Part shown: piece by piece, positions 1-64,000 of the stretch
Layout of the letters: each line of letters starts with the position of its first letter
How positions within the stretch are numbered: position 1 is the first letter of the stretch
From: Alphaproteobacteria bacterium
GTDB taxonomy: Bacteria; Pseudomonadota; Alphaproteobacteria; UBA828
Length of the DNA stretch: 64,000 nt
Assembly (NCBI GenBank): GCA_963422645.2
Contig: CAXXVO010000007.1
Span: 128,001 to 192,000 of the forward strand
Direction: 5' to 3'
Translations under genes and position numbers: made by a program
Notes under the pieces: model-generated
The model's input: only the letters and a program-made list of their open reading frames with translations
Told to the model about the DNA's origin: nothing
The model's database searches: none

Positions 1-8
1 TCGAGGCG

Positions 9-1421
9 ATGGGCGACGAGCTACTCATCACCGCGAGCCCCTATGGCATGCAGGCGGCGGCGGTCGCGGGCGGCAAACCCGTCGCGTTCTTCATCGAGTG
101 GTCCGCGAACCCGAGCCGCATCGGCGATCTGCACGTGGCGCGACCGCTCGGCCGGATGTCAGACATCGACGCCTGCATCGTCGATATCGGCGAGGGCGAG
201 GAGGCCTTCCTGCAAGGCGCACGGATCCTCCACGCCGACGGCGCGGCGCCGATCGTGCAGGTGGTCTGCGACGCCTACGAAGGCAAGCGCGCGCGGGTCA
301 CGCGCAAGCCGGCGCTGGCCGGCCGCTACGCCGTCTTCCGCCCCGGCGGGCGCGGGCTCAGCTACTCGCGCCGTCTGCGCGATCCGCAGGTCAAGTGTGC
401 GCTGGGCGCGGCGCTGGATCAGGCCGGGGCGCCCGGCGGCGCGCTGACGATCAGGAGCGCCGCTGCCGCTAACCCGGACGCGGTGCCGGCCTCCGCCACC
501 ACGTTGGCCGCGCGCTGGCAGGAGATCGAGGCCGCGGCGCGGCGTGACCGGACGCCCCGGCGCCTCTGGCACGCGGGCGGGCTGCTGGGCCGTCTGCTGC
601 GCGACGTGGCGGCGCCGGGAACCGCGTGCATCGCCATCGACGACCGCGCGGCGCTCGAGCGGGCCAGGGCGCTAGCGGGAAGCGAAGCGCCGGACCTCGC
701 ACCGGTGCTCTCGTTGGCCAGCGTGGACCCATCGGAGACCGCGCCCCTCTTCGAGCGGCACGATTGCGCCGGCCGGCTACAGGCGGCGCTGGAGCCGGAG
801 GTCGTGCTTCCCAGCGGCGCCCGGCTCACGATCGAGGAGACCCGCGCGCTCTGCGCGATCGACGTCGACACGAGCCAGGCCGCCGGGGCCGCCGCAGAGA
901 CCGCCGAGGCCGCGGGCCGCGAGATCGTCTTGCGCAACCTGAGCGGGCTGATCGCGATCGACTTCGCTGGCCGCGGCGGTGCCCGACGGCGAGAGGCGCA
1001 GATTGGGGCGCTGAAACGCGCGCTCGCGGCCGATCGGACTCCCCACCGCGTGCTCGGGGTCACTGCCGGCGGGGTGGTGGAGGTCAACCGCCAGCGTCTC
1101 GGCCCGAGCCTGCGTCAGGCGCTCACCGAGCCGGCCGCCGGCGCCTTCGGCGGCCGCAGGCTGCGGCTGGAGGCGGCGGCGCACGAGGCGGCCGACGCCG
1201 CCCGGCGCGAGGCGGCGAGCGGCGCGCGCGCTCTCACGCTCCGTGCCGCACCGGCGCTGCTGGACGCGCTCGCCCGGCCCGGCGAGGACGCGCTGGCACG
1301 CTGGCTCGGGATCCCGGTCACGCTTGTCTCCAACCCGGCGGAACCGCACGGCCGTTTCATGCTAGAGCGGGGCGGCGTGCCGGCCGCCGCAAGCCACAGA
1401 GGCAGATGCTCGACCCGCTGA
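9..1421 (+). CDS. Ribonuclease E/G family protein (RNase G-like)
   Basis: S1-like N-terminus (IGDLHVARP..ACIVDIG); catalytic-type motifs IDVDT and LRNLSGLIAIDF; PSGARLTIEET. Confidence 0.85.
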   Translation: MGDELLITASPYGMQAAAVAGGKPVAFFIEWSANPSRIGDLHVARPLGRMSDIDACIVDIGEGEEAFLQGARILHADGAAPIVQVVCDAYEGKRARVTRKPALAGRYAVFRPGGRGLSYSRRLRDPQVKCALGAALDQAGAPGGALTIRSAAAANPDAVPASATTLAARWQEIEAAARRDRTPRRLWHAGGLLGRLLRDVAAPGTACIAIDDRAALERARALAGSEAPDLAPVLSLASVDPSETAPLFERHDCAGRLQAALEPEVVLPSGARLTIEETRALCAIDVDTSQAAGAAAETAEAAGREIVLRNLSGLIAIDFAGRGGARRREAQIGALKRALAADRTPHRVLGVTAGGVVEVNRQRLGPSLRQALTEPAAGAFGGRRLRLEAAAHEAADAARREAASGARALTLRAAPALLDALARPGEDALARWLGIPVTLVSNPAEPHGRFMLERGGVPAAASHRGRCSTR

Positions 1422-2371
1422 CCCATATCCAGCTCGTCGGCGGGTTCATTCTGCTCTTCGTGGGCGGTGAGGCGCTGGTGCGGGGCTCGGTCTCGCTTGC
1501 CCGGCGGCTGCACGTCTCGCCGCTGCTCATCGGGGCCACGGTCGTGGCCTTCGGCACCTCGATGCCGGAGCTGGTGGTCACCCTGCAGGCCGCGCTCAGG
1601 GGCTCGCCGGGCATCGCCTTCGGCAATGTGATCGGCAGCAACATTGCCAACCTGCTTCTCATCTTCGGCCTCGCCGTCGCGATCACGCCGGTCATGGTCT
1701 CGCGGCAGGCGGCGGCGCGGGACGGCGCGACGCTGATCGGGGCCACGGCGCTGCTCGTCGTCTTCGTCTCGTTCGGCACGGTCGTCGCCTGGCAGGGCGC
1801 GCTGATGCTGGTCGTGCTCGGCGTGCTCACCGCCGCCTCCTACTGGCACGAGCGCCGGCTCGTCGGCGCGGCGGGCAGCCGCCACGGCCAGGAGGCCGAG
1901 GAACGCCAGCATCTGCCGAAATCGATCTGGCTTGCCGTGCTCGCCGCGTTACTCGGGCTCGCCGGCGTCAGCATCGGCGCCCATCTGATGGTCGGCGCCG
2001 CCACGATTATCGCGCGCGGCCTCGGGATCACCGAGACCGTGATCGGCATCACCGTGGTAGCGGTCGGCACCTCGCTGCCCGAGCTCGCGACTACCGTGGT
2101 CGCGGCCTACCGCAAGCACGCCGAGGTCGCGATCGGCAACGTGCTCGGCTCCAGCGTGTTCAACATCCTGGCGATCCTGGGCGTCGTGACCGTGGTGACG
2201 CCGCTGCCGGTGCCCGAAGAGATCATGCACCTCGACATCTGGGTGCTGGCGGGGGTCACGGGCTTGGTGATGGCGGCGATGCTCTCGGGCATCCGGCTGG
2301 GACGGCCCATCGGTGTGCTCCTGCTGCTTGGCTACGCCGCATTTACGGCGGTGCAATATCTCGCAGTTTGA
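1406..2371 (+). CDS. Calcium/sodium antiporter (YrbG/CaCA family)
   Basis: Two alpha-repeats GTSMPE...GNVIGSNIAN and GTSLPE...GNVLGSSVFN, multiple TM helices; ATG at 1406 in frame with the ORF-track 626..2371. Confidence 0.9.
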   Translation: MLDPLTHIQLVGGFILLFVGGEALVRGSVSLARRLHVSPLLIGATVVAFGTSMPELVVTLQAALRGSPGIAFGNVIGSNIANLLLIFGLAVAITPVMVSRQAAARDGATLIGATALLVVFVSFGTVVAWQGALMLVVLGVLTAASYWHERRLVGAAGSRHGQEAEERQHLPKSIWLAVLAALLGLAGVSIGAHLMVGAATIIARGLGITETVIGITVVAVGTSLPELATTVVAAYRKHAEVAIGNVLGSSVFNILAILGVVTVVTPLPVPEEIMHLDIWVLAGVTGLVMAAMLSGIRLGRPIGVLLLLGYAAFTAVQYLAV

Positions 2372-2447
2372 CGGTATCCATGACCGCTGCCGCCGCGTAG
2401 ACAGCCGCCGCCCCGTGTCCTATACACACGCGCACATGCCGGCCTAA

Positions 2448-2523
<76 letters not shown>

Positions 2524-2573
2524 GCGCTGCCTGCCCACGGCGGCGGGCAGCGCGGACGAGGTAGGGACGGACG

Positions 2574-4268
<1,695 letters not shown>

Positions 4269-4307
4269 GGCGCTGCCCCGCGCCCGGTCGCAACGACGGA
4301 GGGCCCC

Positions 4308-4712
4308 ATGGCCAAGTTCACCCACATCAATCCGGACAACGTGCCGGACTATCTGACCTACGGCCTCAGCCACGCGGTGGTGGCCGAGGGCGGCAAGACC
4401 GTCTATCTCTCGGGCCAGGTCGGCTGGAACGCGAAGAGCGAGTCGGTGGGGCCGGACCTCGCGGCCCAGCTCGCGCAGGCGCACGAGAATATCCGCCGCG
4501 TGCTCGCCGAAGCCGGCGGGACGGTGGCCGACATCGTCCGCCTCAACACCTACGTCGCGAACTACCGTTTCGAGGAGGGCGAGGTGGTGAACGCCGCCAA
4601 CAGGAAGCTCTTCGAGGGCCTGACGCCGCCCTCGATGACGCTGATGGGCGTCCAGGCCCTCTATTCGCCCGATGTCCGCTGCGAGGTGGAGGCGACCGCA
4701 GTCATCGGCTGA
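4308..4712 (+). CDS. RidA/YjgF family protein
   Basis: SHAV..VYLSGQVG..QAHENI..CEVEATA; RBS GGAGG upstream. Confidence 0.85.
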   Translation: MAKFTHINPDNVPDYLTYGLSHAVVAEGGKTVYLSGQVGWNAKSESVGPDLAAQLAQAHENIRRVLAEAGGTVADIVRLNTYVANYRFEEGEVVNAANRKLFEGLTPPSMTLMGVQALYSPDVRCEVEATAVIG

Positions 4713-4817
4713 GGCCCCGGACCATGGTGCGATGCACAGCACGCGGCGCGTGCGCCATCATCGCGCCATGAAGGACGAGAGCGAGCGCCTAGCCGCGGGC
4801 GGAGACAAGATAGGCGA

Positions 4818-4925
4818 CCCCTCCTCACCCCGGCCCTCTCCTCCCCAGGGAGGAGAGGGAGAATATGCCGGTGCCGTCTACGTTCCCCCTCCGCTTTCGG
4901 GGGAGGGGGACAGGGGGAGGTGGGG
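4818..4925. repeat. Inverted pair of REP/RIME-like palindromes
   Basis: Hairpin CCCTCTCCTCC-ccag-GGAGGAGAGGG (4834-4859) preceded by CCCCTCCTCACCCC; a related copy in opposite orientation at 4884-4925; lies between convergent genes. Confidence 0.6.
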
Positions 4926-5079
4926 AATTTCGTGTGCAGCCTCGCCACCGTCGTCGACGCCGGCCGTCGTCTGCCCGCGGAATTTCATCCCTCCTGTCCT
5001 GCTCAATCCCGGCGAATCCCGGCAATAATTTTGAATAGCCGTCCCGTGTGCCCGCGCGGCGCTGGCCGTGACTGCGGCG

Positions 5080-5117
5080 AAAAAAGGGGCGCCGCCCGAG
5101 TTGGGAGACGCCCCCTT
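5080..5117 (-). terminator. Rho-independent terminator of the amidase gene
   Basis: GC-rich hairpin AAGGGGCG...CGCCCCCTT with A6 on the + strand (U tract on the - strand), just downstream of the amidase stop. Confidence 0.65.
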
Positions 5118-5155
5118 GAGAATCGCGGCCGGCGGGGCCGGCAGCCCGGTACGGG

Positions 5156-6691
5156 CTATACGGTCGACACCGTGTAGACGCCCAGGCTCTCGAAGGCGCC
5201 GGCGGCCTGGATCACGGTCGCGTCGTCGTAGCGCTTGCCGATCAGCATCAAGCCGATGGGCGAATCGTCGGCCTTGCCGCAGGGCACCGTCATGGCCGGG
5301 TGCCCCGAGGCGTCGAAGGGGCTGGTGTTGGCCAGCATGTTCAACGCGGTATCGACATATTCCTCGCGCGAGCAGTCCGGCTCCGGCAGCTTGGTCGCGA
5401 GCATGGGCAACGTCGGCATCGCCAGCACGTCGTACTCCGCCAGCGAGGCGTCGTAGGTCTCGCGCAGCCTGCGGCTCAAGTTCTGCGCCTTGGCGTAGTA
5501 GCGGCCGTGGTAGTTCTTGTGCATGTACTCGCCGAGCATCATGACCATCTTCACGGTCTCGGAGAGATCGTCCGGCCGCGAGCGCCAACCGCGCGCATAG
5601 GCGTCGATCAGGGAGGTGACGTAGTAGCCTTCCCAATTGGTGCCGAAGCCGTTGCCCTTCAGCATGAGCGCGGTCGCGCCCTCGACCGCGATGCCGTTCC
5701 AGATGTGCTGCCCGTCCAGGTGCATGGGGATCGAAATCTCGTCGACGGTAGCGCCGAGCTCCGTGAAGCGCTGGACTGTGTCGCGCACGCAGCTGTCCAC
5801 GGCGTCCTCGCTCTCGGGATGGCCGAAGCCTTCCTTCACGACGCCGATCTTCATGCCGTCGGCGCCCTTGTCCACGGCGCTCGTGTAGCGCTGGGTCTTG
5901 GTGCCGATCTGGCGCGGGTCCTGCCCGTCCGGGCCGGCGATGACCTGGAGCAGGGCCGCCACGTCGCTCACCGAGCGTGCCATCGGGCCGGTGTGGTCGA
6001 GGGTCTGCTCGATGGGGAAGATTCCGGTGTAGGGAACCAGCCCGTGCGTGGGCTTGTGCCCGTAGATGCCGCTCCAGCAGGCCGGCATGCGGATCGAGCC
6101 GCCCTGGTCGCCGCCCAGCGCCATGTCGGCCTCGCCAGTGAGCACCAGCACGCCGCTGCCGGCGGACGAGCCGCCGCAGGTGTAGCCCCTCTTGTGCGGG
6201 TTATCGACCATGCCGGTGGCGGTGGTGGCGCTGCCGCCGTCGAAGCAGAGGTAGGTGTTGGCGGCCTTGCCGACGATGGTGCCGCCGGCATCGAGGATCC
6301 GGGTCACCACGGTCGCGTCGACGTCGGGCACGTAGCCCTCGAGCACCGTCGCCCCGTTCATCATGGGCACGCCGGTGAGGCAGATATTGTCCTTGAGCGC
6401 GACCTTCTTGCCCCTGAGCGGCCCTCTGCCCGCGCCCTTGACCTCGGACTTCCAATACCAGGCGTTGTAGGGGTTTTCTTCCGGCGGCGGCCGGTAGCCG
6501 GGACTGCGCGGGTACTTGACGGGGAGCTTCGGCTCGTCGAGATCGTCGAGCCGGTGGTAGGAGGCGATCGTGCCCGCCATGAGGCCGCGGAACGATTCCG
6601 CATCCTCGACTGTGATCGTCATGCCGTAGCCCTCGGCGATGTCGAGGACCTCCTCGATCGTCGGTGTGCGTACCGTCGGAAACTTGGCCAT
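5156..6691 (-). CDS. Amidase (amidase signature family)
   Basis: VALKDN, GGSSAGS, GGDQGGSIRMPA (Ser-cisSer-Lys triad); ATG at 6691 with GGAGGG RBS. Confidence 0.92.
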   Translation of the reverse strand: MAKFPTVRTPTIEEVLDIAEGYGMTITVEDAESFRGLMAGTIASYHRLDDLDEPKLPVKYPRSPGYRPPPEENPYNAWYWKSEVKGAGRGPLRGKKVALKDNICLTGVPMMNGATVLEGYVPDVDATVVTRILDAGGTIVGKAANTYLCFDGGSATTATGMVDNPHKRGYTCGGSSAGSGVLVLTGEADMALGGDQGGSIRMPACWSGIYGHKPTHGLVPYTGIFPIEQTLDHTGPMARSVSDVAALLQVIAGPDGQDPRQIGTKTQRYTSAVDKGADGMKIGVVKEGFGHPESEDAVDSCVRDTVQRFTELGATVDEISIPMHLDGQHIWNGIAVEGATALMLKGNGFGTNWEGYYVTSLIDAYARGWRSRPDDLSETVKMVMMLGEYMHKNYHGRYYAKAQNLSRRLRETYDASLAEYDVLAMPTLPMLATKLPEPDCSREEYVDTALNMLANTSPFDASGHPAMTVPCGKADDSPIGLMLIGKRYDDATVIQAAGAFESLGVYTVSTV

Positions 6692-6899
6692 CGATTTTCC
6701 CTCCCTTCGTTGCCGCGCCGACGGCGAGCGCCGCCGTCCCTGCCGGAGCGCCACATATACCGAAGGCACGCGCGCCGGAACAGAGTTGCTGGGCTCGCGC
6801 GCAGCCGGCGCGGGCCGGTGGCTGCCAGGGCGCGCTTGCCAGGCGCTCTGTTGCACCGCACAATCCGCCGCTCTCAACACCGAAGGAGGAAATTCGATC

Positions 6900-7364
6900 A
6901 TGGTGCACACGGCCGACGCGGCCCCGGGCGACGCCCAATTCGGTTATTTCTTCGAGGACCTGAAGATTGGCATGAGCGCGGAATACGGGCGCATTATCAA
7001 CGACGAGGAGATGCGGCTCTTCGCCGATCTGACGGGCGACACCAATCCGCTCCACTTCGACGACGACTTCGCCGAGCAGTCGCGCTTCGGCGGCCGGATC
7101 GTCCACGGCATGTGCACCGCAGCATTGATCTCCACGGTCATCGGCACCCGGATGCCGGGGCCGGGCTGCATCTACTTGTCGCAGTCTCTCCGCTTCACCG
7201 CACCGGTCAGGCCCGGCGACGAGGTGGTGGCTCGGGCCGTGGTGGACCGCCTGATCCCGGAGCGCCAGCGCGTCGAGTTCGAGACCACGTGCTCCGTGGG
7301 CGAGCAGACCGTGCTTTCCGGCCGCGCACTCGCTCAGGTTCCCTCCCGGGGAGGCCCCGCGTAG
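6900..7364 (+). CDS. MaoC-family (R)-enoyl-CoA hydratase/dehydratase
   Basis: FADLTGDTNPLH...RIVHGM..PGPGCIYLSQSLRFTAPV; RBS AAGGAGG. Confidence 0.88.
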   Translation: MVHTADAAPGDAQFGYFFEDLKIGMSAEYGRIINDEEMRLFADLTGDTNPLHFDDDFAEQSRFGGRIVHGMCTAALISTVIGTRMPGPGCIYLSQSLRFTAPVRPGDEVVARAVVDRLIPERQRVEFETTCSVGEQTVLSGRALAQVPSRGGPA

Positions 7365-7660
7365 CCGCCGGAGCAGCCCACCTACTCCTGCTCTACCCGG
7401 CCTTGTGGCGGCGCGCCCCTCTCACCATCTCAGGTTGAGAGGACAATAGAAGGGCACGGCAGATGACGGCACGGCGGCAATCACAAGAGATGCCTGGACG
7501 GCGTCCGCCGACTGCCGTGTTCGTTCAGGCTATCCCTGGCGGGCCCGCGCCCACACAAAGCCGAGCAAATGGCGAAAACAGGGGACATTGAGCGCGCGCG
7601 GTCTTTCAGCGGGGATCGGGGCCTGATCCGCTCGGATTTGTTGAGGTTTTGGGGCGGGTG

Positions 7661-7695
7661 CCCCTCGGCGAACTTGCAAGAAGTTCGCCGGGGGG
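7661..7695 (+). promoter_or_regulatory. Hairpin upstream of the transposon operon (operator or attenuator-like)
   Basis: CGGCGAACTT-gcaag-AAGTTCGCCG perfect 10-bp stem extended by C/G runs and followed by CTTTG. Confidence 0.35.
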
Positions 7696-7738
7696 CTTTG
7701 TCTCGTGGTGACGGTCACAATCGCCAGAGACGGCCCCA

Positions 7739-8356
7739 ATGTCGCACAACATTTTCCGCCACTCCATGCTTTGCAACGCCCTGGTCTGGGCCTGGCTGCG
7801 CGAGGTCGATGAGGCCGAGGCGGCGCGCTGCCGCGAGGCGGGCTGCCGACACTGCCCCGGCAAGCTGCACAGCGCGACGTATCCGCGCAAGCCGTACGGT
7901 CTGGCAGCCGAGTTGAGGGAAGAGGGCACGCGGCGGTTCAGCTTCTGCTGCGCGGATTGCCGCCTGCGAGCGACCCCACCATCGGTACGATTCTTCGGGC
8001 GCCGCTTTTATCTGGGCGCCCTGTTCGTTCTGTTGAGTGCACTGGTTCTGAGAGGCGGGGTGCGGTTGCAGACGATCAAGCGGAAGTGGGGGGTCTCGGT
8101 CGCCACACTGCGCCGCTGGCGGAAGTGGTGGCTGGAGGCGTTCCCGGCGACGGAGCCCTGGGGAGCGAAGCGTGGCGAACTGGTGATGCCACCCGAGGAG
8201 GTGCCGCTGCTCTTCGTGCTGCGGCAGATGCGGGGCGGACGCTTCGGTGAGCGTCTGTTCCTGAGCCTGATCTGGTTCAAGCCGTGGACGGGCTATTGCG
8301 GGCTCGGCGATGGCTCGGCGCCGCCCGCAGAAAGTGTTCCTGTCACGCCCGGATAG
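7739..8356 (+). CDS. Transposon-associated Cys-rich (putative Zn-finger) and HTH protein
   Basis: CRHC...CCADC pairs and HTH-like GVSVATLRRWRKWW; directly upstream of the transposase. Confidence 0.6.
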   Translation: MSHNIFRHSMLCNALVWAWLREVDEAEAARCREAGCRHCPGKLHSATYPRKPYGLAAELREEGTRRFSFCCADCRLRATPPSVRFFGRRFYLGALFVLLSALVLRGGVRLQTIKRKWGVSVATLRRWRKWWLEAFPATEPWGAKRGELVMPPEEVPLLFVLRQMRGGRFGERLFLSLIWFKPWTGYCGLGDGSAPPAESVPVTPG

Positions 8357-8405
8357 GGCGTTCTACATGGGCATCTCTCCGATGCGGCGAGGGAGGGATG
8401 CCGGA

Positions 8406-9881
8406 ATGGACAAGGACGACGCAGGCGCCAGGCGCGAGAAGTGGGCCCGGCTGCGCTTTGCGGTGGTGGGGCCGCTTCTGGCTTCACCGCCGCCTGCAGG
8501 CCAGCTGGGGGCCGAGTTCGAGCGTCTGTCGCAGCGCGACTGGGAGCACCCGTCGGGCAAGGGGCCGGTGCGCTTTGCGGCCTCGACGATCGAGCGCTGG
8601 TACTACCGGGCGCGGGCAGAGGAGCAGGACCCGGTCAAGGCGCTGCGCCGGAAGCCTCGGACCGACGTCGGCCGCGAGCGGTCCATGTCGGCGGGGCTGA
8701 TCGCGGCGCTGCGCGAGCAGTACCGGGTCCATCCCTCGTGGGCGGCGCAGCTCCACTACGAGACCCTCAAGGCTCATGTTGCGACCCATCCCGAGCTCGG
8801 CCCGATGCCGTCCTACGCGACGCTGACGCGGGCGATGCGCAATCGCGGCCTGGTGCGCGAGCGCCCCAGGAAGTGGCACGAGGGTGAGGACAAGCCGGCG
8901 GTCGAAGCCCGCGAGGTCCTTAGCTACGAGGTGTCTCGCAGTCACGCGCTGTGGCACGGGGACTTCCACCACGGCAAGCGCCGCGTGCTGACGGCGTCGG
9001 GCGAATGGCAGACGCCCATCCTGCTCGGCTTCCTCGACGACCACTCCAGGCTTGGCTGCCACCTGCAGTGGTACCTGGAGGAGACCGCCGAGGTCTTCGT
9101 CCACGGGCTCTGTCAGGCCTTCATGAAGAGGGACTTGCCCAGGTCCCTGCTGACCGACAACGGCGGGCCGATGACGGCGGGCGAGGTCGAGGAGGGCTTG
9201 CACCGCCTCGGCATCGTGGGGGCCACGACACTCGCTTACAGCCCCCATCAAAATGGAAAAATCGAGTCGTTCTGGGGCACGGTCGAGGGCCGCCTGATGG
9301 CTCAGCTCGAAGGCGTCGACGCGCTCACCCTGAAGATGCTCAACGACGCCACCATAGCCTGGCTGGAGCAGGACTACCATCGGCGGGTGCACCGCGAGCT
9401 CGGCATGACGCCGCATGAACGCCTCGCCGGGAGCGTCAAGGCATCGAGGCCCTGCCCCGCCTCGGACGAGCTCAAGGCGGCCTTCCGCATCGCCAGGAAG
9501 CGCACGCTCAGGCGCTCGGACGGCACCGTCTCGGTCGAGGGCATCCGCTACCAGGTGCCACAGCCGTGGCGCCACCTGAGGACGCTCTGGGTCCGCTATG
9601 CGCGCTGGGACCTCAGCGGCGTCGATCTGGTGGAAGGCCGAAGCGGCGAGCGGCTGTGCACGCTGTACCCCCTCGACAAGCGCGGCAACGCCGATGGCGT
9701 CCGCCGTCCTGCGAGACCCGGCAGCGACCATGGCGGCGCCAGCGCGGGCGTCGGCGAACTTCCGCCGCTGCTCAAGGGCGTGCTCGACGCCCAGGCCGCA
9801 ACAGGCCTGCCGCCGGCCTGGGTACCCCATAACAAGACGCCCGGTCCGGGCGAGGACGACGATCAGGGAGATCCGTCATGA
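8406..9881 (+). CDS. DDE transposase (rve core; IS481/Mu/TnsB-like)
   Basis: LWHGDFH, FLDDHSR, LTDNG, NGKIESFW; Mu-transposase-C-like tail RRSDGTVSVEGIRY. Confidence 0.9.
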   Translation: MDKDDAGARREKWARLRFAVVGPLLASPPPAGQLGAEFERLSQRDWEHPSGKGPVRFAASTIERWYYRARAEEQDPVKALRRKPRTDVGRERSMSAGLIAALREQYRVHPSWAAQLHYETLKAHVATHPELGPMPSYATLTRAMRNRGLVRERPRKWHEGEDKPAVEAREVLSYEVSRSHALWHGDFHHGKRRVLTASGEWQTPILLGFLDDHSRLGCHLQWYLEETAEVFVHGLCQAFMKRDLPRSLLTDNGGPMTAGEVEEGLHRLGIVGATTLAYSPHQNGKIESFWGTVEGRLMAQLEGVDALTLKMLNDATIAWLEQDYHRRVHRELGMTPHERLAGSVKASRPCPASDELKAAFRIARKRTLRRSDGTVSVEGIRYQVPQPWRHLRTLWVRYARWDLSGVDLVEGRSGERLCTLYPLDKRGNADGVRRPARPGSDHGGASAGVGELPPLLKGVLDAQAATGLPPAWVPHNKTPGPGEDDDQGDPS

Positions 9882-10711
9882 ACCGCGAGCTGCTCACCTT
9901 CTACGGGCTCAAATGGAACCCCTTCGCCACCGACCTTCCGGTCGACAGCCTCATGGTGAGCCCCGCCGTCGACAGCTTCTGCCTCAGAATCGAGCATCAT
10001 CTTGTGCGCCAGGGCGGCTTCGCGTTGATCGCCGGCGAGCCCGGCACCGGAAAGAGCGTGGCGTTGCGCGTGCTCGCCGACCGCCTCGGCCGCTCGGACG
10101 GGCTCAGGGTCTGTGCCATCACCCACCCCTCTTCCAGGCTGTCCGACTTCTACCGCGAGATCGGCGGGATGTTCGGCGTCGACCTGATGTACAACAACCG
10201 CTGGGCCAGCTTCAAAAACCTGCGCGAGCGATGGCTCACCCATGTCGACGACACCCGCATGCGGCCCGTGGTGCTCATCGACGAGGCCCAGGAGCTGCTG
10301 CCCTCGGTGATCTCCGAGATCCGCCTGCTGGCGTCCACCGACTTCGACTCGCGCGCCATCCTCTCGGTCGTCTTCGCCGGCGACAGCCGCCTGATCGACA
10401 GGCTCCGCCAGCCCGACTTGCAGCCCATCGCCTCGCGCCTGCGCCAGCGCCTGGTCATGACCCAGGCAGACGCCGGCGACCTCGCGGCCCTGCTCGACCA
10501 TCTGGTCGAGCAGGCCGGCAATCCGGGCCTCATGAGCGCAGAGCTCAAGGACACCCTGGTCACCCACGCCGGCGGCAACCCCAGGGCGCTTACCGTCATG
10601 GGCGACATGCTGCTCGCCGCCGGCGCCGAGAAGAACCGCGAGGTTCTCGACGAGAAGCTCTTCATGGAGATCCTGGGCGAGCCCGCCAAGCCGAAGAGGG
10701 CACGGCGGTGA
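9878..10711 (+). CDS. ExeA/AAA_22-type ATPase (MuB/TnsC/IstB-like transposition helper)
   Basis: FYGLKWNPF, Walker A GEPGTGKS, Walker B VVLIDEAQ, GNPR; ATGA overlap with the transposase. Confidence 0.88.
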   Translation: MNRELLTFYGLKWNPFATDLPVDSLMVSPAVDSFCLRIEHHLVRQGGFALIAGEPGTGKSVALRVLADRLGRSDGLRVCAITHPSSRLSDFYREIGGMFGVDLMYNNRWASFKNLRERWLTHVDDTRMRPVVLIDEAQELLPSVISEIRLLASTDFDSRAILSVVFAGDSRLIDRLRQPDLQPIASRLRQRLVMTQADAGDLAALLDHLVEQAGNPGLMSAELKDTLVTHAGGNPRALTVMGDMLLAAGAEKNREVLDEKLFMEILGEPAKPKRARR

Positions 10712-11706
10712 AGGGCTTCCCGACACGGGCGCCGATGCAGCTCGAGGATCGCCCCCGGGCGCAACAGTGGATGGTGGACACGCTGTGGGCCGAGCAGGCC
10801 GTGGGCATCGTCGGCGGCGAGCCCAAGTGCGGCAAATCCCTGCTCGCGCTCGATCTCGCCGTCGCCGTGGCCACCGGCGTCCCATGCCTGCGCCACTACC
10901 GCCCCAGCGCAAGCGGCACCGTGCTGCTCTTCGCCGCCGAGGACGCCGGCCACAGGGTGCGCAAGCGTCTGCAGGGGATCGCCCGCGCCGCCGCCACCCC
11001 CTTCGACGAACTCGACATCGCCGTCATCGACGTGCCCACCCTGCGTCTCGACCAGCGCATCGACCGTCAGCGCCTGCAGGAGACCGTGGAGCGCATCGAA
11101 CCGCGCCTCCTGATCCTCGATCCCCTGGTCCGCCTGCACAGCGTCGACGAGAACGCCGTCGCAGAGATCGCCCCCATCCTCGGCTTCCTGCGCGAACTGC
11201 AGCGCCGCTTCGAAACCGCCGTCCTCCTCGTCCACCACGCCCGCAAGAGCGGCGGCACCCGGCCGGGGCAGGCCCTGCGCGGGAGCAGCGAGCTGCACGC
11301 TTGGGGTGACTCAAATCTGTACCTGCGCCGGCGCGACAAGAAGATCGTCATGACGGTCGAGCAGCGCGACGCCCGGGGCCTCAACGACATCGAGCTGGAA
11401 CTCGTCGACGGCGGACATGGGCCGGCCTTCCGTCTGCACCAGGACGCGGCAGATGAAGACAGGCACGAGCCCGCCACCGTCGAGCAGCGCGTCTTCAAGG
11501 CGATCGAGCAGGCCGAAAAGCCGCTCTCGAAAGCCCAGATCCGCTCACGCGCCGCTGCCCGCAACGCCACCGTCGTTGCCGCCATCGAGAGCCTCACCAG
11601 GGAGGGGCGCATCGAACGGGCGCCCAGGGGTGGCTATCGCCTCGCAGCCGCCGAGGCGCACCGGGAGCCGCAATCCCCTGCCGCCATCAACGGAAGTGCG
11701 GGATGA
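10708..11706 (+). CDS. RecA-family AAA_25 ATPase (RepA/DnaB-like helicase) with C-terminal wHTH
   Basis: GEPKCGKS, LFAAED, LLILDP, VDEN, LLVHHARK, LRGSS; GTG start overlaps the previous stop. Confidence 0.8.
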   Translation: MKGFPTRAPMQLEDRPRAQQWMVDTLWAEQAVGIVGGEPKCGKSLLALDLAVAVATGVPCLRHYRPSASGTVLLFAAEDAGHRVRKRLQGIARAAATPFDELDIAVIDVPTLRLDQRIDRQRLQETVERIEPRLLILDPLVRLHSVDENAVAEIAPILGFLRELQRRFETAVLLVHHARKSGGTRPGQALRGSSELHAWGDSNLYLRRRDKKIVMTVEQRDARGLNDIELELVDGGHGPAFRLHQDAADEDRHEPATVEQRVFKAIEQAEKPLSKAQIRSRAAARNATVVAAIESLTREGRIERAPRGGYRLAAAEAHREPQSPAAINGSAG

Positions 11707-11767
11707 GGCGTTCCCGTTCCCGTTCCCGGAACTCTTAAGCGTTGAAGGGTACAGGAACGGGAACGCC
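11707..11767. repeat. 14-bp inverted repeat with GTTCCC x3 (putative replication origin)
   Basis: GGCGTTCCCGTTCC (11707-11720) / GGAACGGGAACGCC (11754-11767); tandem GTTCCC at 11710-11727; AT-richer spacer. Confidence 0.6.
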
Positions 11768-11808
11768 GTCAGCCTCCCTTCCAAGCAGACCTTCGCCGGG
11801 ACCCGGCA

Positions 11809-12678
11809 ATGAGCGGCGGCGATCCCCTGGCCACCTGCCGCAACATCCCCCTCGACCGGGTCGCCGCCGCCCTCGGCTACCGCAGAGACCCGACCGACCG
11901 GGCGCGCTTCAAGCGCGGGGGCTCGGTCATCAGCATCAACGGCGAGAAGTTCTTCGATCACCTGCGCGGCACGGGAGGGGGTGGCGCCATCGACCTCGTC
12001 ATCCATGCGACGGGATGCCGCTTCCCGGAAGCCCTCCGCTTCCTCGGAAGCCATGAGGGGCGGAGGGAGATCACCACCATCCCAGCCGCCCCGCGACGCC
12101 TGCGGCTGCCAAGGCCCAGTCCCCGCGCCTGGCCCAGGGTCCGGGACGCCCTCATCCGCCAACGCGCTATCGGCACCGACGTGCTCGAAGCCTGCCACGG
12201 CCGAGGCCTCCTCTACGCCGATGACAGGATCAACGCCGTCTTCATCTGCCGAAACGCCAGCGGGCACACGACCGGCGCCGAGATCCTCGGCACCGCGCCG
12301 CAGCCCGGAACAAAACGCTTCAGGGGCATGGCCCCGGGATCGCGCAAGGCGCGTGGCGGCTTCTGGCTCCACTGCGACCGAAACCAGCCCGCCCTCGTCA
12401 TCCTCACCGAGAGCGCCGTCGACGCCATCTCTGCACGAAGCCTGCGCGTCGAGGGGACGCGCGAGAACGGCGCCGTCGTCGCCTCAACCGCCGGCATCGC
12501 CAGCTCGGTCCCGCCCTGGACCAAGGAGTGGAAGCCACGTCGCATCGTCTGTGCCTACGACGCAGACAGCGCCGGCGACACTGCCGCCGAGCATCTCGTG
12601 CTCAACGATCCAAGGGTGAAAAGGTTGCGCCCACGACACGCCAAGGACTGGAACGAGATGCTCCTGCGGTCTCGATGA
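11809..12678 (+). CDS. TOPRIM-domain primase-like protein (DUF3991/Toprim type)
   Basis: FFDH..GGGGAIDLV..F.EAL N-domain; ILTESAVDAIS, AYDADSAG, KDWNE. Confidence 0.8.
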   Translation: MSGGDPLATCRNIPLDRVAAALGYRRDPTDRARFKRGGSVISINGEKFFDHLRGTGGGGAIDLVIHATGCRFPEALRFLGSHEGRREITTIPAAPRRLRLPRPSPRAWPRVRDALIRQRAIGTDVLEACHGRGLLYADDRINAVFICRNASGHTTGAEILGTAPQPGTKRFRGMAPGSRKARGGFWLHCDRNQPALVILTESAVDAISARSLRVEGTRENGAVVASTAGIASSVPPWTKEWKPRRIVCAYDADSAGDTAAEHLVLNDPRVKRLRPRHAKDWNEMLLRSR

Positions 12679-13703
12679 AAGCCAGGCCACTCACCGCTCT
12701 CGCAGATCAACCAAGCGCCGCATCACGAACATCAAATAATCCGAAAACCGCACCATCAAATGCTGGGCGCACGCTCAACATAGAAAACACGGAAATCCGT
12801 GAGCACAAGAAACCCGGTGAAGCAAAGCCAATCTGGCCCCGCGACCGGCGAAAAGAGAAAAGCGTTAGATCACTCCCCATAATAATTTTCTATAGCCTCG
12901 AATACGTTTTCTGCTGGTTCTATTACCTGTTCGGCCACGTCGCTAGCTTCCGATTCCTCCTTCAATTCTCCGCCGTCATGCTCTTCGCCATGGGCGTCTA
13001 CGGTGTGACCATAGACATCGAGAAGCGACAGATCGATCGCGGTGTTCGGGAAGCGACGCTGTTCGCGATGATCGCGCGCACCCACGCGCTACCGGACGGC
13101 AAGGGAGCGGGAGCGCTCAAACCCAGCGTGGAGGCACTGGCGCGCGACGGCGTCGCCCTGGAGGAGATCAACCTCAGCGGGGCGAACCTTCGGGGCGCGA
13201 AACTTGCTGGCGCCAATTTCAGGCGGGCCGATCTGAGCGGCGCAATCTTGGTCGAGGCGGACCTCAGGGGGGCCGATCTACGCGGCGCGAATCTCAGCGG
13301 GGCGGTCTTCATTCGAGCGAATCTGACGGACGCCGATCTCTGCGAGGCCGACCTCAGCGAGGCCGACCTCGTCGGTGCCGTTTTCGAGGAAGCCTACATG
13401 GAAAAGGTCAATCTGGAGGGGGCCGAGCTGCTCGTCTCCAACTTCTCGAACGCGCACTTGGCAGGCGCGATCGTGACCTCGGCCAATGGCGCCTACTCGA
13501 ACTTTGCCGGCGCCGATCTCTCCAATGCCAACTTCGGCGACACCGAGCTTCAGGGGGCATTGTTCGACGGTGCAAACATTGGCGGTGCCCGGCTTAGTCA
13601 GTCCTACGACCTTTCGAACACGCAGATCGAAAAGGCATGCGCCCCGTCGGATGCTCCTCCGGTCCTGCCGGAACACCTGGAATGGACAGACAGACGCTGC
13701 TGA
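12675..13703 (+). CDS. Membrane-anchored pentapeptide repeat protein (start uncertain)
   Basis: Long A(D/N)LxG pentapeptide tract after hydrophobic segments. Confidence 0.8.
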   Translation: MKARPLTALADQPSAASRTSNNPKTAPSNAGRTLNIENTEIREHKKPGEAKPIWPRDRRKEKSVRSLPIIIFYSLEYVFCWFYYLFGHVASFRFLLQFSAVMLFAMGVYGVTIDIEKRQIDRGVREATLFAMIARTHALPDGKGAGALKPSVEALARDGVALEEINLSGANLRGAKLAGANFRRADLSGAILVEADLRGADLRGANLSGAVFIRANLTDADLCEADLSEADLVGAVFEEAYMEKVNLEGAELLVSNFSNAHLAGAIVTSANGAYSNFAGADLSNANFGDTELQGALFDGANIGGARLSQSYDLSNTQIEKACAPSDAPPVLPEHLEWTDRRC

Positions 13704-13771
13704 AGGGAATTGCGATCCGACCGAGAGACCACTTCGCCTGCGGGCGAGCCCTGGAGTGAAGGAGAGCAACC

Positions 13772-14593
13772 ATGGAGTACAAGGACATCGTTGTGCATCT
13801 CGGAACCGACAACCGGTCGGCGGCGCGGCTCGATGCTGCAATCGAGCTCGCCGATCGTCATGAGGGCAGAGTGACGGGTGTCTATGTCCTGTCAAAACGC
13901 AGCATTCCCGGCTTCATCCGCTGCGAGATTCCGCCTGAGGTCTTGAAACGACTGGATAGGGAAGAGCGCAGGTTTGCCGAGGAGGCTGAGGAAATGTTCG
14001 CCGAACGGGCGGCTAGGACCCAGGTGCCGTGCGAATGGCGCCTCATGAAGGGCGACCCCGTGGATGCCGTCACCATGAGCGCACACTACGCAGACATCAC
14101 CCTCGTCGGCCAGACCGACCCCGATGACGGACGCAGTGCCAGCGGGCTGGCGGACCGTGTTGTGCTCGGCGGGGGCGGCCCCGTGCTGGTCTGGCCCTAC
14201 ACCGGCTCGTGCCACGCCACTGCGGCGACCGTCATGCTCGCCTGGAACGGCTCCCGCGAGGCGACCCGCGCGCTCGCTGACGCGCTGCCGCTCCTGCAAC
14301 AGGCGCGCAAGGTGATCGTCTTCTGCGTCGACAGGGACGACCGCACGCACATACCCGGGGCCGACGTCAGCACGCATCTGGCGCACCACGGAGTCAGGGC
14401 GGAGGCCCGGCACACGCGGACCTCATCCGGCATTCATACCGGCGATGCCTTGCTCTCCGAGATCAGTGATTGCGGCATCGGCCTCCTCGTCATGGGTGGT
14501 TACGGCCATCGCCGCCTGCGCGAGAGGCTGTTCGGCGGCGTCACGCGTGACATCCTGCGCGAGATGACCGTGCCGGTCCTGATGGCGCACTAG
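13772..14593 (+). CDS. Universal stress protein (tandem USP domains)
   Basis: YKDIVVH...AWNGSREATRAL...LLVMGGYGH..FGGVTRDIL...PVLMAH. Confidence 0.92.
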   Translation: MEYKDIVVHLGTDNRSAARLDAAIELADRHEGRVTGVYVLSKRSIPGFIRCEIPPEVLKRLDREERRFAEEAEEMFAERAARTQVPCEWRLMKGDPVDAVTMSAHYADITLVGQTDPDDGRSASGLADRVVLGGGGPVLVWPYTGSCHATAATVMLAWNGSREATRALADALPLLQQARKVIVFCVDRDDRTHIPGADVSTHLAHHGVRAEARHTRTSSGIHTGDALLSEISDCGIGLLVMGGYGHRRLRERLFGGVTRDILREMTVPVLMAH

Positions 14594-14707
14594 CCGACAG
14601 TCGGCATGACTCATGTCATACCGCGCTCGCAGTCGCTCGGTTAGGCTGACCTCTGCTCTATGGCTCGGACGTCACGTACGGGCCGGCGAGGTGAAGGAGG
14701 CTTGACC

Positions 14708-15436
14708 ATGGCGTACAAGGATATCGTCGTGCATCTGGCTCAGGATGATCGCTCGCAGGTGCGGCTTGAGGCAGCGATCGAGCTGGCTGAACGACACGAA
14801 GGCAGGGTTACCGGTGTCTACGTGCTGCCTCGTCTCGTCGTCCCCGGCTTCGCGAGCTTCGAGCTCTCCACGGAGGTCTACAAGCGGCTGGATACGGAAC
14901 AGCGATCGCTGGCCGAAGAGGCCGAGCGGCAATTCGCCCAACGGACGGCGCAGTCGACAGTGCCGTCCGAATGGCGCCTGCTGACGGGCGACCCGGTCGA
15001 TGGGGTCACGACGAGCGCGCACTACGCCGATATCACCATCGTCGGCCAAACCGACCCCGACGACGAAAACAGCATCTCCGGGCTGGCGGACAGCGCGGTG
15101 CTCGCCGCGGGCGGGCCGGTGCTGGTCTGGCCCTATGCCGGCTCCTTCGGCGCCAATGCGGAGACCGTCATGCTCGCCTGGAACGGAACCCGCGAGGCGA
15201 AGCGCGCACTCGCCGACGCGCTGCCCCTTTTGCAGCAGGCGAGCAAGGTGATCGTCCTCGGGATCGATACCGGCGACGGCAAGCACATACCGGGGGCCGA
15301 GATCAGCACATACCTGGCGCGGCACGGTGTCAGCGCGGAAGCCAGGCACGCAATCAGCTCATCGGATCTCGGCGCGAGCGACGCCCTCCTTTCCGAGATC
15401 AGCGATCACGGGGTGGACCTTCTTGTCATGGGCGGC
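14708..15436 (+). pseudogene. Second universal stress protein, 5' part (interrupted)
   Basis: Paralog of the upstream USP up to LLVMGG, where similarity stops abruptly at 15437. Confidence 0.9.
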
Positions 15437-15817
15437 TGTAGACGGACGAAAGTCGTTGTGAATCGGGTCAAGGGGTGGAATCAGGCGGAATCGGGCGGAA
15501 GGTGGCGGAATCTCAAGGGGATGCGCGCGGCGGCACGGTGGCGGTGCGGCGGCTGGCGTGCGGACGGAAGTCTTTGCGAATCGGGCCGTGCAGAGGCCGT
15601 GAATTGGCTGGAAACGGCAATTTTCGGGGCGTTTCAGGGGTCTTGCGACGGCGGCAAATCGGGTCGGTTTCGGGGTATCGGATTCGGCTGGAAAATCCGG
15701 TGCGAGGTGCGGTGCGAGGCGCCCGTTGTCAATCGGCTTTCAATACTGACCCCCGATCGGCGTGCAAAATTGACCCCCCTGAGTGGCAACCGGGCCGCAA
15801 GGGAGGCCGGCGGCGGG

Positions 15818-16546
15818 TCAGGAGCGGTTCTTGAAGCGCCAGCTCTCGTTGCCGGTCTCGATGATCTCGCAATGATGGGTGAGGCGATCGAGCAGCGCTG
15901 TGGTCATCTTGGGGTCGCCGAAGACGGATGGCCATTCGCCGAAGGCGAGGTTTGTGGTGATGACGATCGAGGTGCGCTCGTAGAGCCGGCTCATCAGATG
16001 GAAGAGCAGCTGCCCACCGGCCTGGGCGAAGGGCAGGTAGCCGAGCTCGTCGAGGATGACGAAGTCGCGGCGGACGAGCTGGTCTGCAGTGCGGCCCTGG
16101 CGTCCGGCGCGAAGCTCGGCCTCGAGGAGGTTGACCAGGTCGACGACGTTGTAGCACCGGCCGCGCGCGCCCTTGCGGATGCAGGACCGCGCGATGGCGA
16201 CGGCGAGATGGGTCTTGCCGGTACCGGTGCCGCCGACCAGCACGATGTTGCGTTTGCCCTCGAGGAAGCCGCCGCCGGCGAGCTCCTGGATCAGGGGCTC
16301 GTTGACCGGCGAGGCGGCGAAGTCGAAGTCGGCCAGCTCCTTGACCGTCGGCAGCTTGGCGGAGGCCATCTGGTACTTGATCGAGCGGGCCCTCTTGTCG
16401 GCGATCTCGACCTGCAGCAGCGTACCGATGATCTGTTGCACCGGATGGCGGCGCTTGAGCCCGTCGGCAAGGATGTCGTCGTAAGCGGCGCGCATACCTG
16501 CGAGCTTCAGCTGGGTCATCATCTCCAGCACATCATGACGCTCCAT
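15818..16546 (-). CDS. istB: IS21 helper ATPase IstB
   Basis: [36 protein letters not shown]. Confidence 0.95.
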
Positions 16547-18047
16547 GACCGGCCTCCCTCAGGCTGTCGTAGCGCTGACAGTCGGCTACCGGCTTGTGGC
16601 GAAGCTGCAGGCCCTCGGGCGTCGGGATGATTGCCGGCGGTGCCGGCTGGCGCTGCCGGGCGAGGATGTTGAGCACCACGTCGGCGCTGCAGGCACCGCA
16701 GTCGAGCGTCTCGGCACAGGCCGCCTCAACCGCCTCCAGTCCGTCCTCCAGCACCGCCGCGAGCACCTTGACGAACTGCCGGTCGCCGTCGTCGTGGCCC
16801 GCGAGCCGGGTTCGCAGGCGGCCGAGCGCGTTGGGCAACTGCCAGTCCTTGAAGGGCGCGCCATTGCGTAGCGCGCCGGGCTTCCGCGTCAGGATCGGCA
16901 CGTAATGCCACGGATCGTAGACGAACCGGCCGCGCCCGAAGCTGCGGGGGTGCTCGGCAACGGTCTCGCCGTCCTGGCGGATGACGATCCGATCGGCATA
17001 GGCCCGCACGTCCACCGGCCGGCCGACGGCGCGGGCCGCGACGCTGTACTGGTTGTTGTCGAAGCGCACCAGACAGGTCTTCGAGACCGACACCTCGCTG
17101 GCATGGAAGCCGTCGAAGGGGCCGCGATACGCCATCAGGAAGGGCTGCTCCTCCTCGAACACCTGCCACACCGTCTTGCCCGGGATTGTCGGATGCGGAT
17201 GCTTCTTGGCGTCCTCGATGCACCGATCCATCAGCCACTCGTTGATCTCGGCGTAGGAGCGGCCCCGCGGGATGGGCACGAACAGGCGGCCGCGAAGGTC
17301 ACCCACCTGCTTCTCGACCTGCCCCTTCTCCCAGCCAGCCCCTGGCGTGCACGCCACAGGCTCCACCAGATGGTGCGAGCACAGCTCCTGGAAGCGGCGG
17401 TTGTAGTCCCGCTTCTTGCCCACGAAGATCGTGCTCACCGCCGTCTTCATGTTGTCGTAGATGCCCCGCCGGCAGACCCCGCCGAAGAAGCGGAAGGCAC
17501 GCTCGTGCGCCTCGAAGACCATCTCCTGGCTCTCGCGGGGAAAGATCTGGACCAGATACATCCGGCTGTGGCACAGCCGCATGTGCGCCGCCTTCACCCT
17601 GGTCGTCGCGCCCGACAGACGCGCGTACTCGTGGCTCCAGTCGAACTGGTAGGCCTCGCCGGGATCGAAGATCAGCGGCACATAGGCCTGCGCCGGCGAC
17701 AACAGCCGCCACCGGCGCCGCCAGGCCCTGGCATAGCGGCGAACCGCGTCATAGCCGCCCTTGTAGCCCAGCGACACAAGGTCTTCATGAATCCGCAGAA
17801 GAGACAGCCGATCCTTGCGTGCCTTCTTCTCGTTGGCCTTCAGCTGGCGCTCAAGCTCCTCCACCCACAGCCCAAGCTTCGGCATCGGCTGGATCTTGCG
17901 CTCGTAGCTGTGCGAGGTCGCATCGCCCCGCACCACCTTGCGTATCGTGTTCTTGGAAACCCTCAAATCCCGGGCGAGCTTCTTGATCGGAACGCCCTTC
18001 ACCAGATGATCCCGACGGATCTTCGCGATCGTTTCCACAACCAGCAT
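16533..18047 (-). CDS. istA: IS21 transposase IstA
   Basis: [35 protein letters not shown]. Confidence 0.95.
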
Positions 18048-18166
18048 CTCCCCCACCACCCCGTCCGTCCAAACGACGAGGTGTGTTCATGGACACAAAT
18101 CCAAGGGGGTCAATTTTGGACGCCGATCACCCCCAATAGGGGGTCACTTTTCCACGCTTAACAACA

Positions 18167-19542
18167 CCGAAGGGGCGCTCGAGACCGTGCGCGCCCATGC
18201 CGGCCCGCCCGGCTCCGACGCGCGCGCGAACGGCGCCGAAACCGCCCGCGTGTGGACGACACCCGCGCCGGAGGACGGAATCGGCGAGCCCGTCGACACG
18301 CTCTGGCGCCTCTATCCCGCAGGCGCCGGGCCGGCGAGGGTGAAGGTCGTGGGCGTCAGCCCCAGATCCGGGGACCGGGTGCGCCTCGAGGCCGTCGACG
18401 AGGTCGGCGCCTACTACGCCGCCGCCACCGCCGACCTCTCGGTCGATCTGCCGCAGATACGGCGCAATCTGCCGCGGGTCCTGCACGCCACCGTCACCGA
18501 GACCCTGATCCGCGTCGGCGCCGCCTTCCTCGTCGAGATCGCGCTCTCCCTCACCGTCGCCGGCGACTGGCGCGGCGCCGAGGTCCGCGCGTCGTGGGAG
18601 CGCCGGCCCATGCGCACCGTCGCCAGCCTCGACGGCGGCGACACGGAGGCGCGCTGGACCAGCCCGCCCGAGGGCTGGATCGAGATCGTCGTCCTGCCCC
18701 GCGGCGGCGGACCGCCGCACCGCATCGCATATACGATCCGCGGCCTGCGCACGCCCCCCGGCGCCGTCGGCGAGGCCCACGTCGAGCGCCTCGGCGACGG
18801 AACCCGGCGCTTCCGCTGGGCCGAGCCGCCCGACCCCGACCTGCTCGGCGTCCGCATCAGATACGGGCCCGCGCCGGCGTATCCCGCAGATCCGGGCACG
18901 CCGTGGGAAGAGCTGCGCGCGATCCACCACGGATGGCTCACCGCCAGCCCGTGGGAGGCCGTCGAGCCCGCCCCCGGAGACTGGGTATTCTCCTTCCGCG
19001 CCCTCGACACCGGCGGTCGCTACGGCCCCGAGAGCCGCGTCACCGCGCGCCTCGGCGCCCAGCGCCGGGGCGAGAGCCTGTTCTGGGCCTGCCCCAGCGC
19101 CGAGGGATGGACCCGCGGCACGCTCGCCGGCGCGGCCCTCGACTTCTCCTGGGCCGATCCCGCCACCGGCGCCGCCGACTACGCCTGGCGCGGCCTCGCC
19201 ACCTGGGACGCCTGGACCGGATGGGCGCTCCCCGGCGCGGGCTGGACGGCGGAGCCCACCGTCTACACCTCCATGCCGGCGGCCCTCGGCCAGGACGGCG
19301 TCGTCTCGCTACTGACCTGGGAGTCCGATTCCCCTGTCCAGCCGACGGTGCGCGTGCGCGCCGCCGACTACCGCGACGACCTCGACGACGCCGCCTGGAC
19401 CGGCTACGCCGCCGGCGACGCGATTACCGGTCGCGTGGTCCAGGTCGAGTGGACCTGGACCTGGGAACGGGGGCAGATTCCCACCGTCAAGTACCTCTGC
19501 TTCGGCCTCGCCCGCGCCCATATCGCCGCGCCGGCGAGCTGA
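18167..19542 (+). pseudogene. 5'-truncated phage tail-tip/host-specificity-like protein (Fn3-like modules)
   Basis: Open frame starts at the IS21 end with no RBS; Trp/Pro beta-rich motifs RWAEPPDPDLLGVRIRYG and WVFSFRALDTGG; upstream of tail-fibre-like genes. Confidence 0.55.
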
Positions 19543-19563
19543 GTGGGCGCGAAAGGAAACCCA

Positions 19564-20331
19564 ATGACCGCATGGCCCACCCGGAAGATCGACACCACCC
19601 ACCTCGACCAGGACAGCGATTCGCCCGCCCACGCCCGGGCCGCCATCAAGGCCATGGCCGACACCCTGAACGCCATGATCGACGCCGCCGGCGATCCGGG
19701 CGGCGTTGCCACCCTCGACGCCGCCGGCCTGCACCTCTTCCGCCAGATGCGGGGCGAGGTGTTCACCGCGTCCGAGCGCACGCGGCTGGCCAACCTCAGC
19801 GAGACCACGCCGCCGCCGCGTCCCGCGCCCACGCCCACGCCGCGCGGGCGGAAGACCTTCACCACGCCCGGGACATTCTACTTCAAGGTGCCCTCGGGCG
19901 TGACCCGCGTGCGCACGCAGTTGCAGGGCGGCAGCGGCGGCGACGGCAGCGACTATAGCCGCACCGTCAGCGGCAGGGGCGACTCGAGGACCACCACCTG
20001 GCGTGGCGGCGAGGGCGGCGGCGGCGGATTCATCTACTTCGATATCGCGGTCAGGGCGGGCGGGACCTACCCCGTCATCGTTGGAGGCAACGGAGCGAAC
20101 GGAGCGCGCGGCAGGGACGGCGCCGACGGCGGCGACACCACCTTCCTCTACGGCAAGGCGTACGGCGGCAAGGGCGGCAAGAGAGCGCAATACAACCGCA
20201 ACGGCGCAGACGGCGCAGACGGAAACTCCTACGCCCCCTTCATGTCGAGTGTGAGCAACTCGAGCAAGCAGGTCCAGCTCGTCGTGCCCTCCCCGGTCTC
20301 CGCCGGCTATGTCGTCGTCGAGTGGGGCTGA
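19564..20331 (+). CDS. Glycine-rich tail-fibre-like protein, copy 1
   Basis: GVATLD linker, TFTTPGTFYFKVPSGVTRV...GGSGG...AGYVVVEW glycine-rich domain; RBS AAGGA. Confidence 0.65.
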   Translation: MTAWPTRKIDTTHLDQDSDSPAHARAAIKAMADTLNAMIDAAGDPGGVATLDAAGLHLFRQMRGEVFTASERTRLANLSETTPPPRPAPTPTPRGRKTFTTPGTFYFKVPSGVTRVRTQLQGGSGGDGSDYSRTVSGRGDSRTTTWRGGEGGGGGFIYFDIAVRAGGTYPVIVGGNGANGARGRDGADGGDTTFLYGKAYGGKGGKRAQYNRNGADGADGNSYAPFMSSVSNSSKQVQLVVPSPVSAGYVVVEWG

Positions 20332-20336
20332 TCGCG

Positions 20337-20492
20337 ATGCGCCGCACCCTCGTCCCCGCAGGCGGCGGCATCGACAGCACCGCCCTCGCCCTCCTCGTCC
20401 TGCGCGAGACCGAAGACGAGGTCGTCCTCTCCTGCAACCGCGCCCGGATCGCCGCGCCGGCGGGCCGGCGATCGCGAAAGGAAATCACATGA
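20337..20492 (+). pseudogene. 51-aa chimera: QueC-like N-terminus fused to a copy of the tail-tip C-terminus
   Basis: First 33 codons near-identical to 21277-21375, then sequence resembling 19512-19563; TGA overlaps the ATG at 20489. Confidence 0.7.
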
Positions 20493-21271
20493 CCGCATGG
20501 CCCACCCGGAAGATCGACACCACGCACCTCGACCAGGGCAGCGATTCGCCCGCCCGCGCCCGCGCTGCCATCAAGCAGATGGCGGACACGATCAACACGA
20601 TGATCGATGCATTCGGCGATCCGAACGGCGTCGCCACCCTCGACAGGTCCGGCCTGCACCCCGCCGACCAGATGCGGGGCGAGGTATACACGGCTGCCGA
20701 GCGCACGCGGCTGGCCGACCTCAGCGATCGCCCCGCCCCGCCGCGTCCCGCGCCCGAGCCGGCGCCCCGGCCAACGCCGCGCGGGCGCAAGACCTTCACC
20801 ACGCCCGGCTCCTTTACCTGGCGCGCGCCCGCGGGCGTGACCCGCGTGCGCGTGCAGTTGCGGGGCGGCAGCGGCGGCAGCGGCGGCAGCCATGAGGCCG
20901 ACGGCGGCCGCGGGCCCCGCATCACCTACCGTGGCGGCAGCGGCGGCAGCGGCGGCTTCGTCTACTTCGAGATCGCGGTCTCGCCGGGCACCTCCTACGG
21001 CTTGGCCGCGGGAGGCAGCGGAGCGGACGGAGCGGACGGCGGCAGCTGGGCTCGCACTCGCGACGGCGCAGACGGCGAGGACACCGCCGCCTTCGGCGGC
21101 ACGGCGCGCGGCGGCAAGGGCGGCCGGGGAGCGCATCGCCGAGGCAACGGAGCGGACGGCGCAGCCGGAACCGCCTCCGCCCCCGCCGGCGCAAGCGGCG
21201 TCAGCCGACACACCCAGCTCACCGTGCCCTCCCCGGTCTCCGCCGGCTATATCGTCATCGAGTGGGGCTGA
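20489..21271 (+). CDS. Glycine-rich tail-fibre-like protein, copy 2
   Basis: Paralog of 19564-20331 with conserved termini (MTAWPTRKIDTTHLDQ; VPSPVSAGY..EWG) and a divergent interior. Confidence 0.65.
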   Translation: MTAWPTRKIDTTHLDQGSDSPARARAAIKQMADTINTMIDAFGDPNGVATLDRSGLHPADQMRGEVYTAAERTRLADLSDRPAPPRPAPEPAPRPTPRGRKTFTTPGSFTWRAPAGVTRVRVQLRGGSGGSGGSHEADGGRGPRITYRGGSGGSGGFVYFEIAVSPGTSYGLAAGGSGADGADGGSWARTRDGADGEDTAAFGGTARGGKGGRGAHRRGNGADGAAGTASAPAGASGVSRHTQLTVPSPVSAGYIVIEWG

Positions 21272-21276
21272 TCGCG

Positions 21277-22160
21277 ATGCGCCGCACCCTCGTCCCCGCA
21301 GGCGGCGGCATCGACAGCACCGCCCTCGCCCTCCTCGTCCTGCGCGGGACCGAAGACGAGGTCGTCCTCTCCTGCTACCGCGAGCCGGCCCGCGAACTCC
21401 CGGAGCGCATCGCCCGCGAGCAGGCCGCAAGCGAGGCCGTCGCAGACTGGCTCTCCCGCAACGTCCGGCCCGTGCGCCACGTCAGCCGCGACGCCCTGCG
21501 CCTCGACCTCGACGCCGGCGCCGAATACCCGATCAGGGGCGGGAGAGGGTGGGAGGGCGTCTGCGACCCCACATTCGGCCCCTGGGGCCTCGACCGGTAC
21601 GCAACCCACGCCGACGAGGCCGAGCGCCACCGCGCCGACCGGGTGATGCTCGGCATCACCTCGTGGGACACCGCCGACGACATGCACCGCATGTACTGGT
21701 ATCCCGTCTACCGCGCGCGCACCGCCGTCCCCATGGAACTCCCCTTCTTCCCCGGCTGGGAGGACGGCGCGCAGTGGCCGCCGTCGCGGGACGACCCCTT
21801 CGGACCCGTCGCCGGGCGCTTCATGCTCCAGGCCCTGCTCCCGCCCGGGCTGGAGGCGCTCACCTGGCGATGCACCGTCGCGGCAGAGCCCTGCGGACGC
21901 TGCCCCCGATGCCGCCTCAACGCCTTCTTCGAGCGCTTCTGCCGGGGACGCCCGGCGGACCAGGTCGCCCGCATCGACGACGCCCTCGAGCGACACCGCG
22001 GCGCAGGCCGGTGGTACGCACGCTCACCGACCCCGGAAGATGGACCGGTCACGACGGATACGACGCCGCAGAACGCGCCGTCGAAGACCCCGAATGGTGG
22101 AAGGCCGAACTCGAACGCCCGTGCCGCCCCGGCGCCCGCCCCGGTCCCGACCGCGCCTGA
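21277..22160 (+). CDS. QueC-like PP-loop ATPase with Cys4 Zn site (probable frameshift near 22020)
   Basis: TLVPAGGGIDST (SGGxDS variant) and TWRC-x6-CGRCPRC; GC-ending codons continue in another frame after about 22020 to the stop at 22160. Confidence 0.6.
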
Positions 22161-22337
22161 AACCCTCACGCACCGCCCGTGCACGGGCCCTGAACCCCCC
22201 GCGCAGCGCTCCTTCATGGCCCATGCACAGGCCGGTTTTTCCAGCCCGGTTCAGCCCCGAAAACCAGCCGATTTTCCAGGCCATTCGCAAAGACTTCCGG
22301 CCGCGATTCGCAAAGACTTCCGGCCGGCTACAGCGGC

Positions 22338-22430
22338 TACGGCCATCACCGCATGCGGGAGGTGCTGCTGGGCGGTGTCACCCGCGACATTCTGCGCCAG
22401 ATGACCGTGCCGGTCTTGATGTCGCATTAG
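22338..22430 (+). pseudogene. Second universal stress protein, 3' part
   Basis: YGHHRMREVLLGGVTRDILRQMTVPVLMSH*; joined to 14708-15436 it gives 273 aa, the same length as the intact paralog. Confidence 0.9.
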
Positions 22431-23881
22431 CTGGGACAAATGTCGCGGCGCAAAGCCTCTGCAAGTGCGGCCACCACAGGGCCGAACGCCGGGCGTTCCG
22501 TCGGATCGGGCAAGATCTTGCGGGCCGCGGCCTCGAGCGCGGCCAGTGGCGCAGGCACGGGCCGGTCGGTAACGTCCAGGGCGCGGAGCGCGATCGGCAC
22601 GAGGCTGGCAAGCGCCATATCGAGGCACTGGCCGGCGCGATCCTGCTTGGACCATGCCAGAAACACCGGGCTCGCCACGTCGTTCTGGCCGAATCCGCCG
22701 GACTCGCTGCCGGGCAGCAGCGTGGCCTGGGCGTAGAGGCGCGCTTCCTCCTCGTAGCCGGTCTGGGCCATCGGCAGGCATCCCATGGAGGGTCGCGGGG
22801 TGTCGTCGTCGGCGTCCGACGCGACCAGCTGATCGGGAAGCAGCGAGACGGCGCCGTCCAGAAGCTTCGCGCCGTGACGTTCGGTAAGAACGCAGAGATT
22901 GGCGCTGGCGGCGGTGAGCGCATCCATGGCGAGCACCGCGTGGGGATTGTGATAGCCGCCGTTTGCGATAAAGCGGCCGAAGGGTTGATCGTCGTCGACG
23001 CCCTCGGCCCAGACCGGGTTGTCCGTCACCGCCTGAAGCGATTCCGCCGCGACCTCGGCGGCGAGCGACGCTGCACGCCGGGCCTGCCCCAGCATCCGCG
23101 GAAGGATGCGGTAGCTGACAGGCGCCTGATAGGGGCGCCGCTCACCACCGTGACCGTCCCCAACCAGCTCGCGCAGGCGCCCGAGCGCCCAGCGATCGTG
23201 CGGATTGTTCCAGTTGTCGCCGAGCGCCGGGTCGAGATGGTCGAGCGGCGCGTTGAAGGCCTCGAAGGAGAGCGCGAAGATCCGAGCCGCGACATCGAGG
23301 CGCTTCTCGGCGACGAGCGCGGCATCGATGACGAGGCCCGTGGCCGCAGGTGATCCGTTCACCAGGCACATCACGTCCTTGATCGCGGGCTGTGCCGCCT
23401 CCGCCAGGTCGGTGAACAGATGGCTCAGCGACAGGATCTCGCCGGCACCGCCCTGGCCCTTTGCCGGGATCATGGGCATCGTGTCCCGGTCCAGCATGGC
23501 GGCGACGCGCCGGGCGATATCCGGCGAGACTGCTGAGTGGCCCTCCACGAAGTTTGTCAGCCGGGCGAGCACGATGGCGCGGACCACGCGGTCCGGCAGC
23601 GGATCGCCCCACGATGCCGCGATCCGCGCCGGCGACATGCCGGCCCACCGCTCGCGCTGTTCGGGCGTCAGCACCCTGCGGGCAAGCTGGCCCGGACCCG
23701 TCGTCACGCCGTAGATTGTGACATCGGGGTCATGCTCGACGATGCGTTCCAGGCGCTCCCGGCCTCGGGCGATCGCGGCGAGCGCGGTGGCGCCGAGCTC
23801 GACCCCTTCGCCCTCCCAGGCCACGCGGCGGGCGGCCTCGAGCGTGAGGTCGGCACGGGTCTCAACGAGTACCGTCATCAT
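22427..23881 (-). CDS. Aromatic amino acid lyase family protein (HAL/PAL fold, atypical MIO loop)
   Basis: IYGVTTGPG, LVNG, YQAPVSYR, VTDNP, NGGYH, QNDVAS; GQGGAGEI where GSVGASGDL is expected. Confidence 0.85.
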   Translation of the reverse strand: MMTVLVETRADLTLEAARRVAWEGEGVELGATALAAIARGRERLERIVEHDPDVTIYGVTTGPGQLARRVLTPEQRERWAGMSPARIAASWGDPLPDRVVRAIVLARLTNFVEGHSAVSPDIARRVAAMLDRDTMPMIPAKGQGGAGEILSLSHLFTDLAEAAQPAIKDVMCLVNGSPAATGLVIDAALVAEKRLDVAARIFALSFEAFNAPLDHLDPALGDNWNNPHDRWALGRLRELVGDGHGGERRPYQAPVSYRILPRMLGQARRAASLAAEVAAESLQAVTDNPVWAEGVDDDQPFGRFIANGGYHNPHAVLAMDALTAASANLCVLTERHGAKLLDGAVSLLPDQLVASDADDDTPRPSMGCLPMAQTGYEEEARLYAQATLLPGSESGGFGQNDVASPVFLAWSKQDRAGQCLDMALASLVPIALRALDVTDRPVPAPLAALEAAARKILPDPTERPAFGPVVAALAEALRRDICPS

Positions 23882-24001
23882 CTAATCCCTTGCCGAACGA
23901 ATTGCGTCATTCTGCGGGGCATCTATCACCGCCCCGCGCGGTGCGGGACTCTACCGCACAGCCTCATCTCAGCGCTGAAACCATAGGGAAGCGGGGATTG
24001 C

Positions 24002-24595
24002 TCAGGCCGGGAGGTACTCCGCCATGGCGTTGCGCAGCCAGATGGCGAGGTAGACCGAGAACGAGTTGCGCACGGTGATCTCGTAGGAGGGCGCGTCGTC
24101 GGTCTGGTGCAGGATCACATGCCCCCTGGCCAGCGACGTCTGAATGCAGGCGCCCGGCCCAAAGGCGCGGGGGTGCACGTCGAGGCGGCAGCCCTTCATC
24201 AGCACCTCACGGGCCCGCGGGCCGGAGAGCGCGAGCGTGGCGTACATGGCGCTCACGTCGGTGAGTGCGTGGTGACGGCCGTCGAGGCGGGCCTGAAGCG
24301 CCTCTTCGAGCCCGACACCGTCCTCGGCCGGGCCGGTTACCAGCCACTCGTCGGGGCCGAGCCAGAGCAGGGTCCAGCCATTGATCGTGGCGGCGGCGGT
24401 GTTGGGCGTGCGCGGCAGCGAGCCGCCGAGCACGGCGCCGGCAGCAGTCAGCGCCTCCGCGTCCTCGGGGTCGAGCCTGAGATTGAGCCGCACGCGTGCC
24501 GGCTGGTCGGCGAGGGTGATGCCGTCGGCGCGCATCTCGGCGAGCGCGTCGGCGAGGTCCGTGAGCGGGCTGCGTGGTGCCGGCGCCTCAGCCAT
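24002..24595 (-). CDS. soxG: Sarcosine oxidase subunit gamma
   Basis: LWLGPDEWL, LSGPRAREVLMKGCRLD, VRNSFSVY; last gene of soxBDAG. Confidence 0.9.
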   Translation of the reverse strand: MAEAPAPRSPLTDLADALAEMRADGITLADQPARVRLNLRLDPEDAEALTAAGAVLGGSLPRTPNTAAATINGWTLLWLGPDEWLVTGPAEDGVGLEEALQARLDGRHHALTDVSAMYATLALSGPRAREVLMKGCRLDVHPRAFGPGACIQTSLARGHVILHQTDDAPSYEITVRNSFSVYLAIWLRNAMAEYLPA

Positions 24596-27593
24596 CCCGC
24601 TTGGCTCCTTCCGCATCGTAGAACACCGGCTCTGTGACTTTGCAGGGGAGGAAGCCGCTCTCGGGCGCGGCGTAGATGGTCTCGCCCTTGCGCGCCCGGC
24701 CGCTCCGCACCAGCGCGAGCGCGATGGAACGGCCCAGCGTCAGGCTTGCGTAGCTCGACGTGACGTGGCCGATCATCGGTAAGGGCGGCCGCCCCGGCTT
24801 GTCCACCAGCTGCGTGCCCTCGGGCAGCACCTTGTTGGGGTCGTCGGTGAGGATACCGATGAGCTGCTTGCGGTCCTCGCGCCGCGAATCTTCGCGGCTC
24901 CAGGCCCGCTTGCCCAAAAAATCCGGCTTTTTCTTGGAGACGATCCAGTCCATGCCGAGGTCATGGGGCGTGGTGGTGCCGTCGGTCTCCTGGCCCACGA
25001 TGATGAAGCCCCGCTCGGCGCGGAGCACGTGCATGGCCTCGGTGCCGTAGGGGGTGATGCCGTGCGCGGCACCGGCCTCCATCAGCGCCTCCCACAGGCG
25101 GCGCCCGTGATGCCAGGGCACGTTGACCTCGAAGCTGAGCTCGCCGGTGAAGCTGATGCGGAAGACGCGGGCACCCACGCCGGCGACGACGGCCTCCTTC
25201 ACACTCATGAAAGGGAAGGACTCGCTGTCGAGTGCCAGCCCGGGCGCCACGGCGGCCAGCACGTCGCGGGCGCGCGGGCCGGCGAGCGCCACCGTCGCCC
25301 ACTGCTCGGTGACCGATGTGCAGTAGACCTTGAGCTCCGGCCATTCGGTCTGCAGCCATTCCTCGAGCCACTCCAGCACCTGGGCCGCGTTGCCCGTGGT
25401 CGTCGTCATCAGATAGTGGTTCTCGCCGAGACGCGCGGTGGTGCCGTCGTCGAAGACCATGCCGTCTTCGCCACACATGAGACCGTAGCGCACGCGGCCC
25501 ACCTTCAGCGTCGAGAAGGCGTTGGTGTAGACCATGTCGAGCAGGGTCGTCGCATCCGGCCCCTTGATGTCGATCTTGCCGAGGGTGGAGGCGTCGAGGA
25601 TGCCCGCCGCCTCGCGCACCGCGCGGCACTCGCGTGCCACCGCCGCGTGCTTGTCCTCGCCTGCCCGGGGATACCACCAGGGCCGGTGCCATTGGCCCAC
25701 GGGCTCGAACACGGCGCCCGCCGTCTCGTGCCACTCGTGCATCGCCGTGTGCCGCACCGGGTCCATCAGCGGGCCGGTATCGCGCCCGGCGAGCGCCCCA
25801 AAGGTGACGGGCGTGTAGGGCGGCCTGTAGGTCGTGAAGCCAACCTCCGGCACGGTCTTGCCCAGCGCATCGGCAAGGATGGCGAGCCCGTTGACGTTGG
25901 CCGTCTTGCCCTGGTCGGTGCCCATCCCGACGGTGGTGTAGCGCTTGACGTGCTCGACCGAGCGGAAGCCCTCGCGCGCCGCAAGCCGGATGTCCGCTGC
26001 GGTCACGTCGTCCTGATGGTCGACCATGTGCTTGGCCTTGCCGTGGCCGACCGGTTTTTGGCCCGGCGCGAGCCAGTAGGGCGTGATGGCGCCGGGTTCC
26101 GGGGCCTCGACAGGCGGCACCGGCGGCGGCGTGCCGTCGCCGAAGCCTGCCGCCTCCGCCGCGCGCGCGCCGGCGGCCGCGCCTTCCGCAAGGCAAGCAG
26201 CAAGGCCGAAGCTGCCATTGGCGGCCCCCGCAACCTCCACCGCCTGCGTCGCCCTGCCCGGGAGGAAGATGCCGCGCTCTTCCTCGAACGTGAGCTTGCC
26301 GGCCGACTGGCTAAAGAGGTGCACAGCCGGGTTCCACCCGCCGGAGACGAGCACGCTGTCGCAGTAGATGCGGTATCGCTCGCTGCTCAGCCCGCCATCC
26401 TCGCCGAGTTTCGCGACGGTGACGGAGCGGACCCGCTTCGTGCCGTGGGTGGCGGCGATGACCGAGCCGGTGTGGAGCGCGACGCCGGCCTCCTTGAGCG
26501 CTGGCGCCAGCGGCGCCGAGGGTTCGGGCCGGCAATCGACCACGGCGCCAACCGTGCCACCCGCCTCCACGATGTCGTGCGCCGCCTCGTAAGCCGCGTC
26601 GTTGTTGGTGAAGAGCACGACGCGCTCGCCCGGCAGCGCCGCGTAGTGGTTGAGGTAGCGCTGCGCCGCAGACGCCAGCAGGATGCCGGGGCGGTCGTTG
26701 TCGGCGAAAACCAGGGGCCGCTCGTGGGCGCCGGTGGCGAGCACCACCCTGCCCGCCTTGATGTTCCAGAGGCGCTGCCGGCTCATGTCGGCCGACGCGC
26801 TGGATCCCAGGTGGTCGGTGCGGCGCTCGAACGCGCTCAGCGAATTGTGGTCGTAGTAGCCGAAGAGCGTGGTGCGAGTGAGGACGCGCACCTCCTCCAT
26901 GGCGGCGAGACGCCCGGCCGCCGCTTCTGCCCAGGCCGCGCCATCCACGCCGTCGACCTTGTGGCGGAGACCGAGCAACGCACCGCCGAGCGCGGCCTCG
27001 TCGTCCACCAGCATGACCCGCGCGCCGGCCTCGCCCGCGGCGAGCGCTGCGGCGATACCCGCCGGCCCGCCGCCCACCACCAGCACGTCGCAGTGGACGT
27101 GCATCTTGTCGTAGGAGTCGGGATCGGGCGCCTCGGGCGCGCGGCCGAGGCCCGCCATGCGCCGGATCACGGGCTCATAAAGCGATTTCCAGAACGACGC
27201 CGGCCAGAGAAAGGTCTTGTAGTAGAAGCCGGCGGGGAAGAGCGGCGCGAGCCGCCCGGTCCAAGCGGCAAGGTCGAAGTTGGCGCTCGGCCAGGCATTG
27301 ACGCCGGCGGCGGTGAGCCCGTCGTAGAGTTCCACCTGGGTCGCCCGCAGGTTGGGTTCGGTGAGCGCGCCGGTGCCAAGCTGCACCAGGGCGGACGGCT
27401 CCTCCGCGCCTGCGGTGAGGATGCCGCGCGGCCGGTGATACTTGAAGCTCCGGCTGGTCAGATAGGTGCCATTTGCGATCAGCGCGGACGCGAGCGTGTC
27501 GTCGGCGAAGCCCTCGTAGCCCCGCCCGTTGAAGGTGAAGCGGAGGCGCTGCGCCCTGTCGATCCGCCCGCCCTCCTTCAGACGAAAGCGCAC
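24588..27593 (-). CDS. soxA: Sarcosine oxidase subunit alpha
   Basis: SRSFKYHRPRG, GGGPAG, EHVKRYTT.GMGTDQGK, DASTLGKI, RISFTGELSFE; GTG start at 27593. Confidence 0.95.
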   Translation of the reverse strand: MRFRLKEGGRIDRAQRLRFTFNGRGYEGFADDTLASALIANGTYLTSRSFKYHRPRGILTAGAEEPSALVQLGTGALTEPNLRATQVELYDGLTAAGVNAWPSANFDLAAWTGRLAPLFPAGFYYKTFLWPASFWKSLYEPVIRRMAGLGRAPEAPDPDSYDKMHVHCDVLVVGGGPAGIAAALAAGEAGARVMLVDDEAALGGALLGLRHKVDGVDGAAWAEAAAGRLAAMEEVRVLTRTTLFGYYDHNSLSAFERRTDHLGSSASADMSRQRLWNIKAGRVVLATGAHERPLVFADNDRPGILLASAAQRYLNHYAALPGERVVLFTNNDAAYEAAHDIVEAGGTVGAVVDCRPEPSAPLAPALKEAGVALHTGSVIAATHGTKRVRSVTVAKLGEDGGLSSERYRIYCDSVLVSGGWNPAVHLFSQSAGKLTFEEERGIFLPGRATQAVEVAGAANGSFGLAACLAEGAAAGARAAEAAGFGDGTPPPVPPVEAPEPGAITPYWLAPGQKPVGHGKAKHMVDHQDDVTAADIRLAAREGFRSVEHVKRYTTVGMGTDQGKTANVNGLAILADALGKTVPEVGFTTYRPPYTPVTFGALAGRDTGPLMDPVRHTAMHEWHETAGAVFEPVGQWHRPWWYPRAGEDKHAAVARECRAVREAAGILDASTLGKIDIKGPDATTLLDMVYTNAFSTLKVGRVRYGLMCGEDGMVFDDGTTARLGENHYLMTTTTGNAAQVLEWLEEWLQTEWPELKVYCTSVTEQWATVALAGPRARDVLAAVAPGLALDSESFPFMSVKEAVVAGVGARVFRISFTGELSFEVNVPWHHGRRLWEALMEAGAAHGITPYGTEAMHVLRAERGFIIVGQETDGTTTPHDLGMDWIVSKKKPDFLGKRAWSREDSRREDRKQLIGILTDDPNKVLPEGTQLVDKPGRPPLPMIGHVTSSYASLTLGRSIALALVRSGRARKGETIYAAPESGFLPCKVTEPVFYDAEGAKRDG

Positions 27594-27889
27594 TATCCGC
27601 CCTCCGCGTCGTCGCCCGGTGCATCGGGCCGCGGCGCGCCCATGGGATAGATCGTGAGCACGTCGTTGCTCACGGTGTCGCGCAGCGCGTTGAACCAGCG
27701 CCGGCAACCCTCCCGATGCATCCAGCGCTCGGCATGGACGCCCTTGGTGTTGGTGCGCATGAAGAGGTAGTCGGCCCACTCCGCATCGTCGGTCGCCGCG
27801 GGATCGGGGCGCGCGATATGGGCCTCGCCGCCGTAACGGAATTCGGACTCGGGTCTAGAGCCGCACCAGGGGCAGTCGATCCAGAGCAT
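27593..27889 (-). CDS. soxD: Sarcosine oxidase subunit delta
   Basis: IDCPWCG.RPESEFRYGGEAH...ERWMH..GCRRWFN. Confidence 0.95.
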   Translation of the reverse strand: MLWIDCPWCGSRPESEFRYGGEAHIARPDPAATDDAEWADYLFMRTNTKGVHAERWMHREGCRRWFNALRDTVSNDVLTIYPMGAPRPDAPGDDAEGG

Positions 27890-27901
27890 TCCTTGCCGTC
27901 C

Positions 27902-29152
27902 CTAATGCGCCACGGCCGCCGCCGCGTGCTCGTCGATCAGCGCACCGGAGGTGAAACGATCGAGCGCGAAGGGCGCGTTGAGCGGGTGCGGCTCGCCGGT
28001 GGCGATGGTGTGGGCCAGCACCCAGCCCGAGCCCGGCGTCGCCTTGAATCCCCCGGTGCCCCAGCCACCGTTGATGAAGAGGCCTTCCACCGGGGTCTTG
28101 CCGATGACGGGCGACGAATCGGGGCAAACATCCACGATACCGGCCCACGAGCGCATCATACGCACCCGGCTGAAGATCGGGATCAGCTCGACGATTGCTC
28201 CCATCTGGTCCTCGATGGTGTGCAGGCCGCCGCGCTGGCTGTAGGAGTTGGGCGGGTCGAGCCCTGCGCCGATCACGAGCTCGCCCTTGTCGGACTGGCT
28301 GACATAGACGTGCACGCCGTTCGACATGATGACGCAGTGGAGCACCGGCTTGAGCGGCTCCGAGACCAGCGCCTGCAGGGGGTGGCTCTCGATTGGCAGG
28401 CGAAAGCCCGCCATCGCAGCCAGGACGGAGCTATGCCCTGCGACCACGATGCCCACCTTCTTCGCGGCGATGGCGCCCTGCGTGGTTTGCACGCCGCTTA
28501 CCCGGCCGCCCTCCGCGTCGATGCCGGTGACCTCGCAGTTCTGGATGATGTCCACGCCGCGGGCATCCGCCGCCCGAGCGTAGCCCCAGGCGACCGCGTC
28601 GTGGCGTGCGTTGCCGCCCCGCCGCTGCAGGGCGCCGCCCATGATCGGGTAGCGCGTCTTCACCGAGGTGTTGAGGATCGGGCAGAACGCCTTGACCTCT
28701 TCGGTCGAAAGCAGCTCGGCGTCGACCGCGTTGAGCCGGTTGGCGTTGACCCGCCGGGTCGCCTCCTGCAGGTCGTGGACGTTGTGGATCAGGTTCAGCA
28801 CGCCCCGCTGGCTGAACATCAGGTTGTAGTTGAGCTCCTGAGCGAGGCCTTCCCACAGCTTGAGCGAATGCTCGTAGAGGGCCGCGCTTTCATCCCACAG
28901 GTAGTTGGAGCGGATCACCGTGGTGTTGCGCCCGGTGTTGCCGCCGCCGAGCCAGCCCTTCTCCAGCACCGCCACGTTGGTGATGCCGTGGAGGGCGGCG
29001 AGGTAGTAGGCGGTGGCCAGCCCATGCCCGCCGGCGCCGATGATGATCACGTCATAGGCGGGCTTGGGCGCGGGGCTGCGCCATTGCTCCGGCCAGCGTT
29101 CGTGATGGCTCAACGCGTTTCGCGCCAGGCTGAAGATCGAGAACTTCTTCAT
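27902..29152 (-). CDS. soxB: Sarcosine oxidase subunit beta
   Basis: [53 protein letters not shown]. Confidence 0.96.
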
Positions 29153-29328
29153 CTACGGATGCCCGAATACAGGAAGCGCCCGGCCGTGTCACTCGCTTGC
29201 CGCAGGCCGACCAGGCCGGCGCCGATGTCCTCAGGGTCCGCCTTGAGCCGGGTCGACGTGAAATTGCCGAAAACGGCATATTGTAGTTAGTCATTTTCCG
29301 TTTTCGGCACACATTAACGACATGACTT

Positions 29329-30653
29329 CACTAGTGTCCCATTAAAACTACAATAGAATCAGTTGCTTATCTTCGCGGCTCTGGCCCACCGGGAGTGCCT
29401 TATGCGTAAGTAGCGCATTGAGCGGGATTTTTTCGAACAGGGTGAGGCTCAGGGTCTGTAGAATTGTGTAGAGGCTGGCATCGAGTCTCAACCTCTTCTT
29501 GATGATGGCAATCAGGACGTAGACGGAGACTGCGATCCAGATTTGGGTCTTTACGGCATTTTCGGAGGTGCCGAAGAAGGCCTTGATGCGGAGGTTTTGC
29601 TTGATCCATTTGAAGAAGAGTTCGACCTGCCAGCGATAGCGGTAGAGCTCTGCGACGGTGAGGGGCGGAACAGCGAAGTTGTTGGTCAGGAAGTTGAAGG
29701 TCTTGTTGGTTTCAGTATCCTTGTAGCCGACCCTGCGGAGCGGCTTTGGGTAGCGGCTTTTGCTCGCCTTTCCGGTCAGGACGATGGTTTGATCGCAACG
29801 CAGTCCGGCGTCTTTGTCGACGGTACGGGAGTATTGGCGCCGGTATTTCGTGTTGGCCTTTGCGCGGATGACGAAGAAGCTTCCCGCCATATCCAGGGCG
29901 TTGAGGCGCTTGAAGTCGAGGTAGGCGCGATCCATGATGTAGAAGGCGCCGGGCTCCGGAATGATGATGTCCAGGACATTCACATCGCCGAGCTTGCCGT
30001 CGGAGATGTGAATGAAGGCCGGGATACTGCCCTGCAAGTCAAGGAGAGTGTGAAGCTTGACGGCCGACTTGGTTGAGCGGAACAGAGCCCAGGGGAAGAC
30101 CGACAGGCACAGATCGATGGTCGACGCGTCGAGAGCGTACACGGTATTGTCGAGTTGAAGACCGAGGTCCTCGCCGGCATAGAGTGGGCGTGCGATGTCG
30201 ATCAGTTCCTGGGCGAACTCGGCATAGATGCGCCAGTCGCGTTGCGCGTTGGCGTTCGCTAAAGTGTTGCGCGAGACCGGTCCCCGAATTCCCATGTGAT
30301 AAAGCTTGTTATTCTGGGCACGCAGACAAATCTCGATGTCGCGCAGGCTTTCTCGATAGGACAATTGTGCGAAGGCCATGCAGAAAAACTGGCTCAGGCA
30401 TGAGAACGATTTGACGTACCGATTACCATCGTATTGTTCGACGCATTTGCGGAACGAATGCAGGGGCAGATGGTCCATCACCTGCGAGAAGACAAGTTGT
30501 CCCGTGGACATGACCGGGCTCCCTCTGGATCGGAGAACCCAGCCTCGGCACTCGCGCCGGCCACTTCAAGTCGGTAACAGCGCGAAATGGCGCTTAATCG
30601 CGCTTTGTCAATAACTTAACAAGGGTCTCTCCAATTTTCTTGGGACACTAGTG
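29329..30653 (-). mobile_element. IS4-family insertion sequence
   Basis: IRs CACTAGTGTCCCA / TGGGACACTAGTG; 9-bp TSD ACATGACTT at 29320-29328 and 30654-30662; lower GC than the flanks. Confidence 0.95.
29348..30511 (-). CDS. IS4-family transposase (DUF4372 + DDE)
   Basis: ALDASTID, MDRAYLD, YRYRWQVELFFKWIKQ (YREK signature). Confidence 0.95.
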   Translation of the reverse strand: MSTGQLVFSQVMDHLPLHSFRKCVEQYDGNRYVKSFSCLSQFFCMAFAQLSYRESLRDIEICLRAQNNKLYHMGIRGPVSRNTLANANAQRDWRIYAEFAQELIDIARPLYAGEDLGLQLDNTVYALDASTIDLCLSVFPWALFRSTKSAVKLHTLLDLQGSIPAFIHISDGKLGDVNVLDIIIPEPGAFYIMDRAYLDFKRLNALDMAGSFFVIRAKANTKYRRQYSRTVDKDAGLRCDQTIVLTGKASKSRYPKPLRRVGYKDTETNKTFNFLTNNFAVPPLTVAELYRYRWQVELFFKWIKQNLRIKAFFGTSENAVKTQIWIAVSVYVLIAIIKKRLRLDASLYTILQTLSLTLFEKIPLNALLTHKALPVGQSREDKQLILL

Positions 30654-30655
30654 AC

Positions 30656-31189
30656 ATGACTTCACGATCCGGGAAGTCGGACGGGATCGACGATCTCGAC
30701 CTCGCCATCGTCGAAGCGATGGCGAAGAACGGTCGAATGTCGCCCGCCGACATCGCCGCGGCGATCGGCAACGTTTCCGAGCGGACCGTCCGCAACCGTC
30801 TGAACGCGCTGATCGAACGGCGGCTTCTGTTCTTCCCCACCATCGCCGACCTCTCGGTCAGGCGCGGCATCTACATGGATGTGGCCATCGATACCGAGTC
30901 TGGGTTGATGACGAGCGTGGCGGACTCCCTGGTCGATTTCCCGCAGGTGGAGTGGGTGGCCTACGGCGGCGGCGAGCACGACGTGTACTGCAGCCTCCTG
31001 GTCTTCGACCAAGTGTCGGCACTTCAGGCGGTTGAGGAAATCCACCGGATCCCCGGCGTGACGGGCGTCAAGGTGACCACTCATCTGGCCGTCATCAAGT
31101 CTCACGGCTTTCGCCTGCGGGCGGCGGACGAACTGCGCGCCAAGCTGGACAGGCGGTCCGGCTCGGCATCCGACGAGGCCGGCCAATGA
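30656..31189 (+). CDS. Lrp/AsnC-family transcriptional regulator
   Basis: DDLDLAIV...NGRMS.ADIA...VSERTVRNRL HTH plus RAM-like domain. Confidence 0.85.
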   Translation: MTSRSGKSDGIDDLDLAIVEAMAKNGRMSPADIAAAIGNVSERTVRNRLNALIERRLLFFPTIADLSVRRGIYMDVAIDTESGLMTSVADSLVDFPQVEWVAYGGGEHDVYCSLLVFDQVSALQAVEEIHRIPGVTGVKVTTHLAVIKSHGFRLRAADELRAKLDRRSGSASDEAGQ

Positions 31190-32730
31190 GGATCGGGGTC
31201 GACGTCGGCGGCGTCAACACCGATGCCGCTTGTGTCCGCGACGGCGAGGTGCTGGCCACGGCGAAGTCGCCCACCACGCCCCACATCACCTGCGGCCTGG
31301 TTTCCGCAATTGGGGGTGCCTTGCGCGGGGCCGGCGCAAAGCCCTGCGATTTCACCGAGGTGATGATCGGGACCACCCAGTTCCTCAATGCGGCCGTCCA
31401 GATGTGCGGACTCCAGCGAGTCGGCATCCTGCGGCTCTGCGGCACGGCAACCCGCTCCCTCCCGCCGTTGATCGACTGGCCGGGCAATCTGCAGGATGCC
31501 GTCGAGGGTCACACGGCGCTGCTCTCGGGCGGAAGCGAGTTCGACGGCAGCGCGATCGCACCGCTCGACGAAGACGAGTTGCGCGGCACCTGCCGCACGC
31601 TCCGCTCGCGCGGGATCAAGACGGTCGCCGTCACCGGCGTGTTCTCGCCGGTCGATCCGACCCAGGAGCTAAGGGCGCGCGAGATCGTCCTCGAGGAGCT
31701 GCCCCACGCGGACGTGACGCTCTCGCACGAGATCGGCCGTCTCGGGCTGCTGGAGCGGGAAAACGCCGCCATACTGAACGCCGGCATCATCGCGATGGCA
31801 CGCCAGGTGGTCGCCCGCTATCGCGAGGGTCTGGCGGACCTGGGCCTGCACTGCCCGCTCTTCGTGTCGCAGAACGACGGCACCCTGATGAGCGCCGCCA
31901 AAGCCGTTAGATTCCCCGTGCTCACCTTCGCCGCCGGGCCGACCAACTCCATACGCGGCGCTGCCTTTCTCTCAGGCCTGCGGGACGCCGTCGTCATGGA
32001 TATCGGCGGCATCACCACCGATGTCGGGGTGCTCGCCGGCGGGTTTCCCAGGGAAGCGTCCGCCGAGACCGAGGTCGGCGGAGTCAGGACGAATCTCCGC
32101 ATGCCGGACATTGTTTCGGTCGGGCTCGGCGGCGGCAGCAGAGTGAGGAACGGCCGGGACGGGATCGCGGTCGGTCCGGACTCGGTGGGTCTCGCGCTGC
32201 TGGAGGAAGCACTGGTGTTCGGCGGCGAGAGCGTCACCGCCACCGATATTGCAGTCGCCATAGGCCGCGTCGACATAGGTCGGAAGGAGAGAACCGGCAC
32301 GCTTGAGCGGAAGTTCGTGTCAGGCGCGGCGGCGGCAATTCGATCGATACTCGAGGACGCGATCGACCGGATTGCGGTGTCCAGCACGGCGCTGCCCTTG
32401 GTGCTGGTCGGCGGCGGCGCGATCCTCGCCGGGGACGCGCTCCGTGGCGTCTCCGGCATCGTCAAGCCTCCCCATGCAAGCTCGGCCAACGCCGTCGGCG
32501 CGGCGATCGCCCAGGTTTCGGGCGAAATCGACCGGGTGGTATCGCTGGACCACACCAGCAGGTGCGCCGCCCTGGCGGAGGCCAAGGAGCAGGCCATGGA
32601 GAAGGCGGCTGCTCTTGGCGCCGCGCGCGATACCATCACCGTCGCCGACGTGGAAGAGACTCCGCTCACATATCTTCCCGGCCATGCCACACGGATTCGG
32701 GTCAAGGCCGTGGGGGAGCTCGGACGATGA
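31186..32730 (+). CDS. Hydantoinase/oxoprolinase family protein (DUF917-associated type)
   Basis: RIGVDVGGVNTDA, IGTTQFLNA, ERENAAILNA, QNDGTL, GPTNS, DIGGITTDVG, ANAVGAA. Confidence 0.88.
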   Translation: MRIGVDVGGVNTDAACVRDGEVLATAKSPTTPHITCGLVSAIGGALRGAGAKPCDFTEVMIGTTQFLNAAVQMCGLQRVGILRLCGTATRSLPPLIDWPGNLQDAVEGHTALLSGGSEFDGSAIAPLDEDELRGTCRTLRSRGIKTVAVTGVFSPVDPTQELRAREIVLEELPHADVTLSHEIGRLGLLERENAAILNAGIIAMARQVVARYREGLADLGLHCPLFVSQNDGTLMSAAKAVRFPVLTFAAGPTNSIRGAAFLSGLRDAVVMDIGGITTDVGVLAGGFPREASAETEVGGVRTNLRMPDIVSVGLGGGSRVRNGRDGIAVGPDSVGLALLEEALVFGGESVTATDIAVAIGRVDIGRKERTGTLERKFVSGAAAAIRSILEDAIDRIAVSSTALPLVLVGGGAILAGDALRGVSGIVKPPHASSANAVGAAIAQVSGEIDRVVSLDHTSRCAALAEAKEQAMEKAAALGAARDTITVADVEETPLTYLPGHATRIRVKAVGELGR

Positions 32731-33314
32731 CGGCCTGGTGCCTCTCCGAAGCCGACGTTGCGGCCATCGCGCTGGGAGCGGGCGTGCTGGGAACGGGCGG
32801 CGGCGGCAACGTGCGCCACGGCTTTCTGCGGGTGCGCGACCAGCTCCGCCAGGGCCGGCGCGTCGAGATCATCGCGGCGGACCGGCTCGGCGCGCGCGAT
32901 GCCGTGGTCTTGATCAGCGGCATCGGCGCACCGACGGTGAGCTACGAGAAGCCGGACGCGGGCGACGAGTGCTACCGGGCCTTGCGCGCGGTCGAGGAAC
33001 GCTGCGGCGTGAAGGCGCACGCGCTGATGGCCGCCGAAATCGGCGGCGCCAACGCGATGGAGCCGATGATCGCAGCCGCCATGACCGGCCTGCCGGTGGT
33101 CGACTGCGACGCGATGGGCCGCGCGTTCCCGGAAATGCACATGACGACGCTGGCCATCCACGGCGTCAGCGAGCTTCCCGCAGCCCTCGCCGACGACAAG
33201 GGCAATCTGCTGATGTTCGAAGCCGTGGCCTCGGAGCGCTGGTTCGAGAAGCTGGTGCGGACGGCGACGATTGCCATGGGGTGCACCGCCGTCATGGCCA
33301 GCGCCCCGATCTGA
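32727..33314 (+). pseudogene. DUF917 family protein, 3'-truncated
   Basis: LGTGGGG, GAPTV.YEK, EIGGAN, DCDAMGRAFPE; only about 195 aa, then runs directly into a permease fragment. Confidence 0.75.
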
Positions 33315-33550
33315 GCCCCACGCTCACGATCCTCGGCCTGACCTTCGCGTTCTCGCTGACCGGCGCGGTCCTGGTGGAGGTGGTCTTCGCCTGGCCCGGC
33401 CTCGGGCGCTACGTCACCGACGCCATACTCTCCGTGGATTTTCCCGTCATCATGGCGGTCACGCTGATCGGCACCTTGTTCTACGTCCTGGTGAATCTGG
33501 CCGTCGATCTGGTGCAGGCGGCGATCGATCCCCGCATCGAGCTGACATGA
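33311..33550 (+). pseudogene. C-terminal fragment of a DppB/OppB-type ABC permease
   Basis: LTGAVLVEVVFAWPGLG...DFPVI...NLAVDLVQAAIDPRI; no N-terminal part. Confidence 0.85.
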
Positions 33551-34425
33551 CGGATTGGACCTGGACGCGCGAGAGGGCCGGGGCCGGCGTGCAGGCGCTG
33601 CTTGCTTTCGTCTGGCGGGAGCCTGCGGGCGCGCTCAGCTTGCTTGCGATCGTCCTGATCGTCCTCGCGGCGGTCTTCGCGCCCTATCTCACCGATTATG
33701 TGGCCGAGGGCCGGGGCACACCCAACCTCGCCCACAAGCTGCAGCAGCCGTCTGCCGCGCACATTCTCGGCACCGATCACCAGGGGCGCGACCTCTGGGC
33801 CCGCATCCTTTTCGGCGGGCGGGTATCCCTCTCGGTCGCCTTCGTGGTCGTCGGCATCGCCGTCGGGATCGGCACGCCGCTCGGTATCGTGGCGGGTTAC
33901 TACGGCGGCTGGGTGGACGAGGTGGTGATGCGCGTCACCGACGTGTTCCTCGCCTTTCCGCCGCTGCTGCTGGCAATCTACTTCGGCGCGCTGCTTGGCC
34001 CCGGGTTCTTCAACATGGTGGTCGCGATCTCGTTGGGCTGGTGGCCCTGGTATGCCCGCATCGCGCGCGGGCAGGTGGTTTCGCTCAAGCAGCGCCCCTT
34101 TGTCGAGGCTGCCCGGTTCATGGGTGTTGCGGACGTCACGGTGATGCGCCGCCACCTGCTCCCCTTCGTGGTCGCACCGCTTTCCGTGCAGGCTACCCTC
34201 GACGTGGGCCTCGCCATCATCACCGCGTCGGCGCTCTCCTTCCTCGGCCTCGGCATACCGCCGCCGACGCCGGACTGGGGCGAGATGGTGAACGCCGGGC
34301 GCGTCTATTTTCCCGACCGCTGGTGGTACGTCGTGTTCCCGGGACTCGCCATCGTCGCGGTCGCGGTCGCGTTCAGCGTCCTCGGCGACAGTCTTCGCCG
34401 GCTCACCAGGACCACGAGCGTGTGA
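33547..34425 (+). CDS. DppC/OppC-type ABC permease
   Basis: HILGTDHQGRD, EAA loop FVEAARFMG, LSFLGLG...DWG. Confidence 0.9.
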   Translation: MTDWTWTRERAGAGVQALLAFVWREPAGALSLLAIVLIVLAAVFAPYLTDYVAEGRGTPNLAHKLQQPSAAHILGTDHQGRDLWARILFGGRVSLSVAFVVVGIAVGIGTPLGIVAGYYGGWVDEVVMRVTDVFLAFPPLLLAIYFGALLGPGFFNMVVAISLGWWPWYARIARGQVVSLKQRPFVEAARFMGVADVTVMRRHLLPFVVAPLSVQATLDVGLAIITASALSFLGLGIPPPTPDWGEMVNAGRVYFPDRWWYVVFPGLAIVAVAVAFSVLGDSLRRLTRTTSV

Positions 34426-35273
34426 TGGCCTACGTCTGCGTCGATAACCTGCATGTCCGCATCGGGACAGGGAGCGGCTCCATCCATGCGGTGCGGGGCG
34501 TGACCCTGAAGATCGACAGGGGCGAGATCCACGGGCTCGCCGGGGAAAGCGGCTCCGGCAAGACGATGACCTGCCTGACGCTGCTCGGCCTGGCGCCGCG
34601 CACGGCCGAGGTCGCCGCCGACCGGCTGGAATTCGACGGCGTCGACCTGCTTCGCGCCGACTGGCGGACCATACGGGGCGCCCGGATCACCATGATCCCC
34701 CAGGACCCGGCCGCCGCCCTCAATCCGGTCTACAGAATTCGCTACCAGATGGAGCGCGTACTCTGCGCGCACACGAGGCTGCGCCGGCGGGAGAGGTCCG
34801 CGCGCGCAATCCGCTTGCTGGAGGACGTCGGCCTGCCCGATCCTGAGCGGGTGATGGCGCTCTATCCTCACCAGATGTCCGGCGGCATGCAGCAGAGGGC
34901 GCTGATCGCGATGGCGCTCGCCGCCGGCGCCGATCTCCTGATCGCGGACGAGGCGACGACCGCGCTCGACGTGACCGTCCAGGCCCAGCTCCTGAACCTG
35001 CTGTCGGCGCTGCGCGCGCGCCACGGGCTGACCATCATCTTCGTCACGCACGACCTGGCGCTCCTCTCCAACTTCTGCGACCGGGCGAGCGTCATGCAGC
35101 ACGGGCGCATCGTCGAAGGCGGCACCGCCGACGCACTGTTCAGGACGCCCGGTCATCCCTATACCCAGGCGCTCCTCGCCGCGGCTCCGGGGCAGTACAG
35201 CCGGGGCATGCGAATCCCGACAGGCCTGGAGGCCGCTGAGCCCCGCCCCATCGGTGGAAGCGATGCGCCTTGA
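34425..35273 (+). CDS. DppD/OppD-type ABC ATPase
   Basis: GESGSGKT, YPHQMSGGMQQR, ADEATTALDV, HPYT. Confidence 0.9.
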   Translation: MAYVCVDNLHVRIGTGSGSIHAVRGVTLKIDRGEIHGLAGESGSGKTMTCLTLLGLAPRTAEVAADRLEFDGVDLLRADWRTIRGARITMIPQDPAAALNPVYRIRYQMERVLCAHTRLRRRERSARAIRLLEDVGLPDPERVMALYPHQMSGGMQQRALIAMALAAGADLLIADEATTALDVTVQAQLLNLLSALRARHGLTIIFVTHDLALLSNFCDRASVMQHGRIVEGGTADALFRTPGHPYTQALLAAAPGQYSRGMRIPTGLEAAEPRPIGGSDAP

Positions 35274-36072
35274 TATCGAAAGCCTGAACAAGTCCTTCGA
35301 CCTGCCGGGTGGCTTCCTGTGGAGACGGCGCATCGCCGTGCTGCGCGACGTGTCCGTGAATATCGCCAGCGGCGAGGTCCTCGGCCTGGTGGGTGAATCA
35401 GGCAGCGGCAAGACGACACTGGCGCGCTGCATCATGGGGCTCGTCCGGCCCGATAGCGGGGCCGTGCGGCTCGACGGCGCTGAGGCTGCGGGTCTCGGCA
35501 GGCGGGCGCTGCGGCAGTGGCGCCGCGACATGGCCGTGGTCTACCAGAATCCCTTCCTCTCGCTGAATCCGACCATGACCGTCCAGGCCATCGTCGCCGA
35601 GCCCATGCTGGCCAGGGAGCGCATCGCCCGAGCCGCCCTGGGCAACAGGATTTCGGGGCTCCTGGGGGACGTTGGCTTGGGCGACTCCTTACCTGCGGCG
35701 CCGGGTCGGCGCGCTCTCCGGCGGGCAGGCGCAACGGGTGGCGATCGCACGCGCAATCGCCACGCGGCCCCGCTGATCATCCTGGACGAGCCGTCCTCTT
35801 CGCTTGACGTCTCGGTGCAGGCCCAGATCCTGAACCTTCTGGTCGACCTGCAGGCGCGCGACGGCTTCTCGTGCCTCTTCATTACCCACGATCTCGACGT
35901 CGTCCGCTTCGCGACCGATAGAGTGGCGGTGATGGAGAAGGGCGCCATCGTCGAGGTCGGTGATACCGAGCGGGTACTGGACGCGCCTCGGCACGCGTAC
36001 ACCGCGAGGCTCATCGCCGCGACCCCGCGCCTGCCGGCCGGGGCTGGCGTGCGCGGACTGCTCGCGCACTGA
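35263..36072 (+). CDS. DppF/OppF-type ABC ATPase (signature motif locally out of frame)
   Basis: GESGSGKT and LDEPSSSLDVSVQ in frame; LSGGQAQRVAIARA lies in another frame between compensating indels at about 35689 and 35770. Confidence 0.8.
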   Translation: MRLDIESLNKSFDLPGGFLWRRRIAVLRDVSVNIASGEVLGLVGESGSGKTTLARCIMGLVRPDSGAVRLDGAEAAGLGRRALRQWRRDMAVVYQNPFLSLNPTMTVQAIVAEPMLARERIARAALGNRISGLLGDVGLGDSLPAAPGRRALRRAGATGGDRTRNRHAAPLIILDEPSSSLDVSVQAQILNLLVDLQARDGFSCLFITHDLDVVRFATDRVAVMEKGAIVEVGDTERVLDAPRHAYTARLIAATPRLPAGAGVRGLLAH

Positions 36073-36236
36073 ATGGCCCCGCTGTCCGCACCTGCCGAGA
36101 ATCCCTTACACCACCCTACGCACCTGCGGTACTAACTATCTGACAAAGGGTCGATTTTTCTCCTGACAATTGTTGCAGCGGAACGGATGGCGCAACTCCC
36201 GCTTCCCCGGCTGCAACCGCAAACGGGAGAAAGTTC

Positions 36237-37359
36237 ATGCCCAAGGTCATCCTGACCGACGCCCGCGTCAAGGCGCTTCGGCCACGCAGAACCGCCTTCG
36301 ACATCCGCGACGGCAAACTCGGAGGCTTCGGTGTCCGGGTGCTGCCCTCGGGGCGCAAACGCTTCTTCGTCCATTCCCAGCATCAAGGAGAACGCATCTG
36401 GAAGATCGTCGGCGACGCAGCCGCTATGAGCGTAGACGAAGCGCGGTCGAGTGCCGTGCAAACTATCGCCGCGATCCGGCGGGGAGAGGACCCACCCCGC
36501 GACCCCGCCGACACCCTCTTCGAGGCCGTCGCCGAGACCGTGTTCGAGCGCTACCGGAGGCTCTGGAAGCCGGGAACGCTCGATATCAACCGGTGCTACC
36601 TGAAGAACCAGATCCTGCCCCGCTTCCAGGGACGGCAAGTCGGCGACATCGACCGTCGGGACGTCCGGGACTGGTTCGCATCGCTGCGCGACCCCGGTCG
36701 CCGCCGACCGCTCAATGCCGGTGCTCTCCGTCATCATGAGGGAGGCGGAAGCCATGGGCCTTCGGCCGCAGGGCTCCAACCCCTGCCTTGGCATCCGGCG
36801 CTATCGCCGCAAGGGGCGCGCGCGCTTCCTGTCCGACGAAGAGTTACGCCACCTGGCGGCGAGACTGTCGGCACATGCGGAAACTGCCCCTCGGCAGGTC
36901 GCAGTGGTCCGCCTCCTCCTGCTCACGGGGTGCCGCAAGAGCGAGATCCTGACGCTGCGCTGGTCCGACTACCGCGAGGGGCATCTCTTCCTCCGCGACA
37001 GCAAGACTGGGCCCCGCACCGTCTGGCTGTCGCAGCCCGCCCGACACGTTCTCGACGGGCTGGACCGGACCGGGCAGTGGGTATTCCCGGCGGCGCGCGG
37101 CAAAGGGCCGAGAAACAAGGGCTGGCTCGAAGGGTTCTGGGACACGGTTCGTGCCGAAGCCGGGTTGCGCGGCGTTCGCCTTCACGACCTCCGTCACACC
37201 CATGCCAGCATCGCCCTGCGGCAAGGTGAGACCGTCCTCACCATCGCCAGGCTGCTCGGTCACCGCAACCCGGAAACCACGCTCAAGTACACGCACCTCG
37301 CCGACAAGACGGTGATGGACGCCGCCGAGACCGTCGGCGCTGCGCTGGAGGCCCGAATC
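36237..37359 (+). pseudogene. Tyrosine integrase 1 (Arm-binding N-domain), frameshifted near 36690
   Basis: N-terminal LTDARVKAL..RDGKLGGFGVRV; catalytic TGCR, DSKTG, HDLRHT, LLGH, LKY; no stop before integrase 2. Confidence 0.8.
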
Positions 37360-38499
37360 ATGGCCGGCAGGGAACGCATGCGGCTCGCCGACCGTGCCAT
37401 CGCCCGTCTCCGCCCTCGCGAGCAGGAATTTACGGTCTGGGATAATCAATTTGTCGGCCTCGGGGTTCGGGTCCGGCCCACCGGCGGGCGGAGCTATGTC
37501 CTGTTGGAGAACACCGGCGGGCGGTCGAGGCGGATCTCGCTCGGTCCGGTGTCGCTGAAGACCGTCGCGGAGGTCCGCCGGGAATGCCATACGCGCAAGG
37601 CCGAACCGGAAGCGACCGGAGCACCCAGGCGTGCGGCTCCGCTCTTCCGGGACTTCGTCGAGGGTGCGTGGAAGGAGGCTCATCTCGACGGCTACAAGCC
37701 GTCCACCAGGAAGGGCGTGCGATCCGTGCTCGACCGCCAACTCCTGCCGGCCTTCGGCTCGAAGCCGCTCGACCGCATCTCGCCAACGCACATCGGGCGA
37801 TGGTTCGATCGGTTCAGCCGGAGCGCCCCCGGCAACGCCAATCACGCACTCGATCTTCTCACGCAGATCATCAATTTCGCCATCGCCCGCGGCCACCTCG
37901 AAACCAACCCGGCGTGGGCCGTGGAAAGGAACCCGAGGCGGATGCTCACACGCTTCTTGTCCCGGGAGGAGATATCCCGGCTCCATCACGTCCTGGACAG
38001 GCAGACCCGCAACAGCAGGCGAGAGCAGGCCGATATCATCCGGCTCCTGCTTCTGACCGGATGCCGCAGGAGCGAGATCCTCCGCCTGCGTTGGTTGGAA
38101 GTCGATCGCGACAGGATGGTCCTTGCCGACGGCAAGACCGGGCCAAGGATCGTTCCCCTCAATACCCAGGCCCGGCACATTCTCCAACGCCGACCGAACG
38201 GCGGAAGCCCCTTCGTCTTTCCTTCGCCGAGAGATCCCGACCGGCCCCGCAACCGCAACCTTCCCTTCTGGTATTGCGCCCGGCGCGAGGCGGGCATCGA
38301 GGACGTTCGCCTTCACGATCTGCGCCATACCCATGCCAGTCACGCGGTGATGAACGGCGTGCCAGTGCCGCTGGTCGCGCGGCTGCTCGGCCATTCCGAC
38401 GTGCGCACGACGCTGCGCTACGCCCATCTCGGGGACCGGGAAATCGAGCAAGCGGCCGAGAGGGTCGGGCAGGCCATCGCAGCCCTCTTGCGCACCTAG
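37360..38499 (+). CDS. Tyrosine integrase 2 (Arm-binding N-domain)
   Basis: VWDNQFVGLGVRV; TGCR, DGKTG, HDLRHT, LLGH, LRY. Confidence 0.88.
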   Translation: MAGRERMRLADRAIARLRPREQEFTVWDNQFVGLGVRVRPTGGRSYVLLENTGGRSRRISLGPVSLKTVAEVRRECHTRKAEPEATGAPRRAAPLFRDFVEGAWKEAHLDGYKPSTRKGVRSVLDRQLLPAFGSKPLDRISPTHIGRWFDRFSRSAPGNANHALDLLTQIINFAIARGHLETNPAWAVERNPRRMLTRFLSREEISRLHHVLDRQTRNSRREQADIIRLLLLTGCRRSEILRLRWLEVDRDRMVLADGKTGPRIVPLNTQARHILQRRPNGGSPFVFPSPRDPDRPRNRNLPFWYCARREAGIEDVRLHDLRHTHASHAVMNGVPVPLVARLLGHSDVRTTLRYAHLGDREIEQAAERVGQAIAALLRT

Positions 38500-38799
38500 A
38501 ATGTGCGCTCGCCGATGCGTGGGGTGTGTTAAGTCAAAGCGGCTCCGCCGTAGAGCCGGACTTGGGGGCGGTGCAGAAACGGTCAGGCCCCAGCCTTTGG
38601 TGAGCGCCGCTTTCAGCGGTCGCGACGCATGGGCGGTCATCTCCGATCCCTTCGGAACCTCGATCCGTGACGCCGTTACCGGGCGTGTCCTGGGCGGTAC
38701 CGAAGCAGTTGCCACTCACTAGAAGTCTGTCGGACTTTGGGGTCGGAATCCGATTATGTCCCCCGGCACGGTCCGATAACCGTGCCTGGAACGTAGAAG

Positions 38800-39679
38800 G
38801 CCGATCAACATCTGGTGTGATCGGAAGCAAAGGGAGAAGCCTTTTGATCGAAACCCACGCCGAAGCCGACGGTTTGAGACTTATCGCGGACGCCCAAGCC
38901 GATGCGCGAAGAGCTCTCATGGCGTCCGCCGACGGAGCCGGAGGCACGTTGGAGATCACCCAGGCGCAGATCAGCCAGCGATTGCAGTTCCAAGAACAGA
39001 AGAGGCACCGGAACATCGCCTCGGCCGTGCGGGAAGCCGCCGCCGAATTGGATGGCGAGACTGTAAGCGACCACGAACCGGATCACGACTGGACAGCGCG
39101 GTTCTTCGAGTACGTCCAGGCCATTTCCTCTGAAGACGTGCGCTCAATCTGGGCCAGGATCCTTGCCGGTGAGGTTCGCGCCCCAGGCGGTGTTTCCATG
39201 CAAACGCTCTCGATCCTCAGGAATCTCTCAAGCAAGCAATCCTCCTTACGGAGGCGATGCGCTATCGCCTTCAGGACTTCATCATCGAGGGCGCATGTCT
39301 TCGATCATCTGACGTCCTGACGGACTACGACTTGACCTTCGAATTCGAGGACCTCGGTCTCTTTCGTTCGCCCATAAACGCCCATCCGATCAGATCCCTT
39401 TCGCTCGGAAACGACGGAACCCGTACCTATATCAACGCCGACCACATCCTTTTCCCTCAAGGTGTCAAGGGCCGCAATCTTGGTATTGAAGGAGTCGTAG
39501 TCCTGAAGCCGCCCGCCATGGAGCTCGCAAATTTCTGTAATCCCAAGTTCCTTGCTGAGCTGGCCAGGCGTCTCTCGGGCAAAGACTGCGTTCTCAGGGC
39601 GGCCCCGATTGAATCGCAATCGACTGATGGTCAGGTAACCTACTTCGAGAACAAAACTCAGGTTGTCGAACCGGCCTAG
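38800..39679 (+). pseudogene. DUF2806-like protein, frameshifted and probably 5'-truncated (start approximate)
   Basis: EQKRHRNI...PDHDWTARFF...SSEDVRSIWARILAGEV..PG..SMQTLSILRNL; continuation in another frame from about 39240. Confidence 0.6.
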
Positions 39680-39685
39680 CCGCTT

Positions 39686-40038
39686 TGTTAACGGCGGAGG
39701 AATAATGCTTCACGCGAAGCGGCCGGGCGGTCCGGTCGCGGCGGCGCAAAATTGCGCCACGTATGGCCCCTTGTCTATTTGGCACGGGGTGGGGGATGTA
39801 CGGCGTGGAGCTCTATGCGGCGGTTCGGCTGGCGGTTGTCGAGGAGGGTCTGAGCCATCACGAAGCCGGGCGGCGGTTCGGGATCGACCGCCGCACGGTG
39901 AAGAAGATGCTGAGCTATTCGTCGCCGCCGGGGTATCGGCGGTCGAGACCGGTTCGGCGGCCCAAGCTGGAAGGGTTCACCGGCATCATCGACGCGATCC
40001 TGGAGGCGGACGCCGATCCGGACGTGCCGCGCAAGCAG
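39686..40038 (+). mobile_element. IS21-family left-end remnant with istA 5' fragment
   Basis: TGTTAACGGCGG...GGCGGCGCAAAATTGCGCCAC end; ORF from 39796 MYGVELYAAVR..GIDRRTVKKML..PPGYRR..PKL..PRKQ, then similarity is lost. Confidence 0.75.
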
Positions 40039-40287
40039 CCCTGCGCCAGTTCCGCGACATCGCTTCCGGAGAGCACGTCGGGTAAGAACCGAACGCCGGT
40101 GTGCAGATCTCTCTCGTGCGTTTGCCATCTCCCGTTTCCGACGTATCGCCGGCTCCATCGGACGGGAGACCAGCCACGACTGTTCCGGACCCGCCCTGGG
40201 TCGTTGCCGGCATCGCCGCCTCGAGGCAGAGAGCCGCGGCGAGCGGGCGTTGGGCGCCGGTCACGATGCGATTGGGGAGACACGCCG

Positions 40288-41193
40288 ATGTATGCCGGCA
40301 GGCTCGTCTACATTCCCGCCCTGGCGGCGCTCGGGGCGGTCTACGGCGCCCTCTTCCCGGTCAACAAGATGAGCGCGGAAGCCGGGCTTCCCTATATCGG
40401 CTATGTCTTCTGGTTCTCACTGATCGCCACGATCGGGCTCGCGATCCCGGCCGCGCTGAGGGGCGAGCTGCCGAGGCTCACTATTCCCCACATACGGGTC
40501 TATGCCGTCCTGGGCGGACTCGGCGTCGCAATTCCGGTGCCGCTGCTCACCTTCGTGGCGCCGAAGCTTCCAGTCGGCATCATAACGCTGTTAATGATCC
40601 TGGTGCCGCTGCTCACCTATCTGCTGTCCTATCTGGCCCGCATCGAGCGCTTTCGCCTGTCCGGGGTCATCGGGGTGCTGTTCGGCCTCGGGGGCATGCT
40701 GTTGATCCTGATCCCCGAGGTCAGCCTGCCGTCGCGGGACATGGTGGGCTGGGTGCTGCTGGGGCTGGTGGCGCCGGTCTGCTTCGCCGCCACCAACACA
40801 CTGGCGGTCTATCTCCGGCCTCCGGCCTCGCCGGCGCTGACGATGGCGACGGGCATGTCGGCCTGCGCCACGTTGATGCTGGCGCCGGTCATGGTCGGCA
40901 CCGGGCATGCCTACCTCTTTCCCGGGCCCGGCACCGCGGGCATGCTGGTTGTGCTCTACGCTGCGGCGATCACGGCGGTGACAATGGTCGGCTGGTTCGT
41001 GCTGGTGCGCATCATCGGCGCGGTCTACTTCTCGCAGTTCAACTACTTCATCGTTCTGAGCGGCTTCGGCTGGGGCGTTCTGCTATTCGACGAACATCAC
41101 GGCGTCTATGTCTGGGCGGCCACCGGCCTGACCTTCATCGGCCTCGCCGTCTTCACCCGCGGCGCGCACATCGAGGGCCGCGCAGACGCGTAG
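40288..41193 (+). CDS. DMT/EamA-family transporter
   Basis: About 10 hydrophobic helices with an EamA-like pattern; ATG at 40288 with GGGGAG RBS. Confidence 0.8.
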   Translation: MYAGRLVYIPALAALGAVYGALFPVNKMSAEAGLPYIGYVFWFSLIATIGLAIPAALRGELPRLTIPHIRVYAVLGGLGVAIPVPLLTFVAPKLPVGIITLLMILVPLLTYLLSYLARIERFRLSGVIGVLFGLGGMLLILIPEVSLPSRDMVGWVLLGLVAPVCFAATNTLAVYLRPPASPALTMATGMSACATLMLAPVMVGTGHAYLFPGPGTAGMLVVLYAAAITAVTMVGWFVLVRIIGAVYFSQFNYFIVLSGFGWGVLLFDEHHGVYVWAATGLTFIGLAVFTRGAHIEGRADA

Positions 41194-41340
41194 ATCGCAG
41201 GAGATACCGGCCCCGCAGCACCACCGTCTCGCCGGTGGCGTGTTTGCGGTTCACCGATTTTTGCGGAGCCGTTCAGCTTCCGATACGTTGATTCGAAGAC
41301 CGGACGACGAGAGCTTCGACTTTTTTCGCGGAGGCGCCTG

Positions 41341-41745
41341 ATGATCGGTTATGTAACCCTTGGCTCGAACGACATTGCCCGCACCGGTGAGTTCTACGAT
41401 GCGCTGCTCGGCGAGATCGGCGCGACGCGGCAGATAGAAGGAGAGACCTTTGTCGCTTGGTCGGTGACCCCCGGCACTCCGATGCTGTGGGTCATCAAAC
41501 CCTTCGATGGCACGCCGGCGAGTGTCGGCAACGGCGTCATGGTGGCCCTCGCGGTCGACTCGAAGGATCATGTGGAGCGCCTGCACGCGAAGGCGCTCAG
41601 TCTGGGCGCCAGTGACGAAGGCGCCCCGGGGCTGCGCGGCGATACCTTCTACGGCGCCTACTTCCGCGACCCTGATGGGAACAAGCTGGCGGTGTTCGAC
41701 AAAACAGTCATGGTCCCCGCGGTTCTGAGCCACCCCGTGGCATGA
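41341..41745 (+). CDS. VOC/glyoxalase-family protein (C-terminus supplied by IS110)
   Basis: MIGYVTLGSND..FYD..GNGVMVAL..DEGAPGLR..FYGAYFRDPDGNKL. Confidence 0.9.
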   Translation: MIGYVTLGSNDIARTGEFYDALLGEIGATRQIEGETFVAWSVTPGTPMLWVIKPFDGTPASVGNGVMVALAVDSKDHVERLHAKALSLGASDEGAPGLRGDTFYGAYFRDPDGNKLAVFDKTVMVPAVLSHPVA

Positions 41746-41811
41746 AACAGGAGCGGTTCGGCTGACGTTTTCCTTGCGCTTGCACCCATTTGCCGTGTCA
41801 GGATGGGTATT

Positions 41812-41993
41812 GGCGGAGGTGGGGACGTGTGAGCGTCGTTATATCGGTGACGTAGTTCCCGATGACAAAACTGCTTCCGGCGGCCGGCTCCGCACCCCGT
41901 ATTGTACCCGGCCCGTGGCCGTGGACGCGCGGCAAATTGCACCGCACCCGCTCGTCGGATGCGTGTTCTTCCGACCGCTGTCCCCGCCTCCAC
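41812..41993 (+). ncRNA. Candidate IS110 bridge RNA (copy 1)
   Basis: Non-coding left end; GGCGGAGGTGGGGAC pairs with GTCCCCGCCTCCACC to close about 180 nt with internal hairpins and short donor/target matches. Confidence 0.5.
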
Positions 41994-42056
41994 CGTGGCG
42001 ATGCCACGGCGTGATCGTACGCCGCCGTGGCGAGAGCGCAAATGAGGAGGAAGGCG

Positions 42057-43307
42057 ATGAAGACGGAAGGCTTGCACGTCGTCCGGCCGCGCGCGGCGGG
42101 TCTGGACGTGCACAAGATGGAGATCACCGCGACGGTTCGCCTCTGTGAGGGCGAGGGTGAGCCGGTGGTGGAGACGCGCTGCTTCGGCACGCTGCCGAGC
42201 GGTCTGGAGGAGATGGTCGCGTGGCTGACCGGTCACGGCGTCGAGGCTGCGGTGATGGAAGGGACCGGGGTCTACTGGCAGGCGCCCTTCGCGGCCCTGG
42301 AGGCGGCCGGGCTCGAGGCGATCCTGGTGCATGCGCGTCAGGTGAAGCAGTTGAAGGGGCGCAAGACCGACGTGGCGGACAGCGTGTGGCTGGCCTGCGT
42401 GTGCCAGTTCGGGCTCTGCACGCCTTCCCACGTTCCGCCTGAGCCGTTCCGGGAGCTGCGCGCACTGAGCCGCCAGCGCCGCGTCCTGGTCAGGCAGCGC
42501 TCCGCCGTGCGCAACCGCGTGCAGAAGATCATCGACCGCGCCGGTGCGCGCATCGGCGGCATCCTCTCCGACGTCTTCGGCGTCAACGGCCGGAAGATCC
42601 TCGACGGCCTGGCGCAGGGGACGGCGCGCGAGGTCATCCTCGCCTCGCTCACCAGCCACGTTGCGAACAAGCTGGAGGGGCTCGGCGAGGCGCTCACCCT
42701 GAGCCTGGGCGACAACGACCGCTTCATGCTCAACGACCTGCTGGAGGAGCATGACGCGCTTGAGGCGCGCATCGCGTCCTACACCAGGAAGATCGACGGG
42801 CAGATGACACCGTGGGAGGAGCAGCTCCGTCTGCTGACCACCATCCCCGGCATCGACCGCACCGCCGCCTCGACCATCCTCATCGAGATCGGCCCCGACA
42901 TCGGCGTGTTCGCCTCCAAGGAGCACTTCGCCGCCTGGGCCGGGCTCTGCCCCGGCAACAACGAGAGCGGGGGCAAGCGCCGCAACGCACGCACCCGCAT
43001 GGGCTCCAAGACCCTGCGCGCCTGCCTCGTCGAGTGTGCCCACGGCGCGGCCCGAACCAAGGGGTGCCAGTTCGAGGCTCATCACCGCGCCCTCGCCGCC
43101 CGGCGCGGCTACAAGCGCGCCATCGTCGCCGGCGCTCACAAGATGCTGCGCATCATCTATGTGGTGCTCAAGACCGGCAGGCCCTACTACGACCGCACGG
43201 CCGACTACGACGCTCTGATGGTCAAGCGCAACGCTCCTCGGTGGATCCGCATGCTCCGCCGCTACGGCTACATCGAGCCCGTAGGCGCGGAACTCAAGGC
43301 CGCCTGA
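42057..43307 (+). CDS. IS110 DEDD recombinase
   Basis: GLDVHK, VMEGTG, KTDVAD, TIPGI, GLCPGNNESGG. Confidence 0.95.
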   Translation: MKTEGLHVVRPRAAGLDVHKMEITATVRLCEGEGEPVVETRCFGTLPSGLEEMVAWLTGHGVEAAVMEGTGVYWQAPFAALEAAGLEAILVHARQVKQLKGRKTDVADSVWLACVCQFGLCTPSHVPPEPFRELRALSRQRRVLVRQRSAVRNRVQKIIDRAGARIGGILSDVFGVNGRKILDGLAQGTAREVILASLTSHVANKLEGLGEALTLSLGDNDRFMLNDLLEEHDALEARIASYTRKIDGQMTPWEEQLRLLTTIPGIDRTAASTILIEIGPDIGVFASKEHFAAWAGLCPGNNESGGKRRNARTRMGSKTLRACLVECAHGAARTKGCQFEAHHRALAARRGYKRAIVAGAHKMLRIIYVVLKTGRPYYDRTADYDALMVKRNAPRWIRMLRRYGYIEPVGAELKAA

Positions 43308-43579
43308 GCGGCCCGCATCTCGTCAGCCGGCTACGCGGGACCGCTTCGGACCACATCGGGGAAGTCCACCGCTCGTCTCCGCCGCGCCGACCCTGGCGGT
43401 CTCAGCCAACGCCGTGACCTCGGGGTTGGAGCGTCACCGCGCGTCCCTCGCCAGAATCTGTTTCACGGCAAACAGTCATGGTCCCCGCGGTTCTGAGCCA
43501 CCCCGTGGCATGAAACAGGAGCGGTTCGGCTGACGTTTTCCTTGCGCTTGCACCCATTTGCCGTGTCAGGATGGGTATT

Positions 43580-43761
43580 GGCGGAGGTGGGGACGTGTGA
43601 GCGTCGTTATATCGGTGACGTAGTTCCCGATGACAAAACTGCTTCCGGCGGCCGGCTCCGCACCCCGTATTGTACCCGGCCCGTGGCCGTGGACGCGCGG
43701 CAAATTGCACCGCACCCGCTCGTCGGATGCGTGTTCTTCCGACCGCTGTCCCCGCCTCCAC
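43580..43761 (+). ncRNA. Candidate IS110 bridge RNA (copy 2)
   Basis: Same sequence as 41812-41993. Confidence 0.5.
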
Positions 43762-43824
43762 CGTGGCGATGCCACGGCGTGATCGTACGCCGCCGTGGCG
43801 AGAGCGCAAATGAGGAGGAAGGCG

Positions 43825-45075
43825 ATGAAGACGGAAGGCTTGCACGTCGTCCGGCCGCGCGCGGCGGGTCTGGACGTGCACAAGATGGAGATCACCGCGA
43901 CGGTTCGCCTCTGTGAGGGCGAGGGTGAGCCGGTGGTGGAGACGCGCTGCTTCGGCACGCTGCCGAGCGGTCTGGAGGAGATGGTCGCGTGGCTGACCGG
44001 TCACGGCGTCGAGGCTGCGGTGATGGAAGGGACCGGGGTCTACTGGCAGGCGCCCTTCGCGGCCCTGGAGGCGGCCGGGCTCGAGGCGATCCTGGTGCAT
44101 GCGCGTCAGGTGAAGCAGTTGAAGGGGCGCAAGACCGACGTGGCGGACAGCGTGTGGCTGGCCTGCGTGTGCCAGTTCGGGCTCTGCACGCCTTCCCACG
44201 TTCCGCCTGAGCCGTTCCGGGAGCTGCGCGCACTGAGCCGCCAGCGCCGCGTCCTGGTCAGGCAGCGCTCCGCCGTGCGCAACCGCGTGCAGAAGATCAT
44301 CGACCGCGCCGGTGCGCGCATCGGCGGCATCCTCTCCGACGTCTTCGGCGTCAACGGCCGGAAGATCCTCGACGGCCTGGCGCAGGGGACGGCGCGCGAG
44401 GTCATCCTCGCCTCGCTCACCAGCCACGTTGCGAACAAGCTGGAGGGGCTCGGCGAGGCGCTCACCCTGAGCCTGGGCGACAACGACCGCTTCATGCTCA
44501 ACGACCTGCTGGAGGAGCATGACGCGCTTGAGGCGCGCATCGCGTCCTACACCAGGAAGATCGACGGGCAGATGACACCGTGGGAGGAGCAGCTCCGTCT
44601 GCTGACCACCATCCCCGGCATCGACCGCACCGCCGCCTCGACCATCCTCATCGAGATCGGCCCCGACATCGGCGTGTTCGCCTCCAAGGAGCACTTCGCC
44701 GCCTGGGCCGGGCTCTGCCCCGGCAACAACGAGAGCGGGGGCAAGCGCCGCAACGCACGCACCCGCATGGGCTCCAAGACCCTGCGCGCCTGCCTCGTCG
44801 AGTGTGCCCACGGCGCGGCCCGAACCAAGGGGTGCCAGTTCGAGGCTCATCACCGCGCCCTCGCCGCCCGGCGCGGCTACAAGCGCGCCATCGTCGCCGG
44901 CGCTCACAAGATGCTGCGCATCATCTATGTGGTGCTCAAGACCGGCAGGCCCTACTACGACCGCACGGCCGACTACGACGCTCTGATGGTCAAGCGCAAC
45001 GCTCCTCGGTGGATCCGCATGCTCCGCCGCTACGGCTACATCGAGCCCGTAGGCGCGGAACTCAAGGCCGCCTGA
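43825..45075 (+). CDS. IS110 DEDD recombinase
   Basis: Translation identical to copy 1. Confidence 0.95.
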   Translation: MKTEGLHVVRPRAAGLDVHKMEITATVRLCEGEGEPVVETRCFGTLPSGLEEMVAWLTGHGVEAAVMEGTGVYWQAPFAALEAAGLEAILVHARQVKQLKGRKTDVADSVWLACVCQFGLCTPSHVPPEPFRELRALSRQRRVLVRQRSAVRNRVQKIIDRAGARIGGILSDVFGVNGRKILDGLAQGTAREVILASLTSHVANKLEGLGEALTLSLGDNDRFMLNDLLEEHDALEARIASYTRKIDGQMTPWEEQLRLLTTIPGIDRTAASTILIEIGPDIGVFASKEHFAAWAGLCPGNNESGGKRRNARTRMGSKTLRACLVECAHGAARTKGCQFEAHHRALAARRGYKRAIVAGAHKMLRIIYVVLKTGRPYYDRTADYDALMVKRNAPRWIRMLRRYGYIEPVGAELKAA

Positions 45076-45347
45076 GCGGCCCGCATCTCGTCAGCCGGCT
45101 ACGCGGGACCGCTTCGGACCACATCGGGGAAGTCCACCGCTCGTCTCCGCCGCGCCGACCCTGGCGGTCTCAGCCAACGCCGTGACCTCGGGGTTGGAGC
45201 GTCACCGCGCGTCCCTCGCCAGAATCTGTTTCACGGCAAGCATATATGGGCTGAGCCGGCCGCACTCCGGCGGAGCCTGCGAGCGCACACGCCACCCGGC
45301 CCAGCGCCGACCGCGTCCGGCCGGACTGGAACGATGAAGTCTCGCGA

Positions 45348-46395
45348 TCAGGCAAGCTTGGCGCCCGTCGGCACGAGACCGGTTTCAGAGAACCGCCAAA
45401 GTGCGATGAGTAGCTTGCGGGCGAGCGCCACGACCATCACTCGACGAATACGTCCCCGGGCTCCGGCGGTGCGCCCCTCGAACCACTTGCTAAGCGCGCT
45501 GTCGGGTTGATGACGCAACCAGCGCCACGCTATTTGGATGAGGAGGGCACGGATCCAGGCCGGACCGTCGCGGCCGATCCCCTGATCGCGTTGCATTTCC
45601 CCGCTTGCCCACGGGGTCGGCGTCAACCCGACCCAGCTCGCAAGCTCACGGCGGTTGCGGAAGTCGCGGTAGAAGATCTCGTGCTCGAGCAGCCTCGCGT
45701 CGTTCGCGCCGATCCCATTCAGCTGGGTCAACGTCGCGATCTTGGCCGTCACCTTCTCCTGGCTTCCCTCCGGCGCGACCGGCACCGCGATAGCCTCGCC
45801 CTGGCGGACAACTTCATCTCGCTCGGCCTCGACTTCCGCGATCTGCCGCTGCACGAGCGACAGCCTCTCCACAAGCCGAAGGATCTCCTGGCGAGCCCGC
45901 GGCGGGAACGGCGATCCATACGCGGTCACCGCGTCCGCGAACCTCCGCTCGAACCCTTTGGCGCGCGGGTCCAGGTCGAAGACCCCCTGAAGCTTCAGCA
46001 GCCCCTTGATCGAGTTGGTCAGCGAGGTCCGCTCCTTCACCAGGCGCCGGCGCTCGCGAAGCAGTCGCTTGCGATCTTCCTCCTCCACGCTCGGAACCCG
46101 CACCTGGCTCAGCACCGCAGCGTCGCCCCGGTCGTGCGCGAGCAGCGCTCGTACCATCTTCTTCGCGTCAATCCGATCCGTCTTGCGCTGCTTCGCCTTC
46201 CGATTCACCAACAGGCTCGCCGGATCGAGCACCACCGTCTCGATGGACATCTCCCGGTCCAGCCAGCGCTCCAGCCAGAAGCCCTCGTAGCCCGCCTCGT
46301 AACAGCACAGAACGCGCACCTCTCGGCCGAGGGCCCGTTCCGCCTTGGCCCGCTGATGCTCGATCAGCTCTCTGAGGCCTTCGACGTCCGCTGGC
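45348..46395 (-). pseudogene. Second-type IS110 recombinase, 5'-truncated
   Basis: CYEAGYEGFWL, KTDRIDA, GLTPTPWASG, VALARKLL; the first catalytic strand is missing, cut by an IS21-type end at 46396. Confidence 0.85.
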
Positions 46396-46422
46396 TGTTG
46401 ATCGGCGTGCAATTTTGGCCCC
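46396..46422. mobile_element. Isolated IS21-type terminal inverted repeat
   Basis: TGTTGATCGGCGTGCAATTTTGGCCCC resembles the IR/internal repeats of the IS21 at 15727-18166. Confidence 0.7.
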
Positions 46423-46448
46423 GTAGTATCAAGCTACTTCAATAACTT

Positions 46449-48891
46449 CAGACTTCCTGACCTCGTGATGCTGGCTGTTCTGGGCAGCGTGCCGGGAACT
46501 CCTTGAATTCTGATACATTTCGGTTGTTTCAGGCGGTTTTTCGCTGGGTGTCGCGCCCGAGGTCTGATAGTATAATTTGATACCAATTGCACGGTCTCAA
46601 CCATGCCCAGTACCCTCCCAATGTGCCCTCCAGAGGCGGTCTCGATCGGCAACAGCTGCTTCGCCGTCCTGATCTCGGACGACACCTTCACCTACTTTTC
46701 CAACCTCATTCCCTTTGACAGCCACGCCGCCGATGACCGCACGGCCATGCTCTTGCGGATCGGCCGCCTCGCGGCGATCAGCGCGGTCTCGCCGCAGGAA
46801 CTGGCTGACGCTTTCGCTGTCTCGCGCGCGACGGTGCAGCGCGCACGACGGCGCTACCTGGCCGAGGGCGAAGCGGGGTTCATGAAGCCCCGGCGCGGTC
46901 GCGGGCCGTCGGTGTTCACTCCGGAGTTGGCGGAGAAGGCGACGGCGTTGCTGGCATCGGGCCTGAGCGGCTCTGCGGCGGCCCGGGTTCTCGGCGTGTC
47001 AGCGCCATCGGTCAACAAGTGGCGCCGTCAGGGACTGATCGGCAACACGGAGGCGGATGGGGAGCCCGGACGCTCAGCGCTGGCTGCGCCGCCTGACGCG
47101 GGTGCGGCTCCTGAAGGCCGTGTCGATGAAGAGAGTACCGGTGCCCCGGGGCCGGAGACGGCGCCGGGGCTGGAAGCGCAGCCGCAAACGGATCGCAGCG
47201 CGCGCGATCGGCGGGACCGGCAGGCGCCGATGGGGCGTGCGACTTGCGATGTTCCGGCTCGGGTTCTGGCCAGTTGTGGACAGGCGGGGCCGGTCGAACC
47301 GCAGTTCGCCGCCGCCGCCCGCGGTGTCCGCTTCGGCGGCGTGCTCGCCGCCCTGCCGGCCCTGCTGAAGGAAGGTCTTCTCTCCGAGACCGGTCTCCTG
47401 CCATTGCTGCCGAAGGGCTATTACGGCTTGCCTACGATCCTGCTCTTCCTGGCCTTCATGACCTTGGCGCGGGTGCGCAACCCCGAGAGCCTGCGCTACC
47501 AGGCGCCGGGCGAATGGGGCGCCATTCTCGGCCTCGATCGCTGCCCCGAGGTCAAGACGCTGCGCCGCAAGATCGCTCTCATCGCCGACGACGAGGCCGG
47601 CGTGCGGGCGTGGCAGCTCGCCCTTGCCAGGCGCTGGCAGGCGCCGACGAGCCGGAGCTCTGGGCGACGCTGGCCATCGACGGGCACGTCAAGGTCTACT
47701 CCGGCCGCAAGGGGCGCTTGCCCAAGCACTTCGTCTCGCGCGAGAAGCTGTGCCTGCCGGCGAGCGCCAGCTACTGGATCAACGCTCTGGGCGGCAAGCC
47801 GCTGCTCTGTCTGCACAAGCCGCTGGACCCGAAGATGGTCGCGGCCATCGAAGCCGACGTGGTGCCGGCGCTGCAGGAGCTTGGGATCGTTGGCGCCGGG
47901 GCGCCGGACCTGACCGCCGAGCATCCCGGCCAGCCGGCGCTCACCCTGGTCTTCGACCGCGAGGGCTGGAGCCCGGATCTGTTCCGCCGGCTGGCGAGGC
48001 GCGGCGTCGCCTGCCTGACCTGGCACAAGAACTTCAGGGGCGAGGACTGGCCGGCCGAGGACTTCGGCGCGATGACCGTTCCCATTCACGGACCGGCGGC
48101 GGACGGCAGCGCCACCATGCGGCTGGCTGAGAAGCCGGTGACGTTGCCGAACGGCTTCAGGGTGCGCCAGATCCGCCGCCTGCTCGACAACGGCCGTCAG
48201 GTGCCGCTGATCACCACCGATCCGCACAAGCCGATGGCTGAGGTTGCGGGCGCCATGTTCTCGCGCTGGTCGCAGGAGAACTTCTTCAAGTACATGCGTG
48301 ACGAGTTCAATCTCGACGCCCTGCCGACCCACGAGCTCGAGCCTCTCGATCCCGCCGCCATGGTCGTCAACCCGCTGCGGCGGGCCTATGACAAGGCAAT
48401 CCATCGCCTCGACCGCCAGCTTGGCCGCCTGCGCAACCGCATCGCCGACACGGCCCGGAAGAAGCAGCCGACGGCGGAACTCAGGAGGGAAGTCAGGGAC
48501 CTCCAGGATGTCCGCGACATCGTCAGGGCCAGCCGCAGGGAGACGCCCAAGCACTGCCGGGCCGGCGACCTCGACGAAGCCGAGCAGCTCGATGCCTTGC
48601 CCGCGCGCGAGCGCCTCCTCCTCGACGTCATCCGGATGATCGCCTACCGCGCCGAAACCCGCATGATGCTTCCCGTCATGCAGGCGCAGGGCCACAAGCC
48701 CCATCCCCGGAAACTGCTTCAAGCGCTGCTCACCGCCGATGCCGACATCCTGCCGGATCCTGGCAATGGCCTCCTGCGGGTCCACATTCTTGGCCTCGCA
48801 AACGACGCCTGCGACCGTTGGATCGATGCGGTTCTGAGCGACCTGAACGCCACCGAAACGGTCTTCCCCGGCACCCGTCTGCGCATAGTCT
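46449..48891 (+). mobile_element. Unclassified IS (ISNCY-like), outer copy, interrupted 70 bp from its right end
   Basis: Left IR CAGACTTCCTGACCTC; 2443-bp direct repeat with the inner copy; its tail resumes after 51409. Confidence 0.88.
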
Positions 48892-48911
48892 CAGACTTCC
48901 TGACCTCGTGA
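46603..48911 (+). pseudogene. Large HTH + DDE transposase (frameshift near 47641; C-terminus replaced)
   Basis: N-terminal HTHs; IDGHVKVY, LVFDREG, RWSQENFFKY. Confidence 0.8.
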
Positions 48912-51404
48912 TGCTGGCTGTTCTGGGCAGCGTGCCGGGAACTCCTTGAATTCTGATACATTTCGGTTGTTTCAGGCGGTTTTTCGCTGGGTGTCGCGCC
49001 CGAGGTCTGATATTATAATTTGATACCAATTGCACGGTCTCAACCATGCCCAGTACCCTCCCAATGTGCCCTCCAGAGGCGGTCTCGATCGGCAACAGCT
49101 GCTTCGCCGTCCTGATCTCGGACGACACCTTCACCTACTTTTCCAACCTCATTCCCTTTGACAGCCACGCCGCCGATGACCGCACGGCCATGCTCTTGCG
49201 GATCGGCCGCCTCGCGGCGATCAGCGCGGTCTCGCCGCAGGAACTGGCTGACGCTTTCGCTGTCTCGCGCGCGACGGTGCAGCGCGCACGACGGCGCTAC
49301 CTGGCCGAGGGCGAAGCGGGGTTCATGAAGCCCCGGCGCGGTCGCGGGCCGTCGGTGTTCACTCCGGAGTTGGCGGAGAAGGCGACGGCGTTGCTGGCAT
49401 CGGGCCTGAGCGGCTCTGCGGCGGCCCGGGTTCTCGGCGTGTCAGCGCCATCGGTCAACAAGTGGCGCCGTCAGGGACTGATCGGCAACACGGAGGCGGA
49501 TGGGGAGCCCGGACGCTCAGCGCTGGCTGCGCCGCCTGACGCGGGTGCGGCTCCTGAAGGCCGTGTCGATGAAGAGAGTACCGGTGCCCCGGGGCCGGAG
49601 ACGGCGCCGGGGCTGGAAGCGCAGCCGCAAACGGATCGCAGCGCGCGCGATCGGCGGGACCGGCAGGCGCCGATGGGGCGTGCGACTTGCGATGTTCCGG
49701 CTCGGGTTCTGGCCAGTTGTGGACAGGCGGGGCCGGTCGAACCGCAGTTCGCCGCCGCCGCCCGCGGTGTCCGCTTCGGCGGCGTGCTCGCCGCCCTGCC
49801 GGCCCTGCTGAAGGAAGGTCTTCTCTCCGAGACCGGTCTCCTGCCATTGCTGCCGAAGGGCTATTACGGCTTGCCTACGATCCTGCTCTTCCTGGCCTTC
49901 ATGACCTTGGCGCGGGTGCGCAACCCCGAGAGCCTGCGCTACCAGGCGCCGGGCGAATGGGGCGCCATTCTCGGCCTCGATCGCTGCCCCGAGGTCAAGA
50001 CGCTGCGCCGCAAGATCGCTCTCATCGCCGACGACGAGGCCGGCGTGCGGGCGTGGCAGCTCGCCCTTGCCAGGCGCTGGCAGGCGCCGACGAGCCGGAG
50101 CTCTGGGCGACGCTGGCCATCGACGGGCACGTCAAGGTCTACTCCGGCCGCAAGGGGCGCTTGCCCAAGCACTTCGTCTCGCGCGAGAAGCTGTGCCTGC
50201 CGGCGAGCGCCAGCTACTGGATCAACGCTCTGGGCGGCAAGCCGCTGCTCTGTCTGCACAAGCCGCTGGACCCGAAGATGGTCGCGGCCATCGAAGCCGA
50301 CGTGGTGCCGGCGCTGCAGGAGCTTGGGATCGTTGGCGCCGGGGCGCCGGACCTGACCGCCGAGCATCCCGGCCAGCCGGCGCTCACCCTGGTCTTCGAC
50401 CGCGAGGGCTGGAGCCCGGATCTGTTCCGCCGGCTGGCGAGGCGCGGCGTCGCCTGCCTGACCTGGCACAAGAACTTCAGGGGCGAGGACTGGCCGGCCG
50501 AGGACTTCGGCGCGATGACCGTTCCCATTCACGGACCGGCGGCGGACGGCAGCGCCACCATGCGGCTGGCTGAGAAGCCGGTGACGTTGCCGAACGGCTT
50601 CAGGGTGCGCCAGATCCGCCGCCTGCTCGACAACGGCCGTCAGGTGCCGCTGATCACCACCGATCCGCACAAGCCGATGGCTGAGGTTGCGGGCGCCATG
50701 TTCTCGCGCTGGTCGCAGGAGAACTTCTTCAAGTACATGCGTGACGAGTTCAATCTCGACGCCCTGCCGACCCACGAGCTCGAGCCTCTCGATCCCGCCG
50801 CCATGGTCGTCAACCCGCTGCGGCGGGCCTATGACAAGGCAATCCATCGCCTCGACCGCCAGCTTGGCCGCCTGCGCAACCGCATCGCCGACACGGCCCG
50901 GAAGAAGCAGCCGACGGCGGAACTCAGGAGGGAAGTCAGGGACCTCCAGGATGTCCGCGACATCGTCAGGGCCAGCCGCAGGGAGACGCCCAAGCACTGC
51001 CGGGCCGGCGACCTCGACGAAGCCGAGCAGCTCGATGCCTTGCCCGCGCGCGAGCGCCTCCTCCTCGACGTCATCCGGATGATCGCCTACCGCGCCGAAA
51101 CCCGCATGATGCTTCCCGTCATGCAGGCGCAGGGCCACAAGCCCCATCCCCGGAAACTGCTTCAAGCGCTGCTCACCGCCGATGCCGACATCCTGCCGGA
51201 TCCTGGCAATGGCCTCCTGCGGGTCCACATTCTTGGCCTCGCAAACGACGCCTGCGACCGTTGGATCGATGCGGTTCTGAGCGACCTGAACGCCACCGAA
51301 ACGGTCTTCCCCGGCACCCGTCTGCGCATAGTCTACGACATCGACGGGGCCTCGGAATCCGCGCGGCTCGTGTCACCTAAAATCAGCAGAGGTCAGGAAG
51401 TCTG
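48892..51404 (+). mobile_element. Unclassified IS (ISNCY-like), inner full-length copy, 2513 bp
   Basis: 16-bp IRs CAGACTTCCTGACCTC / GAGGTCAGGAAGTCTG; 5-bp TSD AGTCT at 48887-48891 and 51405-51409. Confidence 0.92.
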
Positions 51405-51405
51405 A
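49046..51405 (+). CDS. Large HTH + DDE transposase (two frames joined near 50084; about 785 aa if joined)
   Basis: Same motifs as the outer copy; stop TGA spans the IR/target boundary. Confidence 0.75.
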
Positions 51406-51554
51406 GTCTACGACATCGACGGGGCCTCGGAATCCGCGCGGCTCGTGTCACCTAAAATCAGCAGAGGTCAGGAAGTCTGAGTCTACGACATCGACGGGGC
51501 CTCGGAATCCGCGCGGCTCGTGTCACCTAAAATCAGCAGAGGTCAGGAAGTCTG
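51330..51554 (+). repeat. Three tandem 75-bp copies of the IS right end
   Basis: AGTCTACGACATCGAC...GAGGTCAGGAAGTCTG at 51330, 51405 and 51480; no spacers. Confidence 0.95.
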
Positions 51555-51562
51555 ATATTGTG
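51555..51562 (+). promoter_or_regulatory. Right half of a putative NrdR box
   Basis: ATATTGTG matches the 3' half of the NrdR consensus acaCwAtATaTwGtg, about 100 bp upstream of nrdJ. Confidence 0.45.
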
Positions 51563-51597
51563 TGAGGTGAGCTACGCTGATAGAGTGTGCGGGTGGG

Positions 51598-51612
51598 AAA
51601 CAAAGTGCGAAC
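51598..51612 (+). promoter_or_regulatory. Possible alphaproteobacterial LexA box
   Basis: AAAC-aaagtgc-GAAC, one mismatch to GAAC-N7-GAAC. Confidence 0.35.
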
Positions 51613-51663
51613 ATCAATAGAAATCGCGCCAATGGCCGAACATCCGGAGGCGCTGGACCGGCC

Positions 51664-54045
51664 ATGACAGAGATGCTGCCGATCTCGTCCCGAATCTGGG
51701 ACATGAAGTACCGCTTGAAGGAGGCGGACGGCACGCCCATCGACGGCGCCATCGAGGATAGCTGGCGGCGGGTGGCCCGCGCCTTGGCCTCGGCCGAGGC
51801 GGAACCCGAGCGCTGGGAGCCTGAATTCTATCGCGCGCTGGAGGGGTTCAAGTTCCTGCCCGCCGGCCGCATCCTCGCCGGCGCCGGGGCCGAGCGGCAG
51901 GTCACGCTCTTCAACTGCTTCGTGATGGGGCGGATCGCGGACGACATGACCGCGATTTTCGAGCACCTGAAGGAAGCGGCGCTCACCATGCAGCAGGGCG
52001 GTGGCATCGGCTTCGACTTCTCGACGCTTCGGCCCAAGGGGGCGCCGGTCAAGGGCGTCGGCGCCGATGCCTCGGGGCCGCTGCCCTTCATGGACTGCTG
52101 GGATGCGATGTGCCGCACCATCATGAGCGCGGGCTTTCGCCGCGGCGCCATGATGGGCTGCCTGCGCTGCGACCATCCCGACGTCGAGGCCTTCATCGAG
52201 GCGAAGCGCGACCCCGGCCGGTTGCGCATGTTCAACCTCTCGGTGCTGGTGAGCGATGCGTTCATGCAGGCGGTCAAGGACAACGCTCCGTGGGAGCTGC
52301 GCTTCGAGGGCGTCGTCTACAAGACCGTCTCGGCGCGCGCGCTCTGGGAGCGGATTATCCGCTCGACCTACGCCTACGCCGAGCCCGGCGTGATCTTCAT
52401 CGACCGCATCAACCGGGCCAACAACCTCGCCTATTGCGAGGAGATTTTCGCCACCAATCCCTGCGGCGAGCAGCCCCTGCCACCCTATGGCGCCTGCCTC
52501 CTGGGCTCGATCAACCTGGCGAGCCTGGTGCAGGATCCCTTCGAGCCGGGCGCAGCACTCGACATGGCGGCGCTCGAGGCGCTCACCGCCACCGCCGTCA
52601 GGATGCTCGACAACGCGATCGACTGCTCGCGCTTCCCCATCGCGGCACAGCAGGAGGAAGCGCAGGCGAAGCGGCGCATCGGGCTCGGCGTCACCGGGCT
52701 CGCCGACGCGCTCATCATGTGCCGGGCGCGCTACGGCAGCGACGCGGCGAACGCCCTGATCGAGCAGTGGATGAGCGGCCTGCAGCGGGCGGCATATCTG
52801 GCGTCCGCGCGGCTGGCGGAGGAGAAGGGTGCCTTCCCGCTCTACGTTTCCGCGCGCTATGCCGACAGCCCGACGATCCAGCGCCTCGACGACGACGTGC
52901 AGGCGGCAATCGCCGCCTCGGGGGTTCGCAATGCGCTGCTCACCTCGGTGGCACCGACGGGAACGATTTCGCTGCTGGCGGGGAATGTCTCCTCCGGCAT
53001 CGAGCCCGTGTTCAGCTATTCCTACACGCGCAACGTGCTGATGCCGGATGGCACGCGCCGGGCGGAGTCGGTGGACGACCACGCCTATCTGCTGTTTCGG
53101 CGCCTCAAAGGCGACGCCGCGCAACTGCCGGACTATTTCGTCGACGCCCAGTCGCTCTACCCGGCGGATCACCTCGCCGTCCAGGCGCGGGTCCAGACCT
53201 TCGTCGACAGCTCCATCTCCAAGACCATCAACTGCCCGGAGGAGATGAAATTCGACGACTTCAAGGATGTTTACATGCGGGCCTACGACCTCGGCTGCAA
53301 GGGCTGCACCACCTATCGACCCAACCCGGTGACCGGCGCGGTGCTGGAGAGCGCATCTGGAGCGGAGGAGGGAAGCGACGGCGCACCCTCGGCCGGCGTC
53401 GAGAGTGCCGCTTCGCCGGTCGCGCTGGTCCCCGCGCACCTGCCGGCCGCGCGGCAGAGCGAACTCCCGCTGGAGCCGCCGCCGGCACGGCCCGAGGATG
53501 CCTTCGAGGCCGGCGCGGTCATCCAGATGACCCGCCCGCTGGAGCGGCCGGAGGCCCTGCACGGCAGCACCTACAAGATCCGCTGGCCGGAGAGCGACCA
53601 CGCCATCTACATCACGATCAACGATATCGTGCGCGACGGGCGGCGGCAGCCCTTCGAGATCTTCATCAACTCCAAGAACACCGAGCACTATGCCTGGACA
53701 GTGGCGCTGACGCGGATGATCAGCGCCGTGTTCCGCCGGGGCGGCGACGTGTCCTTCATCGTGGAGGAGCTCAAGGCGGTCTTCGACCCGAGAGGCGGCC
53801 AATGGATGGGCGGCCACTATGTGCCCTCCATCCTCGCCGCAATCGGCGGCGTGATCGAGCAGCACCTGGTGAGCATCGGCGCGCTCGCGCCACCGGAGGC
53901 CGCGCATCTGGAACCACCCGCGGCGGGGGACAGCGACGCGCCGGCGCGGGCGGTGCGATTCTGCGGGCGCTGCGGGCAGCCGGGGCTCCTGCATCGGGAG
54001 GGGTGCGACCTCTGCCCGGCCTGCGGCTATTCCAAGTGCGCGTGA
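51664..54045 (+). CDS. nrdJ: Adenosylcobalamin-dependent (class II) ribonucleotide reductase
   Basis: FLPAGRI, TLFNCFV, TNPCGEQPL..YGACLLGSINL, APTGTIS, C-terminal TSCPD-like domain and CxxC..CxxCGYSKC. Confidence 0.95.
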   Translation: MTEMLPISSRIWDMKYRLKEADGTPIDGAIEDSWRRVARALASAEAEPERWEPEFYRALEGFKFLPAGRILAGAGAERQVTLFNCFVMGRIADDMTAIFEHLKEAALTMQQGGGIGFDFSTLRPKGAPVKGVGADASGPLPFMDCWDAMCRTIMSAGFRRGAMMGCLRCDHPDVEAFIEAKRDPGRLRMFNLSVLVSDAFMQAVKDNAPWELRFEGVVYKTVSARALWERIIRSTYAYAEPGVIFIDRINRANNLAYCEEIFATNPCGEQPLPPYGACLLGSINLASLVQDPFEPGAALDMAALEALTATAVRMLDNAIDCSRFPIAAQQEEAQAKRRIGLGVTGLADALIMCRARYGSDAANALIEQWMSGLQRAAYLASARLAEEKGAFPLYVSARYADSPTIQRLDDDVQAAIAASGVRNALLTSVAPTGTISLLAGNVSSGIEPVFSYSYTRNVLMPDGTRRAESVDDHAYLLFRRLKGDAAQLPDYFVDAQSLYPADHLAVQARVQTFVDSSISKTINCPEEMKFDDFKDVYMRAYDLGCKGCTTYRPNPVTGAVLESASGAEEGSDGAPSAGVESAASPVALVPAHLPAARQSELPLEPPPARPEDAFEAGAVIQMTRPLERPEALHGSTYKIRWPESDHAIYITINDIVRDGRRQPFEIFINSKNTEHYAWTVALTRMISAVFRRGGDVSFIVEELKAVFDPRGGQWMGGHYVPSILAAIGGVIEQHLVSIGALAPPEAAHLEPPAAGDSDAPARAVRFCGRCGQPGLLHREGCDLCPACGYSKCA

Positions 54046-54123
54046 GAATTCAGGGCTAACGCTTGAACCCGTAGGGCGCTCTGATTACCGTGCCTCGGAC
54101 CGAGTCCGTCCATGGGAAGTTGA

Positions 54124-55167
54124 ATGAGGCGCGTCCTCTTGGTGGCGGCCGGCGTCGTCGTCACAATTGCGATCGCGGTAGCCGGGTACACCGGCTACTG
54201 GTTCATCGCTGCGGGCGAAATCGGGGACCGGATCGACGAGTGGACTGAGAAGCAGCGGGGGCAAGGTCTCGAGATCGAGACCGGGGGAACGTACGTATCC
54301 GGCTTTCCCCTCCGCTTCGAGGTCACCCTGCGCGCGCCGCGCATTCACGACACGCGGAACGGATGGCGCTGGGCCACCGATTCGCTGCGCGCCGAGGCCA
54401 GCGCCTGGGACTTCAGCGAGGTCACCGTCTTCCCCGACCGCCGCAATGCGGTTCAGGTTCTTCTCGAGGGTGGCGAATGGCGCGAAATCGATGCGCACAT
54501 CGGCGCGGGTCAGCTCACCGTCAGGCTGGACGACGACAGGCGCTTCAGGGAAGTCGCGCTCGACCTGCAGGGGATTGAGGTCGCGGGCGTGTGGCCTGAG
54601 CGGGTTGCCCGGGTCGGCAGTCTGCTGGCCAACGGGGTTGCCATCGACGACGACGGGAGCGGCGAGCAGGTCCTGAAGACCTCGATTGCCGTGCGCGAGG
54701 TCGTGCTCCCGAGCGACCTCGCCGAGGGACTCGGCGAGTCCCTCGACTTCCTCGACATCGACGCGAGCGTGGTGGGGTCGATCCCGAGCGAGCGCGGGAC
54801 CAACGAGGCGATCACCGCCTGGCGCGACGCGGGCGGCACACTGGAGCTGAACGACTTCAGAGTCCGCTGGGGGCCGCTCGGGATCGAATCGGCGGGCACC
54901 ATCGCGCTCGACGGCGCGATGCGCCCCATCGCCGCGCTGACGGCCGATATCATAGGCTACGGCGATGTCATCGACGCGCTGATCATGAGCAACATGATCC
55001 CGCTCGGCGATGCCTTCATCGCCAAGGTCGCCTTCAACATGCTGGCCGAGAAGCCCGAAGACGGCGGCCCCCCGGTGCTGCGTGGGGTGCCGGTGACGGC
55101 GCAGGACGGCACATTGACCGTCGCGACGATCAAGGTTGCCGAGCTGCCGCCGCTGCCTCTGGAGTAG
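54124..55167 (+). CDS. DUF2125-like exported/membrane-anchored protein
   Basis: N-terminal TM with YTGYWF, VSGFPLRF, AWRDAGGTLEL..RWGPL..GTIALD. Confidence 0.7.
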   Translation: MRRVLLVAAGVVVTIAIAVAGYTGYWFIAAGEIGDRIDEWTEKQRGQGLEIETGGTYVSGFPLRFEVTLRAPRIHDTRNGWRWATDSLRAEASAWDFSEVTVFPDRRNAVQVLLEGGEWREIDAHIGAGQLTVRLDDDRRFREVALDLQGIEVAGVWPERVARVGSLLANGVAIDDDGSGEQVLKTSIAVREVVLPSDLAEGLGESLDFLDIDASVVGSIPSERGTNEAITAWRDAGGTLELNDFRVRWGPLGIESAGTIALDGAMRPIAALTADIIGYGDVIDALIMSNMIPLGDAFIAKVAFNMLAEKPEDGGPPVLRGVPVTAQDGTLTVATIKVAELPPLPLE

Positions 55168-55202
55168 GGGGGTGCTGGGGGCCCGGCGCGAGTCCCGTGG
55201 CT

Positions 55203-55958
55203 CTACGGCTTGGCCAGAACCCCGCCATCGACGATCAGCTCGGTCCCAGTGATGAACGATGCCGCGTCCGACAAGAGGAACAGCGTGGCATTCGCCATGT
55301 CTTGCGTCGTGCCGACTCGACCGAGCGGCACCGCCGCCTCTGTCGCATCCTTGAGCTCGGGCCTCTCGACCCAACGCTGCTGCATCGGCGTCATCGTGGG
55401 GCCCGGCAATATCGTGTTGGAGCGGATGCCGTCGCCCGCGAACTGAATCGCGATGGATTTCGACATCGCGATGAGCCCCGCCTTGGAGGCCTGGTAGGCG
55501 TCCTGGGGCGCATCGTCGCCGCGCACGCACTGGATGGTCGAGACGTGCACCATCGCGCCGCCGCCGGTCCGCTTCATCAGCGGTATCGCGTGGCGGGCGG
55601 TGAGCGCCGCGCCCTTGAGGTTGATCGCGAGCACGTCGTCCCACACGTCGAGGTCGATATCCACCAGCGAGCGATCGCGGCCGAGCAGCAGGACGCCGGC
55701 GGCATTCACCAGGTAGTCGAGTCGGCCGGCCGCCTCGCAGCAGTCGGCCATGGCTTGGGCCACGTCGGTTGCAGAGCGCAGGTCGGCCTGCACGTAGCGG
55801 GCGCCGGTTGGCAGGTCATCGGGTGCGGGCTTCACGTCGAAGAGCGTCGCCTGCGCGCCGGCGCCGATCAGATTGCGCGCGATCTGCAGCCCCATGCCGC
55901 CGCCGGCGCCGGTCACGAAGGCATTGCGGTCGCTGAAGTCGGCCTGCATCTGGGTCAT
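55203..55958 (-). CDS. SDR-family oxidoreductase
   Basis: TGAGGGMG, VNAAG, YQASK, FITGTELIVDGG. Confidence 0.92.
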   Translation of the reverse strand: MTQMQADFSDRNAFVTGAGGGMGLQIARNLIGAGAQATLFDVKPAPDDLPTGARYVQADLRSATDVAQAMADCCEAAGRLDYLVNAAGVLLLGRDRSLVDIDLDVWDDVLAINLKGAALTARHAIPLMKRTGGGAMVHVSTIQCVRGDDAPQDAYQASKAGLIAMSKSIAIQFAGDGIRSNTILPGPTMTPMQQRWVERPELKDATEAAVPLGRVGTTQDMANATLFLLSDAASFITGTELIVDGGVLAKP

Positions 55959-56070
55959 CGGTCCCTCCCTGAGTCAGGTGACGCTTTAGCCGTAGTTTCG
56001 GCCGGCCCGCAAGCTGTCACGCGCTTTGGCTCTGTGGCACGTATAGTGGAACAAGATCCGGCACCCGGCG

Positions 56071-57171
56071 ATGGCGGGGCATGAAGGGAGCAGCGGCGAA
56101 CACGTGGGCAGGCTCGACCGCAGGCTGAGCGTCGCGCCGATGATGGCGCGCACCGATCGCCACTGCCGCTATCTGCTGCGGCTTATCAGCGCGCGCACGC
56201 TCCTCTACAGCGAGATGATCCATGCCAACGCGGTGCTGCGCGGCGATGCCACCCGGCTGCTCGCCTTCGACGACGCGGAGCACCCCGTGGGGCTCCAACT
56301 TGGCGGCGCAGAGCCGGACGCGCTCGCCCGCGCGGCGGAAATCGGCCAGGCCTTCGGCTACGACGAGATCAACCTCAATATCGGCTGCCCGAGCCCCCGC
56401 GTCCGCAAGGGCCGCTTCGGCGCCGCTCTGATGGAGACGCCCGATCTGGTGGCCGACTGCGCGCGCGCCATGATCCGTGCGGTCGATGTTCCGGTCACGG
56501 TGAAGTGCCGCATCGGGGTCGCGCGGGACGCGCGCGGAGCGCACGACGGGCGAGGCAGCTATCAGGACCTCAAGGTCTTCGTCGAGACCGTCGCCGCCGC
56601 CGGCGTGACGAGCTTCGCCGTGCACGCGCGGATTGCCGTGCTCGACGGCCTGAGTCCGGCCGAGAACCGCGAGATCCCGCCGCTCCGTTACGACGCGGTC
56701 TACCGCCTCAAGCAGGACCTGCCGGCGCTGGAGGTGGTCATCAACGGCGGTGTCGCCAGCCTCGACGAGGCGGACGCGCACCTCGAACTGGTCGACGGCG
56801 CCATGATCGGGCGCGCGGCCTACGCCGACCCCTTCATGCTTCGCGCCGCTGACCAGCCCATCTTCGGCGCACCGGTGCGTACCCTGCCGAGCCGGCACGA
56901 CATCGCCCGCGCCATGCTGCCTTATGTGCGCCGGATGCGCGCCGACCGCGTGTCGCTCCACCACATCACTAGGCACATGCTGGGACTCTTCGCAGGTCAG
57001 CCCGGCGGGCGCGCCTGGCGCCGCGCGCTCGGCGGGGGCAGCCAGCGCCCCGGTGCCGGCGCTGAGGTCATCGAAGAGGCGCTGACGCTGGTGCCGGAGC
57101 TTGCCGCGCCAAAGGATGCCAAGCGTCCCGGTGCCGTCCAGACCATGACCCTGGCGAGAGTTCCGGGTTAG
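56071..57171 (+). CDS. dusA: tRNA dihydrouridine(20/20a) synthase
   Basis: SVAPMM..TDRHCRY, LQLGG, EINLNIGCPS.RV, VHAR, LSPAENREIPPL.Y. Confidence 0.92.
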   Translation: MAGHEGSSGEHVGRLDRRLSVAPMMARTDRHCRYLLRLISARTLLYSEMIHANAVLRGDATRLLAFDDAEHPVGLQLGGAEPDALARAAEIGQAFGYDEINLNIGCPSPRVRKGRFGAALMETPDLVADCARAMIRAVDVPVTVKCRIGVARDARGAHDGRGSYQDLKVFVETVAAAGVTSFAVHARIAVLDGLSPAENREIPPLRYDAVYRLKQDLPALEVVINGGVASLDEADAHLELVDGAMIGRAAYADPFMLRAADQPIFGAPVRTLPSRHDIARAMLPYVRRMRADRVSLHHITRHMLGLFAGQPGGRAWRRALGGGSQRPGAGAEVIEEALTLVPELAAPKDAKRPGAVQTMTLARVPG

Positions 57172-57228
57172 GATGCCGCGCCTGCGACCGTCACGGTCGC
57201 GGATCGCAAGTTTTTGGGACAGGGGGCG

Positions 57229-59328
57229 ATGGCAAGAATTGGCGTCGATGTCGGGGGGACGTTCACCGATCTCATCCTGGAGTCGGAGGGTGGCGCGAGC
57301 GAGGGCGGCCGGGTCTTCGTACACAAGGTGCCGAGCACGCCGGAGGACCAGTCGCGCGGAGTCATCCAGGGCGTCCTCGAGATTTGCGCCGAGGCGGGCG
57401 TCCAACCGGGCGATATCGAGCAGATCGTCCACGGCACGACGATCGCGACGAATACGGTGATCGAGTATTCCGGCGCCGAGGTCGGAATGCTCACCACGCG
57501 GGGCTTCCGCGACATCCTGCACATGGCGCGGCACAAGCGGCCCCACAACTTCTCGATGCAGTTCGATGTGCCCTGGCAGTCGCGCCCGCTGGTCAAGCGG
57601 CGCAACCGTATCCCCATTACCGAGCGCATCCTGCCGCCGGACGGCCGCAGCGAAGTCGCGCTCGATGAAGACGAGGTGCGCGCCGCCGCCGAGCTTTTGA
57701 AATCGCGCGAGGTGAGCTCGGTCATCGTCTGTTTCCTGTTCGCCTTCCTTAACGACGAGCATGAGCTGCGCGCCAAGGAGATCGTGAAGGAGGTGATGCC
57801 GGACGCCTACGTCGGCTGCTCGTCCGAGGTGGTCGATGTGATCCGGGAATACGAGCGCTTCTCGACGGCGGCGATGAACGCCTTTATCGGCCCGCGCACG
57901 TCCTACTACCTGAACAATCTCGCGAGGGCGCTGCAGGAGAACGGCGTCGATGCCCAGATTCGCGTGATGCAGTCCAACGGCGGCGTGACCACGCTTGCCG
58001 GCGCCGCCGAGCGCCCGGTGACGATTCTCATGTCGGGGCCCGCTGGCGGCGTCATCGGCGGCCAGTGGGCGGGCGACATGTCGGGCGTGCGCAACCTGAT
58101 CACCGTCGATATCGGCGGGACCTCCGCCGACATCAGCGTGGTGCCAGACGGCGAGGTCCGCATCATGAACCCGCGGGACACGCAGGTCGGCGGCTACCCG
58201 ATCCTGGCCCCGATGATCGATCTCGCGACCATCGGTGCCGGCGGCGGCTCGATCGCCTACGTCGACGATGGCGGGGCCTTCCGCGTAGGCCCCCGCTCCG
58301 CCGGGGCGGAACCGGGACCCGCCTGCTATGGCCGTGGCGGCACCGAGGCCACCGTGACCGACGCACAGGTGGTGCTCGGCCGGCTGGACCCCGAGCAGTT
58401 CCTGGGCGGCGGGCTGGAGATCGACCCGGCGCGCTCGCGCAAGGCGCTGGAGGACAACCTCTGCGGCCGGCTCGACATGACGCTCGAAGAGGCGGCGCTC
58501 GGCGTGATCCGAGTCATCAACTCCAACATGTCGCTCGCGATCCGCGCGAATTCCGTCGCTAAGGGCGTCGATCCGCGTGACTTCGCGCTCGTTGCCTTCG
58601 GCGGTGCCGGACCCTTGCACGGCGTGGCGCTCGCCCGCTCGGTCTTTGCGCGCGAAGTGATCGTGCCGCCGGCGCCGGGGATCAATGCCGCGACCGGGCT
58701 GCTCGCCACCGACATGCGCTACGAGTTCACCCGCTCAGTGCTCTGCGTGCTCACCAAGGCGAGCCAGGACGAGATCGACACCCTCAACGAGCAGACCGAC
58801 GCCCTGATGCGGCGCGCGCAAGAGGCGCTGGCGGCGGACGGCGTCGCGCCTGAGCACCAGCGGGTCGTCAAGATCGCGGAGTGCCGCTACCAGGGGCAGG
58901 GCTTCGAGCTTCGCGGCACCATGCCGGACGGCCCTCTCACCCTCGACAACCGGACGGAGCTGCTGGCGAGCTTCCACGAGCGCCACCGACAGGACTACGG
59001 CCATGCTTTCGAGGACCAGGATGTCGAGGTCATTACGCTCCGGGTCGTTGCCTCCGCCGGCATCGGCGCATTGAGCTGGCCCGAAACGCCCCAAGGCGGC
59101 GGCCGCAATCCCGAGGACGCGTTGCTCTACCGCCGCGCCACCACCTTCGACGACGGCCGCACTTGCGAGACTCCGCGCTTCGACCGGGGCAAGCTCAAGG
59201 CCGGCCAGCATATCGACGGGCCGTCCATCGTCATCCAGACCGATTCGACCACGCTGGTGTCGCCCGGCTACGAGGCGCTGGTCGCGCCTTCGGGCAATCT
59301 TCACGTCAGGGAGGTCGCCGAGTCATGA
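57229..59328 (+). CDS. Hydantoinase A / oxoprolinase family subunit (N-methylhydantoinase A-like)
   Basis: GVDVGGTFTD, HGTTIATN, REYERFST, MSGPAGG, DIGGTS, GAGGGS, PGPACYGRGG. Confidence 0.92.
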   Translation: MARIGVDVGGTFTDLILESEGGASEGGRVFVHKVPSTPEDQSRGVIQGVLEICAEAGVQPGDIEQIVHGTTIATNTVIEYSGAEVGMLTTRGFRDILHMARHKRPHNFSMQFDVPWQSRPLVKRRNRIPITERILPPDGRSEVALDEDEVRAAAELLKSREVSSVIVCFLFAFLNDEHELRAKEIVKEVMPDAYVGCSSEVVDVIREYERFSTAAMNAFIGPRTSYYLNNLARALQENGVDAQIRVMQSNGGVTTLAGAAERPVTILMSGPAGGVIGGQWAGDMSGVRNLITVDIGGTSADISVVPDGEVRIMNPRDTQVGGYPILAPMIDLATIGAGGGSIAYVDDGGAFRVGPRSAGAEPGPACYGRGGTEATVTDAQVVLGRLDPEQFLGGGLEIDPARSRKALEDNLCGRLDMTLEEAALGVIRVINSNMSLAIRANSVAKGVDPRDFALVAFGGAGPLHGVALARSVFAREVIVPPAPGINAATGLLATDMRYEFTRSVLCVLTKASQDEIDTLNEQTDALMRRAQEALAADGVAPEHQRVVKIAECRYQGQGFELRGTMPDGPLTLDNRTELLASFHERHRQDYGHAFEDQDVEVITLRVVASAGIGALSWPETPQGGGRNPEDALLYRRATTFDDGRTCETPRFDRGKLKAGQHIDGPSIVIQTDSTTLVSPGYEALVAPSGNLHVREVAES

Positions 59329-61097
59329 CCGCCAACAAGACCGAGATCGACCCGATCACCCTCCAGGTGATCGGCGGTGCGCTGCACACGATCGCCAAGG
59401 AGATGGGGCACGTGCTCTACCGCATGTCCTACTCGTCGATCATCCGGGAATCGGAGGACTTGGGCGCCGGACTCTTCGATCGAAACTTCAACACGCTCTG
59501 CGAATCGGATTCGACGCCGATGCACATCGGATCGATCCCGGCTTACCTGAGGGGGATCGACGAAACTCTGCATGACCCCTGGCAGCCCGGCGACATCGTG
59601 ATCCACAACCACCCCTATTACGGCGCGAGCCACTCGCCGGACATCGCCGCAGTCGCGCCGGTCTTCTACCAGGGCGAGCTGGTCGGCTTCTCCGCCAACA
59701 CGGCGCACCACGTGGATATCGGCGCGGCGACGCCCGGCCTCATCATCGACGTGCCGGACGTCTTCGCCGAGGGCATGCTGTTCAAAGGCGTGAAGCTCTA
59801 CGAGGGGGGCAAGCTAAACCGAGCGTTCTGGCAGTTCATCGAGACCAACACGCGGGTGCCAAGCCAGGTGATGGGCGATATCGAGGCCCAGGTCGCCTCC
59901 GCAGAGCTCGGCGTGAAGCGATTCATCGAATTGCTCGATCAGTACGGCAAGGACGTGGTGTTCGCCGCGACCGAGCAGCTCATGGACTATTCCGAGCACA
60001 TGCTACGCCGCCAGATCGCGGCGATCCCCGACGGAGAGTACAGGGCCGAGGGCTTCCTGGACGACGACGGGCGCAACCGGAAGCAGCCGCTCCCGGTCAA
60101 GGTCGCGGTGCGTATCGAGGGAGATTCCGTCGAGGTCGACCTCACCGGTTCGTCGCCGCAGGTGCCGACTGCGTTCAACGTGCCCTTCGAGGGCTCGACC
60201 AAGGTCGCCTGCTACTTCGCCTTCCGCGCGCTGCTTCTGGATAGCGCGACGATCAGCGAGCACGTGCCGCAGAATGAAGGCTCGTTCCGGCCCATCAAGG
60301 TCACCGCGCCCAAGGGCACGATCTTCAATCCCGAGTACCCGGCTGCGGCGGAGGCGCGCTTCAACCAGATCCAGCGCGTGGTCGACTGCATCGCCAAGGC
60401 GCTCTCGCCGGTGATACCCGACAAGGTGACTGCGGGCTCCTCGGCCGACGTCTCGGCCATCGCCTATTCAGGGGTCAAGCCCGACGGCCAATACTGGGTT
60501 TTCATCGAGGTCAACGAGGGCGCCTGCGGCGGCAGGCCTCTTTCCGACGGGCCCGACACGATCGAGGAGCTGATGCGCAACACGCGCAACAATCCGATCG
60601 AGGACCTCGGCATGCACCTGCCGCTGCTCTGCGATCGCTACGAGTTGCGTGACGACGTGATGCCGGGCGCTGGCCGCCATCGCGGCGGCATCGGCGTGAT
60701 CAAGGTGCAGCGCTATCTCACGCCGGGCTTCCTCACCCACGAGGCGGACCGGCACGACGACCCGCCCTGGGGCTTCCGCGGGGGCACCGCCGGCAAGGGC
60801 GGGCGCCTCATCAAGTACAACATCGCGGAACCTGACCGGATCGATGACCTGCCGGCAAAGATCCACGGGCTGCGCAACCAGACCGGGGATTGCATCGGCT
60901 TTCTCGGCCCCTGCGGGGGCGGCTACGGGGATCCGCTGGATCGGCCGGCCGAGCAGGTGCGCGAGGACGTACTTGACGATTTCTGCACCCGCGAGCACGC
61001 CTATCAGGCTTACGGTGTCGTGCTCACCGAAGCGCTGGAAGTCGATCCGGCTGCCACCGAGGCGCGACGTGCCGAGATGGCAAAGCAGGTCGCGTAG
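59325..61097 (+). CDS. Hydantoinase B / oxoprolinase family subunit
   Basis: IDPITLQVI, SSIIRESED, HNHPY..SHSPD, AHHVDIG, GAGRHRGG, GGGYGDP; ATGA-coupled to subunit A. Confidence 0.92.
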   Translation: MTANKTEIDPITLQVIGGALHTIAKEMGHVLYRMSYSSIIRESEDLGAGLFDRNFNTLCESDSTPMHIGSIPAYLRGIDETLHDPWQPGDIVIHNHPYYGASHSPDIAAVAPVFYQGELVGFSANTAHHVDIGAATPGLIIDVPDVFAEGMLFKGVKLYEGGKLNRAFWQFIETNTRVPSQVMGDIEAQVASAELGVKRFIELLDQYGKDVVFAATEQLMDYSEHMLRRQIAAIPDGEYRAEGFLDDDGRNRKQPLPVKVAVRIEGDSVEVDLTGSSPQVPTAFNVPFEGSTKVACYFAFRALLLDSATISEHVPQNEGSFRPIKVTAPKGTIFNPEYPAAAEARFNQIQRVVDCIAKALSPVIPDKVTAGSSADVSAIAYSGVKPDGQYWVFIEVNEGACGGRPLSDGPDTIEELMRNTRNNPIEDLGMHLPLLCDRYELRDDVMPGAGRHRGGIGVIKVQRYLTPGFLTHEADRHDDPPWGFRGGTAGKGGRLIKYNIAEPDRIDDLPAKIHGLRNQTGDCIGFLGPCGGGYGDPLDRPAEQVREDVLDDFCTREHAYQAYGVVLTEALEVDPAATEARRAEMAKQVA

Positions 61098-61109
61098 ATA
61101 GGGGGGCTT

Positions 61110-61895
61110 CTAGAGGCGGAAACGGTCGCCGAGGTAGACGCGGCGAACCTCGTCGTGGGAGACGATGTCCGACGGCGCGCCCTCCATCAGCACGGCGCCC
61201 TCGTTGATGATGTAGGCGCGGTCCACGATGTCGAGCGCTTCCCGCACGTTGTGGTCCGTCAGCAGCACGCCGATGCCGCGATCCTTGAGGTGGGCGACGA
61301 GATCGCGGATCTCAGCCACCGCGATCGGGTCGATCCCCGATAGCGGCTCATCGAGCAGAATGAAGCGGGGCTTCGAGGCGAGGGAGCGGGCGATCTCGAC
61401 CCTCCGCCTTTCGCCGCCCGAGAGCGCGAGCGAGGGCGTGCGCCGCAGATGGGTGATCGAGAACTCGGCGAGCAGCTCGTCCAGCACGAGTTCGCGCTCG
61501 TCCCGCGCCGGCACGGAGACTTCCAGCACGGCGCGAATGTTGTTCTCCACCGTGAGCCCGCGAAAGATCGAGGCCTCCTGCGGCAGGTAGCCGAGGCCGA
61601 GGCGGGCGCGGCGGTACATGGGCAGCCCCGTGATGTCGTGGCCATCGAGGAAGACCCGGCCATAGTCCGCCGCCATCAAGCCGGTCATCAGATAGAAGCA
61701 GGTGGTCTTGCCCGCGCCGTTAGGCCCGAGCAGGCCGACCGCCTCGCCCCGCCGGACCGTCAGGTTGAGGCCCCGCAGCACCGGCCGCTTCTTGAAGCTC
61801 TTGCCCAGGTTCTCCGCGCGCAGGCCCGGGTTGCCGGCGAGGACGACGGGAGTCGTGGGGCTTCCCTCGACGCCGGCGCTCACGGGCCGTGTCAT
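61110..61895 (-). CDS. lptB: LPS export ABC transporter ATPase
   Basis: GPNGAGKTT, GYLPQEASIFR, LSGGERRRVEIAR, TDHNVRE, VYLG..F. Confidence 0.95.
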   Translation of the reverse strand: MTRPVSAGVEGSPTTPVVLAGNPGLRAENLGKSFKKRPVLRGLNLTVRRGEAVGLLGPNGAGKTTCFYLMTGLMAADYGRVFLDGHDITGLPMYRRARLGLGYLPQEASIFRGLTVENNIRAVLEVSVPARDERELVLDELLAEFSITHLRRTPSLALSGGERRRVEIARSLASKPRFILLDEPLSGIDPIAVAEIRDLVAHLKDRGIGVLLTDHNVREALDIVDRAYIINEGAVLMEGAPSDIVSHDEVRRVYLGDRFRL

Positions 61896-61924
61896 GCGGC
61901 AATCACCCTGCTGTCCTGCACGCT

Positions 61925-62485
61925 CTACTCGTCCTCTTCATCAGGCACGAACAGGCCTTGCACGCGCGTGCTGCCGCCGGAAACCCGGCTGACCCCGGAC
62001 TCCAGGTCCATCGTCAGCGTTTCGCCCTGGATGATGTTGTTGCCTTGACTCAGGATCACGCCGCCGGCCAGGTCGATGCGAGCGCCTTCGACGTCGTAGG
62101 TACCGCGCTGCCCCTGCGCCGTCTCATCCGGCGAGGAGATGACGACATTGCCCTCGGCGTCAATGCGCGAGACGCCCAGGTTGCCTTGGGCGTCCTCACC
62201 CTCTTGGTAGTAGACGGTGAGCATGTCCGCGTTCAGCACCAGCTCGCCCTGAACCGCGTTAACGCTCCCTTCGAAGACTGCGACGTTCTCCGACTGGCGC
62301 ACTTCGAGCGTGTCTGCGGTGATCTCGATCGCCTGGCTCGCGTTGCCGGCCGTGACGCCTTCGTCGTCCGCATCCTGTGCGGTGCCGGCTCCAGCCAGCG
62401 TGAGCGCTGCCACGAGCGCGGGCGCGATCAGACCCAGCCGCCGAAAGCGCCGCGCCTGTTCGGGTCGGCTAGCCTTGGTTCTCAT
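61925..62485 (-). CDS. lptA: LPS transport periplasmic protein
   Basis: Signal peptide; IEITAD.LEV, AVFEGSV.AVQG, RVQGLF; located between lptC and lptB. Confidence 0.88.
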   Translation of the reverse strand: MRTKASRPEQARRFRRLGLIAPALVAALTLAGAGTAQDADDEGVTAGNASQAIEITADTLEVRQSENVAVFEGSVNAVQGELVLNADMLTVYYQEGEDAQGNLGVSRIDAEGNVVISSPDETAQGQRGTYDVEGARIDLAGGVILSQGNNIIQGETLTMDLESGVSRVSGGSTRVQGLFVPDEEDE

Positions 62486-63200
62486 CGCCTTGCCTCCCCA
62501 TAGCGTCATTTTCTCCTCCCAGCGCATGCGGGAACAGGGTCATCCGCACCCGGCCGCCGAAGGTCATGATCTCTCCCCGATCGAGGAGTGCGAAATTGCC
62601 AGCGTCGAGCAGCCCGTGCGGGCCCTTGCCGCTCACCGGCTCGTCGCCTCTTGCGATTCCCGCCGGCAGGTCGATATGGGCCTTCGAGGTCCGGAACTCG
62701 TGACCCGCGTCGGAGCGGACCGTCACATCGCCGGAGAGGTCGAGCTGCTCGGCGTCGCGCTGGTAGAGACCCTCGTTCGCCGTCAACGCCATCATGCTGC
62801 TGCGCGCTTGATCGCCGTAGATATCGGCTTCGATCCCGTTGAGATGCACGATGGGTGAGTCGCTCTCCGACTGGAACGCCTCCGCCCCCCTCACGGCGAA
62901 GGGCCGGTTCTTCGCGTCGGTTCCCTGATAGCTGGCATTGATCATTGTCAATCTGCCGTCGACGTCCGGGTCCTCGATCAGCGGGACGTGGATGCCCTCC
63001 TGCCCACCGCTCACGAGCGGCCATGCCACGACGAGGCCGAGCAGGGCAGCCGCCATCGTCGGCAGCAGATAGCGCATGAGGCCGACAAAGCCGCTGTAGC
63101 GGCCGGGGCGGCCGACGCTGCCGCCACCGTCCGCGCGGTAGTGCCGGAGCCGGCCCGCCGGGGCGGCCCCCCCCGGTGCTTTGCCCGTCCCTGTGTTCAT
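62469..63200 (-). CDS. lptC: LPS export periplasmic protein
   Basis: YSGFV..MRYLLP TM segment, beta-jellyroll-type repeats, F.GRVRM; synteny. Confidence 0.85.
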   Translation of the reverse strand: MNTGTGKAPGGAAPAGRLRHYRADGGGSVGRPGRYSGFVGLMRYLLPTMAAALLGLVVAWPLVSGGQEGIHVPLIEDPDVDGRLTMINASYQGTDAKNRPFAVRGAEAFQSESDSPIVHLNGIEADIYGDQARSSMMALTANEGLYQRDAEQLDLSGDVTVRSDAGHEFRTSKAHIDLPAGIARGDEPVSGKGPHGLLDAGNFALLDRGEIMTFGGRVRMTLFPHALGGENDAMGRQGDENQG

Positions 63201-64000
63201 GCCAGGCCTGCTCGCAGGCAATCGTGGATGTGCACGACGCCCACGGGTTGTCTCGCCTCGATCACGAAGAGGCTGGTGATCTGGTGCTCGTTCATGAGGT
63301 GCACGGCCTCCGCGCCGAGCGCTCCGGCATGAACTGTCACCGGATCTCTCGTCATGATGTCGGAGACCGGCCGTTGCAGCAGGCCGGCCTCCATGTGACG
63401 TCTGAGGTCGCCGTCGGTCACGATGCCGGCCAGCGCGCCCTGCGGGTCGGTCGCACCGACGCAGCCGAGGCGCTTCGCCGTCATCACGATCAGGGCCTCT
63501 GCCATCAAGGCATCGGTGGAGACGAGCGGCAGGTCTTCGCCCGCATGCATGATGTCGGCGACCCGGACCAGCCGGCGGCCGAGCTTGCCGCCGGGATGGT
63601 AGAGCTCGAAGTCCTCGGCCGTAAGCCCCTTGCGCTCCAGCAGGGCGACCGCAAGCGCATCGCCCAGTGCCAGCATCATGATGGTGGACGTCGTCGGCGC
63701 CAGGCCGAGGGTGCCGGCCTCCGGCTCGTCGGGCAGTACCAGCGCGACGGTGGCGGCGTCAGCCAGCGTGCTCGGCGCCCGCCCCACGACGGCGACGAGC
63801 GGAATGCTGAATCGCGTGGCGTAATTCACCAGGTCAGCGAGTTCCGGCGTCTCGCCCGAATTCGAGAGCATCAGCAGCGTGTCTGCCCCTGTAATCATGC
63901 CGAGATCGCCGTGGCTCGCCTCTGCCGGGTGAACGAAGAGAGCCGGCGCCCCGGTCGAGGCGAAGGTTGCCGCAATCTTGTTGGCGATATGGCCGCTCTT
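63197..64000 (-). CDS. kdsD: Arabinose-5-phosphate isomerase KpsF/GutQ (partial; starts beyond the window)
   Basis: KSGHIA, HPAEASHGDLGMI, SNSGET, APTTST, HPGGKLG, two CBS domains. Confidence 0.93.
   Translation of the reverse strand, partial: KSGHIANKIAATFASTGAPALFVHPAEASHGDLGMITGADTLLMLSNSGETPELADLVNYATRFSIPLVAVVGRAPSTLADAATVALVLPDEPEAGTLGLAPTTSTIMMLALGDALAVALLERKGLTAEDFELYHPGGKLGRRLVRVADIMHAGEDLPLVSTDALMAEALIVMTAKRLGCVGATDPQGALAGIVTDGDLRRHMEAGLLQRPVSDIMTRDPVTVHAGALGAEAVHLMNEHQITSLFVIEARQPVGVVHIHDCLRAGLA

Follow-up and report, generated by a model that had tools for sequence, protein, structure and literature searches.

We show here that the window, the whole 64,000-nucleotide stretch of alphaproteobacterial DNA that was analysed, holds a real and recently active transposon of ~5.2 kb. 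Positions 7589-12777 (5189 bp) are recognisable as one copy of an active multicopy element of the Tn6049 kind, which is named but little studied, and this single transposon encloses five co-oriented genes. Behind its transposition core lie a helicase-type gene, a palindrome and a primase-type gene; the reading that we put first, with about an even chance of being right, is that they form a swappable replication-start module serving the copying step of transposition. The features are:

7585-7588, no strand: left copy of the ACAT target-site duplication (read from the sequence and the empty-site contig)
7589-7599, + strand: left terminal inverted repeat, starting TG, TGAGCGCGCGC; left limit common to the copies
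7739-8356, + strand: ORF1, 205 aa, Cys-rich (zinc-finger-like) with a weak HTH (sole match HTH_23, E 0.0018, below cut-off; assigned to no family)
8406-9881, + strand: DDE (rve) transposase, Mu/IS481-like, 491 aa (rve, rve_3, HTH_32)
9878-10711, + strand: AAA_22 ATPase, MuB/TniB/'GspA'-like transposition partner, 277 aa (AAA_22 E 6e-19)
10708-11706, + strand: AAA_25 RecA-fold ATPase, 332 aa (AAA_25 E 3e-36)
11707-11767, no strand: palindrome of 3+3 hexamers (GTTCCC three times, a loop, GGGAAC-type three times), from fold z and covariation
11809-12678, + strand: DUF3991-Toprim protein, 289 aa (DUF3991 E 1.7e-10, Toprim_2 E 5e-9)
12730-12761, + strand: two subterminal CATCAAAT repeats (12730-12737, 12754-12761), read from the sequence
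12767-12777, + strand: right terminal inverted repeat, finishing CA, GCGCACGCTCA; right limit common to the copies
12778-12781, no strand: right copy of the ACAT target-site duplication (read from the sequence and the empty site)

The sequence-only reading had described a DDE transposon with its own helicase and primase genes at 7739-12678. All five open reading frames are present and co-oriented, and both of these genes do lie within the element's own ends, but the mobile unit is wider: the limits shared by at least 8 intact copies, together with an empty site, place its ends at 7589 and 12777, and neither end falls between the ATPase and helicase genes. The empty site is in a contig from run X3, another sample with the same organism label, where 7584 is joined to 12778 and 4 letters fit both flanks; the mapping of empty sites proposed earlier thus found an unoccupied one in the same organism. 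The element's termini are TG..CA, and the left terminal repeat matches the right end imperfectly in inverted orientation. Its target duplication measures 4 bp at the window copy and 4-5 bp across copies. The subterminal CATCAAAT motif is also kept near the right ends of relatives, and its two repeats are likely candidates for transposase binding sites. Genome-wide, 44 BLAST pieces amount to 23.1 copy-equivalents, which is far beyond chance: at least 8 copies are intact, 4 are full-length but split by other insertion sequences, and many are fragments, all 99.3-100% identical except for one divergent right-end fragment (89%). A direct repeat of 4-5 bp is found at 5/12 end pairs; the other 7/12 lack a matching duplication, and the left flank of one copy matches the right flank of another (GCCGT).

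Homology shows that the element's core consists of a DDE transposase resembling that of Mu, an AAA_22 ATPase resembling MuB, and a small Cys-rich/HTH protein. Counterparts of the last, ORF1, are kept upstream of the transposase in relatives whose locus extends that far. The transposase frame is open from 8310, and its start is most likely 8406 because relatives are ~491 aa long. The protein matches Pfam rve (E 2.7e-6) and HTH_32 as well as the phage transposase family phrog_310 (E 4e-35); among NCBIfam models it fits IS481 best (E 9e-34, below cut-off) and IS21 less well, and D186, D251 and E287 are invariant across 16 sequences. The ATPase, which matches TIGR03015 (ExeA-like; E 7e-28, below cut-off) and phrog_296 'DNA transposition protein' (E 6e-19), should capture target DNA. 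Direct reading bore out the gene overlaps noted earlier, ATGA at 9878-9881 between transposase and ATPase and GTGA at 10708-10711 between ATPase and helicase; in agreement with the same account, no TniQ, resolvase, relaxase, capsid or Cas domain was found by Pfam in the five proteins.

Tn6049 of Cupriavidus metallidurans CH34, also present on Pseudomonas aeruginosa pHS87a, shares the three left genes and their order. They encode a small Cys-rich protein (the ORF1 counterpart, 181 aa, annotated 'transposase'), an rve transposase that is 49.8% identical along 93% of its length, and the AAA ATPase gspA. As far as the available text of the two papers on Tn6049 goes, its ends start TG, its duplication is 4 bp, it is multicopy with 12 copies, and its mechanism is not treated (PMC2864759, PMC4739549). 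Tn6049 differs in its length of 3.5 kb and in lacking the AAA_25 helicase, the palindrome and the primase; after its ATPase comes a small ORF (71 aa as annotated) with an acidic ...DNDF tail. The earlier account named no family with such a layout; Tn6049 is a named relative that has the three left genes.

From sequence and model, the AAA_25 protein is predicted to be a RepA-like hexameric-helicase-type ATPase, closest to the RSF1010 RepA helicase. RepA (1g8y) is both its sole PDB sequence match (E 8e-9) and its top fold match (E 2.7e-9), and RadA, Rad51 and KaiC match the fold almost as well as RepA and DnaB. It also matches phage primase/helicase families, its Walker A/B, HHxxK and RGSS motifs are kept in 45 representatives, and a C-terminal winged helix (helix-helix-helix-strand-strand, residues 258-312) is modelled at pLDDT ~90. 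Directly 3' of its stop lies the palindrome, whose single-strand DNA fold has a z of -5.43 with 0/200 shuffles equally good. The palindrome accompanies the AAA_25 gene and co-varies across the family; it is found across clades, and its arms change in concert (GTTCCC/GGGAAC, CTTCCC/GGGAAG, TTTCCC/GGGAAA). Among 25 relatives, 10/15 pairs are altered on both sides and 90.1% are paired versus 77.9% when shuffled, a share that is inflated because the 25 sequences were chosen by an inverted-repeat scan and a signal that is ambiguous because a palindromic protein-binding site would yield it as well as a hairpin. We regard the palindrome as a candidate helicase binding or loading site. The Toprim protein (AF2 model, pLDDT 86.9) is predicted to have a primase fold of the DnaG/T7 gp4 type: DnaG-type primases and T7/Twinkle primase-helicases are at the top among the Foldseek matches listed (best 2au3, E 4e-7), and E201, D251, D253, D257 and D280 are invariant in 17/17. 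It has neither zinc ligands nor a helicase-binding tail, and the plasmid sequences closest to it (30-38%) are parts of genes that carry a MobV relaxase annotation on small mobilisable plasmids.

We infer the biochemical steps of the replication-start module as follows. No nuclease or resolvase domain was found by Pfam in the five proteins; being without a second-strand nuclease and without a resolvase, the element must be copied when it moves, either through replicative transposition of the Mu type or through copy-out. The start of this copying would be supplied by the RepA-like ATPase with its winged helix, the palindrome and the small DnaG-type primase: recognition of the palindrome, as a duplex or, after strand exposure, as a hairpin, would be the task of the winged helix, the helicase would load itself there, and the primase would lay lagging-strand primers.

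Consistent linkage to the transposase, which the sequence-only reading had envisaged for helicase and primase alike, holds for the first and fails for the second. AAA_25 follows the ATPase in 39/47 testable genomes, a figure that overstates family-wide linkage because the 80 loci are the top matches of a profile with this element's clade at its centre, and the transposase and AAA_25 trees have the same major clades; by these trees, helicase and transposase have diverged together across the family. The primase comes after AAA_25 in only 3/22 testable genomes, has at least 3 state changes (gains or losses) on either tree, and was found in 0/400 genomes drawn evenly from the class. In two genomes from the same genus, 4.4-kb forms that lack the primase have at least 24 matches in one and at least 12 in the other. 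At three loci an identical 1764-bp insertion sequence breaks the primase gene at the same place; this broken copy sits at two or more sites and probably moved, because at one of the three loci a 5-bp duplication flanks the whole composite. Other copies of the element could have supplied primase protein to the moving copy.

Both modules, to judge by their similarity, occur in unrelated transposons too. An AAA_25 gene with its tail, 72-80% identical, lies inside a 4621-bp transposon that has at least 17 full copies and a transposase only 27% identical; the primase also follows similar cores without AAA_25, and a DUF3991-Toprim gene (47% identical) follows the IstA/IstB pair of an IS21 locus (L131). 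AAA_25 is absent in 8/47 testable genomes, and in 15/28 AAA_25-less loci the slot after the ATPase holds an ORF of 60-90 aa that ends in an acidic run and (I/L/P)PF or a near variant. Such an end resembles the SSB tail, the genome's own SSB proteins ending DLDDDIPF and DPDDSIPF, and the acidic ...IPF tail could recruit host restart proteins. The other 13/28 have no recognisable slot gene, several of them being broken or too short to judge. By gene content, the slot is interchangeable, with an SSB-tail protein, a helicase alone with extra hairpins, a helicase plus primase, or a primase alone.

Several observations count against a replication-start module. Tn6049 transposes, with 12 copies, without it (in the available text of PMC2864759), and the module is unneeded for transposition as such; primase-less forms are numerous and a primase-broken copy probably moved; the primase is patchy, and AAA_25 is missing from some genomes, in part with no recognisable slot gene; and the near-equal fold matches to RadA, Rad51 and KaiC weaken the assignment to replication.

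It is unlikely that the transposon is instead a minimal replicon, in which the helicase with its winged helix would be an origin-binding initiator on the palindrome and, with the primase, would replicate an excised circle or over-replicate the integrated copy, so that the element multiplies in a plasmid- or P4-like way before reinserting. The long form does have what such a replicon needs, with a candidate initiator helicase, a primase and repeats of the iteron kind, gene and site travel jointly between unrelated transposons, and the PGAP model library puts the transposase nearest IS481, a family that uses circular intermediates. However, the element-to-flank depth is ~25x in run X1, by a tool that warns that depth is no copy number, versus 23.1 integrated copy-equivalents, so extrachromosomal excess is not visible; no end-to-end joint is among the listed contigs, which drop rare forms; and a search for AAA_25 in 72,556 plasmid records returned almost nothing (2 weak matches).

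Module exchange among unrelated cores, dispensability for proliferation and the plasmid mobilisation proteins that are the primase's nearest annotated relatives would also fit a cargo reading, in which helicase-site unit and primase would hitch-hike as selfish or host-directed passengers (for example remnants of plasmid or satellite replicons, or interference with other replicons) in a permissive right end, with no role in transposition. We consider this improbable, since catalytic motifs are strictly kept over 38-100% identity, the helicase co-diverged with the transposase, the module genes are translationally coupled to the core via the GTGA overlap, and every slot occupant is fork-related; the modules were also found only with DDE + AAA+ ATPase transposons in the examined loci, a sampling seeded from these elements.

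There is a slight chance that the AAA_25 protein is a RadA-like branch-migration motor, aimed by its winged helix at the palindrome, that aids cointegrate resolution between the two copies left by replicative transposition and so replaces the missing resolvase. RadA and Rad51 are among its top fold matches (8rxc, E 4.9e-9), and the 7/12 end pairs without a duplication and the GCCGT flank swap fit frequent inter-copy recombination. Yet host recombination among 23 near-identical copies accounts for the scrambled flanks without such a motor, sequence and fold both match RepA best, and a primase in the slot, with an SSB-tail protein as alternative occupant, points to replication rather than resolution. 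That the slot proteins direct insertion to replication forks or incoming single-stranded DNA and do not start synthesis, as TnsE steers Tn7, is very doubtful: the SSB-like tail, the fork-type proteins at the same position and the primase's mobilisation-linked relatives, which act on transferred plasmid strands, would suit such a role, but a conserved cis site inside the element beside the helicase gene is unexpected for a target selector. No PADLOC family was significant, and a defence reading is unsupported.

Among other known systems, phage Mu, Tn552, Tn5053 and Tn7 combine a DDE transposase and an AAA+ partner with TG..CA ends and a short duplication, and our element resembles this group (Mu A/B, Tn552, Tn5053/Tn402, Tn7) in its rve DDE transposase and ATPase partner, its phrog_310 and phrog_296 matches and its ends and duplication. 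Those elements rely on host replication proteins, Tn7 having TnsA and Tn5053 and Tn552 a resolvase, whereas ours has no TnsA, TniQ or resolvase domain and carries its own helicase and primase. The IS21 family (IstA/IstB) has a similar two-gene DDE + AAA+ core, but here the ATPase is AAA_22, not IstB_IS21, and the IS21 model is weaker than IS481. The set of helicase, primase, short repeats and hairpins is functionally that of the IncQ plasmid RSF1010 replicon (RepA helicase, RepB' primase, RepC, iterons, ssi hairpins), whose RepA is, among solved structures, the nearest to the AAA_25 protein; here the set is inside a transposon, not a plasmid, a RepC-like initiator is absent, the primase is DnaG/Toprim-type, not RepB'-type, and origin binding would fall to the helicase's own winged helix. 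In satellite phage P4 a single chain, the alpha protein, has primase and helicase activities and an origin-binding winged helix, with iteron-type sites, and T7 gp4 and Twinkle are among the listed top fold matches of our primase; in this element the activities are divided between two genes, first that of a RecA-fold, RepA-like helicase and then that of the primase, which has no zinc ligands and no helicase-binding tail. The idea that a transposon, or a linked factor, brings replication enzymes is shared with the self-synthesizing transposons (casposons, Polintons) and with the IEE PrimPol-helicase. As described in the available text, casposons carry such enzymes themselves (PMC4779613) and IEE is a host-side PrimPol-helicase that promotes excision (10.1101/2023.06.07.543989). 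Casposons and Polintons have a DNA polymerase with Cas1 or a retroviral-type integrase, whereas this element, a Mu-like DDE/ATPase transposon, has no polymerase; its helicase is of the DnaB/RepA type and its primase of the DnaG type. The presence of a helicase, its DNA site and a primase inside the ends suggests that the element helps to start its own copying when it moves, and with such a module it would lean less on the host restart primosome.

Our analysis places a candidate helicase, a co-varying cis site tied to its gene and a candidate primase within the ends of an active Tn6049-type transposon (window 7589-12777; 5189 bp), with catalytic motifs conserved. The five co-oriented genes that the sequence-only reading had seen at 7739-12678 are borne out by ORF reading, Pfam and NCBIfam, the latter two being the sources of the domain matches given here (G+C of the window, 67-75%):

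7739-8356, plus strand: ORF1, Cys-rich, with a weak HTH_23 match (E 0.0018)
8310/8406-9881, plus strand: transposase, with rve (E 2.7e-6) and HTH_32; IS481 model at E 9e-34, below its cut-off
9878-10711, plus strand: ATPase, AAA_22 (E 6e-19); ExeA-like TIGR03015 at E 7e-28, below its cut-off
10708-11706, plus strand: candidate helicase gene, AAA_25 (E 3e-36)
11809-12678, plus strand: last gene, the candidate primase, DUF3991 (E 1.7e-10) and Toprim_2 (E 5e-9)

The coupling overlaps, ATGA between transposase and ATPase and GTGA between ATPase and helicase gene, are present as had been described, and the five proteins indeed contain no TniQ, resolvase, relaxase, capsid or Cas domain. Going by their sequences, the transposase and ATPase are a Mu A/B-like pair of the Mu-like DDE and AAA+ superfamily: an rve fold with a DDE triad (D186, D251 and E287, invariant in 16 transposases of 54-100% identity) stands next to a P-loop ATPase of the MuB/TniB/TnsC kind, whose Walker A motif is GEPGTGKS and whose Walker B motif is LIDEA. 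PHROGs assigned the transposase to phage transposases (phrog_310, E 4e-35) and the ATPase to phrog_296, “DNA transposition protein” (E 6e-19); the ATPase had no match among PDB sequences. ORF1 and its counterparts matched no Pfam family at E up to 10, and DUF6431, a lead from the ESM Atlas for ORF1, was rejected when Pfam gave no confirmation.

The sequence-only reading had no named family for this layout, but the core does match one, Tn6049, in transposase, gene order and ends. Over 93% of the query (E 2e-130), the transposase shares 49.8% identity with a gene found in Cupriavidus metallidurans CH34 on pMOL28, pMOL30 and chromosome 2, and also on P. aeruginosa pHS87a. On pMOL28, Tn6049 is annotated, in order, with a 181-aa “transposase,” a 479-aa “IS481 family transposase,” a 277-aa “AAA family ATPase” and a 71-aa hypothetical protein. 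Likewise, a small Cys-rich protein, an rve transposase and an AAA_22 “GspA-like” ATPase are co-oriented here, and this order is kept in all examined relatives whose locus reaches far enough. PMC2864759 describes Tn6049 as 3.5 kb long, with 12 copies in CH34, each with the ATPase gene gspA, and PMC4739549 gives Tn6049 on pHS87a a 12-bp imperfect inverted repeat starting with TG and a 4-bp direct repeat. Our element shares the short imperfect terminal inverted repeat (TIR) starting with TG (11 bp here, 12 bp in Tn6049), the 4-bp duplication (4-5 bp at its other copies) and the multicopy state. The two differ in that Tn6049 has 3.5 kb with a small ORF behind the ATPase, whereas 5189 bp with AAA_25, a palindrome and the candidate primase are found here. 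The core is of a known, named kind, and what is new is the five-gene form with its DnaG-type primase candidate, the palindrome that co-varies throughout the family, the occurrence of the primase behind other cores and the possible SSB-tail alternative in the place after the ATPase inside the element ends, hereafter the slot. In full-text searches of the main body of papers, we found no description of a helicase- or primase-bearing transposon of the Tn6049, Mu or IS21 type, nor of a bacterial DDE transposon with an origin-helicase-primase arrangement.

Other assignments were rejected. A Tn7-like element is not indicated, as Pfam found no TnsA endonuclease and no TniQ/TnsD-type selector domain in the five proteins. 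Tn5053/Tn402 and Tn552 are defined by an element-encoded serine resolvase and a res site, and the element has no resolvase domain. The IS21 family does not fit, the ATPase being AAA_22 and not IstB_IS21 (PF01695) and the IS21 transposase model scoring E 2.3e-9, far below cut-off; nor does the single-gene IS481 family, with 117 bits against an NCBIfam cut-off of 224 and five genes present. Self-synthesizing transposons (casposons, Polintons) were dismissed as well, since the element is filled by the five ORFs, none of which has a DNA polymerase domain.

The element is one mobile unit, and it is active. At least eight full-length copies in the window's genome have the limits 7589 and 12777 in common (query 7400-13000). 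BLAST of this genome returned 44 pieces, one a fragment at 89% identity and the rest at 99.3-100%. These consist of 8 intact copies, 4 full-length ones split by other insertion sequences and many that are truncated, and amount to 23.1 copy-equivalents, ~120 kb of the 5.9-Mb genome (2%). The ends, TGAGCGCGCGC...GCGCACGCTCA, carry the imperfect 11-bp TIR, and the window copy is flanked by the 4-bp duplication ACAT. They were defined by comparing copies; an internal inverted-repeat scan of the window did not show short TIRs. Direct repeats of 4-5 bp (ACAT, CCGT, CCTTG, TTCCC, GCAGG) flank 5 of the 12 end pairs, and their absence from the other 7 can be explained by recombination among 23 near-identical copies. 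Scrambled flanks were rejected as proof of replicative transposition, because homologous recombination between copies yields an identical pattern. When the contigs of four public runs were compared over window 7000-13300, a contig of run X3, from another sample with the same organism label, connected 7584 directly with 12778; its depth was that of a single copy, and 4 letters at the joint fitted both sides. Thus the empty site that the sequence-only reading had proposed to map does exist, and the insertion in the window is recent and polymorphic, with 4 bp duplicated at the target. The copy limits and the empty site together place the helicase and primase genes inside the transposon, contrary to the possibility, raised beforehand, that its ends lie between ATPase and helicase.

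The copies also record insertions into one another. At two places in the genome (contigs C3:162385-166181 and C6:430794-436755), the ends of the element directly border the interior of further copies in nested self-insertions. The sequence suggests that Mu-type target immunity is weak or absent in the element. At three loci (contigs C11:80741-87697, C18:61466-68422 and C13:129934-132381), the primase gene is broken at one and the same point (element position 4725-4728) by identical 1764-bp insertion sequences. A 5-bp duplication of its own, GCAGG, surrounds the C18 composite of element and insertion, so this copy probably moved although its primase gene was broken, perhaps with help in trans. 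A 2159-bp insertion sequence splits two other copies at different places. In the regions 13769-15440 and 15440-18160 of the window, two tandem universal-stress-protein paralogues share 300 nt at 70% identity with a spacing of 936 nt, and the second is seemingly cut at ~15440 by an IS21-type element, whose IstA gene lies at 16533-18059 on the minus strand (rve and Mu-transpos_C_2).

The AAA_25 protein is a candidate hexameric helicase of the RepA/DnaB type, which would form hexamers and unwind DNA. Its sole match among PDB sequences was RepA of RSF1010, a hexameric replicative helicase (E 8e-9), and its AlphaFold model (pLDDT 77) best matched the RepA fold as well (1g8y, E 2.7e-9, TM 0.66 on target). 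RadA, DnaB, Rad51 and KaiC folds score close behind. A less likely rival reading takes the AAA_25 module to be a recombination helper. As for the replicative-helicase reading, the protein has a RecA-fold core with Walker A/B, an HHxxK-type sensor and RGSS arginine motifs, and Walker A, AED, Walker B, DEN, HHxxK and LRGSS are kept in 45 AAA_25 representatives, down to 38% identity. Residues 258-312 are confidently modelled as a helix-helix-helix-strand-strand winged helix.

Right behind the AAA_25 stop lies a palindrome (11707-11767) in which a loop separates three hexamers from three inverted ones, with a fold z of -5.43 as single-stranded DNA. This arrangement is found behind AAA_25 throughout the family, and both arms change together (GTTCCC/GGGAAC, CTTCCC/GGGAAG, TTTCCC/GGGAAA). 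In 25 sequences picked by an inverted-repeat scan, the 15 pairs were 90.1% paired against 77.9% when shuffled, a value reached by 0 of 500 shuffles, and slid registers gave at most 70.9%. Ten of the 15 pairs had changed on both sides (0/500 shuffles), a pattern that a symmetric protein-binding site would show just as a hairpin does. Complex prediction for AAA_25 with the primase scored 0.01, which speaks neither for nor against a complex. In primase-less forms, a hairpin-rich stretch of ~150 nt occupies the primase gene's place between hexamer palindrome and right end (locus L031:5330-5475; the motif also in L030, L034, L036, L037, L045 and L057). As single-stranded DNA it has a fold z of -3.58, and it is missing or partial in 4 of 12 aligned tails. 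Because the long form has a primase gene in its place, the stretch may be a priming signal for host enzymes. A search of all Rfam families at E up to 1 gave no real match for palindrome or hairpin-rich tail, only chance microRNA matches.

For the last protein, the model (pLDDT 86.9) points to a DnaG-type primase. There were 39 PDB fold matches at E up to 0.001, and the top-ranked Foldseek matches listed are DnaG-type primases and the T7 gp4, Twinkle and T4 primase-helicases, the best being Aquifex primase 2au3 (E 4e-7); JetD and RecR come much further down the ranking. The Toprim fold carries the Glu and DxD..D set (E201, D251, D253, D257, D280), which is unchanged in all 17 sequences compared (49-100% identity), and is preceded by an RNA-polymerase subdomain. 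Similarity of the N-terminal domain to a CHC2 zinc-binding domain is weak (1d0q, E 0.04), and the zinc ligands are absent, no Cys/His tetrad being conserved in the 17 sequences. Among PDB sequences the protein had no match. Its nearest relatives in PLSDB (30-38% over full length) sit inside genes of small mobilisable plasmids that bear the annotation MobV relaxase or “plasmid recombination enzyme,” or stand alone as “DUF3991 and TOPRIM.” Anti-phage defence of the PARIS, OLD or Gabija type was rejected: PADLOC found no defence system, the sole matches being to a DnaG-like part of a DRT model (E 2.3e-8) and, weakly, to an AbiEi winged helix.

Linkage across relatives differs between the two modules. 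A profile scan of species genomes gave 80 loci in 61 genomes of many phyla. ORF1, transposase and ATPase are present wherever the contig reaches. AAA_25 follows the ATPase in 39 of the 61 genomes, is absent from 8 despite at least 1 kb of room (two of these have broken ATPase genes) and could not be judged in 14, in a set of best matches to a profile centred on the window's clade, where helicase-bearing forms are over-represented. Of those 39 genomes, 3 have the primase behind AAA_25 and 19 lack it, with 17 that could not be judged. The conserved synteny that the sequence-only reading proposed to look for therefore holds for AAA_25 (39 of 47 judgeable genomes) and not for the primase (3 of 22). 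The long 5.2-kb form is present in three genomes of the window's genus, including the window's own; the 4.4-kb form, which lacks the primase, has at least 12 matches in G005 and at least 24 in G009 and is also present in G008 and G014. The proposed comparison of trees came out in favour of linkage: transposase and AAA_25 trees of 45 non-identical elements agree in their major clades, which indicates long co-divergence, with local mosaicism (against L029, for example, transposase 89%, ATPase 66% and AAA_25 91% identical). Primase presence requires at least three changes on either tree, and 400 further genomes drawn evenly from the class gave no primase match at E 1e-30.

Helicase and primase modules are exchanged among DDE/ATPase transposons. 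In genome G020, a 4621-bp element (L036:620-5240) with at least 17 full copies has a second kind of core, its transposase and ATPase each 27% identical to the window's, and yet its AAA_25 is 72-80% identical, nested in the window's clade with full support, and its tail hairpins are alike. Kin of this element have a small tail protein (L035) or a primase alone (L126, L135) instead. The reverse search from the primase gave 31 metagenome loci. Primases at least 75% identical lie in five-gene elements (L118-L121) and, in L122 (5' end cut), behind ATPase and AAA_25 on the second kind of core; those ~50% identical come straight after a core of the second kind, AAA_25 being absent (L124-L126, L135). 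In L131:317-3829 (also L130), a small Cys-rich ORF and an IS21-type IstA/IstB pair (IstB_IS21, E 6e-53) are followed by a 47% identical DUF3991-Toprim gene.

In 15 of 28 AAA_25-less loci, Tn6049 among them, the slot just behind the ATPase holds a 60-90-aa ORF with an acidic run and a C-terminal Phe, including:

L117:5746-6018 (Tn6049, pMOL28)
L035:4900-5121
L068:3662-3931
L094:2360-2590
L110:4073-4285
L112:3579-3782

Eleven of the 15 end in PF (...FDDEIPF, ...FDEIPF, ...FDKIPF, ...DESPPF, ...ELDTPF); the other ends are ILF, PTF, RHF and NDF. The SSB proteins of the window's genome end in ...DLDDDIPF and ...DPDDSIPF, and the tail of SSB is where PriA, the chi subunit, DnaG and other proteins dock. 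The small protein is possibly an SSB-tail mimic that recruits host restart proteins.

We propose a mechanism on this basis. In both replicative and copy-out transposition, a replication fork must be assembled at the transposon, which in Mu, the case that has been studied, is done by host restart proteins. Since the core has neither a second-strand nuclease nor a resolvase, it would have to be copied when moving, and every slot occupant would be a fork protein or a mimic of one; taken together, these points make starting the copying the most likely service of the slot. The winged helix of AAA_25 would bind the palindrome, the helicase would then load itself, and the primase would make primers, a scheme to which we give roughly an even chance. 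Against the modules being necessary, forms without primase or without helicase multiply well, and the probable movement of the composite with the 1764-bp insertion speaks likewise against the need for a primase; another, less likely reading takes helicase and primase for mere cargo. Equally less likely than the scheme above is that slot proteins serve target choice. A plasmid-like minimal replicon, existing as a free replicating form, is weakly disfavoured, since depth over the element in run X1 is ~25x that of the flank, in line with the integrated copies (23.1), and the contigs of the public runs, which cannot show rare forms, contain no end-to-end (right-to-left) joint. In the same run, the left flank (7000-7421) has a depth of ~38 against 9.9 for the right flank, ~4-fold, and may be repeated.

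To return to the start of copying, we tentatively extend it to a joint reading, possible rather than probable, in which Tn6049-type, related DDE/ATPase and IS21-type transposons share a right-end “replisome-recruitment slot” with interchangeable fillers. These would be a small protein that draws in host restart proteins by mimicking the SSB C-terminal tail, an initiator-helicase that loads itself at a co-evolving site of its own, this initiator-helicase with a DnaG-type primase, and the primase by itself. On this view, the five-gene form would count as a Mu-like DDE transposon that has a minimal origin-helicase-primase set and starts its own replication in transposition.

In practice, such elements split assemblies into 3.5-5.2-kb contigs, and annotations call their proteins only “AAA family ATPase” or “toprim domain-containing protein.” The kind is widespread, with more than 7,000 transposase relatives in the protein database and relatives in at least ten phyla. 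Its co-varying palindrome provides a defined candidate protein-DNA pair. If our reading is true, the elements would offer a compact, portable system to study fork assembly on transposition intermediates, and with helicase, loading site and primase in one form and an SSB-tail mimic elsewhere, these transposons would bring or recruit their own primosome.
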